A stretch of 55,951 bases of DNA from Dethiobacteria bacterium (lineage in GTDB: Bacteria > Bacillota > Dethiobacteria > DTU022 > UBA8154), in contig JBMNNS010000003.1 in assembly GCA_050942625.1 (NCBI GenBank), positions 1-55,951 of the forward strand, in the 5' to 3' direction. Both the position numbers and the translations under genes were made by a program. Within the stretch, counting starts at the first letter, position 1. Every line of letters starts with the position of its first letter. The notes below the pieces were generated by a model. It worked only from the letters and a program-made list of their open reading frames with translations, made no database searches and was not told the DNA's origin. Below are positions 1-55,951 of this stretch, piece after piece.

Positions 1-259
1 GAAACTGCGATCCCGTCGGGCGTTTTACTATCCTGTAAATCGTTTCCAGCCTACCTATGAGGAATTGAAACCTCACAAAAGCGGCATCTACAAGATGTTT
101 CTTTTGCGTTTCCAGCCTACCTATGAGGAATTGAAACTGCGATCCCGTCGGGCGTTTTACTATCCTGTAAATCGTTTCCAGCCTACCTATGAGGAATTGA
201 AACGCGGGTGCAACACGCTCGAACCCGGCTTTCAATTTCAAATTATAAGGAATTGATTT
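1..259 (+). CRISPR. CRISPR array, trailer end (continues left of the window)
   Basis: 30-bp repeat GTTTCCAGCCTACCTATGAGGAATTGAAAC at 42-71, 108-137 and 174-203, plus its last 5 nt at 1-5. Spacers of 36 bp at 6-41, 72-107 and 138-173. Degenerate terminal repeat remnant TATAAGGAATTGATTT at 244-259. The 3' ATTGAAAC end is typical of type I-B/III repeats. Confidence 0.95.
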
Positions 260-290
260 TTAGGTTTTTACGAAACTTTTTGCACATTAT

Positions 291-509
291 TTAAGGAAAA
301 AAATCATCAATGGTTCTACCCAGCTCTTTTTTGCGCTCGTTCATAATGGAGAAATCCTTTTTCATCTCTTTCAGTATTTCTTCATATAATTTTTTCCCAA
401 AATCCGAGTGGAATGAAGAAAAGAATTTGACCGTTTTCTTATCCCAGAGGAAATAAGCCAAAATATCCAGCAGCATATTTTTTCTCCAGGGGTCATCCAG
501 CAAATACAT
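291..509 (-). CDS. small hypothetical protein, probably accessory gene of the transposon remnant
   Basis: 72-aa ORF with SD AGGGAGG upstream of ATG, directly after the stop of the ExeA-like ORF. Confidence 0.45.
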   Translation of the reverse strand: MYLLDDPWRKNMLLDILAYFLWDKKTVKFFSSFHSDFGKKLYEEILKEMKKDFSIMNERKKELGRTIDDFFP

Positions 510-524
510 AACTTTTTCCCTCCC

Positions 525-1100
525 TTACATTCCTGTTTCCCTGGCTGCCAGACGGACCACTTCAGCATCGATCAACTCTTTTTTAGTCTGGGTACCTAAA
601 AGCAGACAGTTTATACAAAGATTATTAATAATCCTTGGCCACCCATGGGATAGCGAACTCAGAGCCTCCAGCGCTTCTTCACTAAAAATTGGATGCACAG
701 CCCCTGCGTCTTTTAGATTATGCTCAATATATTCTTTAACCTCCTCTTTTTCCAGGGGTTCCATAACGTAGCGCATAATAATACGCTGGTTTAAGGGCTG
801 TGATTGCGCGACATCAAGCCTTTGCTTAAGAGATGGCAGGCCGGATAACACCAGCACAAAAGGATTTAAAGAATCCATCATAAAATTAAAAAGCAGCCCC
901 AGATCTGTCAACATTTTTGCATTTGCCAAGTGCATCTCATCCATAATGAAAACAGGCGTAATTCTTTTATCCTTAAACAGAGAAAGCACCCTTTTCTGAA
1001 GCTGTTCAAAAAGATCAATTTTCCTAAACCGGGGCTCTTCTCCGAGGCCCAGTACCAGCCCCCGGTAAAAATCCATCACCGTTCCCGTGGAATTTGCTTA
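525..1100 (-). pseudogene. 5'-truncated ExeA/GspA-family AAA ATPase (partner type of Mu-like DDE transposases)
   Basis: Walker B FIMDEMH, LVLSGLP, LNQRI and GWPRIINNLC motifs typical of the ExeA family. Walker A is absent. The frame is open only to ~1100 (ANSTGTVMDFYRG), then hits a stop. Confidence 0.75.
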
Positions 1101-1305
1101 AATTATATCAAATTATAGGAGGGTAAAAGACAGTTACCGCAAAACTGTTCTTTTTAGAGCAGATAAAATGCTAAATAACACGGCGGCTCTGGCATATGCA
1201 AATCGTTTACTCTATTCACATACCAGTATTTGCGCTTATGCCCTTCAGGGTTATACAGGGTTGTTATGTAGGGTTGCATTAGATAAAATTATGTTGGGTG
1301 ATCTT

Positions 1306-1689
1306 ATGTCCGATCTTTATCTGCTTTTTTCCCATGAATTATTGGAGCAACAAAAAAGGGAAGCTTATGAGGACCTGGATGTTAAGGATATTTATTCTTT
1401 ACCTCCTGATATAAAGGAAATATGGTCCCAAATACCGCCGGGGGTCCCGAAGCTAGAGGAATATTTACTGCCTATTAAAAAATGGCTTGAAAAGAGGCTT
1501 AACGAAGGGGATTATATTTTAATCCAGGGAGATTTTGGTGCAACATATCTGATGGTAAGGTGGGCGTTTTCTAAAAATTGTAAGCCTATATATGCTACTA
1601 CGGAGAGGAAAGCATTAGAGGTTTATGAAAATGGAGTAGTCATAATAAAAAAAGTTTTTCAGCATGTAAGGTTCAGGTTGTATGAGTAA
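1306..1689 (+). CDS. csx20: CRISPR-associated Csx20-family protein (putative cA4 ring nuclease)
   Basis: Motifs LLFSHEL, WSQIPP, LIQGDFGATYLMV, PIYATTER and FQHVRFRLY match my recollection of the Csx20 family. ATG 1306 follows a GGGTGA SD. Lies ~1 kb from a CRISPR array. Confidence 0.8.
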   Translation: MSDLYLLFSHELLEQQKREAYEDLDVKDIYSLPPDIKEIWSQIPPGVPKLEEYLLPIKKWLEKRLNEGDYILIQGDFGATYLMVRWAFSKNCKPIYATTERKALEVYENGVVIIKKVFQHVRFRLYE

Positions 1690-1722
1690 AAAAAATATCT
1701 CGGGGGATGGCGGCTTTGGACA

Positions 1723-1772
1723 GGACAGAAAAGAAAAGAAAGAGTAAAACCCCTTCCTTTCCTTTTCTGTCC
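1723..1772. terminator. hairpin between convergent csx20 and GGDEF genes
   Basis: Inverted repeat GGACAGAAAAG / CTTTTCTGTCC. Confidence 0.45.
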
Positions 1773-1822
1773 AGCTAATGATGTTCGAAACAGGTCATGG
1801 TTTCCATTTTTTTTTTGCTGTG

Positions 1823-4227
1823 TCATATTGCCGTGTCATAAATGGAACAACCATTGCGTCCACTTTTTTTTACTTCATAAAGTGCAATATCAGCTTTGTG
1901 TAACAACTCATTATAGGTTGTTCCATGGTATGGAGCAATAGATATACCAATGCTCAAAGTGGGTTGAAGTGTTTTACTTGTATTGCTGTATAGGTAGGTT
2001 TTGCTCCAATTATCTACCAGTTTTTCTGTTCTATACAAAATGCTCCCTATTTCACGTACCGCGGTGCAAAAAATAATGAATTCGTCTCCACCAAAGCGTG
2101 ATATAATGTCGGTCGAGCGGAAGCTATTCCGTAAAGTCCAGGCAAAAGTTTTCAGCACCCGGTCTCCTGTGATATGACCATGATTATCATTAATATCCTT
2201 AAAGTGATCAAGATCGATCAGGATAAATGCAGACATAAGATCCCTTGAGGGTTTCTGTTTTAGCAGTGCAGTAACCTTTTGTTCAAGGGCTTCTCTGTTA
2301 TATAACCCTGTTAGCGAATCGATCCGTGCCTGGTGGTAAGCCTCGTCAAGCTTTTGATAGATCATAATAGAGGCGAGCAAAGCTGCAATGGCCTGTAATA
2401 CTTCTGCTTCATTTTCGTTAATTCGAGGTAGAAAAGGAGGTATTTCCATCATCCGCCCGGCAATAATTATGCCGGCCATTTTGTTTTCCACTATAATTGG
2501 GGTGGAAATAAAGTAGGGTAGTTTTAAAATTTTTCGGAGACCGGCTAGATAGCTTTCATCATAAGCCCCCGTTACTAACATAACCTTATTTATATCAAGC
2601 ATTTCAGCGTCAATTTTAAGCTGTAACCCCGTGAGTTTTGCTTTTTCTTCTGTTGTATAACCCTGCAAAATAGAGGGAATAAAGTAGCCATTTACGTTAG
2701 GAAGAAGAAGCACAGTTTTTTGCATATTTAGCGCAGCATTAATGGACTTTGTTATGGTTAGGAACAGATCCCCTTCTTGGTTCCCTGCGTCCCTTGAAAA
2801 CATCGATAGTTTTGCCAACAGACTGAAACCCCTGCGTTTTTGTTCGAGTTCGTTCCGTATCACAATACTCCGTGCTTTCAAAGCCAATATTTTGGCCATA
2901 TTTGATACGCAAAGTTTTTCCATCTGCTTGTATGACAACTTAGTTTGATTATTTGCAGGACCCGTTTTTATATCCCGGACCCTGTTTTGTCGAATTATCT
3001 TTTCTTTTTTGCCTACGTTCCTATTTTTAGAAAATACACAGAATACCCCGGCCCAATTAAGACTTCCCGGCCTGCCGGCAATAGTGGCAATTTCTACGCC
3101 GGTATAAAACCCTAAAAGCGGAAAACGGTTTTGCACAACGTCTTGTATTATGTAAGCATCTTCAACGTTGGTTCCTCCGTATCCGGCACAGCGTCCGGCA
3201 CAGCTAATATAGATAGAAAAGAGAGGCTCCCTGCCTTCGTTTTTTAGGCTATGAAGCAGGTTTTCAACCTTCGAACGTATGTAGTCGGGTTCCTGGGTGC
3301 AACACATGATTTGAAATTTCGTTCCGGCGACCATGTCCGGTTCAAACATAATTATTCCGCCACGTTTTTTATCAATATCCTGACAAAGCCTGATTGCAAA
3401 GTTATTTTCATCGTAATTTCCATTGGTTTCGCCATAGTTGATCCCCAGGGTTAGGAAAAAGGGATATTCCTCCGGTGTGATCGAAGAGGACAAAAGTTCA
3501 TCTATAAAAGAAATGGCCGGCTTACCTTCTATTTCCAGAATCGTTGGGCCGTCTGCTTTCGTAACCATGTAGTATGGTGAAACGGGGTGGCAGCCATGCA
3601 GAATAATATTGTTAATATAGATATCGTCGGAAAAAATTAGTGCAAAAGCATGATTGTCATCCATCTTATTGCCAAGGAATTGCTGGGTAGGGGTCCAAAT
3701 ATGATCGCCTAGCAGGCCTGCTCCCACTAAGTCAGGTAAAAAACCCAGCTGTTTTTCAACACCTTCCAAAAGATGTGTGGTCATCACCAGACGGGTTTTA
3801 TCGGGTGCTTTGTTTAAAGCATCATAAAACAGCATTACAGGAGTATTTGGTGCGACATTAATTCCTGCCAATTGTTTGCCCAGTTGTAAACCAACAGCAA
3901 ACTCATTGTTCGACAAACCCTTTTCGCTTACAACGCTGTAATTACTGCCGTCTAGCCAAATGCAGGCAACACCTACCTGATCACCGGCATAACCAAATCT
4001 GTTATTTGTAATAATCCCTGCAGCACCTCCGCCAAAAATACAGCAGGGATTACAGGTTATTTTGCAACCTCCTGGCGGAGGATTTGTTGGTTATGGCGTG
4101 CTGTGCAAAAAAGCAGAACAAGATCGCATCGATCGGTTCTGCCCGAGGCATCAAGGGCTTGCTGTGTTGCTATCCGTCCGGCAAGTACACTGTCCGGGTT
4201 GTCGCAATATCCTACTTCAACCTGCAT
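1823..4227 (-). pseudogene. FIST-GAF-GGDEF diguanylate cyclase with a single-base frameshift at ~4060-4063
   Basis: C-terminal DSLTGLYNR, DLDHFKDIND and RSTD-IISRFGGDEF. FIST_C motifs SCAGR and GFYTGVEIA. True start is ATG 4227 after AGAGGTG (MQVEVGYCDNPDS...DLVLLFCTARH), which stops at GCA AAA TAA. One extra A restores ...GGGAAGIITN..., in frame with ORF 1823..3916. Confidence 0.85.
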
Positions 4228-4565
4228 ATCTTATACACCTCTGGTTAACCAGTAATGGTAAGCATTTATTTATCACGCGGGGTTTACTTTTACACAATTA
4301 AGACTTGTCTAAATATTAACAGCTTTCTTAACGGTTTGCAACTACCTTTAATAGTTTATTTTTTTATAAGAACTCCGTCAAGAAAATTTATTACTACTTA
4401 ATTTGGTATTTAATTACTATGAGGGAGGACTGCATTAAGGGGAAACCATCCTCAAGGGTTTCCCTCAGCAGTGGTGAAGCCTGGGGATTGTCTTCGCCGG
4501 CCTAAGCCGGCAGGCGTTATTGGAGCAGTTTGCAAACTGTGGTTGTGTACTTAAGGAAGTTTTCA

Positions 4566-6338
4566 TTAAGAAGTTTGGGCCTGGGTAGGTCCTTTTTCCC
4601 GGAAGTTAATATCCACATGCCTGAATTCATTTACATCAAACAGGCCCATGTCCGTTATTTTCAGTTCCGGTATAACCGGCAGGGCCAGGAAAGAAAGGGT
4701 CATTACGGGGTCAAAATGGTTATGGACACCCATTGAATGGGCTTTGGCATTCAGTTCTGCCAGCGACTTTTGCACTTCTTTTAGGGGTTGATCGCTCATT
4801 AGGCCTGCTATGGGCAGGGCGACGTGTTTTGTAGCGCCTCCCCTGGGGTAAAGAACAACACCGCCCCCAAGGGCCTGCAGTCTCTCTACTGCACCCTGCA
4901 TAGATTCGTCGTCATCGCCGGCAACCACGATGTTGTGGGAGTCATGGGCTACAGAGGAGGCAATAGCCCCATCTTTTAAGCCCAGCCCGGCTACCAGGCC
5001 AAGCCCTATATTCCCGGTGGCTTTATGCCTTTCGATGACGGCTATTTTTAAAAGGGCCTCCCCGTCCTGGGTATAATATTTGCCGCCTTGCATATTTACC
5101 CTGCTAATGATGGTTTTTGTGAGAAAGGAATGGGGAACCAGGCCCATTATCCTGACAGGGTTATCGGCAACGTCAAGGGTAAAACTTTCCCTTGATAATT
5201 CCCTAAAATTTATTGATCCACGCATCGCCGTATCGTTTTTTGGGGTTGCGCCGTCCCTCGTGGCCGGATCGAACAATGCCGCTCCGTTTTCCGCTACAAG
5301 CCTGCCCCCTTTATATACCTGGGATACCCTGATATTTTCCAGGTCGTCCAGCACTACCAGATCAGCAAGATAGCCCGGGGCGATCCCGCCTCTCCGTTCC
5401 AGCCTGTAGCAATTGGCGACATTGATAGTAGCCATCTGGATAGCCGTAACCGGATCCAGGCCATTTTTTATAGCCAGGCGAATGTTATTGTCAATATGCC
5501 CCTCGTTTAAAATGTCTTCTGGATGGCGATCATCGGTGCAGAACATGCATCTGTTTCTGCTAATAGCATTTACTGCGGGCAGTAGGTCTACCACGTTTTT
5601 GGCTGCTGAACCCTCCCTAAGAAGGATGTACATCCCCAGCCGCAGTTTTTCGGCAGCTTCTTCCGGGGTTGCACATTCATGCTCTGTGTGCACTCCGGCC
5701 GACAGGTAAGCATTCAACTTTTTCCCGCTTAGGCCGGGGCTGTGCCCGTCGATCAGTTTATCTTTCCCCCACGCCAGGGCAATTTTGTCTACTACCTTAC
5801 TTTCCGCATCAACCGTACTTACAAAATCCATTAGTTCTCCCAGTCCCAGCACCCTGGGGTGGTCCATAAGTTTTGCCAAATCCCCGGCTTTGAGTACGCT
5901 GCCGGAGTTTTCAAAGGGAGTAGCCGGCACACAGGAGGGTAGCATCAGGTATACATCAAGGGGTAACCCCTCGGTTTCCGCCAGCATGTACTCTATGCCC
6001 GCCGTTCCCTTTACATTGGCAATTTCATGGGGGTCGGCAATCACGCCTGTGGTGCCCCGGGGAACAACGCCCCGGGCGAACTCCCCGGGGGTTACCATTG
6101 CCGATTCCAGGTGCACGTGGGCGTCGATAAAGCCCGGGCAAAGATATTTACCTTCCATGTTAAGTTCCAGCTCACCCTCGTAGGTACCTATCCCTGCAAT
6201 ATACCCATCGTGAAGAGCTACGTCTGCCTTGAAAACTTCCCCGGTAAAAACACTTACCACATTTATATTCTTAAATACCAGCCGGGCTTTTGCCCTGCCG
6301 GCCGCTACTGCAATTAACGAAGAAATTTGTTTTTCCAA
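4566..6338 (-). CDS. ade: adenine deaminase
   Basis: PGFIDAHVHLES, DPHEIANV, DGHSP, CTDDRHP and SVAHDSHN motifs; 590 aa; TTG start after AAGGAG. Confidence 0.95.
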   Translation of the reverse strand: MEKQISSLIAVAAGRAKARLVFKNINVVSVFTGEVFKADVALHDGYIAGIGTYEGELELNMEGKYLCPGFIDAHVHLESAMVTPGEFARGVVPRGTTGVIADPHEIANVKGTAGIEYMLAETEGLPLDVYLMLPSCVPATPFENSGSVLKAGDLAKLMDHPRVLGLGELMDFVSTVDAESKVVDKIALAWGKDKLIDGHSPGLSGKKLNAYLSAGVHTEHECATPEEAAEKLRLGMYILLREGSAAKNVVDLLPAVNAISRNRCMFCTDDRHPEDILNEGHIDNNIRLAIKNGLDPVTAIQMATINVANCYRLERRGGIAPGYLADLVVLDDLENIRVSQVYKGGRLVAENGAALFDPATRDGATPKNDTAMRGSINFRELSRESFTLDVADNPVRIMGLVPHSFLTKTIISRVNMQGGKYYTQDGEALLKIAVIERHKATGNIGLGLVAGLGLKDGAIASSVAHDSHNIVVAGDDDESMQGAVERLQALGGGVVLYPRGGATKHVALPIAGLMSDQPLKEVQKSLAELNAKAHSMGVHNHFDPVMTLSFLALPVIPELKITDMGLFDVNEFRHVDINFREKGPTQAQTS

Positions 6339-6356
6339 AGCCGGCTCCTTTCATTA

Positions 6357-6396
6357 AAGAGGGGTTATCGATCCTTTGTGGATGATAACCCCTCTT
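6357..6396. other. strong intergenic hairpin between permease and ade
   Basis: 13-bp perfect stem AAGAGGGGTTATC / GATAACCCCTCTT. No clear U-tract on the minus strand, so possibly a processing or stabilising element. Confidence 0.5.
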
Positions 6397-6409
6397 AATA
6401 TTTACATAT

Positions 6410-7744
6410 TTACATGAAAATAAAGCGGAGAATAAAGATTAGGGAAAGGACATACATTACAATGGATATTTCTTTTGTCCTGCCTGTTAATAGTTTTAGG
6501 AAGGTGTAGGAAAGCATCCCAAAAACAATACCTTCGGCAATGTTGTAGGCAATGGGCATCATCAAAATTGTTAGAAAGGCCGGTATTGCTTCGGTATAGT
6601 CGGAAAGGTCTATCTTCAAAATAGGTTCCATCATGAATAGCCCCACCAGGATCAAAGCAGGGGCTGTTGCCGCACTGGGGATGATCAAGAAGATGGGGGA
6701 TAAGAAAAGTGCCAGTAAGAAAAGGATCCCAGTAGTTAAAGCTGTAAGTCCTGTCCGGCCCCCTTCGGCAACGCCGGAGGCACTTTCCACGTAGGTTGTC
6801 ACGGTGCTGGTGCCGAAAAGTGCTCCCATAGTGGTGCCGATGGCATCAGTAAGGAGTACCTGGCTTGCCCGGGGGAGCCTGCCTTCCTTATCCAGCATGT
6901 CCGCCTTGGAAGCGACCCCTATTACTGTACCTACGGTGTCAAAAACGTCGACGAAAAGGAAAGTAAAAATGATAATTAGAAAGTCAAGGCTAAGAACAGT
7001 CGCCCAGTCCGTTTTTAAAGCAGCCAAAAAAGTGGGTTTCATGGATAGCGGCGCCTGTACTATACTGGTAGGGATCTCCGCAACCCCCATAAAAATCCCA
7101 ATGACTGTAGATATTAAAATTCCGATAAAAAGGGCACCTTTCACCTTTTTATAAAGCAAAACACCCATAATGATGAGGCCGATTACCGCCAGGATAGCGT
7201 TTGGGTTTGACATGTCGCCCAACTGGACGATGGCCCCGCCGGATTCAACAATGCCGGCGTTGACAAAACCGATAAAGGCAATAAACAGTCCAATACCTAC
7301 GCTTACTGCATATTTTAAATTCGTGGGGATGGAATCAATGATTGCCTCCCGCACTTTAAATAAAGACATGATAATAAAGATTATACCTTCTGCAAAAACT
7401 GCTGTTAAAGCTAATTCCCAGCTATAGCCCATCCCAATAACTACCGAATAGGCAAAGAAAGCATTAAGCCCCATCCCTGAAGCCAGGGCAAAGGGATAGT
7501 TGGCGTAAAGGGCCATGAGAATTGTGGTCAGCCCTGCTGCAAGGCAGGTTGCGGTCAGCACGGCGCCAAAGTCCATCCCAGCATCTTGAAGCGTCAGGGG
7601 ATTAACAATAATGATATAGGCCATGGTCATAAAAGTAGTGATACCGGCAATGATCTCGGTCCTGATATTTGTATTATGCTCCCTGAGTTTAAATACTTTC
7701 TCCAAAAAACCGGCACTGGGCTCTACCTGTAAATTCACATTCAC
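6410..7744 (-). CDS. NCS2/AzgA-family purine (guanine/hypoxanthine/adenine) permease, PbuG-like
   Basis: AGITTFMTMAYII, GMGLNAFF and TTYVESASGVAEGGRTGLT motifs; hydrophobic; co-oriented with ade. Confidence 0.92.
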   Translation of the reverse strand: MNVNLQVEPSAGFLEKVFKLREHNTNIRTEIIAGITTFMTMAYIIIVNPLTLQDAGMDFGAVLTATCLAAGLTTILMALYANYPFALASGMGLNAFFAYSVVIGMGYSWELALTAVFAEGIIFIIMSLFKVREAIIDSIPTNLKYAVSVGIGLFIAFIGFVNAGIVESGGAIVQLGDMSNPNAILAVIGLIIMGVLLYKKVKGALFIGILISTVIGIFMGVAEIPTSIVQAPLSMKPTFLAALKTDWATVLSLDFLIIIFTFLFVDVFDTVGTVIGVASKADMLDKEGRLPRASQVLLTDAIGTTMGALFGTSTVTTYVESASGVAEGGRTGLTALTTGILFLLALFLSPIFLIIPSAATAPALILVGLFMMEPILKIDLSDYTEAIPAFLTILMMPIAYNIAEGIVFGMLSYTFLKLLTGRTKEISIVMYVLSLIFILRFIFM

Positions 7745-8104
7745 TATCTTCTCCTCCTTAATAATGGATGATTAAAAAAGCCTCCTTTCCACATGAAGGA
7801 ACGCACATGGGCTCCTCCAGTAAATATTGTAGCATATTTGGGAAGGTTTTCACCAAGGCGGCATAAAAAATAATAAAAATATTTGTGGTACAGGCAGGTT
7901 TTTTGCCTTCCAATCGCTAATATTGTCAATATTAGTAGATACAGATCATTAATCGGGGGCCGCTTACTTGCTGCACTGCCTGCCGGCGGCTGGAAGAAAA
8001 CCTCCCGTCCGGGGGGCCAGGCAGGGCCGATTTAGGGCCAAATAATGGACAACCCAACTGTCATGGCAGGCCCTGCAGAGCGTGTTGGCATGCGGGTTCG
8101 GGTG

Positions 8105-8133
8105 TTGACATAAGAAAAATTTAGTGCTACAAT
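8105..8133 (+). promoter_or_regulatory. sigma-A promoter with extended -10
   Basis: TTGACA-17 bp-TACAAT with TGn extension. Confidence 0.7.
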
Positions 8134-8237
8134 GTAGCAGAAAATGTTTTTTTACCTATACCTGTCCCCTGTTATATATATGACATGGTGGTTTCATTTT
8201 TATTTGGAATTGGAATTGCTAAAGGGAGGGAACAAAA

Positions 8238-8459
8238 CTGAAGCTAGATCATCAGAAGATGAAGGATACCTATAGCGACAGTTGGATTTCCGGGGAAATG
8301 GTGACAGGTACAGTCTCAGCCTCAGGTAAAGCTTTTAAAATAAACTGTTATGCTGAAAACCATGTTCTGAATTTGGATTGTAAAACAAAAGCTACGGGAG
8401 CCAACACGGCACTCTTTTCGTTCATAACAAATCCCGCTATGCAAATGTTTCGTACATAG
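8238..8459 (+). CDS. small hypothetical protein (73 aa from CTG, or 66 aa from ATG 8259)
   Basis: SD AGGGAGG (8223-8229) is 8 nt before an in-frame CTG. Promoter upstream and terminator-like hairpin downstream. Confidence 0.4.
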   Translation: MKLDHQKMKDTYSDSWISGEMVTGTVSASGKAFKINCYAENHVLNLDCKTKATGANTALFSFITNPAMQMFRT

Positions 8460-8469
8460 CGGATATTAT

Positions 8470-8506
8470 TATCCGTATTCACTTGAGTACGGATATTTGT
8501 TTTTTT
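8470..8506 (+). terminator. intrinsic terminator-like hairpin upstream of rnfC
   Basis: TATCCGTATTCA / TGAGTACGGATA stem followed by TTTGTTTTTTT. Confidence 0.55.
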
Positions 8507-8671
8507 ATATATAGAAAACAGGAAGGGGGGTGAATGGGCCAAGCTCTTAGCCCGGGGTCGGGACAGTAGGCAAATCAAAACAGGTTATCCAGGCCCTTAA
8601 AAATTTTGCCATAATCCAAATAGATTAGTGGCAGCTCATTTTTTTAGTATTAACTTCAGGAGGTGATTTAA

Positions 8672-9985
8672 ATGACAGTAAAAACATTTCAACAGGGGGT
8701 ATTTCTTCCTCACTACAAGGAATATTCTGAAGACAAGCCTATCGTAACAGTCCCCCTCCCCAAAGAAGTAGTAATACCGATGCAACAGCATATTGGGGCA
8801 CCTTGCAGTCCCATAGTCCAGGTGGGGGACGAAGTCAGGGTTGGACAGCTCATTGGTGAGCCCGGCGGTTTTGTTAGTGCCCCCGTCCATTCCAGTGTTG
8901 ACGGAACAGTAATAGCAGTGGAACCCCGCCCGCACTTCAACGGCACTAATGTAATGGGTGTTGTAATTGAGGTTGCCGACGAACAAAGTGATCCGGGTTG
9001 GCAGGAGCGTGATATTTGGGCTCTCAGTGTTGATGAAATCAAGGAGGCCATTAAAGATGCCGGTATTGTCGGCATGGGGGGGGCAACATTTCCTACACAC
9101 GTCAAACTAAGCCCGCCTAAACCCATCGATGCTTTTATTGTCAACGCTTGTGAGTGTGAACCTTTCCTCACTTGTGACCACCGGATGATGGTGGAGATGA
9201 CCGACAAACTGGTGGAAGGTGCACGCCTGGCACAGAAGGTTGTCAATGCGGCAAAAATCATTTTTGGGGTTGAAACGAACAAGCCCGATGCTATTGAGGC
9301 CCTGAACTCCAGGATTGCCGGGGCGGCCGACATTGAATTAGTGCCTTTGGATGTTAAATATCCACAGGGCTCCGAGAAACAGCTTATTAAAGCTACCTTT
9401 GATAGGGAAGTGCCTCCGGGCAAACTGCCTTTAGAGGTTGGAGTAGTGGTGCAAAACGTGGCTACCTGTATTGCCATCTATGAAGCTTGCCTCTACGGCA
9501 AACCCCTGATAGAGCGGGTTTTGACGCTCACGGGTGACGGTGCTGCCAACCCACAGAACGTCCTGGCCAGAATTGGAACTCCCATTGGGCATATCATTGA
9601 CTATTTTGGCGGTTTTAAAGGGGAACCCGGCAAGGTAATCTTGGGCGGCCCGATGACAGGATTTGCCCAGACCAGGTTGGATATTCCCGTTCTTAAAGGT
9701 ACCAGCGGTATTCTTCTGTTAACCAAGGATATGGTTGCAGAAACAGATTATATGGCCTGTGTGCGTTGCGGCAAGTGCGTGGATCACTGCCCCATGTTCC
9801 TGTATCCCAACTACATTGGGGTTTATTCCGAAAGCGGCCGCTATGAAAAAGCAGCCGAGTGGGGCGCTATGGACTGTTTTGAGTGCGGGATATGTGTCTA
9901 CGTTTGTCCCTCCAACCGTCCTATCGTCCAATTTGTACGGGAAGCTAAAAGGCAGATTGCTGCTGCCAGGGCTGCCCAAAAATAG
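8672..9985 (+). CDS. rnfC: RnfC/RsxC NADH-binding FMN/Fe-S subunit
   Basis: QHIGAP, GIVGMGGATFPTHVK, NACECEPFLTCD, YPQGSEKQL and GGPMTG motifs; two CxxCxxCxxxCP clusters; SD AGGAGGTG. Confidence 0.93.
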   Translation: MTVKTFQQGVFLPHYKEYSEDKPIVTVPLPKEVVIPMQQHIGAPCSPIVQVGDEVRVGQLIGEPGGFVSAPVHSSVDGTVIAVEPRPHFNGTNVMGVVIEVADEQSDPGWQERDIWALSVDEIKEAIKDAGIVGMGGATFPTHVKLSPPKPIDAFIVNACECEPFLTCDHRMMVEMTDKLVEGARLAQKVVNAAKIIFGVETNKPDAIEALNSRIAGAADIELVPLDVKYPQGSEKQLIKATFDREVPPGKLPLEVGVVVQNVATCIAIYEACLYGKPLIERVLTLTGDGAANPQNVLARIGTPIGHIIDYFGGFKGEPGKVILGGPMTGFAQTRLDIPVLKGTSGILLLTKDMVAETDYMACVRCGKCVDHCPMFLYPNYIGVYSESGRYEKAAEWGAMDCFECGICVYVCPSNRPIVQFVREAKRQIAAARAAQK

Positions 9986-10046
9986 CTGCGGAACCTAACC
10001 CGCAGGCAACGAACGCCAATATTCAGTTAAGGAGGGAAATGACAAT

Positions 10047-11048
10047 ATGGCGGATAAGACATTGTCTCTAGCATTTTCTACTTCCCCACACCTGAGATCG
10101 CCTGATACTGTATCCGGTGCGATGCGGGATGTTATAATTGCACTTTGTCCTGTTACGCTGGTATCCATCTACTTTTTTAAACTACATGCCATCTTTTTAA
10201 TACTTGTTTGCCTGGTAACAGCAGCACTGACCGAATTACTTTTCCGGAAAATGATGCATAAACCATCTTCCTTGCATGACGGCAGTGCACTGCTAACAGG
10301 ACTGTTGGTAGCCTTATGTTTTGGACCTGCTACTGCCTGGTGGACAGCTGCCTTGTGTACGTTTATTGCTATCGGCATTGCTAAGGAATACATGGGCGGC
10401 CTGGGTTGGAACCTTTTTAACCCTGCCTTGTTCGGGCGTGTGTCGGTAATTATGCTTGTTCCAATATTTACCTATTTAACCTCGGTCTTTGCTCCCTTGC
10501 GTCCCTTTTTGGGGGGAATTGACATGGTTACACAAGCTACACCCCTGGCTTTGTTGAAACAGGGAGCAGGCTTGCCCAGTTTGTTAAAAATGTTTGCTGC
10601 CAACCCCGGCGGCGCTCTTGCAGAAACTTCTGCCCTTGCTTTGATTATCGGGGGAGCCTATCTCCTGCATAAAGGACATATTACCTGGGAAATCCCGGTG
10701 TCAATGATTGCGGCAGTTTTTGTAGTTGCCCTGTTGTTCGGTCAGAATCCCATATATCATGTTTTAGCCGGTGGGGTGCTTCTTGGGGCCTTCTTTATGG
10801 CTACCGACTGGGTGACCAGTCCGATAACTTCTAAAGGTAAACTAATCTTTGGTGCGGCTATCGGTGTTTTAGTAATCATTTTCCGGGTTGGCCTGGGGCC
10901 TACAGAAGGAACGGCATTTTCAATTTTGATCATGAACGCTTTTGTTCCATATATTGACCGTGTAACGAAGCGGCCCAAATTTGGTGAAGTTCCTGCCGGT
11001 CAGCCTGCAGCAGTACCAGCCGGGCGCCCCGTCAGTAAAACCAATTAA
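10047..11048 (+). CDS. rnfD: RnfD/NqrB-family membrane flavoprotein
   Basis: SPH, GGLGWNLFNPA, VTQATPL (FMN-Thr motif) and GAFFMATDWVTSP motifs. Confidence 0.92.
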   Translation: MADKTLSLAFSTSPHLRSPDTVSGAMRDVIIALCPVTLVSIYFFKLHAIFLILVCLVTAALTELLFRKMMHKPSSLHDGSALLTGLLVALCFGPATAWWTAALCTFIAIGIAKEYMGGLGWNLFNPALFGRVSVIMLVPIFTYLTSVFAPLRPFLGGIDMVTQATPLALLKQGAGLPSLLKMFAANPGGALAETSALALIIGGAYLLHKGHITWEIPVSMIAAVFVVALLFGQNPIYHVLAGGVLLGAFFMATDWVTSPITSKGKLIFGAAIGVLVIIFRVGLGPTEGTAFSILIMNAFVPYIDRVTKRPKFGEVPAGQPAAVPAGRPVSKTN

Positions 11049-11082
11049 CCTCACCCAATGATAAGGAAAGGTGGGATAAACG

Positions 11083-11841
11083 ATGAAGAAAAAATCTATA
11101 CTTTATGATGCTTCCAAATGTACTGCGTGCCGTGGTTGTCAGGTTGCCTGTAAACAGTGGAATCAGCTCCCGGCTGTAAAAACCAGCTTCCAGGGAACTT
11201 ATGAAAACCCGCCCCGTTTCTCGGCCAATACCTGGACAAAAATAGTGTTCAAGGAGCACGAAAAGGACGACAAAGTACAATGGTTATTCAGTAAGCAAGG
11301 TTGCATGCATTGTAGTGATGCTGCTTGCATCAAAGTTTGCCCGGCCAGTGCCATTACCCGCAACGAATTTGGCGCTGTGAATATTGATCAAAACAAATGC
11401 ATCGGCTGCAACTACTGTGCTGCCAACTGTACCTATAATGTTATTGGATTTGACCAGAAGGCTAACGTGGCCAGGAAGTGCAACTTTTGTGTCGACAGGG
11501 TGACCGCTGGCCTCGAACCTGCCTGTGTAAAAACCTGCCCTACGGGTGCCCTTTCTTTTGGGGATCGTACCGATATGATTGCCCTGGCCAATGAACGTTT
11601 GGCATTTCTGCAAGAAAACGGCAACCCCGATGCTAACATCTACGGTTTGAATGAATTGGATGGTTTGGGCGTGCTCTATGTATTAGGGGATCGGCCTGAA
11701 AAATATGGATTACCGGAAAATCCCCGTGTTTCTACAGCAGCACATATTTGGGGTATTATTTTCAAACCTATTAGGGTGCTGGTGGTTTTAGCTATGTTCT
11801 TTGCCCTGTGGATCAACAAAAGCGAATCTGCACAACAGTAA
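11083..11841 (+). CDS. 4x[4Fe-4S] FdnH/HybA-like beta subunit with C-terminal membrane anchor
   Basis: CTACRGCQVACKQWN, CMHCSDAACIKVCP, CIGCNYCAANC and CNFCVDR...PACVKTCP motifs; YGLPENP followed by one hydrophobic helix. Confidence 0.88.
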   Translation: MKKKSILYDASKCTACRGCQVACKQWNQLPAVKTSFQGTYENPPRFSANTWTKIVFKEHEKDDKVQWLFSKQGCMHCSDAACIKVCPASAITRNEFGAVNIDQNKCIGCNYCAANCTYNVIGFDQKANVARKCNFCVDRVTAGLEPACVKTCPTGALSFGDRTDMIALANERLAFLQENGNPDANIYGLNELDGLGVLYVLGDRPEKYGLPENPRVSTAAHIWGIIFKPIRVLVVLAMFFALWINKSESAQQ

Positions 11842-12160
11842 CGCCACTAAAGCATTGGAATTAGCATGAGGGTTATATTTTGTATAAAGTGTGAAAATTG
11901 ATAACAGCATTTTTTTTACACGGCAGTAAAAAGTTTGTCTGGTTGTTTGAAGGGAACATAGCGGAACCTGCAGTTTGAACAAAAAGGCGGAGCCTTTATC
12001 TGTTCTAGTTTTACTAACACTGTTAGGTTCAACATCAAAGGCGTTGGGCCGGAAATATCCGGCCATGGTTAACATGAATTGTTTTAAACGTTTTTTCTTC
12101 CGGGAAGCCGGAAGTCTGGATATTTGTTGCTGATAATTGCTTTGATTTCACCCATAGTGT

Positions 12161-12193
12161 TGGTACCACCTGAAATGTGGTACCATTTTTTTT
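12161..12193 (+). terminator. intrinsic terminator
   Basis: TGGTACCAC-7 nt loop-GTGGTACCA followed by T8. Confidence 0.65.
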
Positions 12194-12279
12194 GTTTCAG
12201 GCCAATATTTTATTAGACTATTTTATATTTTAGTGCTACTATGTTTTTATCGGTAAAAACAGGAAAGGGGGAAATAACA

Positions 12280-12741
12280 GTGTCCATTTTGACCGATGAC
12301 ATTAAAGATATCCTGCGTACTAATATTTGTTATTTTGCTACCAGTTCGCCTGATAGCAAACCCAATGTAGTCCCTGTAGGCCTTGTAGAACCGATAAGCG
12401 ATCATGAAGTTCTTCTGGCAGATGTGCATTTTTATAAAACGAAAAAAAACCTGGAACAAAATCCCCAGGTTGCTATTGCAGTAACCGATCTACCTAAAAA
12501 ACTGGCCTTCCAGCTTAAAGGCAAAGCCGAAATTATCCCCTCCGGAGAACTCTATGAAAAACTTAAACAGATCCTGGCAACCCGGGCTGCAAAAAAAATC
12601 GTTTCATTAAAAAAGAAAAGTGAAAAAACAGACGACCCGGAGCTACGAAAAATATACCGCAAACGAATTGAAAGAATAGAAAACCAAAAAGCAAGAACCG
12701 CCGTCTTAGTTACGATCAACGAAATTTATTCGACATTATAA
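12280..12741 (+). CDS. pyridoxamine 5'-phosphate oxidase-like FMN-binding protein
   Basis: FATSSPDSKPNVVPV, KTKKNLEQNPQVAI and FQLKGKA motifs; GTG 12280 after an AAGGGGG SD. Confidence 0.75.
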   Translation: MSILTDDIKDILRTNICYFATSSPDSKPNVVPVGLVEPISDHEVLLADVHFYKTKKNLEQNPQVAIAVTDLPKKLAFQLKGKAEIIPSGELYEKLKQILATRAAKKIVSLKKKSEKTDDPELRKIYRKRIERIENQKARTAVLVTINEIYSTL

Positions 12742-12819
12742 ACAGGAATTAAGCGGAGAACCAGAATAAATTCAACATGACATTATCATAGAATAACTAC
12801 ACAAGTAATACCTTGGTTC

Positions 12820-12848
12820 TTGACACCTAACCTTTTTTCTGTTAAGAT
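12820..12848 (+). promoter_or_regulatory. sigma-A promoter of tRNA-Leu
   Basis: TTGACA-17 bp-TAAGAT with TG extension. Confidence 0.7.
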
Positions 12849-12867
12849 TTTTTTAGCAAAGTTTAAT

Positions 12868-12954
12868 GCCGAAGTGGCGGAACCGGCAGACGCACTTGAC
12901 TCAAAATCAAGCGGGGTCTTCCTCGTGTGGGTTCGAGTCCCACCTTCGGCACCA
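12868..12954 (+). tRNA. tRNA-Leu (CAA)
   Basis: Acceptor stem GCCGAAG/CTTCGGC, anticodon arm CTTGA-CTCAAAA-TCAAG, long variable arm, GGTTCGAGTCC T-loop and encoded CCA. Confidence 0.97.
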
Positions 12955-12957
12955 AAA

Positions 12958-12990
12958 TAAAACCGGCAACTTCACGGATGCCGGTTTTTT
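12958..12990. terminator. bidirectional terminator between tRNA and sirtuin
   Basis: AAAACCGGCA...TGCCGGTTTTTT. Confidence 0.75.
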
Positions 12991-13039
12991 GTAACTTGTT
13001 TTTATCTGGTTTTTGTAGCCCTTCCGTAAACGCTATGAT

Positions 13040-13813
13040 TTACCGATCTCCCCTGACCGCAGACATTATTTTGCTCATGGTTTTGCCTGCCAGGTCATGG
13101 ATGACGACATCGGCGCTGCTGTCAGCGTGGGTGGGTTCCCTGTTGATGACTACCAGTTTGGCGCCCCTTTGTTTGGCCATTGTGGGAAATTGGGCAGCCG
13201 GATAAACTACCAGTGAGGAACCAATACAGAGACATAGGTCACATTCCGAAACGCTTTTTTCAGCCCTGCGCATTTCTTCCATAGGCATGCTTTCGCCAAA
13301 AGAAATTGTTGCCGGCTTTAAAATTCCATTACAGATGCGGCAATATGGTGCCTCTTCTCCTTGTTCAAGCCTTTCTGAAACCGATTCCTGGCTTACCAGG
13401 TCACCACAATCAAGGCACTTTACCTTTTCAATCGTTCCATGCAGTTCAATCACTTTTTCTGGGGAATTCCCAGCCTTTTGGTGCAGGGCGTCTATATTTT
13501 GTGTGATAACTGCCAATAGTTTGCCCATAGTTTCCAGTTCTGCAATGGCCAGGTGGGTGGCATTGGGTTCAGTATCGGCAAAAGTTTTGAACATTTCACG
13601 ATAAAACTTCCATCTTTTTTTTCTATTTTCCTCACTGGCCACAAAACTTTGGTAGGTAAATTCTGCGGGGTCAAAACGGTCCCATATCCCACCCTGGCTG
13701 CGAAAATCGGGGATGCCTGATTCCGTACTTACCCCGGCCCCTGTAAAGACAACGATCTTGCTACTTTCACCAATCAACCTGGCAACCTTCTCAATATTTT
13801 TTTCCATTGTCAT
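13040..13813 (-). CDS. cobB: SIR2-family NAD-dependent protein deacylase
   Basis: TGAGVSTESGIPDFR, ITQNIDALH, ELHG, two CxxC, GSSLVVYPAA and IN motifs; ATG 13813 after AAGGAG. Confidence 0.93.
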   Translation of the reverse strand: MTMEKNIEKVARLIGESSKIVVFTGAGVSTESGIPDFRSQGGIWDRFDPAEFTYQSFVASEENRKKRWKFYREMFKTFADTEPNATHLAIAELETMGKLLAVITQNIDALHQKAGNSPEKVIELHGTIEKVKCLDCGDLVSQESVSERLEQGEEAPYCRICNGILKPATISFGESMPMEEMRRAEKSVSECDLCLCIGSSLVVYPAAQFPTMAKQRGAKLVVINREPTHADSSADVVIHDLAGKTMSKIMSAVRGDR

Positions 13814-14058
13814 GATACATGTCTCCTTAAGAATATAAATAAACAAAATGGTCCTTTTCACTGCCTGCAGGCGACAGCCTAAAATGAAAACTAACAACGA
13901 TAACAGCAATAGCCTATAATAATATTTCTACAATTTGGTTCTATTATCCTGCTATTTATGGTCAACGAACTTTCAGGCACTATGCATGGAATAAAAAGTA
14001 TATTATAATATAGAAAAAATAAAAAGGGTCATTAATTTTGGAAAGGGGACGCAGGACA

Positions 14059-14310
14059 ATGGTTCGTATAGGTGATTTGCGCGACAGGGATGTTGTAAAT
14101 GTAAATGATGGCAAACGCCTGGGTATTATTAATGACGTCGACCTTGATATAGAAAACGGGGTTGTAAAGGCAATTATTGTACCGGCCGGGGGGGGGTTCA
14201 TGGGCGTAATCGGCCGAAAACAAGATCTCATTATCCCCTGGGATAAGATCGTTAAGGTTGGCGTGGACACGATTCTGGTAGATTACCCCGTTGAGCTGGA
14301 ACAGGGCTAA
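14059..14310 (+). CDS. ylmC: YlmC/YmxH PRC-barrel sporulation protein
   Basis: DLRDRDVVNVNDGKRLG...IIPWDKIVKVGVDTILV. Confidence 0.9.
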   Translation: MVRIGDLRDRDVVNVNDGKRLGIINDVDLDIENGVVKAIIVPAGGGFMGVIGRKQDLIIPWDKIVKVGVDTILVDYPVELEQG

Positions 14311-14312
14311 AC

Positions 14313-14341
14313 TGGACAGGACTCCAGGCCTGTTATATAAT
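14313..14341 (+). promoter_or_regulatory. sigma-A promoter upstream of the NrdD-like gene
   Basis: TGGACA-17 bp-TATAAT. Confidence 0.6.
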
Positions 14342-14386
14342 CAAAATAAACGACAAAAGGGGGCCCGTTCCCTGGGGGGTGGTTAT

Positions 14387-16243
14387 TTGACAGATGATAC
14401 TCCTTTCCAAAAGATCATAAAGCGGGATGGAAGGGTGCTCCCATTTCATGCCGAAAAAATAACTCAGGCTATTTTTAAAGCTGCCAGGGCCGTCGGGGGA
14501 GAGGATTATTCGCTGGCAGAAGAGCTTACCAGGGAGGTTTTGGTGTACCTTTCGGGGAAATATTTACCGGGGGTAAGTCCTACGGTTGAAGAAATACAGG
14601 ATGCCGTGGAAAAGACCTTGATAGAAAAAGGACATGCCCGAACGGCTAAAGCCTACATCCTATACAGGGCCAAAAGAACCCGGATTAGGGAAGCAAAGTC
14701 AGAACTAATGGATGTAGTAAAGGATATTCTTATAGAAGGGAACCATGGGGAAAAAGAAGGAAGCGAGTATTCGCCGGCAAAAAAAATGAACCAGGTGGCT
14801 ATTGCTGCCAGCCAAAAATACTATCTTGACAATTTACTCCCTCAAGATCTAGCTGAATCACAGCGGAAGGGGAGTTTTCATATTCATCAATTAGGCTATT
14901 ATAGTAAAACTATTGATTCCCTAAAGGCCGATCTGGCTTCCTATTTTAAGGATATAACCGTTTATGAAAAACATCTAACTGCTCCGGCAGACTTTTCTAC
15001 TGCCCTTTTTAGTATTTCTGCCCTGGCCCAAAAGGCCGGGTGTGACCTTTTTGGAGAGTTATCCTTAGCTTGTTTTGACACTTTTATAAGTTCTTTGAGC
15101 AGCAATTTTGCTAAAAAACCAGGCACCGAGCTCCTTACGGCAAATCTGCGTGGGTTTTTGCATTATTTAAGTGCTTTTCCCTGTTTCGGGGGTACAGCCC
15201 CCCACCCAAAATTTAGTATTGGCCTGGGCCTGGATCTTACTGCTGAAGGCAGGGCAGTCACCCGTATTATATTAGAGGAGTTGATCAGGGGCAAAAAAGC
15301 AGACAGGCAGCCTCCCAAAATTATTTTCAGCCTGCAAAAAGGTATAAATTTGGGGCAAAAAGATCCCAATTATGATCTGTACAAGCTGGCCCTGAAGGCT
15401 GCTCTGGCCTGCGGAAACCCTTCTTTTGTTTTTCTTGATACTTCCTACAACAATTTTCCAGGGGCTGATTCTTCCCATTTTGGTGACGGTTCAAGGGTTG
15501 CAGGGAACAGGTATGCAAAAATGGGGGGCAAAAAAAGGGGTAACATAGCCTCCCTGACTATTAATCTTCCAAGACTTGCCCTTAAAACCAGGGAGCTTGA
15601 TTTGTTTATTGTGGAGTTGGATCGTTTATTACGCCTGGGGGTTCGCCAATTGTTGCATCGCTTTGAGGTCCTGACAGCCTTAAAATGCCGGGAGCTTCCT
15701 GCCTTAATGGGTTGGAACCTCTACCAGGGAAGTGAATCCCTATCCCCGGAAGACAGCATCAAAGAGTCGATAAAAAATGGACTTATGTCCCTTAACTTTA
15801 CAGGGCTTCCAGAAACTATCCGCGTATTATTGGACAAGGACCATGAGGGAATGGCAGGGCGCTATGAATTGGCTAAAAGAATAGTGGGGCATATGAAAAG
15901 ACGTGTAGAATCATTTGCCGAAGAATACGATCTTAATTTCGCCCTTCGCAGCGTGGCCAGCGGGGAACTGAAGCGCCTTGTTGAACTGGATAGGAAAGAA
16001 TTTGGACTTATTAAGGGTGTCACCGACAAATCCTTTTATAGCTCTTCCTTCCTTCTGTTTCAGGAAGACGAAGGGTTGGAGGGGAAAATTGTACTTGAAG
16101 GGGAGATGCATAAGCTTTGTTCGGGCGGATATGCCAGCAAAGCTGTCTTCTTGCCACGCCTGGAGCCCCGGGCAATAGAGGACTTCATTTACAAATTGGT
16201 GGAAGCAGAAATAGGTTTTCTTTCAGTTTTCAAGTTGGGGTGA
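14387..16243 (+). CDS. ATP-cone + degenerate class III ribonucleotide reductase (NrdD)-like protein, apparently non-catalytic
   Basis: N-terminal ATP cone (IIKRDGR...VEEIQDAVEKTL...AKAYILYR). NrdD-like motifs HIHQL, GINL...DPNYDLY, RGNIASLTINLPRLA and GVTDK. No MGCR-type cysteine, Zn ribbon or RxxGY. TTG start after GGGGGTGG. Confidence 0.8.
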   Translation: MTDDTPFQKIIKRDGRVLPFHAEKITQAIFKAARAVGGEDYSLAEELTREVLVYLSGKYLPGVSPTVEEIQDAVEKTLIEKGHARTAKAYILYRAKRTRIREAKSELMDVVKDILIEGNHGEKEGSEYSPAKKMNQVAIAASQKYYLDNLLPQDLAESQRKGSFHIHQLGYYSKTIDSLKADLASYFKDITVYEKHLTAPADFSTALFSISALAQKAGCDLFGELSLACFDTFISSLSSNFAKKPGTELLTANLRGFLHYLSAFPCFGGTAPHPKFSIGLGLDLTAEGRAVTRIILEELIRGKKADRQPPKIIFSLQKGINLGQKDPNYDLYKLALKAALACGNPSFVFLDTSYNNFPGADSSHFGDGSRVAGNRYAKMGGKKRGNIASLTINLPRLALKTRELDLFIVELDRLLRLGVRQLLHRFEVLTALKCRELPALMGWNLYQGSESLSPEDSIKESIKNGLMSLNFTGLPETIRVLLDKDHEGMAGRYELAKRIVGHMKRRVESFAEEYDLNFALRSVASGELKRLVELDRKEFGLIKGVTDKSFYSSSFLLFQEDEGLEGKIVLEGEMHKLCSGGYASKAVFLPRLEPRAIEDFIYKLVEAEIGFLSVFKLG

Positions 16244-16250
16244 GCTTTGG

Positions 16251-17450
16251 ATGGATCTAGATAATTCCCGTTTTAGAAGGAAATTTAGGAGGAAAAGAAG
16301 AAGAAGAACAAGGTTCCAACACCTAAATGTAGTAAAAGGTAATAAGCAAAATACTTCTAGCCTTGCCGCTATTCCCGGTATTTCCGGTCTCAATCAAAAA
16401 GCAATTTGTTACATACTGTTTTTCCTGGCCCTCTTTTTGTTATCGCAGATCCTTTTTGGCTGGGTATGGGGTGCTTTTAAATGCTGTTCTGCTCAAGTAA
16501 CCAGGGTAGGGGAAGGTACCCTTGATGTATCTTTTCCCACCTCCGGCATAATTACTTTTGAAGAAGAAATAGTCCTGGCCCCCTGTGCCGGTTATGTTTA
16601 CCATGAGGTAAAGGAAGGGGAAAGGATCCCTGTAGGAAAACAACTGGCCGTCATAACAGAAACCCCCCTGGAAGAGGGGGATACACTGGATACTAAGGAT
16701 CAGGACGAAGGCACCGGCGCTTTGCAGCAGACCTTAAACTGGTTTTTATATGGTAATAGGAACACTGCGATTGCAGAAGCAAGGACTGTAAATGATTACA
16801 TATCCCAGGATGAAAGAGTAAAGATCTATTCGACCCTGTCAGGGTTGCTCCTTAACGGGGTTGATGGTTGGGAAGGATTTGGGCCCCATACCAGTTTTCC
16901 TTATCTTCCAGAAGAAGATTTGGAAAACGAGGAATATGCCCAACAAAAAATCCACTCCGGGGAAATGATAAATCGTTTTAAGCCCCTGTTCAGGATAGTA
17001 AACAATTACTGTTGGTATTATAGCACGGTCCTGCCTCCCGACATTGGGAACCTTGTTGCCAACAATTCTTCAGTACGTCTTTATTTTCCTTTTGAGCCTG
17101 ATCGCTATGTTGTGGGGGAAAAAGTTGAGGCTAAAATGAATTATGAACACGGAGGGCTGGAAATCACCTGGCGTATCAACAAGGCCGCCGGGGACTTTTA
17201 CAACCATAGGTTTTCCACAGCGGAGGTTGTTTACCATCAACTGGAAGGTATTCTTGTTCCTGCTGGAGCCCTTGTGGAGGTTGGTGGCAAAAAAGGGGTC
17301 TACCTGCTTGAAAAAGGGATAGTTAATTTTCGGGAAGTTGAAATTTTGGGCCATAAAGAGGGTTTTTACCTGGTAAAAAACTTAGAAGTAGACGAACAAA
17401 TCATTGAAAACCCTTCCAGAATGAAGGTAGGACAACGCTATAACTGGTAA
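16251..17450 (+). CDS. HlyD/membrane-fusion-like single-pass protein usually found upstream of yggS
   Basis: N-terminal TM helix, EGERIPVG biotinyl-lipoyl-like segment, VPAGALV...GVY C-terminal motif; conserved position. Confidence 0.7.
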   Translation: MDLDNSRFRRKFRRKRRRRTRFQHLNVVKGNKQNTSSLAAIPGISGLNQKAICYILFFLALFLLSQILFGWVWGAFKCCSAQVTRVGEGTLDVSFPTSGIITFEEEIVLAPCAGYVYHEVKEGERIPVGKQLAVITETPLEEGDTLDTKDQDEGTGALQQTLNWFLYGNRNTAIAEARTVNDYISQDERVKIYSTLSGLLLNGVDGWEGFGPHTSFPYLPEEDLENEEYAQQKIHSGEMINRFKPLFRIVNNYCWYYSTVLPPDIGNLVANNSSVRLYFPFEPDRYVVGEKVEAKMNYEHGGLEITWRINKAAGDFYNHRFSTAEVVYHQLEGILVPAGALVEVGGKKGVYLLEKGIVNFREVEILGHKEGFYLVKNLEVDEQIIENPSRMKVGQRYNW

Positions 17451-17480
17451 TGAAGCTTGCAAAAAAGGTGGGATAAGACT

Positions 17481-18161
17481 ATGGTTTATAGCAATAACTA
17501 TCAAAAAATCCAGAAAGGTGTGCAGCGGGCTGCAGCTAAAAGAGGTATTTCACCGCAGGACATTACCCTTGTTGCTATCAGTAAAAATGTAGCAGTAAAA
17601 TCCATTCAAAATGCCTATGAGCTGGGTATTAATAACTTTGGGGAGAATAGGGTCCAGGAGGCCCTGCCAAAAATTAAAGCACTGCCGGCCGGGATTCGCT
17701 GGCATTTCGTGGGCCACCTGCAAACTAATAAAGTAAAGTTTGTTCTTCCTTCTTTTAGCCTTATTCATTCCCTGGATCGCTATAGACTGGCCCAGGTCCT
17801 GCAGGAGGAAGGGGCAAAAAGGGATCAAAAAGTAGATGTATTACTGCAGGTTAATATTGCCGGGGAGAAAAGTAAGCATGGTTTCCAACAGGCGGAAGTG
17901 CAGGATGTTTTACAGGAAGTTTCTACTTATAGCCACCTGAGAGTAAGGGGCCTGATGACCATTGCTCCTTTCGTGCCCAATCCGGAAGAAGTGCGGCCTT
18001 ATTTTCGCACTCTTTACTGTTTGTTTAAAAGTATAAATATTCCTGAAGTTGAAATGAAGTATCTTTCCATGGGTATGACCAACGATTATGAAGTAGCAAT
18101 CGAAGAGGGTTCAAATATGATCCGGCTGGGTACCGCCCTCTTTGGAGACAGGGATCAATAA
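17481..18161 (+). CDS. yggS: YggS/YlmE PLP homeostasis protein
   Basis: VAISK, FGENRVQE, WHFVGHLQTNK, LSMGMTNDY and IRLGTALFG motifs. Confidence 0.95.
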   Translation: MVYSNNYQKIQKGVQRAAAKRGISPQDITLVAISKNVAVKSIQNAYELGINNFGENRVQEALPKIKALPAGIRWHFVGHLQTNKVKFVLPSFSLIHSLDRYRLAQVLQEEGAKRDQKVDVLLQVNIAGEKSKHGFQQAEVQDVLQEVSTYSHLRVRGLMTIAPFVPNPEEVRPYFRTLYCLFKSINIPEVEMKYLSMGMTNDYEVAIEEGSNMIRLGTALFGDRDQ

Positions 18162-18179
18162 TTTTGGAAGGTGACTAGC

Positions 18180-18602
18180 ATGAATTTTTGGGAAAGAATC
18201 TTAAGCGGCCTCGGTTTTTTGGAAGAAGAAAGAGAAGGACAGCTGGAGCTTGATAAAGGAAATAAACAATTCTGGAGAAAAGACAATGTTGTCAATTTTC
18301 CCTCGCCTGGGGAGAATTATCGTCTTGTAGTGGTTACCCCGGAAAGCTTTGGAGAAGTTGAAAAAATGGGTGAACAGCTGAAAAAAAAGCGTACCCTGGT
18401 CGTAAACTTTGAGAACATGGATGCCGGTGAAGCCAAAAGGACAGTTGATTTTTTAAGCGGGGTAACTTTTGCCTTGAACGGCAGTTTACAAAAAATTAGC
18501 CAGGAGATATTTGTTTTTGCCCCAGCAGGGGTTACCCTTAATTCAGATTTTCAGGTGCAGCTCACTGAAAGGGACTTCCGCCTAAAGGATACAGATGAAT
18601 AA
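18180..18602 (+). CDS. sepF: cell division protein SepF
   Basis: VVNFE...AKRTVDFLSGVTFALNG...IFVFAP; synteny. Confidence 0.9.
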   Translation: MNFWERILSGLGFLEEEREGQLELDKGNKQFWRKDNVVNFPSPGENYRLVVVTPESFGEVEKMGEQLKKKRTLVVNFENMDAGEAKRTVDFLSGVTFALNGSLQKISQEIFVFAPAGVTLNSDFQVQLTERDFRLKDTDE

Positions 18603-18631
18603 AATCATACTTGAAAGGGCGGTGCCACGTC

Positions 18632-18895
18632 ATGCTAAGGGATATGGTTTCTGCATTGTTCGATATTTTTTACTATTTAATATTAATTCGCATTATCCTG
18701 AGTTTTTTCCCTGTTAGTCCTTATGCCAATCCTACCCTTGCTAATATCATCTATTTTTTAAGGCAGTTAACAGAACCATTTTTGGCCCCTTTCCGGAAAA
18801 TTGTACCACCTCTACGGATGGGACTTGATCTATCCCCCATTTTGGCCCTCATTGTTTTAAGGCTTATCCGCAATTTTTTATTGACAATACTATAA
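18632..18895 (+). CDS. yggT: YggT/YlmG membrane protein
   Basis: LTEPFLAPFRK...LDLSPI motif. Confidence 0.9.
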   Translation: MLRDMVSALFDIFYYLILIRIILSFFPVSPYANPTLANIIYFLRQLTEPFLAPFRKIVPPLRMGLDLSPILALIVLRLIRNFLLTIL

Positions 18896-18902
18896 AGGGT
18901 GA

Positions 18903-19706
18903 ATGGATATGGCTATCTTCAACGAAAAACCGTCCTTAAATTATACTTCTCCAGCCGAAGAAAAATGGGCCAATCATCTATGGGCCTTGTTAGAAAAGGC
19001 TGCAGAAATAAATGTAGAACAATGGACCTTTTTTGCCGACCCCAGGCAACAGCAAATTGCCCGGGAATTACTGCAGCATTTTCCCATGCTAAAATGTTCT
19101 TTTTTTGGTGGGTATCCGGAGGCTGAAAGGGTAAGGATTTGTTTTTCGCCCTTCGCTGTCTCAGAACTCCCGGAAGGGGTAATTAGTTGTCTTAGCATTG
19201 AAGGTAGCTTTCCGGAGGGGACATTGACGCACAGGGATTTTTTGGGGGCGGTGCTGGGGCTTGGTATTAAAAGGGAAATGGTTGGGGATATCATTTACAG
19301 GGGTGGGAAGAAAGCCTTCCTTTTATTAACGGCTGGCTTGAAGCCTTTTGTATTGAGCAACCTGCAGGCAATAGGCAATTTTACCGTTAGCGTTACAGAA
19401 GTCCCCCTGGAAAATTTAGGAGAACAGTTTGGCCCTCCCCGTGTTAAGAAAATTAAAGGAACGGTAGCTTCTATGAGGCTTGATGCCGTTGCTGGCCTGG
19501 GATTCGGCCTTTCCCGTTCTAAAATAGCTCCCCTGGTGAAGGGTGGGCAGGTTAAGGTTAACTACCAGTTAGTGAACCAGCCCTCCCGTGTTGTCAAAAT
19601 TGGAGACCTTGTTTCACTCGCTGGCAGAGGAAGATTTGAAATCGTTGATACTATGGGAGAAACCCGGAAAGGCAGGATCCATCTTCTACTGCATCGTTTT
19701 CTTTAA
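18903..19706 (+). CDS. ylmH: YlmH S4-domain RNA-binding protein
   Basis: GGYPEAER, HRDFLGA, MRLDAV and GRGR motifs. Confidence 0.9.
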   Translation: MDMAIFNEKPSLNYTSPAEEKWANHLWALLEKAAEINVEQWTFFADPRQQQIARELLQHFPMLKCSFFGGYPEAERVRICFSPFAVSELPEGVISCLSIEGSFPEGTLTHRDFLGAVLGLGIKREMVGDIIYRGGKKAFLLLTAGLKPFVLSNLQAIGNFTVSVTEVPLENLGEQFGPPRVKKIKGTVASMRLDAVAGLGFGLSRSKIAPLVKGGQVKVNYQLVNQPSRVVKIGDLVSLAGRGRFEIVDTMGETRKGRIHLLLHRFL

Positions 19707-19804
19707 TGGAAACATTTTACTTGTTAGCAGGAATAGGGCGTTGGCTGTCGAAAAACCATAGATAAACAATTTTTTACCAATGCCATGGATAAGGAGTGAG
19801 TTAT

Positions 19805-20299
19805 GTGAGTTTATTGCCTTTGGATATACAGAATAAGGAGTTTGAGAAATCCTTTCGTGGCTACAAGACGGAAGAAGTAGATGAATTTTTGGAACAAATC
19901 TCAAGGAAGATGGAGGAGCTGATCAAGGAAAAAATAAGCCTGGAAGAAAAAATTGGACATCTGGAGGAAATGTTGAGCCAGTATCAAAAATTGGAAGACA
20001 CCCTTCACAATGCCATAATTGTTGCTCAGGAGGCCGCAGAAGACGTGAAGCGGAATGCCAACAAGGAGGCAGAATTGATCCGGCGTGAAGCGGAAAAAGA
20101 GGCCCAGCGCACTACGGAGGAGGCCCGTTACAAGGCAAGCCGCATCCTGGCCGAACATGAGGAGGTTTATAAGCAGGCCCAGGTTTTCAAACTTCGTTTC
20201 CGATCTTTTATAGAAGCCCAGCTTGCCTCCTTGGAGCTGGAGGACTGGCTGCACGTTGAACAAGACGAGGAAGAGGTAGACCTTCGGGACATTAGCTAG
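19805..20299 (+). CDS. divIVA: DivIVA
   Basis: PLDIQNKEFEKSFRGYKTEEVDEFL followed by coiled coil; GTG after AAGGAG. Confidence 0.93.
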   Translation: MSLLPLDIQNKEFEKSFRGYKTEEVDEFLEQISRKMEELIKEKISLEEKIGHLEEMLSQYQKLEDTLHNAIIVAQEAAEDVKRNANKEAELIRREAEKEAQRTTEEARYKASRILAEHEEVYKQAQVFKLRFRSFIEAQLASLELEDWLHVEQDEEEVDLRDIS

Positions 20300-20318
20300 C
20301 ATTTTTGTATTTTTAGGC

Positions 20319-20347
20319 TTGAAATCGGGCATAATAACGTTTATAAT
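20319..20347 (+). promoter_or_regulatory. sigma-A promoter of the ileS leader
   Basis: TTGAAA-17 bp-TATAAT. Confidence 0.7.
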
Positions 20348-20370
20348 TTTTTTATAAAATTATTTGTCAT

Positions 20371-20642
20371 AAAAACTATGAACGGGAGAGTAAGCGTTTT
20401 CATAGCTTTTTTAGCGAGCCGGGCAGGGTGAAAAGCCGGTAAAGCAGGGACGCCGAAGATCACCCGGGAGTTCTTTTTTCCAAAGCCAGATTGTGATTTG
20501 GGCAATAGCAATGGTTAGTAGAAAAAAGCGTACACAGCTGCGTTAAGCTGCCTAAGGGGTTGTGGCCTTCCGGGCTATAACAACTCAGGGTGGTAACGCG
20601 GGTAAATATCTCGTCCCTGTCAAGGCGGGATTTTATTTTTTT
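20371..20642 (+). ncRNA. T-box riboswitch (Ile)
   Basis: AGTA and AGCGAG..GGTGAAA stem I motifs; specifier GAAG-ATC (Ile) at 20459-20461; T-box AGGGTGGTAACGCG at ~20587-20600; terminator followed by a T-run; directly upstream of ileS. Confidence 0.92.
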
Positions 20643-20711
20643 ATTCTATAAATACTAAAGGAGGTTGGAAGTCTGGTTTTTTATCGCCGGGATACCTTAA
20701 ACCAGGCAGTA

Positions 20712-23543
20712 ATGATGGATTATAGCAAAACGTTGAATCTTCCGCAGACAGATTTTCCCATGAGGGCAGGGCTGCCCAAAAAGGAGCCCCAGATTTATGC
20801 ATACTGGGAAAAAATAGATCTTTATCATAAAATGCGGGGGAAAAGGGAAGGAGCGCCCCGCTTTGTCCTTCACGATGGCCCCCCTTATGCTAATGGCCAG
20901 ATCCACATGGGAACGGCATTAAATAAGGTGCTCAAGGACATTATCATTAAATATAAATATATGCAGGGTTATGATACTCCCTATGTTCCAGGGTGGGATA
21001 CCCATGGGTTGCCAATCGAACACCAGGTTATCAAAACGAAAAAGGTTGACAGAAAAGAAGTTTCCGATCTGGATTTCAGGTGCATGTGCCGGGATTATGC
21101 TCTGCATTTTTTGGATTTTCAAAGGGACCAGTTTAAAAGGCTTGGTGTTCTAGGTGACTGGGAAGATCCTTATATCACCTTAAAACCCGCTTATGAATCC
21201 GCACAGGTAGGAATTTTTGGACAGATGGCGCAAAAAGGCTATATTTACAAGGGCCAGAAACCCGTATACTGGTGTTCTGAATGCGAAACAGCCCTGGCAG
21301 AAGCGGAAATAGAATATTTTGAAAGTCGTTCCCCTTCTATCTATGTAAAATTCCCGGTGATTGATAACCTAAAAAAATGGGAAGAAGATCTAAAACCGGC
21401 CTTTTTCCTCATCTGGACAACTACACCATGGACCATACCGGCCAATATGGCGATTGCCGTAAACCCGTCTTTTACCTACCAGATCAGACGGGTTGGGGAA
21501 GAATACTATGTTCTGGCGAAGGAATTGGCAAACGAAGTTTTTAAAACCGTTGGGTTGCCAGAGGGGACCGTTTGCCAGGAATTTGAGGGCAGGGAACTGG
21601 AGGGGCTGGTTTGCCGCCACCCTCTTTATGAACGCGACTCTAAAATTGTGCTGGCCAATTATGTTTCCCTGGATCAGGGGACAGGTTGTGTGCATACTGC
21701 ACCAGGGCATGGGCAGGAGGACTATTTGACGGGATTGGAATATGGCCTGCCGGTTTATGCTCCTTTGAACGACCAGGGGGTCTTTACCGAGGAAGCAGGG
21801 GAATTTGCCGGGCTGCGTTATGATGAGGCCAATAAAGCCGTCACCATGGCCTTGGAACGGGAAAAGGCGCTTCTAAACCTTTCTTTTATTAAACACCAAT
21901 ACCCCCACTGTTGGCGCTGTAAAAGAGAGGTCATTTTTCGTGCCACAGAGCAGTGGTTTGCCTCTATCCAGGCCTTCAGGGAGGAGGCTCTGGAGGCTGT
22001 CAAAAAGGTGCGTTGGATTCCTTCCTGGGGTGAAGGGCGCATGAACAACATGATTGCTGATCGTAGTGATTGGTGCATTTCCCGCCAGAGGATCTGGGGG
22101 GTGCCGTTGCCGGTTTTTTATTGCGAAGATTGCGGTAAAACGATTCTAACAGAGGAAAGCATTGCTGCTGTTCAGGATCTCTTTCAAAAGGAGGGCTCTG
22201 ATGCCTGGTTTGTTTATGAGGCTGGGGAAATATTGCCCCCAGGTTTCCTTTGTCCTGCTTGTGGGGGATCACGGTTTCGTAAAGAAAAGGATATCATGGA
22301 CGTTTGGTTTGATTCCGGTTCCAGCCATGAAGCTGTTATGAATAACAGGGAAGATCTGCATTGGCCTGCAGAACTTTATCTGGAGGGGAGCGATCAGTTC
22401 CGGGGCTGGTTTCAGTCATCACTTTTGACTGCTGTTGCCACCAGAGGCGAACCCCCGTACCGCAGTGTCCTTAGCCATGGCTGGGTCGTGGATGGTGAGG
22501 GGAAAAAAATGTCCAAATCCCTGGGCAATGTCATTGCCCCCGAAGAAATAATCGAAAAATATGGTGCCGACATCCTGCGCCTCTGGGTCTCCAGTGCCGA
22601 CTTTACAAGCGATGTGCACCTTTCCAGTGGGATATTGAAACAGCTCAGCGAAATTTATCGTAAAATACGCAATACCTGCCGTTTTCTTTTAGGCAATTGT
22701 TTCGACTTTAACCCTGCAGAAGACGGGGTTAAATACGACAAACTGGAAGAAATCGATCGCTGGGCCCTGCACAGGCTCTACCAGCTGGTAGAAAAAACGA
22801 AACGAGCCTACGATAATTTCCAGTTCCATCAGGTCTTTCATGCCGTCCATAACTTTGCTGTGGTGGATATGAGCAGCTTGTATCTGGATATTATTAAGGA
22901 TCGTTTATACGTGCTGGAAAAGGATTCCCCCTCCCGCAGGGCTGCGCAAACAGTTTTGGCGGAGATCCTTAATACGCTGAACCGCTTGATTGCCCCCGTT
23001 CTCTCCTTTACAGCAGAAGAAATATGGTCCTACCTTCCTTACCGCAACGAGGAAAGTGTTTTATTAACCTCCTGGCCTGAGTTACCCACTTACTATCAGG
23101 ATGAGGAACTTGCAGAACGCTGGGAATTGTTGCTGCAGGTAAGGGAAGAGGTAAACCGTTTTCTGGAAAAAGGGCGAAAAGATAAATTGATTGGCAATTC
23201 CTTACAAGCCGGTGTTGAACTTTTCCCGGATGAGGAACTTTATGAAAAGCTAAAAGACTATTCTTCCTTCCTCCGTGAACTCCTTTTAGTGTCCTCCTGT
23301 GACCTGCATAAACCCGTTTCCATAGCTGCAGAAAAAGGCGGGGAAACACAAACCCAGGAAGGAATCGAGATTACGGAAGAAGCTGAAAAAGCACAAGAAT
23401 TGAACCTAAAGATTAAAATTAAAAAAGCAGCAGGTAACAAATGCCAGCGTTGCTGGGTTTACTCTCCCACAGTAGATGAAAGAAAAGACCACCCCGGGAC
23501 CTGCTCCCGCTGCGCAGCAATACTGGACCTGCAAGAAGCATGA
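20712..23543 (+). CDS. ileS: isoleucyl-tRNA synthetase (type 1)
   Basis: DGPPYANG, HMGT (HIGH motif), WCISRQR, KMSKS and C-terminal CQRCW...CSRC motifs. The start could be an in-frame CTG at 20673. Confidence 0.98.
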   Translation: MMDYSKTLNLPQTDFPMRAGLPKKEPQIYAYWEKIDLYHKMRGKREGAPRFVLHDGPPYANGQIHMGTALNKVLKDIIIKYKYMQGYDTPYVPGWDTHGLPIEHQVIKTKKVDRKEVSDLDFRCMCRDYALHFLDFQRDQFKRLGVLGDWEDPYITLKPAYESAQVGIFGQMAQKGYIYKGQKPVYWCSECETALAEAEIEYFESRSPSIYVKFPVIDNLKKWEEDLKPAFFLIWTTTPWTIPANMAIAVNPSFTYQIRRVGEEYYVLAKELANEVFKTVGLPEGTVCQEFEGRELEGLVCRHPLYERDSKIVLANYVSLDQGTGCVHTAPGHGQEDYLTGLEYGLPVYAPLNDQGVFTEEAGEFAGLRYDEANKAVTMALEREKALLNLSFIKHQYPHCWRCKREVIFRATEQWFASIQAFREEALEAVKKVRWIPSWGEGRMNNMIADRSDWCISRQRIWGVPLPVFYCEDCGKTILTEESIAAVQDLFQKEGSDAWFVYEAGEILPPGFLCPACGGSRFRKEKDIMDVWFDSGSSHEAVMNNREDLHWPAELYLEGSDQFRGWFQSSLLTAVATRGEPPYRSVLSHGWVVDGEGKKMSKSLGNVIAPEEIIEKYGADILRLWVSSADFTSDVHLSSGILKQLSEIYRKIRNTCRFLLGNCFDFNPAEDGVKYDKLEEIDRWALHRLYQLVEKTKRAYDNFQFHQVFHAVHNFAVVDMSSLYLDIIKDRLYVLEKDSPSRRAAQTVLAEILNTLNRLIAPVLSFTAEEIWSYLPYRNEESVLLTSWPELPTYYQDEELAERWELLLQVREEVNRFLEKGRKDKLIGNSLQAGVELFPDEELYEKLKDYSSFLRELLLVSSCDLHKPVSIAAEKGGETQTQEGIEITEEAEKAQELNLKIKIKKAAGNKCQRCWVYSPTVDERKDHPGTCSRCAAILDLQEA

Positions 23544-23560
23544 AACAAAAAACAAGAAGA

Positions 23561-23876
23561 ATGTCATCCTGAGCAGCGCGTTTTTATGTCATCCTGAGCA
23601 GCGTGTTTTTATGTCATCCTGAGCAGCGTGTTTTTATGTCATCCTGAGCGATAGCGAAGGATCTTAGTTTTAAGCTGTAATAGATTCTTCATTCACTTCG
23701 TTCATTCAGAATGACGTAATTCTGTGACGAGGGAACCGTCCCCTGTCACCGCACTGTCACCGCAGAATGACACAATTCTGGGACGGGGAACCGTTCTCAG
23801 CCATCTCTATTGTCATCCTGCATCTCTATTGTCATCCTGCATCTCTATTGTCATCCTGAGCGATAGCGAAGGATCT
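23561..23876. repeat. compound REP-like palindromic element with tandem expansions
   Basis: 3 x 25-bp ATGTCATCCTGAGCAGCGYGTTTTT (23561-23635). Arm TGTCATCCTGAGCGATAGCGAAGGATCT with counterpart AGATTCTTC...CAGAATGAC (23637-23715). Hairpin GTGACGAGGG..CCCCTGTCAC. 3 x 19-bp CATCTCTATTGTCATCCTG (23802-23858) ending in a second full arm. Confidence 0.85.
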
Positions 23877-23975
23877 AAGTATTAATAGCTTTTTTCCAGC
23901 AAAAGGATCAGGTTTAATACCTTTATTCAGGGAAATATATAATAAAAGACGACAATGCAGGGAGTCTTTATATTA

Positions 23976-24356
23976 ATGGGTTTTTTAAAACAAAAGGATA
24001 AAGGGCCGGCTGCTAAGGAGATCACCCAAAAAATAGATCAAGAAGGAACACTTTGGGAAGCCCTTCGTCAGGATGATGGTGTAGATGAAGGTGGGCTGGG
24101 CAATAGAATTGCGGATCTCTCTCAAAAACTTGAAAAGTTTAATTTAGCCGAGTATATGAATTATCTCAATAGCCCCAGGCGCTATATGATGTTTAATTTT
24201 ATGGCAGGGCTTTTTCGTGGATTTGGGATGGTGCTGGGGGTGACTATCCTTGGGGCACTTGTCCTCTATGTCTTGCAAAGACTGGTGGTTTTAAAACTGC
24301 CTGTGATAGGCGATTTTATTGCGGAGCTGATCCGTATCGTGCTGACATACCTTTAA
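23976..24356 (+). CDS. DUF5665-like membrane protein
   Basis: LAEYM...PRR...NFMAGLFRGFGMVLGVT...LPVIGDFIAE; typical position after ileS. Confidence 0.7.
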   Translation: MGFLKQKDKGPAAKEITQKIDQEGTLWEALRQDDGVDEGGLGNRIADLSQKLEKFNLAEYMNYLNSPRRYMMFNFMAGLFRGFGMVLGVTILGALVLYVLQRLVVLKLPVIGDFIAELIRIVLTYL

Positions 24357-24409
24357 CTAAATTTTCTTCTAATAGCTACGAAAATCTTTTGCTGGAATAG
24401 GGGTTAAAT

Positions 24410-25072
24410 ATGGCGTATATTGATTATGATTATTTCACGCAATTGTTAGAAAGGGAAAGAGACGAACTTCTAAAATTTGTCGGGCAGGAGGGGATGGGGA
24501 AGCAGGTTTCTTTTAAAGATAGTACCCAAGAGCTATCACTTTATGATAACCACCCTGCCGACACGGGATCAGAGCTATTTGAACGTTCCAAGGATCTATC
24601 CCTGCACGAAAGACGTTTAAGGGAGCTTGAGGAGATAAATATGGCGCTTGAACGTATCAGGGCTGGTAAATATGGGTTGTGCCTGGATTGTGGGCAACAG
24701 ATTCCCAGGGAACGCCTTGAGGGCCTCCCTTTTGCCTCTTTTTGTGTAAGTTGTAAAGAGGATAGGGAACAAAGGGAGCGGGAAGACCGCCCGGTGGAGG
24801 AAGATAACCTTTGTCCTCCTTTTAAGCGCACGTTTACAGACGGGAGTGATTACACAGGTTATGATGGCGAAGATGCCTGGCAGGACGTTGCTAAGTATGG
24901 AACTTCCGATACCCCCCAGGATGTGCCGGGATCCAGGGCTCACCCCTCCTTTGTCGACTCCGGTGAAGACATTGGTACCGTAGATCGCATGGATAGATTA
25001 CCATCACCAAGAACTAACAGGACTACTAAAAATAAGGGGGTAAACAATCCTGAAGATAAAGAAGGAAGTTGA
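24410..25072 (+). CDS. YteA-family TraR/DksA C4 zinc-finger protein
   Basis: ELSLYDNHPAD, YGLCLDCG...ERL...CVSC, RPVEE and YDGEDAWQDVAKYGTS motifs. Confidence 0.9.
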   Translation: MAYIDYDYFTQLLERERDELLKFVGQEGMGKQVSFKDSTQELSLYDNHPADTGSELFERSKDLSLHERRLRELEEINMALERIRAGKYGLCLDCGQQIPRERLEGLPFASFCVSCKEDREQREREDRPVEEDNLCPPFKRTFTDGSDYTGYDGEDAWQDVAKYGTSDTPQDVPGSRAHPSFVDSGEDIGTVDRMDRLPSPRTNRTTKNKGVNNPEDKEGS

Positions 25073-25580
25073 CTTTGGAAGGGATCGTTTATACAGTAAA
25101 ATTACAAAATGTTGCCCTTTCTTTTTCTCTAGCCTCCCCTTTTTTTTAATTGCTGCTTTTGTTTTTGCAATTGATCAGCTCAGTAAATTTTGGGTTGTCC
25201 AGAGATTTCTTCCAGGGGAAACCAGGCCGCTTCTTCCCAACATATTCCACCTGACCTATGTCCTGAACCCTGGTGCAGCTTTTGGGATCCTTGCTAACCA
25301 GAAAATTTTTTTCGTAGCTATTTCCCTATTAATTATTTTACTCATTGCCATTTTGGGGGTTATTATACCCGCCCGACATTATTTCTTACGCTTTGCGCTC
25401 TCTTTGCAGTTGGGAGGAGCATTGGGGAACCTGATCGACCGGATTAGGATTGGCTACGTTATTGATTTCCTTGACTTTCAGATATGGCCGGTATTCAATG
25501 TAGCTGATATTGCCATCGTGCTGGGAACAGGACTATTATTGATAAGTTTATTGCAAAATAAGTCTTTTTCAGGCAGTTAA
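25050..25580 (+). CDS. lspA: lipoprotein signal peptidase II (start uncertain)
   Basis: Frame is open from 25044 and contains IDQLSK, NPGAAFG, GALGNLIDR, VIDF and FNVAD. No ATG/GTG/TTG occurs before 25353. Candidate CTG at 25050 follows AAGGGGG. Confidence 0.85.
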   Translation: MKIKKEVDFGRDRLYSKITKCCPFFFSSLPFFLIAAFVFAIDQLSKFWVVQRFLPGETRPLLPNIFHLTYVLNPGAAFGILANQKIFFVAISLLIILLIAILGVIIPARHYFLRFALSLQLGGALGNLIDRIRIGYVIDFLDFQIWPVFNVADIAIVLGTGLLLISLLQNKSFSGS

Positions 25581-25595
25581 ACAAGGAAGAAATTT

Positions 25596-27075
<1,480 letters not shown>

Positions 27076-27107
27076 GTTAGGGTAACCAGGGGGCTGTTTA
27101 ATGTTTT

Positions 27108-28868
27108 TTAACGTTTTCCGGTTTTGAGCAGGTGCTGCAGCGCTTTTTCTTCCGGCGTAACGTAAATGGTACGGTAATTGCTGTAGGTAACCATACCGGG
27201 TTTGCCGCCGGGATGCCGCTTAACATGTTTTATTTTTGTATAATCAACTGCCACATTGGAAGAGCGGGCTCCCCGGCTGAAATAGGCAGCCAGCAACGCT
27301 GCCTCCAAAATGGTGTTTTGTGAGGGGGCTTCCGACCTGACAATGACATGGGAACCAGGAATATCTTTCACATGCAACCATAAATCTTCCTTATCGGCAA
27401 AGCGCAGGGACAAGTATTCATTTTCCCGGTTATTTTGCCCGACATAGATCCTTTCCCCTTCAGTGGCGAAAAATTGGAGGGGTTTAAAGGAAATTGCTTT
27501 TCCAGGGGGAGCCGGTTTTTTATTTACAGGTAAGAAGCCGGTTTCCTCCAGTTCAACCCTTATTTCTTGCAGTGTTTGCAGATCGGCTTTCTCAAGGCTA
27601 AAAATAACGCTTTCTATGTACTTGATTTCATTTCGTGTTTGTTCCAGTTGTTTGTTTATTTTTTTAATCCCCTGCTGTGCTTTGCGGTATTTTTTAAAGT
27701 AACGTTGTGCATTTGCGGAAGGCGAAAGCCGGGGATCAAGAACGATCCTGATTTTTTCCCCTTCCTGGTAGATATTTTCGAGGCAAATTTCTTTAGCCCC
27801 TGCCGGTATTTCCTTCAAGTTTAAAAGAATAAGCTCGCCACAAAGGCGGTCATGTGTTGCTGTTTGCGCTTTTTGCAGTTCTGCAGTCTGTATCCTTTCT
27901 TTTTTGGCTGCTTTTTTGTGGGCCTGCTGGAGGTGGTTGGTGAGAAAAGAGAAAAGTGTATTCCTTTGTTGCTTTTTTCCCTTGTATTCATAAAAATAGT
28001 CCAGGAGTTGGCTCATAGAACCATAGGCCTGCAGGTGATCGGGATCCCCCTGTATTGGCCTGATAGCAGCATAGTCCTGGGGATATTTATCTTTACCATA
28101 TATTAGTGTTGGTTCCCAGCTGTTTTCCTGGTATACTCTAAGCACCTCCTGCAGTTTCTCCCAGAGCAACGGTGCTGCAGAAGCTGTAGCCTTTTCGCTT
28201 TTAGCTCTCAGGGAAACTTCGCGGGCCAGGAAGGGGTTTAACCCCCGGATATTGTCCAGTAGAACCTTGCTGGCAGGTTGACCTTCCTGGTCGATTATCA
28301 GCTGCTTAAAGTATGCAAAATCCAGGGCATAAGGATGCAGTTTGTCCTGCAAAGGTGGCGGGTAATAAACATGTTTGGGCAAGATGGTCCTGAAACGGTT
28401 CAGCGATGGAGGTATATGTTTTATTGCCCCTAAAATAACCTGTTTTTGTTCCTGATCAGGAGCATCGAGCAATACCAGGTTGCTGTATCGGCCCATGATC
28501 TCCACGACCAGTGTTTTTTGTACCAGCATACCATATTCGTTGGTTACACTGAAAACCAGATAAAGGACCCTTTCCAGGGGGGGCTGCCTTAGCGAGATTA
28601 AAGTTCCCCCGGTTAGATGTTTGCGTAACAACATGCAAAAAGCAGGGGGCGATTTGGGGCGGGCATAAACCCTTTTTGTCAGGTTGATCCTGGAGTATTC
28701 AGGGTGTATGGAAATAAAAAGGGAATCTACTGGTGTTTCCCCGCGAAAATTGAGAAGCAGATCAGTTTTATTTAACTGGGTTACCTTATTAACCCGGGCC
28801 TTTTTGACAAGGATTTCTTCTTCAATTTCCCTGGAAACAGCTTTGAGTACAAAAGCGTCGAATGGCAT
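27108..28868 (-). CDS. rqcH: RqcH/FbpA (NFACT) ribosome quality-control protein
   Basis: MPFDAF, FCMLLRKHL, EIMGRYSN, NAQRYFKKY and WLHVKDIPGSHV motifs; ATG 28868 after AGGAGAAGGA. Confidence 0.92.
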   Translation of the reverse strand: MPFDAFVLKAVSREIEEEILVKKARVNKVTQLNKTDLLLNFRGETPVDSLFISIHPEYSRINLTKRVYARPKSPPAFCMLLRKHLTGGTLISLRQPPLERVLYLVFSVTNEYGMLVQKTLVVEIMGRYSNLVLLDAPDQEQKQVILGAIKHIPPSLNRFRTILPKHVYYPPPLQDKLHPYALDFAYFKQLIIDQEGQPASKVLLDNIRGLNPFLAREVSLRAKSEKATASAAPLLWEKLQEVLRVYQENSWEPTLIYGKDKYPQDYAAIRPIQGDPDHLQAYGSMSQLLDYFYEYKGKKQQRNTLFSFLTNHLQQAHKKAAKKERIQTAELQKAQTATHDRLCGELILLNLKEIPAGAKEICLENIYQEGEKIRIVLDPRLSPSANAQRYFKKYRKAQQGIKKINKQLEQTRNEIKYIESVIFSLEKADLQTLQEIRVELEETGFLPVNKKPAPPGKAISFKPLQFFATEGERIYVGQNNRENEYLSLRFADKEDLWLHVKDIPGSHVIVRSEAPSQNTILEAALLAAYFSRGARSSNVAVDYTKIKHVKRHPGGKPGMVTYSNYRTIYVTPEEKALQHLLKTGKR

Positions 28869-29162
28869 TTTCCTTCTCCTATGGCATAAACCTCTTTTTT
28901 GAGTATAGCTTTTATAACATTGAAAAACAAGGGGTTGGTCCTGACTAATGACGATAACCGTTGAAAATACTCCCCCAGCATCCTGAATGTTCTTTTTTAT
29001 TGGTCTCAAGAATATGAATAAGGATGAAACTTTGTCCGGTTGGAAAATAAAATACTCTGTAATACATTTAATATTACTTTTGTCTGCATTTCATGCCTTA
29101 CACAATTTCGCCAGCTGATGGAATACAGACAACCCAAAACTATAATATAAACGGTGGGAAAA

Positions 29163-31907
29163 ATGAAAAAATCGAGGATGTGGGCTTTTTCCAATCTAAA
29201 AGACATCTATACCCATTTCCATGTGCAACCTAATCTGGGATTGACAGAAGAAGAGGTGCTTTACCGGCAAAAAAAATGGGGCCATAATCTCATCCAGGAA
29301 AAGAAACAAAAGGGTGTCCTGGAAATTTTCCTGGATCAGTTCCGTGACTTTATGGTCCTGGTTCTTCTTGCAGCAACCCTCATTTCGGGCCTGCTGGGGG
29401 AATATACCGATGCACTTACAATTATTATAATTGTGATTCTCAATGCATTGCTGGGTTTTATACAGGAATATAAGGCTGAACGTTCTTTTGCTGCCCTAAA
29501 AAAACTTTCGGCCCTAAAGGTATCCGTGCTCAGGGAGGGTGTTCACCGTGAAATAGCCTCTGAGGACGTTGTTCCAGGTGATATTGTTTTTCTTCATGCC
29601 GGAGATCGCGTCTGTGCCGATATACGGCTGAGCAATGCTGAAAACCTGATGGTCGACGAATCCCCTCTTACCGGTGAGTCGACGCCTGTTTCTAAGGAAG
29701 TTTCGACAATAAATACAGAGATTTCCTCGCCTGGGGATGCTCATAATATGCTCTTTAGCGGAACACTGGTGACAAGCGGTACCGGGCATGGCGTCGTTGT
29801 CGCTACCGGGATGCAGACCGAAATTGGCAATATTGCTACGCTAATCCAGGAGGTGGAGGAGACCAGTACCCCCTTGCAAAAAAGACTGGCCAAATTAGGG
29901 AAGGTGCTGGTTGCCTTTTGCTTTTTTTTCTGTTTTCTGGTTGTTGTCCTGGGTTTGTGGCGGGGAGAAGATGCCTATAAAATGCTGATGGCCGGTATTT
30001 CCCTGGCAGTTGCTGCTATTCCGGAGGGGCTTCCTGCCATTGTGACTATTGCCCTGGCTCTTGGTGTCCAGCGCATGGTAAAACGCAAAGCTATAGTCCG
30101 CCGCCTGCCTGCTGTGGAAACCCTGGGTTGCGCTACCGTGATCTGTTCTGACAAAACGGGGACTATTACAGAAAATAAAATGACCGTAAAAAGCATCTAT
30201 GCCGGGGGCCTGATCTGGAACGTAGAAGGCGAAGGTTATGGAATGCAAGGTGGCATTTTCAGGAAAGGGAAACAGGTAGATGCCAGCCGGGAAGTTGACC
30301 TTAAGCAGGCCCTTATCATTGCTGCAGTTTGCAATAACAGTTCTCTGTTGCCTTCCAAGAAACATGCTTTTGGGAAAACCCCCCACCCGGTATGGGAAGT
30401 TAACGGGGATCCTACGGAAGGTGCACTGCTGGTTTGTGCTGCTAAAGGCAAGATTAACAAAGAAACCCTGGAGCACAAATATAAAAGAATAAAGGAATAT
30501 CCCTTTAATTCTACCAGGAAATGTATGTCCGTTGTCTGTAAAGACGGGGAGCGGGCTACCCTTTTTGTCAAAGGGGCCCCTGAACGTGTTTTGCGTCTCT
30601 CCACAGCTTATTATGAAAATGGCAACATAAAAAAATTGGATGAAGATAGCCGGAAAAAAATTATGAACCAGGTAGAAATAATGGGTGCCGGGGCACTTAG
30701 AATGTTGGCAGTGGCGTATAAGCCGCTTTATAATTATTCTCCCATCCTGGAACCAAGGGATGTGGAAAGGGAGCTTATCTTTGTTGGTTTTTTTGGGATG
30801 ATCGATCCCCCACGGCCCCAGGTTTACCAGGCTATTGAAAATTGTAAACGGGCTGGTATCCGTATTGTGATGATTACCGGTGATCACCACCATACTGCAG
30901 TAGCTATTGCCCGGAAGGTAGGCATCCTGGGGGCTGGCGGTGAAGTCTTAACTGGCACCGAACTGGATAAGATGAGTGAAAAGGAACTTCAGCGGCGTGT
31001 TGAAAATGTTTTTGTATATTCCAGGGTCAACCCCGAACATAAACTGCGGATTGTGCGCTGTCTGAAGTCTAAAGGCCACGTTGTGGCCATGACCGGTGAT
31101 GGGGTCAACGATGCCCCGGCAGTAAAGGAGGCAGATATTGGCGTAGCCATGGGCTTAACGGGCACAGAGGTTACAAAAGAGGCTGCCTCCCTGATCCTGG
31201 CTGATGACAATTTCAGCACTATTGTGGCAGCGGTTGAGGAGGGCCGCGGCATCTACGATAATATCCGCAAATTTATTAGGTTCCTTTTAGGTTGCAATAT
31301 GGGGGAAATATTAACGGTGTTTTTAGTGATGCTTTTGGGTTTGCCCCTTCCCCTGCGCCCGATCCAGATTCTTTGGGTTAACCTGGTTACAGACGGGCTG
31401 CCGGCCATGGCCCTGGGGGTTGATCCCACGGATGCCAGCGTTATGTCCAGGCCCCCCCGCTCTCCCCAGGAAGGTATTTTTGGCCGGGGGCTCTGGTTGA
31501 AAATACTCTCCAGGGGGGTACTCATTGGTTTTACCACTTTGGCAGTTTTTATAATTAGCCTTTCTAAATCAAACCTTGTCTATTCCCAAACGATGGCTCT
31601 TTCCACCCTTATTTTAACCCAGCTCCTGCATGTTTTTGAGTGCCGTTCTGAATATTTGACCCTCTGGGAGGCGGGTATTACTCATAATATTTTGCTCGTT
31701 CTTGCTGTTTTCAGTTCCTTTTCCCTTTTACTCCTGATCATTTACCAGCCTTTTTTGCAGGGAATTTTTTATACCTACCCGCTGACCTTCGAGGACTGGT
31801 CCTTGATTTTTTTGGCTTCCGGACTTCCCCATATCGTTAGTTTATTTCTATGGTGTTGTCGGAAAATAACTCTGAGGGGGATCGCCACAATGAAAAATAG
31901 GAGGTAA
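29163..31907 (+). CDS. P-type Ca2+-transporting ATPase (YloB-like)
   Basis: [32 protein letters not shown] and WVNLVTDG motifs. Confidence 0.93.
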
Positions 31908-31941
31908 TTTGCCCCGTTTTTTAAGATTCACTCCATTTCTC

Positions 31942-31970
31942 TTGATTATGCTTTTTTTTTCTGTTAAAAT
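31942..31970 (+). promoter_or_regulatory. sigma-A promoter of the yicC-remA-gmk operon
   Basis: TTGATT-17 bp-TAAAAT with TG extension. Confidence 0.55.
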
Positions 31971-31997
31971 AGGTGTAAAAGGTACAAAAAAAGGGGA

Positions 31998-32885
31998 ATG
32001 GTTTTGGTCCGTAGTATGACAGGGTTTGGAAGAGGTGAAGAAAGCGGGGAAGACTGTAGCTTTATTGTGGAAATCCGGGCTTTAAATCACCGTTATTTAG
32101 ATATTGTGCTCAGGCTCCCCAGGGAACTATTGTCGTTGGAAGGAAAAATTAAACATTTACTGCAAGAGCACCTTTCCCGTGGCAGGATTGAAGTATATGT
32201 AACCTTAAAGGCTACAGAGGGTAATAGCAAAAATGTGGTTGTTGACGAAGGCCTGGCACTTTCTTATTACCAGGCCCTGCAAAGGTTGCAGAAGGTGTTG
32301 GGTCTGGCTGAGACCGGGCTAACCGTGCAAAAAATTGCCACTTTGCCCGATGTTTTAAGTCTGGAAAAAATGGAAATGGATCCGGATACCCTCGCACCCG
32401 TTCTTGAAAAGGCCCTTTTAAATGCTGTCACAGAGTTGATCCGGCAAAGAAAAACCGAAGGCAGCCGGTTGGGGGAAGATATTGCCAAACGGCTGCAGCA
32501 CCTCCATGAAATAATTGATGCAATACAGGAGGTGTGCCCAATAGTTCAAGAGGAGTACCGCCTTAAACTGCAAACAAGGTTGGAAGAATTACATCAGGGA
32601 AAAGAATATGATCAGCAGCGTTTTTTTACCGAGTTAGCTTTTTATGCTGAAAGATGCAGCATAGATGAAGAGATCGTCCGTCTGGGTAGCCACCTGCAAA
32701 CTTTATCTGAAGAACTACAAAAGGATGCAGCGGTGGGTAGAAAGATGGATTTTTTAATTCAGGAAATGAACCGGGAGGTAAATACTATTGCTGCTAAAAG
32801 TAATGATTTGAAAATTTCAGGTTTAACAGTGGAAGCCAAAAGTGAAATAGAAAAAATTAGGGAACAGGTTCAAAACATTGAATAA
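31998..32885 (+). CDS. yicC: YicC/YloC endoribonuclease
   Basis: SMTGFG, NHRYLD, GRKMDFLIQEMNREVNT and KIREQVQNIE motifs. Confidence 0.93.
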   Translation: MVLVRSMTGFGRGEESGEDCSFIVEIRALNHRYLDIVLRLPRELLSLEGKIKHLLQEHLSRGRIEVYVTLKATEGNSKNVVVDEGLALSYYQALQRLQKVLGLAETGLTVQKIATLPDVLSLEKMEMDPDTLAPVLEKALLNAVTELIRQRKTEGSRLGEDIAKRLQHLHEIIDAIQEVCPIVQEEYRLKLQTRLEELHQGKEYDQQRFFTELAFYAERCSIDEEIVRLGSHLQTLSEELQKDAAVGRKMDFLIQEMNREVNTIAAKSNDLKISGLTVEAKSEIEKIREQVQNIE

Positions 32886-32996
32886 AAAAAGATAAGCCAA
32901 CGAGGAGGTGTCAATCTGATCCCGGTTTGGAGCCGGCTCCGGCAGACCTTTGCTTCCGGTTCTTTTTAACTTTTTAATAATGGGATCAGGACAATA

Positions 32997-33260
32997 ATGA
33001 ACATTAAACTAATAAACATAGGTTTTGGCAACATCGTTTCTGCAAATCGCATTATAGCAATTGTGAGCCCGGAGTCGGCGCCGATCAAAAGAATTATCGG
33101 CGAGGCCAGGGACAGGGGTATGCTGGTAGACGCCACATACGGAAGGAGGACCCGTGCCGTGATCATTACGGACAGTGGGCATGTAATTCTTTCCGCCGTG
33201 CAACCAGAAACAGTGAAACACCGTTTACAAAATAAGGAACATGTTGCGGAGGAAAACTGA
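32997..33260 (+). CDS. remA: RemA/DUF370 regulator
   Basis: [28 protein letters not shown]...[11 protein letters not shown]. Confidence 0.93.
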
Positions 33261-33285
33261 AAAAAAATTAATCCGGAGTAGAGCA

Positions 33286-33918
33286 ATGAAAAAAGGTTTA
33301 TTACTAATAATTTCCGGTCCTTCTGGAGTTGGGAAGAATACCATCTGCCAGGGTCTCTGCGAAAGGATCCCCAATTTATATTATTCCATATCCATTACTA
33401 CCAGGCCCCCAAGACCGGGTGAGGAAGAGGGGGTCAATTATTATTTTGTGAAAGAGGAACACTTCAAGAGGCTCAGGGATGAACATGCTTTACTGGAGTG
33501 GGCAAAGGTTTACGGTCATTACTATGGTTCGCCTTCCCGGCAAATTGAGAAGGAAAGAAACAAAGGCCGTGATGTGATCCTTGAAATTGATATTCAGGGA
33601 GCAAAAAAAATCAGGGAAAATGTGCAGGAGGGTATTTATATTTTTTTGGTGCCTCCTTCCATGAAGGCTCTCTGGCAGCGCATTAGTACCAGGGGAACCG
33701 ATACCCCTGAGGCTATGAAAATGAGATTTACAGCCGCCTGCAGGGAATTAAAGGAAGCTATGAACTATGATTATGTCGTTGTTAACGATCACATTATGGA
33801 AACCGTTAAATTTTTAGAGGCCATCATTATGGCAGAAAAATGCCGCCCAGGAAGAAATAAGGGAATTATTGAAAAATTGTTGGAGGAAGGTGATGATGAT
33901 GATCTACCCCCCTATTGA
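33286..33918 (+). CDS. gmk: guanylate kinase
   Basis: [17 protein letters not shown] and LEIDIQGA motifs. Confidence 0.95.
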
Positions 33919-34105
33919 TGAAATGCTTGATAAGGTAGACAGCAGGTATTCCCTAGTCATCATGGCAGCAAAAAGGGCCCGGCAACTTCGTGAAATGAAA
34001 AATAATGAAGAAGATGCCGGCAGCTTCAAAGAGGTTACCCATGCCTTGAAGGAAATTGCCGCTGGAAAAATAACCTTTGAAAGAACTAAAAACGGTATTA
34101 AATGA
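33896..34105 (+). CDS. rpoZ: RNA polymerase omega subunit
   Basis: [10 protein letters not shown]...[16 protein letters not shown]...ALKEI. Confidence 0.92.
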
Positions 34106-34138
34106 TAACTAACTATCTTAAAATAGTGGGTGTAATCT

Positions 34139-35359
34139 ATGTCAAAGAATAAAATAGTATTCCTGGGCGTTTCCGGGGGCATCGCCGCTTATAAAAGTGC
34201 CGAACTGGCGAGGCTTCTGATAAAAAACAATTTTATAGTCCAGGCCGTAATGACTGCCAATGCTGAAAAGTTCCTACCCTCTTTGACAATGAGGGCCCTT
34301 ACAGGCCGTCCGGTCTACAGTTCTATGTTTGATACTCACTATCAATCTGCGACTGTACACATCGATCTGGCCAGGGAACCGGATATTGTGGTGGTTGCCC
34401 CTGCAACAGCAAACATCCTTGGCAAACTATCTTCGGGTATAGCCGATGATCTGCTTTCTACCGCACTTCTGGCAGTTAATATTGAAAATTGTCCGGTAAT
34501 TTTAGCGCCCTCCATGAATACAGCCATGTACAATAACCCGGCTGTAAAGAATAACATCCAGACCCTGCGCCAAAGGGGTTATGTTATTGCCGAACCGGAC
34601 GAAGGTTATTTAGCATGTGGCGAGGTTGGCAAGGGGCGCATGCTGGAACCTGTCCAGCTACTGGAATTAGTTAAACGTACCTTATTTTCACGTGCCGATT
34701 TTCAGGGCCTAACTGTCCTTGTTTCAGCCGGGCCTACCAGGGAACCCTTAGACCCGGTCCGCTTTTTCAGTAACCACTCCAGTGGAAGGATGGGTTACGC
34801 TCTTGCAAGGGCAGCAAGGGAAAGGGGAGCCCGCGTTCTTTTGGTGAGTGGGCCCACTGCCTTGGACCGGCCGCCCGGGGTTGATTTTTTTCCAGTGGTC
34901 AGCGCCAGGGAGATGTATGCTGTGATTATGGAAAAACTTCCCCTTGCCGACATAGTGATTAAAGCAGCTGCAGTTGCGGATTACAGGCCAGGGCAGTTCC
35001 AAAAGCAGAAAATTAAAAAGGATTCCGTTTCCGGGGGAATGGCGATCACCCTGGAGCGAAATCCCGATATTTTAAAGGAAATAGGTGCCCAAAAAGGAAA
35101 CAAGTTCTTGGTTGGATTCGCTGCGGAAACTGAAAATTTACTGCAGAATGCAGCACGAAAATTGCAGGAAAAAAATGTTGACATAATTGTGGCCAACGAC
35201 TTGAGTCTGGAAGATTCGGGTTTTAACACAGAGACAAACCGGGCCCACCTGCTTTACCGGGATGGTACCACCGAACAACTGCTCCTCATGAGCAAATACG
35301 ATCTCTCTCACCAAATTTTGGACCGCATCAAGGACCGCTTACCCAACTACAAGCCTTAA
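34139..35359 (+). CDS. coaBC: phosphopantothenoylcysteine decarboxylase/ligase
   Basis: GGIAAYK, APATAN, PSMNTAM, LACG, GPTREPLDPVR and VGFAAET motifs. Confidence 0.96.
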   Translation: MSKNKIVFLGVSGGIAAYKSAELARLLIKNNFIVQAVMTANAEKFLPSLTMRALTGRPVYSSMFDTHYQSATVHIDLAREPDIVVVAPATANILGKLSSGIADDLLSTALLAVNIENCPVILAPSMNTAMYNNPAVKNNIQTLRQRGYVIAEPDEGYLACGEVGKGRMLEPVQLLELVKRTLFSRADFQGLTVLVSAGPTREPLDPVRFFSNHSSGRMGYALARAARERGARVLLVSGPTALDRPPGVDFFPVVSAREMYAVIMEKLPLADIVIKAAAVADYRPGQFQKQKIKKDSVSGGMAITLERNPDILKEIGAQKGNKFLVGFAAETENLLQNAARKLQEKNVDIIVANDLSLEDSGFNTETNRAHLLYRDGTTEQLLLMSKYDLSHQILDRIKDRLPNYKP

Positions 35360-35953
35360 TAATAGTGGTGTGAGCACAACTTCTATAACTGCTGCCAGGA
35401 TAAGCAGGTTAACTACCAGTGGGAATAACGACCAGTACTCCTTCCAGATTAAGCTGATACTTTCTCCTCTTTTCTTCTGGGGAAGGGGGAAGATGAGATG
35501 AAAGCCAAGTTTTAAACCAAAGGCTGCGCTGATAAAAAAAGCCGGCAGTTCAAAAACACCATGTGGCAAGATGCCCAGCGCTATAAACACAAAAACAGGC
35601 TGGTTTTCCAAACCAAGGGTTACCAGTAAACTTCCGAGCAGGGCCCCATTAAAAAAAAGTCCAAAAAGGGAAGGAATACCTAGCAGCACCCCTAAAACCA
35701 CCATCTGTAGCGAGGCAAAAAGGTTGTTTAAAAATAATAAAACAATCCCATGTAAAATAGAACCCTCTAAAATTAACCCTGCCAATTCATTTAAAACCTG
35801 TTTTTGAGTAGCAGTAAGCTCATTAAGAAAGAATTTTTCATTCCCAAAAAAAATAACAGAAGCAACAATGCCAAATAAAAAAAAGAAGGCAGCAAGCAGA
35901 ATCCAGTTCCAATTGCGATCAAATATTCTTATGATTTTATGTTTGTTTTGCAT
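35339..35953 (-). CDS. SpoIIM-family membrane protein
   Basis: LFLNN, NGALLG, ILPHGVFELPA and AAVIE motifs; ATG 35953 after GGGGAG. Confidence 0.8.
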   Translation of the reverse strand: MQNKHKIIRIFDRNWNWILLAAFFFLFGIVASVIFFGNEKFFLNELTATQKQVLNELAGLILEGSILHGIVLLFLNNLFASLQMVVLGVLLGIPSLFGLFFNGALLGSLLVTLGLENQPVFVFIALGILPHGVFELPAFFISAAFGLKLGFHLIFPLPQKKRGESISLIWKEYWSLFPLVVNLLILAAVIEVVLTPLLLRLVVG

Positions 35954-36101
35954 TTTAACTCCCCGGATTTGAGATATAAGAAGCAAAAAACAGGAAATAG
36001 AAAACAGGGTACATTTTTGCTGACAGGATGGCACGCGATAGGCTTAACCATTATTGCACCTATTATATCATAATATAACTGCTTAGAGGAGTTTTGTCTA
36101 T

Positions 36102-38366
36102 ATGGATGAACCAATAGAAGAACCGAAGTATGCCCAGGTAATCCTGGACTTGGTTAGCGATGCCCTGGACAAGCCTTTTCAGTATGCCATTCCTGCCAGG
36201 TATCGCCAGCAGCTGAAACCTGGCTGGCGGATACTGGTTCCTTTCCGTGACCGGGAAATGGAAGGGTATGTAGTCCAAACGGGTACAGAAGCCCTGGTAG
36301 AGGAGCCCAGGGAAATTTTAAAACTTCAGGATGCTTTCCCAATTCTTACCCAGGAGCAGATCGAACTTAGTTCCTGGCTGGCAAAATATTTTTTCTGTCG
36401 CTGGATCGAAGCCATCAGACTTTGCCTTCCTCCTGCGGCCGACAAGGTAAGGCCCAGATTCCAGGAATATGTTCTGCCTGCCAGGGTTCCCGCGGAGCTT
36501 CTAGATGAAAGTACCAAAATAAAAAACAGGGCAGTACGTCAGGCCTTAATTTTGGAACACCTGGCCCTGGCCGGCAACAAGGGGGTTACCTGGAAAGAGC
36601 TCAGGAAAATAACAGGGGCCGGGCGACAAAGCCTGATTGCCCTTGTGGAAAAAGGTTTCATAGAACTTAAGCGCCTTCCCCTGGAGCGAGTCCCCTGGAA
36701 GGACAATAGTTTTGTTCTTAATACCAGGGAAAAAGGATTCTCTTTTTCAAAAGAACAGGAAAGAGCCTGGGAACAGATTCAAGCTGCTTTTTCCTCCCCC
36801 CAAAAGCATATTTTAATCCATGGTGTTTCCGGCAGCGGGAAAACGGAACTATATTTGCACACAGCCGAAAAGGTAATCAAAGAAGGGCGTACGGTTTTGA
36901 TCCTTGTCCCGGAAATAGCCCTGGCTCCCCAGATGATCGCGCAGTTAAGGGGCCGTTTTGAGGGCCGTTTTGCCTTGCTACATAGCAGTCTTTCTCCAGG
37001 GGAAAGATACGATCAATGGTGGATGGCAAAAAGAGGGGAGGTACAGGTTGTTCTTGGGGCCCGTTCTGCTATTTTTGCCCCCCTGGAAAATATTGGATTG
37101 ATTGTTGTCGATGAGGAACATGAAAATACTTATAAACAGGATGAATCCCCCCGATATCATACTTTGGAAGTAGCCAAATGGAGGGCCCTTTACCACGATG
37201 CCCTTTTGCTGCAGGGCAGCGCTACCCCATCCCTGGAGAGTTACTGGAAAGTTAGACACCAAAAAATGAAACTATTAACCCTGACAAAAAGGGTAGCTGC
37301 CCGCCCTTTTCCAGCTGTGCAGGTAGTGGATATGCGCCGTGAGTTTAAAGATAAGAACCGGAGCATTTTCAGCAGGAAACTTCTTGTAGCCATGAAGGAA
37401 ACTATATCAAGAGGGGAACAGGTAATCCTTTTCCTAAATCGCCGGGGCTTTGCTGGTTTCCAGCTTTGCAGGGAATGCGGCTATGTTGTTCAATGCCCTT
37501 CCTGTGCTGTTTCTATGACTTACCATATCTCCCCGGAACACCTGCGGTGCCATTTTTGTGGCTATAGAAGGGCAGTTTTGCGTCACTGCCCCCAGTGCAA
37601 AAGCATCTATATCAGGAACTTTGGCCTGGGGACCCAGAGGGTAGAAAAAGAAATGAAAAATATTTTTCCAGAAGTAGATATTATTCGTATGGACAGCGAT
37701 TCCACTACCGGAAAAGAAGCCCACCTTAAAATGTGGAATACCTTCCAGCAAAAAAAGGCCTCTGTTTTGATCGGCACACAAATGGTAGCCAAAGGCCTTG
37801 ATTTTCCCGCTGTAACCTTAGTTGGTGTGATAGCCGCTGATCTAACCCTGCACTTACCCGATTTCAGGGCCTCAGAACGCACCTTCCAACTATTAACGCA
37901 GGTTGCTGGACGTGCCGGGCGTGGTGAAAAAGAGGGGCAGGTTATCATCCAGACTTATACACCCTGGCACTACACTATCAGGGCTGTAAAGGCCCATAAC
38001 TATCATGATTTTTTAAAAGAGGAATTGCAAAGAAGAGAAAAACTGCTTTACCCCCCTTTTACAGACATCATTCTTTTTAACTGCAGCTCACCGGTAGAGA
38101 GCAAAGCCCGGCAGGCTGCTGAAAACTTGAAAGGATTACTGAGTACCTATTTGTTGCCGGCACTCATTGGCAGGGGGGAAATCCTGGGCCCTTTTCCTGC
38201 ACCGCTGCCAAAAATAAAAAACCATTACCGCCATCAAATTCTCTTCAAGGGTGAAAATTTACAGCAGTATAACGATATAATACGGGAGGTAGTCTGGGGC
38301 TTCAGGATCGAAATAGGAAGTAGTTTGAGGGTTACTGTAGATTTTAACCCCATGATAATGTTATAA
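36102..38366 (+). CDS. priA: primosomal helicase PriA
   Basis: GVSGSGKTE, DEEHE, NRRG, four CxxC, GTQMVAKGLDF and QVAGRAGR motifs. Confidence 0.96.
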   Translation: MDEPIEEPKYAQVILDLVSDALDKPFQYAIPARYRQQLKPGWRILVPFRDREMEGYVVQTGTEALVEEPREILKLQDAFPILTQEQIELSSWLAKYFFCRWIEAIRLCLPPAADKVRPRFQEYVLPARVPAELLDESTKIKNRAVRQALILEHLALAGNKGVTWKELRKITGAGRQSLIALVEKGFIELKRLPLERVPWKDNSFVLNTREKGFSFSKEQERAWEQIQAAFSSPQKHILIHGVSGSGKTELYLHTAEKVIKEGRTVLILVPEIALAPQMIAQLRGRFEGRFALLHSSLSPGERYDQWWMAKRGEVQVVLGARSAIFAPLENIGLIVVDEEHENTYKQDESPRYHTLEVAKWRALYHDALLLQGSATPSLESYWKVRHQKMKLLTLTKRVAARPFPAVQVVDMRREFKDKNRSIFSRKLLVAMKETISRGEQVILFLNRRGFAGFQLCRECGYVVQCPSCAVSMTYHISPEHLRCHFCGYRRAVLRHCPQCKSIYIRNFGLGTQRVEKEMKNIFPEVDIIRMDSDSTTGKEAHLKMWNTFQQKKASVLIGTQMVAKGLDFPAVTLVGVIAADLTLHLPDFRASERTFQLLTQVAGRAGRGEKEGQVIIQTYTPWHYTIRAVKAHNYHDFLKEELQRREKLLYPPFTDIILFNCSSPVESKARQAAENLKGLLSTYLLPALIGRGEILGPFPAPLPKIKNHYRHQILFKGENLQQYNDIIREVVWGFRIEIGSSLRVTVDFNPMIML

Positions 38367-38454
38367 TGAACTTTGTTAGTAGTAAGTGGCCAGTGATCAG
38401 CAGTGGCGAATAGTAGTAGATACCAATGAGCATATTACCGGGGAAGTGAAAAAA

Positions 38455-38934
38455 ATGGCTTTAAGAAATATACGCAGAAAGGGCGATCCTGTCTTGCGGG
38501 AAAAGGCAAGTCGTGTTCGCCGGATAACTTCTAAATTATATCCCCTGTTAGATGACATGGTCGAAACAATGATCGAGGCTCAAGGCGTAGGCCTTGCTGC
38601 CCCACAGGTAGGTATCTCCAAAAATATTATTGTTGTCAGGAACAAAGAAAATATCATGGAATTTATCAATCCGGAGATAATTGACAGCGAGGGTGAAATT
38701 ACGGATATTGAAGGCTGCCTTAGCATTCCGGGTATTTATGGAGAGGTCCCCCGTTCTGCTAAGGTAAGAGTAGAGGGGCTGGACAGGGAAGGAAAGCTGA
38801 TCAAAATTGAGGCTGAAGGTTTTTTCGCCAGGATTTTGCAACACGAAATTGACCATCTACATGGAATATTGTTTATTGACAGGGCTATCAGGCTGTTAAC
38901 CCCCGAAGAAATAGAAAAAAACCAGGTAAAGTAG
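38455..38934 (+). CDS. def: peptide deformylase
   Basis: GVGLAAPQVG, EGCLS and QHEIDH motifs. Confidence 0.96.
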   Translation: MALRNIRRKGDPVLREKASRVRRITSKLYPLLDDMVETMIEAQGVGLAAPQVGISKNIIVVRNKENIMEFINPEIIDSEGEITDIEGCLSIPGIYGEVPRSAKVRVEGLDREGKLIKIEAEGFFARILQHEIDHLHGILFIDRAIRLLTPEEIEKNQVK

Positions 38935-38976
38935 GGGTGGTTTTGAGCTGCCCCGCAAACCCGAGGAGTGATCTAA

Positions 38977-39933
38977 CTGGCACAACTTAACCTTGTCTTT
39001 ATGGGAACCTCCCCATTTGCACTTCCGTCCCTGGAAAGGTTGCATCAAGGTAACTTCCACCTCGAGGGTGTAATTACCAGGCCGGATAGCTACGCGGGAA
39101 GGGGGAAAAAACTCATAATTTCCCCCGTAAAGGAAAAAGCACTTCAATATGGTTTAAACCTTTACCAGCCGCAAGGGCCGGAACAATTACTGGAGGTCTT
39201 GCGTACCTTAAATTTCCAGGTGCTTATTAATGTTGCCTACGGACTGTTTTTACCTGGCACTATTTTGCAACTACCCCCCCTGGGATGTGTAAACCTTCAT
39301 CCGTCTTTGCTTCCCGCATACCGGGGTGCGGCCCCCATACAAAGGGCCCTGCTTGCCGGGGAGGAAACCACCGGGGTAACCGTCATGTACATGTCGCCCC
39401 GCCTCGATGCGGGTGATATAATTTTACAGGAAAAGGTTGACATTGGCCCGGAAGAAAATTATGGTTCCCTTCACGATCGGCTGGCAAAAACGGGGGGTGC
39501 CCTGCTGGAAAAAGCTCTAACCCTCATTGCCGGTGGCAGAGCCCCGCGTCGCCCACAGGACGAGGAAAGGACTACCTATGCCCCGCCTTTGTCCCGGGAG
39601 GATGAAATAATCAGCTGGCCTGATCCTGCACGAAAAATATTTAACCAGATCCGTGCCCTCGATCCAGCACCCGGAGCTTATACTATTTACCGGGGCAAAC
39701 GGCTCAAAATTTGGAAAGCAGCTGCCGGGGAAGTTCAGAGCCTTAACCTCAAAGAAAACCAGGGCCCCATTACGCCAGGGACAATTCTCTCTGTAAACGA
39801 CGATACCTTTCAGGTCGCTACGGGCCAGGGAGCACTGACCGTTTTGGAGCTGCAATTGGCAGGCAAAAAAAGGATGCCTGTTTCAGAATTTCTAAGGGGC
39901 AATAAGTTGAAGGCTGGTGAAGGGTTTGGATGA
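38977..39933 (+). CDS. fmt: methionyl-tRNA formyltransferase (CTG start)
   Basis: LVFMGT, NLHPSLLPAYRGAAPI and LDAGD motifs. CTG at 38977 follows GAGGAG and an in-frame TAA. Confidence 0.95.
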   Translation: MAQLNLVFMGTSPFALPSLERLHQGNFHLEGVITRPDSYAGRGKKLIISPVKEKALQYGLNLYQPQGPEQLLEVLRTLNFQVLINVAYGLFLPGTILQLPPLGCVNLHPSLLPAYRGAAPIQRALLAGEETTGVTVMYMSPRLDAGDIILQEKVDIGPEENYGSLHDRLAKTGGALLEKALTLIAGGRAPRRPQDEERTTYAPPLSREDEIISWPDPARKIFNQIRALDPAPGAYTIYRGKRLKIWKAAAGEVQSLNLKENQGPITPGTILSVNDDTFQVATGQGALTVLELQLAGKKRMPVSEFLRGNKLKAGEGFG

Positions 39934-40690
39934 TCTTTTTGAAACCAGTTTTAAAGCTAAAAAAAGAATCTTTCTCGGGCTTTTATTGATAACAGTTTTA
40001 TTACTATTTTTCCTCATAGCATATTTTATCCTCTTCCCCCGGACCCTGGTATCATGGCTAATTTTAAAAGGCATTACTATTTTAGCTTTTCTCTGCATAC
40101 TTTTTTTAATAGGGGGGCTATTAGCGATTGTTTTGCTCATTTTCAATAAACGCCCTTTTCCTACCTTGTTATGGTTTATTGACAAAACATTGTTTTTACT
40201 TTTCCCCCTTGTTATTCAAGTTGGTCGTTTTTTACATATTACCCAGGACAAAATCCAGCGCTCCTTTATAGAGGTTAATAACCAGCTTGTTAAGTCCAGG
40301 GAATTGAGCCTTGGCAGCAGTGAATTAATGCTCCTCTTGCCTCACTGCCTGCAAAACAGCAACTGTACACATAAAATTACTTATGACGTAAACAATTGTC
40401 GCCGCTGTGGTTGCTGTCAAATTGGTGATATCCTGGCTATTGCTGAGGCAAAAGGAATTAAGGTAGCGGTTGTGACAGGGGGGACTCTGGCCCGGCGTGC
40501 AGTCCAGAAGCACGCACCTCGGGCTCTTGTTGCCGTAGCCTGTGAAAGGGATCTCACCAGCGGCGTTCTCGATGTTTTTCCCTTGCCCGTTATTGGCGTG
40601 GTTAATGAAAGGCCCCAGGGGCCCTGTTATAACACGAAAGTAAACCTGCCGGCGTTGGAAAAGGCCCTGTATTATTTTTTAAAGGCCTAG
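39917..40690 (+). CDS. DUF116-family protein
   Basis: LLPHCLQ, CRRCGCC, TGGTLAR, VACERDL and GPCYNT motifs; N-terminal TM helices. Confidence 0.85.
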   Translation: MKGLDDLFETSFKAKKRIFLGLLLITVLLLFFLIAYFILFPRTLVSWLILKGITILAFLCILFLIGGLLAIVLLIFNKRPFPTLLWFIDKTLFLLFPLVIQVGRFLHITQDKIQRSFIEVNNQLVKSRELSLGSSELMLLLPHCLQNSNCTHKITYDVNNCRRCGCCQIGDILAIAEAKGIKVAVVTGGTLARRAVQKHAPRALVAVACERDLTSGVLDVFPLPVIGVVNERPQGPCYNTKVNLPALEKALYYFLKA

Positions 40691-40710
40691 CCTGTTAAAG
40701 GAGGGGTAGG

Positions 40711-41349
40711 ATGCCAGCCTTCTTGTTCATATTTATTTTATTGCCCGTCCTGCTCTTTTTATTCATTAGTTTACTATTTTTGCCCTTCCGGTTTGCTATT
40801 TATTCCCTTCTAAACATCTTTACCATTCCGGTTTTACTTGTAAAAATTGTCATTAACCCTAAATTAAGGGCCAACCACGCCCTTGAACATGCCACGATCA
40901 ATGTCATGGAGGAGAATTTTGGTTGCCTGAACCTCTCCGGCCAGGGGGAGGAAAATGGTTTTGTTATTCAAGGTGCAGTTGATCCCCACCATCTCATAAA
41001 TGCTGCCAGGGTTGGTTTAAGCAGGCTAAAAAACGGCGAAAAAAATTTAGCGATCCACAGGCGTTGTGGAACAAGTATCCTTGCTGCAAACCTGCTCTCA
41101 TCGATCCTGATCGTTTATTTACTTTGGAGCATTGGCTATTTTGGCTTTTTCTATATCTTGCTGGCCCTTTTTGTTGCCCAGCTTTTTGGTCCCGCGCTGG
41201 GAGTCCTTCTCCAAAAATTTGTAACCACCTCTACCAGGGTGGACAATTATGAAATAGTCGGTATTGAAGGGGCAACGATCTTCAGTGGCGGTTTTGTAAC
41301 CCCGGCAGGGCAGCGCTATTTTATTCGAACACGTCAATATGGAAATTGA
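40711..41349 (+). CDS. DUF6391-like membrane protein
   Basis: RANHALEHAT and LAIHRRCGT motifs; SD AAGGAGG. Confidence 0.7.
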   Translation: MPAFLFIFILLPVLLFLFISLLFLPFRFAIYSLLNIFTIPVLLVKIVINPKLRANHALEHATINVMEENFGCLNLSGQGEENGFVIQGAVDPHHLINAARVGLSRLKNGEKNLAIHRRCGTSILAANLLSSILIVYLLWSIGYFGFFYILLALFVAQLFGPALGVLLQKFVTTSTRVDNYEIVGIEGATIFSGGFVTPAGQRYFIRTRQYGN

Positions 41350-41365
41350 TCTGGGAGCTAAATCC

Positions 41366-42742
41366 ATGAAACCTTCTGATAAAAAGGAATCAAGAAAACA
41401 ATTATCTTCCCGGGAAGCCGCACTAAAAGTTCTCAAAGAAGTGGAGGATGAAGGCGCTTATGTAAACCTTGTCCTAAACCGGGTCATCGCCAGGTTCCCC
41501 CTTCCGGATCCGGAGCGATCCCTTTTAACGGAACTTTCTTACGGCGTTTGCCAGCGTTTAAATACACTTGATTGGGTTTTAACCCTTTATCTTGATCAAC
41601 CCCTGCAAAAACTAACTGCCTGGATCCGCAATATTTTAAGAATGGGTGTTTACCAGATACTATACCTGGAAAGGATACCGGATGCAGCAGCCGTCGATGA
41701 ATCTGTAAAATTAGCATACCGTTATGGCCACAGGGGTGTTGCCGGGCTGGTAAATGCCGTCCTTAGAAAAATAAGCAAAAAAAAGGGAGAATTACCCTGG
41801 CCCTCCCTGGAAGAGAGCACAAAAGAATACCTCTCCTTATACTATTCTTATCCCCTCTGGATGGTAAGTAGATGGTTGGATAACCTTGGCCTGGAAGAAG
41901 CAGAAGCCCAATGCGCCGCGGGCAACCTTGTTCCGCCCTTAACGGTTCGAGTCAACACCCTGCGTATTACGAAAGAGAAGCTAAAAAATATTTTGCAGGC
42001 AGAGGGGGTAAAGGTTTCAGAATGCCTTTATGCCCCGGAGGGGCTGGAATTAAAGCTTTCAGGCAAGTTAGCGGAACTAGGCAGTTTCAGGGAGGGGTTT
42101 TTTCAGGTCCAGGGTGAATCTTCCATGCTGGTTGCCCCCCTTTTAAACCCCCAGCCGGGGGAAATAGTTTTGGACTATTGCAGCGCCCCAGGCGGGAAGA
42201 CAACGCACCTGGGTATACTAATGCGCAACGAGGGCACTATTGTAGCCACTGATCTTTACCCTCATCGTTTGGAACTTGTTGGAAAAGCAGCCCGGCACCA
42301 GGGGGTAAACATTATTTCGACAGAAAGGCTGGATGGCCGCCAGCTTCCAGTTGAAAAACGTTCCCTTTTTGATCGTGTTCTTCTCGATGTTCCCTGTTCA
42401 GGCCTGGGGGTAGTTCGCCGTAAACCGGATTTAAAGTGGACCAGAAGGCCGGAAGATATCATAGCCCTTGCAGAACTTCAGTTTCAACTACTTCAACAGG
42501 CTTTTACTGCTTTAAAAGACGGCGGGGTTTTAGTTTATAGTGCTTGCACAACTGAGCCTGAGGAAACAACTGCTATTATCACCAAATTTCTACAAAAGGA
42601 ACCTGCAGCCCAAAGGGTTATGCTGGCCCCTTTTTTACCTCAGGAATTAAAAAAAGAAGAAAAGGAGGAGGGTATGCTTTTTCTTAGTCCCCAGAAACAT
42701 GGGCTGGACGGTTTTTTTCTGGCCAAAATAAGGAAAATATAA
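41366..42742 (+). CDS. rsmB: 16S rRNA m5C967 methyltransferase
   Basis: NusB-like N-terminus; CSAPGGKT, DVPCSGLG, YSAC and DGFF motifs. Confidence 0.93.
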   Translation: MKPSDKKESRKQLSSREAALKVLKEVEDEGAYVNLVLNRVIARFPLPDPERSLLTELSYGVCQRLNTLDWVLTLYLDQPLQKLTAWIRNILRMGVYQILYLERIPDAAAVDESVKLAYRYGHRGVAGLVNAVLRKISKKKGELPWPSLEESTKEYLSLYYSYPLWMVSRWLDNLGLEEAEAQCAAGNLVPPLTVRVNTLRITKEKLKNILQAEGVKVSECLYAPEGLELKLSGKLAELGSFREGFFQVQGESSMLVAPLLNPQPGEIVLDYCSAPGGKTTHLGILMRNEGTIVATDLYPHRLELVGKAARHQGVNIISTERLDGRQLPVEKRSLFDRVLLDVPCSGLGVVRRKPDLKWTRRPEDIIALAELQFQLLQQAFTALKDGGVLVYSACTTEPEETTAIITKFLQKEPAAQRVMLAPFLPQELKKEEKEEGMLFLSPQKHGLDGFFLAKIRKI

Positions 42743-42813
42743 ACCAAAATATTTACTGAAGATGGAAACACCCTTTAATCCATCCTTACTCCAGAATAGT
42801 AGGACAATTTTCG

Positions 42814-42842
42814 TTGATCTTCGTCTTTATTTTTGTTATACT
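42814..42842 (+). promoter_or_regulatory. sigma-A promoter upstream of prpC
   Basis: TTGATC-17 bp-TATACT with TG extension. Confidence 0.55.
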
Positions 42843-42879
42843 TACCCTGATAAGGTAGCGGAAAAGTGAGGGGGAGACG

Positions 42880-43623
42880 ATGGTAAAATACTCTGTCCGG
42901 TCTCACCGGGGGTGCGTTCGGGAAAAAAACGAGGATCGTTATTTTGTCCCCCCTGAAAATGGACCGTTTATTTTTGCTGTAGCCGATGGCATGGGTGGGC
43001 ATGTTGGCGGAGAAGTGGCCAGTTCACTAACAATCGAGATCCTTGGGAAAAAGGTAATGAATGGAGCTAAACAGATCCGGCAGTACAATTTGTTGCAAAT
43101 GAGGGATTACTTAGAGCAAATAATACAGGATGCCAATGAAAGCATAGTTTTATTTCAGGAAAAAGAACCGGAATTGAGAGGAATGGGAACCACTTTAACC
43201 GTGGTTGTTTTATTTAAGAAGGAAATATTGGTAGGGCACGTTGGCGATAGCCAGGTTCACCTTTTTAGCCAGGACAGACATTTACAGGTAACGGAGGACC
43301 ATTCACTCGTGATGGAACTCTTAAAAAAAGGCGAAATCGGCCCGGAAGAAGTTCTAACCCATCCCCAGCGCCATTTTCTAATCAGGGCCCTTGGAACAGC
43401 CAATTTACTGGAAATTGATTTTTACGTTAACGATATAGAAGACGAAAATTATCTTCTTCTTTGCACTGACGGGCTGACCTCCATGCTAAAACCTGCGGAA
43501 ATTAAAGAAATTATTTTTAAAAATAACGATTTGGAAGCAACTGCTGATGAACTACTTAATAAAGCTAATGAAGTTGGCGGACTGGACAATATTACTTTTA
43601 TCTTATTTCAATTACAGGGATAA
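42880..43623 (+). CDS. prpC: PP2C Ser/Thr phosphatase
   Basis: NED, VADGMGGH, GMGTT, VGDS, CTDGL and DNIT motifs. Confidence 0.93.
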   Translation: MVKYSVRSHRGCVREKNEDRYFVPPENGPFIFAVADGMGGHVGGEVASSLTIEILGKKVMNGAKQIRQYNLLQMRDYLEQIIQDANESIVLFQEKEPELRGMGTTLTVVVLFKKEILVGHVGDSQVHLFSQDRHLQVTEDHSLVMELLKKGEIGPEEVLTHPQRHFLIRALGTANLLEIDFYVNDIEDENYLLLCTDGLTSMLKPAEIKEIIFKNNDLEATADELLNKANEVGGLDNITFILFQLQG

Positions 43624-43625
43624 GG

Positions 43626-45509
43626 GTGGAAACAAGGGTGAACGAATTGTTTGGCAGAATACTAGGGAATCGCTATAAAATTTTGGAAAAGGCCGGAGAA
43701 GGTGGAATGGCCAGGGTTTATAAGGGAATTGACCTTAAATTAAATCGCCATGTGGCCATCAAAGTTCTCCATCAGCAGTTTGCCGGCGATCCGGAATTTT
43801 TGCGTCGTTTCCAACAGGAGGCAAAAGCAGCTGCAAAACTATCCCATCCTGCAATTGTGAATGTCTATGATGAAGGTGAACAAGAAGGAATCCATTATAT
43901 TGTGATGGAATATGTCGATGGTTATACCTTGAAGGACACAATTCTTCGCCAGGGGCGTCTGGAACCCATGGAGGCAACCCGGATAGCACTGCAGGTCTGC
44001 GATGCTATCGTTCATGCCCATAGCCAGGGTGTGATACATCGTGACATTAAACCCCAAAATATTCTGATCACGCCGGAGGGCAGGATTAAAGTAACCGATT
44101 TTGGAATTGCCCGTGCTACTGCAGATTCTACGATTACCTATGGCAAATCCCTTTTGGGGTCCGTTTATTATTCTTCCCCCGAACAGGTCAAGGGAAACAA
44201 TACCGACCAAAAATCCGACATTTATTCTTTAGGTATCGTTCTTTATGAAATGTTAACAGGTAAGGTCCCTTTTTCCGGGGAAAGCCCTGTATCCATAGCT
44301 TTAAAGCACCTGCAGGAAGAAATTACCCCCCCGGGGAAAATAGTTCCAGATCTTCCTCCCGGCTTAGAGAAAATTGTTTTAAGGTCTACAAACAAGGATC
44401 CTGCACTGCGTTATGATAATGCTATAGGGTTCAGGGATGATCTTGAAAGCTGGTTTGAAAGCCGGAACAAAACTATTTTTTTAAATAATACCTACATCGA
44501 TAAAAACAAATCGCATGATTTTCAAAACGGGCAGGAAACGAAGGAAGAGGAGCCGGATAAGGTGGTACGCAAAAATAAAACCCCCAGAAAAGTTGTGCTC
44601 TATACTTCAATTTTTGCAGTAGTTTTTTTAATGGCCTTTCTAGGGTATAACCTGCTTTGCAAATTGCTGGTAGTCCCAGAGGTTACTGTTCCGGATCTTA
44701 CCGGTATGAGCCTGAAAAATGCAGAAGAAGAACTTTCCAGGTGTGGCCTGGATTTTACTATTGCCGGGGAAATAAACAGCGATGACATCCCCGTAAACCA
44801 TGTTGTATCCCATGATCCCCCGGGTGATAGGAAAGTACGCAAGGAAAGAATAATAGAACTTTATCTCAGCTCAGGGCCTTCTTATATTGAGGTGCCTTAC
44901 CTGCTCGGTAAAACCGAATTGGAGGCACGTTATATGTTGGCCGATCGCGGCCTTGAAATCAGTGTTGCAGAAGAATATAATGGTGAAGTTGCCCCTGGTT
45001 ATATTGTACGGCAGAGCCCCAGCAGCGATTTTCAATTATCTGCAGGGGATACTGTACATATTGTAGTCAGTATGGGTAAACAGCCTTTTTCCTTAAGGGA
45101 TTTTCAAGGTTGGTCTCTTGAAGACGTCAAAGAATGGTTAAACCGATATGAACTTATTTTACAAAATGTTGATGAGGAGTTTTCTGATGAGTTTGAGGAG
45201 GGCAAGGTAATTTCCCAATTTCCCTCCAAAGGGGAACTGGTGAGGGCCGGCGACTCCGTCACCCTTGTTGTCAGCAAGGGGAAAGAACCCGGCACTTCCA
45301 AAACCTACCTTATTCCCTTTCAGCCCAGGGTAGCTATGGGCCAGCTCATCAGAATTTATGTCGAGGACGAGGAGGGAACCAGGACCGTTTTTGAAGGGAT
45401 CTATGGAGGCCAGGTTTTTAATGTGGAGGGAACTGGCTCCGGCAAAATCGTCCTCATGGAACAAAGAGATGATGACTACTTTACTATTGAAACCAAAATA
45501 TTTCCATAA
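43626..45509 (+). CDS. prkC: PASTA-domain Ser/Thr kinase
   Basis: GEGGMA, HRDIKPQN and DFGIA motifs; one TM helix; three PASTA repeats. Confidence 0.95.
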   Translation: METRVNELFGRILGNRYKILEKAGEGGMARVYKGIDLKLNRHVAIKVLHQQFAGDPEFLRRFQQEAKAAAKLSHPAIVNVYDEGEQEGIHYIVMEYVDGYTLKDTILRQGRLEPMEATRIALQVCDAIVHAHSQGVIHRDIKPQNILITPEGRIKVTDFGIARATADSTITYGKSLLGSVYYSSPEQVKGNNTDQKSDIYSLGIVLYEMLTGKVPFSGESPVSIALKHLQEEITPPGKIVPDLPPGLEKIVLRSTNKDPALRYDNAIGFRDDLESWFESRNKTIFLNNTYIDKNKSHDFQNGQETKEEEPDKVVRKNKTPRKVVLYTSIFAVVFLMAFLGYNLLCKLLVVPEVTVPDLTGMSLKNAEEELSRCGLDFTIAGEINSDDIPVNHVVSHDPPGDRKVRKERIIELYLSSGPSYIEVPYLLGKTELEARYMLADRGLEISVAEEYNGEVAPGYIVRQSPSSDFQLSAGDTVHIVVSMGKQPFSLRDFQGWSLEDVKEWLNRYELILQNVDEEFSDEFEEGKVISQFPSKGELVRAGDSVTLVVSKGKEPGTSKTYLIPFQPRVAMGQLIRIYVEDEEGTRTVFEGIYGGQVFNVEGTGSGKIVLMEQRDDDYFTIETKIFP

Positions 45510-45528
45510 AATATAAGGGGGAGTTTTA

Positions 45529-46410
45529 CTGGAAGGACGCTTAGTAAAAGCAAAGGGCGGGTTTTACTTTGTCCGGGATCAGGAAGGCAGGATCATTCGC
45601 TGCCGGGCCAGGGGGCGTATCAAAGGGGAGGGCAAATCCTTGATGGTGGGTGATCTTGTCGCGATCAAGGATATGGGTAAGGATGGAAAGGTTATCGATT
45701 ATGTTTATCCACGCCGGAATGTACTTTTACGACCTTCTGTTGCCAATCTTGATCAGGCAATCGTACTGTTGTCTTTCTGTTCCCCTCCGTTGGATCTGTT
45801 TCTTTTGAGCCGAATATTAATTACTGTCGAAGCGATGGGGGCAGAGGCTGTTATCTGCTTGAATAAGATGGACCTTGTCCCTGAGACCAGGCAGTTCCAG
45901 GTTGATGGCCTTGTCAAAACTTTTCAGGATTGTGGTTACCCGGTGATCCTCACCAGTGCTGTTACAGGAAAGGGCCTCGACGAATTCAGGGCCGTGTTGC
46001 AGGGGAAGGTAAATGTGCTTGCAGGGCCCTCCGGGGTTGGTAAATCCACCCTTATTAACAAGATTAAACCAGGGCTTAAGCTTGTTTCTGCGCCTGTAAG
46101 CGAAAAAAGCCGGAGGGGGCGGCATACGACTACCCATGTAGAACTTTTAAATTTGGATAGCAGCACCTTTATAGCTGACACCCCCGGTTTTCAAAGGTTG
46201 CATTTAACAGGAATTTCATCAGGGGAGCTTTCTTCGCTATTCCCTGAGATGCTGCCTTACCTGGGAACCTGCCGTTTTGCCGACTGTCTTCACAAGGCAG
46301 AACCTTATTGTGCTGTAAAAGATGCTTTGCAAAGAGGGAAAATAGCCCCCTGGAGGTATGAACATTATCTTCTTTTTTTAGACGAAATTCTGGAAAAAGA
46401 AAAAATATAG
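45529..46410 (+). CDS. rsgA: ribosome small subunit-dependent GTPase (CTG start)
   Basis: EGRLVKAKGGFYFV...CRARG OB-fold start, NKMD, GPSGVGKS, GRHTT, DTPGF and CRFADCLH motifs. CTG at 45529 follows AAGGGGGAG; in-frame TAA at 45514. Confidence 0.95.
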   Translation: MEGRLVKAKGGFYFVRDQEGRIIRCRARGRIKGEGKSLMVGDLVAIKDMGKDGKVIDYVYPRRNVLLRPSVANLDQAIVLLSFCSPPLDLFLLSRILITVEAMGAEAVICLNKMDLVPETRQFQVDGLVKTFQDCGYPVILTSAVTGKGLDEFRAVLQGKVNVLAGPSGVGKSTLINKIKPGLKLVSAPVSEKSRRGRHTTTHVELLNLDSSTFIADTPGFQRLHLTGISSGELSSLFPEMLPYLGTCRFADCLHKAEPYCAVKDALQRGKIAPWRYEHYLLFLDEILEKEKI

Positions 46411-46461
46411 TAGGCTAATGGAATACAGACAAAAATAGCTTTTAAGGGTGAATCTATAAAA

Positions 46462-47130
46462 ATGATTAAAGTTGCGCCATCTATCCTTTCTGCCGACTTT
46501 GCCTGTTTACTGCAAGAAGTGAAAGCAATGGAATCTGCCGGGGCCGATTGGCTGCATATTGACGTAATGGACGGCCATTTTGTGCCGAACATTACCATGG
46601 GCCCCCTGGTTGTGAAAGCTCTAAAGGATCGGGTGAATCTTTTCCTGGATGTTCATCTTATGGTTTCGGAACCTGGAAATTTCTTGGAGGATTTTTACAG
46701 GGCCGGGGCCCAGATGCTTACTGTGCATGTAGAATCCTGCCTGCACCTGCACAGGGTAATCCAGGCAATCAAAAGGCTGGGCTGCAAGGCGGGGGCAGCT
46801 TTGAACCCTGCTACCCCGCTTACTTGTCTGGACTATATCCTGGAGGATCTTGACCTAGTGTTAATTATGTCCGTTAACCCTGGTTTTGCCGGACAGGATT
46901 TTATCCCTGCCGTTTTGCCCAAAATAAGGGCTTTGGCAAAGGAAAAGAAAAAAAGGGATCTGGATTTTATGATCGAAGTAGATGGCGGTATCAATCAAAA
47001 AACAGCACCGGGAGTGATAGAGGCGGGAGCCAACGTATTGGTTGCCGGCTCTGCTCTTTTTCAGGCTCCCGAGCCTGCACATTTAATCAAAGCTTTTAAG
47101 ATGTTCCCGGCAAGAGAAAAGAAAGTTTAG
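46462..47130 (+). CDS. rpe: ribulose-phosphate 3-epimerase
   Basis: APSILSADF, HIDVMDGHFVPN, MSVNPGF and VDGGI motifs. Confidence 0.96.
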   Translation: MIKVAPSILSADFACLLQEVKAMESAGADWLHIDVMDGHFVPNITMGPLVVKALKDRVNLFLDVHLMVSEPGNFLEDFYRAGAQMLTVHVESCLHLHRVIQAIKRLGCKAGAALNPATPLTCLDYILEDLDLVLIMSVNPGFAGQDFIPAVLPKIRALAKEKKKRDLDFMIEVDGGINQKTAPGVIEAGANVLVAGSALFQAPEPAHLIKAFKMFPAREKKV

Positions 47131-47256
47131 AAAATAATTATTATATGTTATTTTGCATTATCTTGTGTTATAATGGATCTGGGAGCCTCAGGGGGTTACC
47201 CCCGTGGAGTATTTCTAAAATGATCAAGTAAAACTGGAGAGGTGATTAAAACCAAA

Positions 47257-48423
47257 ATGGATTCAGACGAACGATTTATGTGGGTGGCTCTGGATCTTGC
47301 CCGCCAGGGAAGAGGGAAAACAAACCCGAACCCCATGGTAGGCGCTGTAATTGTTAAAGAAGGAGAAATTGCCGGCACCGGTTTTCACCGTAAGGCGGGG
47401 GATAGACATGCTGAAATTATCGCCCTGGAAGAAGCAGGAGAGAAGGCACGGGGTGCTACCATGTATGTTAACCTGGAACCCTGTTCACATTATGGCAGGA
47501 CACCACCCTGTGTTGATGCCATTATCAACGCTGGCATCCGCAAGGTAGTAGTTGCCGTCGTCGATCCCAATCCCCTGGTTGCAGGCCGGGGTGTCCGAAA
47601 ATTAAAAGAGGCGGGTATTAAGGTTAAGGTTGGTGTTTTGGAGGATAAAGCAAGGCGTTTGAACGAGGTTTTTTTCAAGTATATTACGACTAAAACCCCT
47701 TTTGTGATCGTTAAATCAGCCATGACATTTGATGGAAAAATAGCAACCGGGGGAGGAAAATCCCGTTGGATTACGGGGGAAAAATCCCGTGAATTTGTGC
47801 ACCGTTTGCGTTCCCGGGCTGATGCTATAATGGTAGGCATTAATACCGTTCTTAAGGACGACCCCTTGTTAACAGTGCGCCTTCCCGGCGGCGAAAAAGG
47901 CCGCAACCCTGTCAGGATTATCGTTGATAGCAGGGGAAAGCTCCCCCTTAACGCCAGGGTAGTCACGACTATCCCGGAGGCAAGGACGATCCTTGCTACC
48001 ACAGAATATGCCCCGGCTGACAGGTTGGCAGACCTGAGTGCGGCAGGGGTTGAAATTCTGGAGCTGCCCCTGAAAAATAACAGGGTAGATCTAAATGTGC
48101 TCATGTCCGAACTTGGAAAAATGGAAATTAGTATGCTTATGGTAGAAGGGGGCGGAAACCTGAACTATTCCCTTCTTGAAGAAAACCTGATTGACAAGGT
48201 CTATTTTTTCATTGCCCCCCTGCTCTTTGGTGGGAAAAATGCTCTTACCCCCTTTGAGGGGGATGGTATCCCCAGAGTGGAAGATTCCTGGATAATCAAT
48301 GATGTAGAAATGAAACAATTCGAAAACGATCTGCTGCTTATCGGTTATCCTGCGAGGAGGGAAGAAATTGTTTACAGGGATAGTGGAGGAATTGGGGGAA
48401 ATATTAAGTCAGCAGCATTATAG
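47257..48423 (+). CDS. ribD: riboflavin biosynthesis deaminase/reductase
   Basis: PNPMVGA, HAE, LEPCSHYGRTPPC and VEGGG motifs. Confidence 0.95.
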   Translation: MDSDERFMWVALDLARQGRGKTNPNPMVGAVIVKEGEIAGTGFHRKAGDRHAEIIALEEAGEKARGATMYVNLEPCSHYGRTPPCVDAIINAGIRKVVVAVVDPNPLVAGRGVRKLKEAGIKVKVGVLEDKARRLNEVFFKYITTKTPFVIVKSAMTFDGKIATGGGKSRWITGEKSREFVHRLRSRADAIMVGINTVLKDDPLLTVRLPGGEKGRNPVRIIVDSRGKLPLNARVVTTIPEARTILATTEYAPADRLADLSAAGVEILELPLKNNRVDLNVLMSELGKMEISMLMVEGGGNLNYSLLEENLIDKVYFFIAPLLFGGKNALTPFEGDGIPRVEDSWIINDVEMKQFENDLLLIGYPARREEIVYRDSGGIGGNIKSAAL

Positions 48424-49030
48424 GGAAAGCAGCAGCCTTCTAATAAAAGGGAAGGTTGTAATGGAAGGGATCAGAGAAGGGGACAGTATTGCTGTTAATG
48501 GTGTCTGCCTCACTGTTACCGGTTTTTCCCGTTCAGCCTTTTATGTTGACGTTATGCCTGAAACGCTACGCAAAACGAACCTCCACCAATTCAAGGCTGG
48601 TGATAAGGTAAACCTGGAAAGGGCTCTGCCGGCAGGCGGCCGTATGGGGGGTCATTTTGTCAGTGGGCATATAGATGCTACGGGAAAAATTCTCACAAAA
48701 AAACGGGAGGGGAATGCCATTGTAGTCCACATTGGCGCCCCCGGGGAAGTAATGCGTTATGTAATAGAAAAGGGGTCTATAGCGGTAGACGGGGTTAGCT
48801 TAACAGCTATCGATGTCCAGGATTCCTCTTTTGCCATATCTCTAATACCCCATACAGCCAAATTAACCACCCTTGGTTTTAAAGGACCTGGCGACACCGT
48901 TAACCTGGAAGCGGACCTGCTTGGCAAATATATTGAAAAATTTGTTGCCGGTATGCTCAAAGGGAAAAATACCTCCAGGGTGGAAAAAGGGATTTCCTAT
49001 AGTTTTTTAAGCGAAAACGGGTTTTTGTAA
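48368..49030 (+). CDS. ribE: riboflavin synthase alpha chain
   Basis: MFTGIVEE, GDSIAVNGVCLT and GGHFVSGH motifs. Confidence 0.95.
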   Translation: MFTGIVEELGEILSQQHYRESSSLLIKGKVVMEGIREGDSIAVNGVCLTVTGFSRSAFYVDVMPETLRKTNLHQFKAGDKVNLERALPAGGRMGGHFVSGHIDATGKILTKKREGNAIVVHIGAPGEVMRYVIEKGSIAVDGVSLTAIDVQDSSFAISLIPHTAKLTTLGFKGPGDTVNLEADLLGKYIEKFVAGMLKGKNTSRVEKGISYSFLSENGFL

Positions 49031-49067
49031 TCACAAATAGCTGGAGAAGTTAGGGGGATGACTAAAA

Positions 49068-50288
49068 ATGGAAGATGTATTTTTTAATACTATTGATGAG
49101 GTGATCGAGGATCTGAAAGAAGGGAAAATGATTGTCGTTGTGGACGATCAGGACAGGGAAAATGAAGGGGATCTCATTATGGCTGCGGAAAAAGCTACTC
49201 CAGAGGCCGTAAATTTCATGGCTACCTATGGGCGTGGCCTGATCTGTGTTCCTCTTACTGAAGAACGTATTAAAGAACTAAATCTTCCTCTCATGGTTGC
49301 TCAAAACACCGACAAGCATCAAACTGCATTTACGGTATCCGTTGATGCCAAGGGGACTACGACAGGGATCTCTGCTTTTGAAAGAGCAATGACCATTAAA
49401 AAGTTGATCAGTCCCGATGCCAGGCCCGAGGATTTTACCCGGCCAGGGCATATTTTCCCCTTGCAAGCAAAAGAGGGCGGTGTCTTGCGCCGCACTGGCC
49501 ATACCGAGGCTGCTGTTGATCTGGCCAGGCTAGCCGGGCTCCAGCCGGCGGGTGTGCTCTGCGAGATCATGAACGATGATGGTACTATGGCCAGGGTCCC
49601 CCAGCTCATGAATTATGTCCGGGAACATGGTCTAAAGATCATTACCATCGCTGACCTTATCGAGTACCGTATGAAAAAGCAAAAACTGGTCTGGAGGGCA
49701 GCAGAAACTGTTTTGCCAACACCTTTTGGTGAATTTAAGCTTATTGCTTACAATAATTCCGTGGATGACAAAACCCATATTGCCCTCACCATGGGGAAAA
49801 TAGATAAGGACACACCTAAGTTGGTCAGGGTGCATTCCGAATGTTTTACCGGTGACGTGCTTGGATCGCTTCGTTGCGATTGCGGCAGGCAGCTTGCCCA
49901 GGCTTTAAAACAGATTGGCGAGGGCGGCAGCGGGGTGCTTGTTTATATGAGGCAGGAAGGCCGCGGCATTGGCCTTGTTAATAAAATAAAGGCTTATTAC
50001 CTGCAGGACTGTGGCAAGGATACCGTGGAAGCAAATATAGAGCTTGGTTTCCCTCCCGACCTTCGCGACTATGGTTTGGGGGCTCAGATTCTGGTTGATT
50101 TAGGGGTTGGGAAAATACGCCTCCTAACCAATAACCCCCGCAAAATTAAAGGACTGGAAGGGTACGGGTTAACCATTGTAGAGCGGGTCCCAATTGAAAT
50201 TTCCCCGAATGTCTATAATACCTATTATCTTGAAACCAAGAGGGATAAATTAGGACATCTTTTAGACTTTACCGGAAATAAGAAATAA
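49068..50288 (+). CDS. ribBA: DHBP synthase / GTP cyclohydrolase II
   Basis: [25 protein letters not shown]...RCDC and QEGRGIG motifs. Confidence 0.96.
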
Positions 50289-50312
50289 GAGCTAAGGGCG
50301 GTGCTAATCTTG

Positions 50313-50777
50313 GTGAAACAAATTGAGGGTTATCTTAGTGCAAAAGGATTTCGTTTTGGGTTAATAGTAAGCCGTTTCAATGAATTCATTTCCAGCAAGC
50401 TTCTAACGGGGGCCCTGGATGCCTTGAGAAGGCACGATGCCGCCGATGAAGATATAGAAATAGCCTGGGTTCCGGGTTCTTTTGAAATACCCCTGGCAGC
50501 CAAAAAAATGGTCAAAAGTGGGCGTTATGATGCTGTTATCTGCCTTGGTGCTGTGATCAGGGGCGACACCCCTCATTTTGACTATGTGGCTTCCGAGGTG
50601 GCCAAAGGTATTGCCCTTGTGGGGCTGGAAACAGAACTACCCGTTATTTTTGGCGTTATAACCAGCGATACTTTAGAACAAGCAATTGAAAGGGCTGGTA
50701 ACAAAGCAGGCAATAAGGGTTGGGATGCTGCCCTTAGTGCCATCGAAATGGCAAACCTGATCCCAAAAATAAGCTAA
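50313..50777 (+). CDS. ribH: 6,7-dimethyl-8-ribityllumazine synthase
   Basis: [23 protein letters not shown] and GNKG motifs. Confidence 0.96.
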
Positions 50778-50815
50778 TGTAATTCTGAATAAAAATGTAA
50801 TAGATAGTCTCCAAT

Positions 50816-50845
50816 AAAGGGGGGCAGGTTTCCTGCCCTCTTTTT
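50816..50845 (+). terminator. rib operon terminator
   Basis: GGGCAGG-TTT-CCTGCCC followed by TCTTTTT. Confidence 0.7.
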
Positions 50846-50881
50846 CGAGGAAAGAGGGGAAGGAAAGATAGGGTGGTATAA

Positions 50882-53605
50882 ATGGCGGATGAAGAAAAAA
50901 AAGGCCGGGGTAAATTTTTTATCCTGGATGGGAACAGCTTAGCTTACAGGGCCTTTTTTGCCCTTCCACTGGAAATACAAACTAAAAAAGGCCTTCACAC
51001 TAATGCGGTGCTTGGGTTTACCAACATGCTGTTACGCTTGCTCAGGGATGAATCTCCGGAATATTTAGCAGTAGCTTTTGATTACCCTGCCCCTACCTTT
51101 CGGCACAAGGTATACCGGGAATATAAGGCTACAAGAGAAAAAACTCCCCCGGAACTCAGTGAACAATTACCGTTTATTAAAAAAGTTCTTAAAGCCTTCA
51201 ATATTCCGGTTTTTGAAATAGAAGGTTATGAAGCGGACGATATCATTGGAACTTTTTGCCGGATCGGGGAGGAAGCCCAGATCGATCCTGTGATAGTCAC
51301 AGCCGATACCGATGTCTACCAACTTTTTTCCTCCCGGACAAAAGCTCTTATAACGCGCAAGGGGATTTCCCTGCTGGAGGAATTTAGCCTAGAAAAGCTA
51401 AAAAGGGACTATAACCTTACCCCGGCCCAGTGGGTAGATTTTAAAGCTTTAAAAGGGGACAGTTCCGATAATATCCCCGGGGTACCGGGAATAGGGGAGA
51501 AAAGGGCGCTACAGCTTTTGGGGAAGTACGGTTCCCTGGAAGGAATCCTCAGCCATAAGGATAAAATAAAGGGTAAGTTAGGGGAAAACCTCAGGGCCTA
51601 TGCTGAACAGGCCCTGCAGAGCAAGGATCTGGTCTTGATTAACAGATACGTTCCCGTAACCCTGCTCCTGGAAGAGTGCCGCCTCAGCAATCCCAGCTGG
51701 GAAAATTTATATGCTGTTTTTACGGAATTGGAATTTAAAAACCTGATCGAGAGGACCCCCCAACTTTCCCGTTTAAAAAACGGTGGCAAGTTACCGGGGC
51801 CTGTAATTTCGGAGGCCGGCGAAAAACTGGATTTAAAAATTTCCCAGGTAAAAAATAGGAGAGAACTTAAGGCTTTTTCTAAAAAAATAAGAAGTTCTTC
51901 GTTTTTTTCTCTGCTTTTGCCCCCAGATGCCCCCAACCGGGCTTCTGCAGCAGGGTTATTCTGTGCTCCGGGAAAAGAGGAGGTCTTCTATCTACCCCTT
52001 GACGGTAGCGGTATCCCAGTAAACCTAATCCTTGAAATCTTGAATGATGTTTTTACAGATCCAGCCAGAACGCTTCTTACCCATGACTTTAAACCCTTTT
52101 TTAAATATTTTACAGAAAAAGGGGTTTGTTTTTCCTGCCGGGTATTTGATACCCTTTTAGCTGCTTATTTACTTGAACCCGGCAGGCCTGCCTACCATCT
52201 TACCGTGTTATACGAGGAATATTTGGGTTTAAAAATTCCAGAGCCGGCAAAGGGGCTTGCCGGGGAGCAAGGTTTTAAAGAAGAACAACTTTTTTGGGGC
52301 CGTTGCACGCATCACCTATTCGATCTGCAAACAGTCTTAGGGGACAACTTAGAAAATAGGGAACTGGCCAGGCTTTATTATGAACTGGAACTGCCCCTTA
52401 CCCGGGTCTTGGCCGGGATGGAATTAAAAGGTATAACGGTAAGGGAGGAAATCCTGGATAACCTGGCTATGGAGTTAGATAAAGAAATGGAATCCCTCCA
52501 TGAGGAGATCATCAGGCTGGCAGGAGAACCCTTTAACCTTAGCTCACCAAAACAGTTAAGCTTCATTCTTTTTGAAAAACTGAATTTACCGGTTATCCGG
52601 CGGATTAAAACCGGATATTCCACTGATGCCAGAGTGCTTCAGGAGCTTTCGCTTTACCATCCCATTGCTGCCCACTTATTAAAATACCGGACTATGCACA
52701 AACTAAAGACTACCTATATCGATGGACTGCGGGCGTTGATCAGGCCGGAAACGGGAAAGGTCCACACCACCTTTAACCAGACCGTAACAGCAACCGGCCG
52801 GCTTAGCAGCAAGGATCCTAACCTGCAAAACATTCCGGTCAGAGTGGAAGAGGGGCGCAGGGTGCGTGAGGCTTTTACCCCCAGCCGGGAAGGTAACCTC
52901 TTTCTTGCCGCCGACTATTCCCAGATCGAACTGCGCATCATGGCCCATCTTTCAGGGGACACCAACCTGATCGATGCTTTTCAAAGGGAACAGGATATCC
53001 ATACCCGTACAGCGGCAGAAGTTTTTAACGTCCCCCTCCAGGACGTTACTCCCACAATGCGCGACAGGGCCAAGGCCGTTAATTTTGGCATTATTTATGG
53101 TATTAGTGACTATGGGCTATCGCAGGATTTGCAAATTTCCAGGGCAGAGTCGCGGGGGTACATTAAAAGCTATTTTAAACGTTACCCGGGGGTCCAGGAA
53201 TATGTCCGCAGCTGCATCGCCATGGCCCGGGAAAAGGGATATGTTACCACAGTAATGAATAGGAGACGTTACCTGCCCGATATAAACCATTCTAATTTTA
53301 ACCGCAGAAGTTTTGCGGAGCGCATGGTTCGCAATACCCCTGTGCAGGGCTCAGCGGCGGATATTATCAAGGCTGCCATGCTGGCCATTGATCGTTGGCT
53401 TCAGGAAAACAAGCTGCAAACGGCTATGATCCTTCAGGTTCATGACGAGCTTATTTTTGAGCTTTATGTAGAGGAACTGGAAAAGGTGGCCAGGAATGTG
53501 AAGAAGATCATGGAGGGTATCTTCCCCCTTTCGGTACCCCTGAAAGTTGAATTAAAGTTAGGCAGGGATTGGTACCACCTGTATCCCCTTGATCTGGAGG
53601 TGTAG
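50882..53605 (+). CDS. polA: DNA polymerase I
   Basis: 5'-3' exonuclease (DGNSLAYRAF, EADD, GDSSDNIPG) and polymerase (DYSQIELR, KAVNFGIIYG, QVHDEL) motifs. Confidence 0.97.
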   Translation: MADEEKKGRGKFFILDGNSLAYRAFFALPLEIQTKKGLHTNAVLGFTNMLLRLLRDESPEYLAVAFDYPAPTFRHKVYREYKATREKTPPELSEQLPFIKKVLKAFNIPVFEIEGYEADDIIGTFCRIGEEAQIDPVIVTADTDVYQLFSSRTKALITRKGISLLEEFSLEKLKRDYNLTPAQWVDFKALKGDSSDNIPGVPGIGEKRALQLLGKYGSLEGILSHKDKIKGKLGENLRAYAEQALQSKDLVLINRYVPVTLLLEECRLSNPSWENLYAVFTELEFKNLIERTPQLSRLKNGGKLPGPVISEAGEKLDLKISQVKNRRELKAFSKKIRSSSFFSLLLPPDAPNRASAAGLFCAPGKEEVFYLPLDGSGIPVNLILEILNDVFTDPARTLLTHDFKPFFKYFTEKGVCFSCRVFDTLLAAYLLEPGRPAYHLTVLYEEYLGLKIPEPAKGLAGEQGFKEEQLFWGRCTHHLFDLQTVLGDNLENRELARLYYELELPLTRVLAGMELKGITVREEILDNLAMELDKEMESLHEEIIRLAGEPFNLSSPKQLSFILFEKLNLPVIRRIKTGYSTDARVLQELSLYHPIAAHLLKYRTMHKLKTTYIDGLRALIRPETGKVHTTFNQTVTATGRLSSKDPNLQNIPVRVEEGRRVREAFTPSREGNLFLAADYSQIELRIMAHLSGDTNLIDAFQREQDIHTRTAAEVFNVPLQDVTPTMRDRAKAVNFGIIYGISDYGLSQDLQISRAESRGYIKSYFKRYPGVQEYVRSCIAMAREKGYVTTVMNRRRYLPDINHSNFNRRSFAERMVRNTPVQGSAADIIKAAMLAIDRWLQENKLQTAMILQVHDELIFELYVEELEKVARNVKKIMEGIFPLSVPLKVELKLGRDWYHLYPLDLEV

Positions 53606-53610
53606 TATAT

Positions 53611-54444
53611 TTGCCCGAACTTCCGGAAGTAGAATGCATCGTCCGCGATCTGAGACGTTGTTGCGTTGGGAAAAGGATAACGGGGGTTCGCTTTTTATAT
53701 CCAGGGTTACTGCAGGGCATGGAGCCTGCAGATTTTACCCGGCGGGTTGCAGGTTGTCTGATCCAGAAGGTGAGCAGGAAGGGGAAATATATACTATTTT
53801 ATTTAAGCAGTGGCGAGGTAATGGAGATCCATTTGCGCATGACCGGCAATTTACTTTACTATAGTAACCCCATAACCCCTAACAAGTATGTCCGGGCTAT
53901 CTTTTTTTTAAATGAATGCAGCCGGCTTTTTTTTCAGGATATCCGCAAGTTTGGCACCTTGAGGTTATGGCCGAAAGAGAAATTACCGCAGGCCCCCTCT
54001 TCCCTCCTGGGTTGTGATCCTCTGGGGGCACAATTTAATCCAGATACTTTTCGAACTCTCCTGCAGGGAAAACCAGCAAGAATGATCAAATCTTTTCTGC
54101 TTGACCAAGGAAATATTGCCGGGATGGGTAATATATATACTGATGAGGCTTTGTTCAGGGCCGGGATCCATCCTGCAAGAAAAGCCGGCAGCCTTAGCCT
54201 GCTTGAGGAGGAAAGACTTTATGAGGCTATTTGTAGTATTCTACAGGAAGCGATAGCCTTGCGGGGCACCAGTTTTGCTAATTACAGGGATTTAGCCGGC
54301 GAAAAAGGGGGTTTCCGGGAATTGTTAAAGGTTTATCGCAGAAAGGGCCAGCCATGTTTTCGTTGTGGAAGGGAAATACAGCGCCGTGTTATTGCCGGCC
54401 GCGGGACGTTCTTTTGCAGATTTTGCCAGCCCCTGGCAAAATGA
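53611..54444 (+). CDS. mutM: formamidopyrimidine-DNA glycosylase
   Basis: PELPEVE, HLRMTG and GNIYTDE motifs; C-terminal Zn finger. Confidence 0.96.
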   Translation: MPELPEVECIVRDLRRCCVGKRITGVRFLYPGLLQGMEPADFTRRVAGCLIQKVSRKGKYILFYLSSGEVMEIHLRMTGNLLYYSNPITPNKYVRAIFFLNECSRLFFQDIRKFGTLRLWPKEKLPQAPSSLLGCDPLGAQFNPDTFRTLLQGKPARMIKSFLLDQGNIAGMGNIYTDEALFRAGIHPARKAGSLSLLEEERLYEAICSILQEAIALRGTSFANYRDLAGEKGGFRELLKVYRRKGQPCFRCGREIQRRVIAGRGTFFCRFCQPLAK

Positions 54445-54587
54445 AACCCGGTCAGCGTTTTAAGAATTTGTTACTTGATTTTGGCAGATTTTAGCTAAAT
54501 CGCTCTTAAGATATTGATTTTAACGTTTTAGTTTATTATACTTTTTATTATACTTTGAATTGGGTATATTAGGAAGGGGCTCTAAAA

Positions 54588-55193
54588 TTGTTAAAGGTAG
54601 GGCTTACAGGTGGAATAGGATGCGGGAAATCTATGGTTGCCAAAATGTTGGCTTCAAAAAGCGCTTTATTGATTGATGCCGATCAGCTGGCCAGGGAGGT
54701 GGTAGAACCAGGGGAACCTGCCTGGGAAGAAATTGTTAAATGGTTGGACAGGGATGTTCTACTGGAAGACAATACCCTTGATCGACGGCGCTTGGGTGAA
54801 ATAGTCTTTGGAGATGAAAAAAAGCTCCAAAAGTTAAATGCCATTATCCATCCCCATATTGCGGCGTTGCTTTCCCAAAGAAGTGCCCAGTATGCCCTTT
54901 CCTATCCTGACAGGGTCCAGATCTGGGAGGTACCCCTTTTGTTTGAAGTTGGTATGCAGGATAAGGTCGATTATGTCGTAGTTGTTGCCGCCAGCCACGA
55001 AAATCAGGTAAAGAGGTTGAGGGAAAGGGATCGTTTGCCGGAGGAGGAAATATTAAAGCGAATCAATTCCCAACTTCCCTTGCAGGAAAAAATTGATGCA
55101 GCCGATTATGTAATTTACAACGATGGCACAGAGGATCATTTACAGCAGGAAGTGGATCTACTTTGGGAAAAAATCAGGGAGCTGGCACTTTAA
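54588..55193 (+). CDS. coaE: dephospho-CoA kinase
   Basis: GLTGGIGCGKS, DAD, IIHP and PLLFE motifs. TTGATT-17 bp-TATACT promoter at 54514-54542. Confidence 0.95.
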   Translation: MLKVGLTGGIGCGKSMVAKMLASKSALLIDADQLAREVVEPGEPAWEEIVKWLDRDVLLEDNTLDRRRLGEIVFGDEKKLQKLNAIIHPHIAALLSQRSAQYALSYPDRVQIWEVPLLFEVGMQDKVDYVVVVAASHENQVKRLRERDRLPEEEILKRINSQLPLQEKIDAADYVIYNDGTEDHLQQEVDLLWEKIRELAL

Positions 55194-55270
55194 GGTGACA
55201 AAGGCCTGCAGCAAAGTGTCAAGCTTAACACTCTAATGATCTGAGGTGTTTTCTGCTGGGGAACAAGAAC

Positions 55271-55816
55271 TTGGGCAGGGCATTATTTCTACTAATATTT
55301 ATTTTGCTGTTATATTTGATTATCTCACAGGCTAGTTTTTTCTTAAAATATGTTTATCCCTTTCACTACCGTGAAGCAATTACAGCTGCAGCAGAAAATA
55401 ATAAATTGGATCCCCTGTTGGTTGCGGCGATGATCTGGGTAGAAAGCGGTTTTGACGAGAAGGCCGAATCGGATAAGGGGGCAATTGGTTTGATGCAGAT
55501 CATGCCCGAGACGGGTTTGTGGGCGGCGGAACAGATGGGGTTCAGCGACTTCACTGCCGAGAAACTCTTTGATCCTTATATAAGCATTACTATTGGTTCA
55601 TGGTACCTTGGTCAGCTATTAGACCAATTTAATCGCAATACCTATGCTGCCCTGGCTGCCTACAATGGGGGCAGGGGCCATGTAAGTAGTTGGCTTGAAA
55701 ACGGGACCTGGGATGGAAGCAGGGAAAACCTGGCAGATATTCCCTTCCCGGAAACATTTCACTATATAAAAAGGATTGAGCGGGTATATCAACGTTACAG
55801 TAATATTTACAAGTAG
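55271..55816 (+). CDS. SLT-family lytic transglycosylase
   Basis: VES, GAIGLMQIMPET, AAYNGG and FPET motifs; N-terminal TM helix. Confidence 0.92.
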   Translation: MGRALFLLIFILLLYLIISQASFFLKYVYPFHYREAITAAAENNKLDPLLVAAMIWVESGFDEKAESDKGAIGLMQIMPETGLWAAEQMGFSDFTAEKLFDPYISITIGSWYLGQLLDQFNRNTYAALAAYNGGRGHVSSWLENGTWDGSRENLADIPFPETFHYIKRIERVYQRYSNIYK

Positions 55817-55951
55817 TGACAGTGATAACAAAATATGTTAAACCTACAAAAGATAAAATAAAATTTTTAAAAAAAATGCAAAGGAAAAGGGAAATTGGTA
55901 AAGAAAAAGAATATATTAACAATGTCCCGTTAACTTTGTTAAAAATAACAA

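Follow-up and report, generated by a model that had tools for sequence, protein, structure and literature searches.

The window analysed in this study comprises 55,951 nucleotides of a Dethiobacteria genome (contig JBMNNS010000003.1). At 14387..16243 on its forward strand lies a gene encoding a 618-amino acid homologue of the anaerobic ribonucleotide reductase (RNR) NrdD, with a TTG start and a TGA stop at 16241-16243; for the reasons given below, we refer to its product as the dead NrdD. It is preceded by ylmC/ymxH (14038..14310, forward strand), encoding a PRC-barrel sporulation protein (Pfam PRC, NCBIfam TIGR02888), and followed, on the same strand, by a gene for a HlyD-like putative membrane-fusion protein (16251..17450; Pfam HlyD_2, with NCBIfam TIGR02828 under its cut-off) and by the inherited context of ylmE/yggS, sepF, yggT, ylmH, and divIVA (17457..20299, assigned by Pfam). 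Since the HlyD-like ORF begins at 16251, the gap after the dead NrdD stop is 7 nt. The top sigma-70-like match in a scan of positions 13900-20500 (11/12) is a forward-strand promoter with TGGACA at 14313-14318, a 17-nt spacer, and TATAAT at 14336-14341, and an SD-like G-rich run on this strand occupies 14374..14382, 4 nt ahead of the TTG start. The promoter, the SD sequence, the 618-amino acid frame, and the 7-nt gap had all been described in the original prediction, and each was found in its place. A protein identical to the dead NrdD is present in the protein collection (P0002). Contigs assembled from RNA libraries of four studies match the gene without differences and, in 4/4 runs, bridge its junction with the HlyD-like gene, and contigs from two studies start at 14348 and 14358, a weak hint of the transcription start. 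Individual RNA runs left parts of 13900-17500 without coverage, to which we attach no meaning. All such contigs could derive from DNA carried into the RNA libraries.

Lost and retained parts of the protein

Two domains are recognized in the dead NrdD: an ATP-cone at residues 9-98 (14411..14680, forward strand; Pfam PF03477, E 3e-23, 82.5 bits) and the NrdD alpha/beta-barrel core at residues 127-613 (14765..16225, forward strand; Pfam PF13597, NRDD, 222 bits). The scaffold motifs HIHQL, DPNYDLY, RGNIASLTINLPRLA, and GVTDK named in the original prediction are all in the translation, as are the segments HFGDGSRV and TIDSLKADL and the terminal IGFLSVFKLG, on which it had based the loss of radical chemistry. 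The core match covers profile positions 6-503 of 562 and leaves the C-terminal portion unmatched, in agreement with the C-terminal loss proposed there; the chain terminates with the last barrel strand, at the boundary between the core and the glycyl-radical domain. The NCBIfam equivalog cut-offs are missed, both for PRK07111, the best NrdD model (409 vs 764 bits), and for TIGR02487 (218 vs 326 bits).

Both catalytic cysteines are replaced. The segment FGDGSRV aligns by phmmer opposite MGCRTRV of the P. copri NrdD (8p23), which bears out the claimed loss at the finger loop, and Asp367 (codon 15485..15487, forward strand) stands at the site of the thiyl-radical Cys (P. copri Cys416). This column holds N in 43, S in 21, D in 8, G in 3, T in 3, and C in only 1 of 79 dead homologues, compared with C in 41/41 full-length relatives. 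The second Cys (P. copri Cys171), located on the first barrel strand and assigned to the formate-type mechanism in the accessible text of PMC11226230, corresponds to Ser178 (codon 14918..14920, forward strand), and the column is Ser in 79/79 dead homologues versus Cys in 40/41 full-length relatives. In the dead clade, replacement or relaxation affects the NxN flap, loop 2 (Arg/Gln), the TPAEG Glu, and the specificity-site (s-site) hairpin. Where full-length relatives have PVYYA-like sequence, the dead clade instead conserves a new acidic motif, FQEDEG. In a set of 121 proteins, made up of the query and the top 120 of 7725 matches, MGCR, CxxC, and RxxGY are all missing from 55, and MGCR is present in each of the other 66. 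A check proposed originally, for orthologues with such losses, gave 79 distinct homologues that share them, far beyond chance. In at least one further lineage, genus g28, Cys1 is replaced by Ser and the locus has no nrdG, but the finger-loop Cys and a Gly loop are retained, so some relatives may be not fully dead. A search of the window's own genome with the last 90 residues of a full-length relative, run without a positive control on an assembly that is 92.8% complete, matched no stand-alone radical domain, and Pfam detected in the dead NrdD no Zn ribbon, DNA-binding, or other added domain pointing to an output.

The ATP-cone has been kept. Its residues K12, R13, R16, Y93, R97, and R101 align with Lys7, Arg8, Arg11, Tyr83, Arg87, and Arg91 of P. 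copri NrdD, nucleotide contacts according to the accessible text of PMC11226230, and are retained in 76-79 of the 79 dead homologues. No solved structure matches the sequence better than P. copri NrdD (E 4e-57), the chains of which (8p2c) are also the top Foldseek matches (E 4e-40, TM 0.77) of an AlphaFold2 model of the dead NrdD (pLDDT 87.1). As described in the accessible text of PMC11226230, the ATP-cones of the P. copri enzyme associate with one another and also dock onto helices in the core of a different dimer; the helix on which they dock in the dATP-bound tetramer aligns with helix 404-442 of the dead NrdD. Segment conservation, measured as mean pairwise identity in the dead and the full-length clade, respectively, is 0.77 and 0.69 for the cone, 0.86 and 0.80 for the linker, and 0.80 and 0.67 for helix 404-442, against 0.33 and 0.81 for the flap, 0.35 and 0.81 for the s-site region, 0.44 and 0.86 for loop 2, and 0.48 and 0.81 for the finger loop. 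Constraint is now tightest in four places: the ATP-cone, the linker helix, the first helix of the core, and helix 404-442. No other core element is as well conserved in the dead clade as helix 404-442. The elements for catalysis and specificity have thus lost constraint, which has moved to the ATP-cone, the linker, and the two core helices; the conserved helices may be kept for folding alone.

Selection, locus history, and the working reductases

The dead form is present in 32 of the 33 genomes of the window's GTDB family, as 28 whole open frames of 620-653 amino acids without stops and four copies in pieces at contig ends. In the 25 closest pairs (NG86), dN/dS ranges over 0.060-0.138 when the gene is taken as a whole, with 0.00-0.16 in the cone and 0.055-0.159 in the core, and the same genome pairs give 0.07-0.11 for ylmE, 0.05-0.09 for ileS, and 0.14-0.33 for the HlyD-like gene. 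The dead NrdD is not a decaying gene: it is under purifying selection across 12 genera, like its housekeeping neighbours. The dN/dS values and the family-wide intact frames led us to reject a pseudogene. Conservation throughout the family, purifying selection, and the loss of one catalytic site after another lend strong support to the original view of a pseudo-enzyme that is intact and keeps its ATP-cone but is catalytically dead. A full-length NrdD at this position in relatives, which the original prediction had set down as a point against itself, does exist, but the neutral evolution of the dead copy that it had coupled to this is not observed.

In other families of the class, the position of the dead NrdD is occupied by ylmC-nrdR-nrdD-nrdG-pgeF; the nrdR gene, which lies there between ylmC and nrdD, is missing at the window locus. 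An adjacent nrdG is found in 45/60 loci of the full-length tier versus 0/21 dead-form loci, with flanking synteny alike, and the nearest full-length relatives, 44-47% identical to the dead NrdD, are encoded at the same locus. On the basis of this synteny, the dead NrdD arose in place of the resident enzyme. The dead clade is monophyletic (SH-aLRT 100, and 99 in a tree with more rows); its nesting inside the full-length clade was not demonstrated in trees with a stem of 0.54-0.67 and a distant outgroup, so the origin is given by synteny and not by the tree alone. Loss of the glycyl-radical domain and nrdG took place in the ancestor of the window's family, from which the neighbouring family f5 probably descends as well. 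Two to three further lineages of the class degenerated independently. As the working nrdR-nrdD-nrdG operon occupies the same place in relatives, where the ylm order (ylmE/yggS, sepF, yggT, ylmH, divIVA) also lies beside nrdD, the division-cluster context is inherited and provides no functional clue. The connection to cell division, which the original prediction had drawn from gene order alone, therefore loses that support.

As originally noted, nrdG is absent from the window, and a canonical nrdD and nrdG are both present elsewhere in the genome, whose only NrdG2 is on contig C48. A divergent PRK08270-type NrdD (1062 bits in the window's own genome vs the cut-off of 548), with at least 63% identity, is present in 26/26 sampled genomes of the family, and a PF02867 RNR in 23/26. 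Neither nrdR nor a PF02867 RNR was found in the window's own assembly (completeness 92.8%), so neither can be what the dead NrdD regulates here; nrdR was likewise not found in most of the family. NrdR-box-like sites amount to one weak match in 19 dead-form loci, compared with 35/52 full-length loci. The sole match in the window, with three mismatches, lies approximately 930 nt upstream within a Sir2-family gene and was taken as chance. The dead and the working NrdD, encoded by unlinked genes (contigs C128 and C19), belong to different NrdD subfamilies and are 28% identical overall, with 41% identity over the N-terminal ~230 residues, cone included.

Possible roles and implications

The dead NrdD shares its fold and its order of ATP-cone, linker, and ten-stranded barrel with the PRK07111-type NrdD, the formate-type, ATP-cone branch that includes the P. 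copri enzyme (8p23, 8p27, 8p28, 8p2c), and differs from it by the absence of the glycyl-radical domain, the Zn ribbon, both Cys, the NxN flap, the loop 2 Arg/Gln, the TPAEG Glu, and the adjacent nrdG. In NrdR, the Zn ribbon and ATP-cone repressor of RNR genes (TIGR00244) that is encoded directly upstream of the locus in relatives, an ATP-cone sensing ATP/dATP is the working part of a non-enzyme, as is predicted here for the dead NrdD. Unlike NrdR, the dead NrdD has a 500-residue barrel and no Zn ribbon or DNA-binding domain, and TIGR00244 is not among its matches; for want of a DNA-binding domain, an NrdR-like role was rejected. The betaherpesvirus proteins M45/UL45 are catalytically inactive homologues of the RNR large subunit, the scaffold of which is reused for a non-enzymatic role. 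These viral proteins descend from class I R1 and target the cell-death signalling of the host, whereas the dead NrdD is bacterial, is derived from class III, and retains the allosteric ATP-cone. A full-text literature search, with subscription journals and supplements outside its reach, found no described dead NrdD, nor is one mentioned in the accessible parts of PMC9669993 and PMC11528403.

The loss of the parts required for chemistry, the strong family-wide selection, and the intact ATP/dATP-sensing domain together indicate that the protein probably acts as a non-enzyme. On balance, we favour the explanation that it is a non-catalytic, ATP/dATP-responsive relic of the resident class III RNR (PRK07111-type) with a regulatory or scaffolding role. 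The ancestral losses at this locus comprise the glycyl-radical domain and, with it, nrdG, but also the two catalytic cysteines, the NxN flap, loop 2, and the specificity-site hairpin; to supply dNTPs, there is the PRK08270-type NrdD with its own activase and, in most genomes, a PF02867 RNR. The cone of the remnant would still bind ATP or dATP, and selection would preserve a nucleotide-dependent change in the conformation or oligomeric state of the cone and barrel scaffold. Such binding combined with such a change would make an ATP/dATP-responsive regulatory or scaffolding protein, for which the working NrdD, with its similar N-terminal region and cone, would be the first candidate partner.

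A narrower version of this explanation, which we regard as doubtful, makes the dead NrdD a specific allosteric partner for the working class III RNR. Depending on dATP, cones of the dead protein would associate with the cones of the PRK08270-type NrdD, or else dock on the core of that enzyme, and so tune inhibition. The co-occurrence of the two proteins in all 26 sampled genomes, the likeness of their N-terminal regions, the cone docking described in the accessible text of PMC11226230, and the high conservation of the matching helix are in line with this proposal; the low overall identity, the different subfamilies, and the unlinked genes argue against it, as do the independent degenerate forms in G127-G129, which occur in genomes without any other NrdD-family gene. 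It seems unlikely that the protein has an ancestral structural or moonlighting role, independent of dNTP metabolism, in the ylm/division-sporulation cluster, where YlmC or the HlyD-like protein would be possible partners. Such a role would account for the invariant position between ylmC and the HlyD-like gene, with only 7 nt to the latter here and the junction bridged by the RNA-library contigs, and the fact that the scaffold was kept, repeatedly and independently, once catalysis had gone would fit an ancestral second function. However, this position had already belonged to the ancestral nrdR-nrdD-nrdG operon, 13 of the 18 dead-form loci with both flanks visible have pgeF in between, and the strongest constraint is on a nucleotide-binding cone.

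It is still harder to regard the protein as an enzyme whose old barrel has taken on a new, non-radical chemistry that relies on residues fixed since, such as Ser178 or the LFQEDEGL motif. The invariance of Ser178, the conservation of the acidic FQEDEG in the dead clade, and the core dN/dS of about 0.1 are points in its favour, but the finger-loop position varies among N, S, D, G, and T, all the core nucleotide-binding elements checked (flap, loop 2, TPAEG Glu, and s-site hairpin) are relaxed or lost, and both RGNIA and FQEDEG are gone from the f5 form. A GrcA-like spare part is known for pyruvate formate-lyase, and truncation exactly at a domain boundary, with nrdG missing from the locus, might suggest a split enzyme completed by a separate glycyl-radical piece, or else an outgoing pseudogene. 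Either is highly improbable and is already contradicted by the selection data, with dN/dS of about 0.1 in 12 genera and internal stops in 0/28 whole copies. Moreover, the 90-residue radical domain had no match elsewhere in the genome within the search described above, and with both Cys and the substrate-binding elements gone, a radical donor would find nothing to act on.

Beyond the relic explanation favoured above, the resident NrdD of the class may have a second, non-catalytic job, performed through its ATP-cone and barrel, for instance in controlling, in response to nucleotides, another RNR or a process encoded near the ylm/division cluster. We advance this idea only tentatively; it would explain why three to four lineages independently retained the protein once its chemistry became redundant. 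If so, the family of the window would be the purest case, in which a dead radical enzyme has become a dedicated ATP/dATP sensor.

In the databases, these proteins bear the source name "anaerobic ribonucleoside-triphosphate reductase", and thus, when the metabolism of these bacteria from anaerobic digesters and soda lakes is reconstructed, they are assigned an enzyme that is absent at the locus. The class offers a natural experiment in the conversion of a radical enzyme into a pseudo-enzyme, with the ancestral locus, the replacement enzymes, the intermediates, and the end state side by side. If the dead NrdD is an ATP/dATP sensor, ATP-cone signalling would extend beyond RNRs and NrdR, and the conformational output of the cone would become testable without radical chemistry or anaerobic activation.

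Loss of the catalytic parts

The gene for the degenerate NrdD of the window is an uninterrupted open reading frame of 618 aa on the forward strand, starting with TTG at 14387 and stopping with TGA at 16241–16243. Upstream on the same strand lie a sigma-70-like promoter (TGGACA at 14313–14318, a 17-nt spacer, TATAAT at 14336–14341), which at 11/12 was the top match of this type in a scan of positions 13900–20500, and an SD-like G-rich run at 14374–14382; the stop codon is separated from the next open reading frame by 7 nt. All these elements and every motif quoted in the original prediction were recovered from the sequence and its translation. Pfam places an ATP-cone at residues 9–98 and the NRDD barrel at residues 127–613, the latter match stopping at profile position 503 of 562. 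The protein falls far below the cut-offs of all NCBIfam NrdD equivalogs (409 bits versus the required 764 for PRK07111, the type of Prevotella copri NrdD). The best Foldseek matches of its AlphaFold2 model (86-sequence alignment, mean pLDDT 87.1) are the P. copri NrdD chains (E 4e-40, TM 0.77), followed by NrdD of S. thermophilus, T4, and T. maritima.

According to the available text of the P. copri study (PMC11226230; PDB 8p23), the working parts of that enzyme are Cys416 in the finger loop, Cys171 in the first strand, Gly711, which lies behind a Zn site in the C-terminal radical domain, the NxN flap (114–116), Arg305 and Gln309 of loop 2, and Glu581. In the phmmer alignment with 8p23, FGDGSRV of the window protein stands opposite MGCRTRV, and the chain terminates at the last barrel strand, which bears out the earlier statement that the MGCR finger loop, the Zn ribbon, and the radical loop are all missing. 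The flap, loop 2, and the Glu of TPAEG are substituted as well. The same losses were seen when 79 distinct short homologues were compared site by site with 41 full-length relatives. The first Cys is replaced by Ser in 79/79 short homologues and is present in 40/41 full-length ones; the finger-loop Cys, invariant in the full-length proteins (41/41), gives way to Asn (43), Ser (21), Asp (8), Gly (3), or Thr (3), with Cys left in 1, and the Arg that follows it is Gly in 78/79. Similarly, among 121 proteins (the 120 best of 7725 matches plus the query), 55 lack MGCR, CxxC, and RxxGY, counting the query itself and a database entry identical to it. The remaining 66 all have MGCR, and 64 of them match the RxxG[YFW] pattern; the other two are P0055, whose tail shows TGYLS, and P0060, a partial record. 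Thus the window protein is catalytically dead and, as an NrdD homologue in which every tested defining feature of the working enzyme fails, should not be filed as a ribonucleotide reductase (RNR).

Retention and constraint of the dead form

The dead form was found in 32 of 33 genomes of f1, the GTDB family of the window, the sole exception being a genome that is 79% complete. Twenty-eight of these copies are whole open frames of 620–653 aa with no stops, and four are in pieces at contig ends; they span 12 genera and are 46–62% identical to the window copy. Pairwise NG86 estimates for the 25 closest pairs gave dN/dS of 0.060–0.138 for the whole gene, 0.00–0.16 for the cone, and 0.055–0.159 for the core, and the same genome pairs gave 0.07–0.11 for ylmE, 0.05–0.09 for ileS, and 0.14–0.33 for the HlyD-like gene. 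This is not a decaying gene. The proposed search of relatives for the same losses and synteny, with dN/dS, therefore yielded a family-wide dead form, and the site losses, the near-complete retention, and the low dN/dS together support its reading as a pseudo-enzyme.

Constraint is unevenly distributed along the chain. Overall mean pairwise identity is 0.58 in the dead clade versus 0.72 in the full-length clade, and the dead clade is the less conserved of the two in the flap (0.33 versus 0.81), the s-site region (0.35 versus 0.81), loop 2 (0.44 versus 0.86), and the finger loop (0.48 versus 0.81). The ATP-cone (0.77 versus 0.69), the linker helix (0.86 versus 0.80), the first core helix (0.79 versus 0.78), and helix 404–442 (0.80 versus 0.67) are at least as conserved in the dead clade. 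In P. copri NrdD, the two nucleotides of the cone are held by Lys7, Arg8, Arg11, Tyr83, Arg87, and Arg91 (PMC11226230, available text); these residues align with K12, R13, R16, Y93, R97, and R101, which are kept in 76–79 of the 79 homologues. Helix 404–430 aligns with P. copri helix 458–485, described in the same source as one of two helices that serve as docking site for another dimer's cone in the tetramer with dATP bound. The kept cone residues and the constrained docking-type helix suggest that the dead NrdD would act as an ATP/dATP-responsive, non-catalytic scaffold. Functionally it comes closest to NrdR, likewise an ATP-cone sensor, although the DNA-binding Zn ribbon of NrdR is absent here, and to the inactive R1 homologues of betaherpesviruses. 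Searches of full-text literature brought up no account of an NrdD that lacks the radical machinery, nor is one mentioned in the available portions of two family-wide surveys (PMC9669993, PMC11528403).

Locus, regulation and origin

The nearest full-length relatives (44–47% identity, about 698 aa), which come from other families of the class and from outside it, occupy this same locus, in the order ylmC-nrdR-nrdD-nrdG-pgeF(ylmD)-HlyD-like-ylmE-sepF-yggT-ylmH-divIVA-ileS, with the identities of NrdR, NrdG, PgeF, and IleS verified against NCBIfam. The gene nrdG follows nrdD in 45/60 loci of the full-length tier versus 0/21 dead-form loci. Of the dead-form loci, 13 keep the peptidoglycan editing factor gene pgeF (TIGR00726), placed after the dead nrdD and before the HlyD-like gene, 5 including the window lack it, and 3 are not judgeable; in a comparison with L012–L026 it was absent from the window (16244–16250), and it is likewise missing from L016, L017, L022, and L030. 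This gene context lends no support to the suggested link with cell division. Six of the relative loci (L012, L016, L018, L022, L025, and L036) come from MAGs titled Desulfovibrio or Desulfovibrionaceae despite a Bacillota-type locus, and are probably mislabelled bins.

The dead forms make up a monophyletic clade (SH-aLRT 100, or 99 in a tree of more rows) whose stem is long (0.54–0.67); the rooting is unsafe, so that an origin of the dead form in place rests on synteny. Family f5, sampled by a single genome, has a still more eroded form of 574 aa that lies between nrdR and pgeF, which suggests that the loss predates the f1/f5 split.

The regulation of the locus has changed in the dead-form family. 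Elsewhere in the class nrdR is nearly universal, and it lies directly 5' of nrdD in 47/53 cases in f2, 5/5 in f3, 23/23 in f7, and 6/6 in f8. It was found in only 8 of 26 sampled f1 genomes: in six as a whole gene immediately preceding the dead nrdD, and in two as a short remnant before it (genome G072, contig C42, 18001–18171; genome G017, contig C16, 3266–3373); it was not found in the other 18, nor in the genome of the window. Scanning for 16-mers with at most three mismatches from an NrdR-box consensus gave matches upstream of nrdR in 35/52 full-length loci and a single weak match, inside another gene, in 19 dead-form loci. The exact palindrome ACACAATATATTGTGT occurs upstream of nrdR in L034, L042, L043, L055, L061, L066, and others, about 545–825 nt before nrdD, with a second copy 31 nt off in some loci. 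These palindromes fit NrdR boxes, by which the nrdR-nrdD-nrdG operon would be autoregulated.

In metatranscriptomic libraries from biogas and bioreactor samples (four libraries, four studies), assembled contigs match the gene of the dead NrdD with zero differences. The junction with the HlyD-like gene is bridged in 4/4 runs, and contigs of two studies start at 14348 and 14358, just past the predicted -10 box. Since assembled contigs prove neither transcription nor strand nor ends, they are a weak hint of expression. At 14778–14786, inside the gene, the A8 run is one A longer in a single low-depth contig (X18, depth 4.1), probably an assembly or sequencing error, as the additional A is absent from the other three runs.

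Working reductases and repeated erosion

A canonical pair was sought in the genome of the window, as the original prediction advised, and was located: a second NrdD of 689 aa on contig C19, whose finger loop reads CC and which has CxxC and RVVGFY, and an NrdG2 activase on contig C48. The C19 protein is of the PRK08270 type (1062 bits versus the NCBIfam cut-off of 548), with 28% identity to the dead copy and 29–31% to the syntenic full-length type. No class I/II RNR (PF02867) was found in this 92.8%-complete assembly, which leaves the PRK08270-type NrdD as the one working RNR seen there. NrdD of this type, with at least 63% identity, occurs throughout the sampled f1 genomes (26/26) and also in that of f5; a 49%-identical one accompanies the syntenic NrdD in two f2 genomes, and the remaining sampled genomes give matches of just 29–34% over the full length. 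PF02867 RNR occurs in 23/26 sampled f1 and 49/53 f2 genomes. At L067, L072, L073, and in several genomes, NrdD or PF02867 RNR frames of about 1100–1250 aa have a split or late-starting Pfam match, probably reflecting inteins.

Independent degenerate forms also occur inside the full-length clade. L033 (7854–9887) and protein P0120 group as sisters of three working genes (SH-aLRT 100); both have the first Cys replaced by Ser and have lost the radical domain, and at the finger-loop position L033 has Ser where P0120 retains Cys. The form of genus g28 (L054 and L132–L134; genomes G085, G095, and G107), 682 aa long and at the same locus with neither nrdG nor nrdR, has Ser for the first Cys and an altered flap and loop 2, yet its Zn ribbon is still there, as are the Cys of the finger loop (GCG) and a Gly loop that reads RVSGR, Arg having taken the place of Tyr; its dN/dS is 0.10–0.12. 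L044 (7872–9932) keeps both catalytic Cys residues and ends before the Zn ribbon, the radical domain being gone; the HlyD-like gene is directly next, with nrdG and pgeF missing, an arrangement that may stem from a very recent deletion or from faulty assembly. Apart from these forms, no NrdD-family gene is present in the genomes of L033, L054, and L044, which do have a PF02867 RNR. Where another RNR is present, the resident NrdD has thus eroded repeatedly in the class, with the remnant under selection in both lineages where this is measurable.
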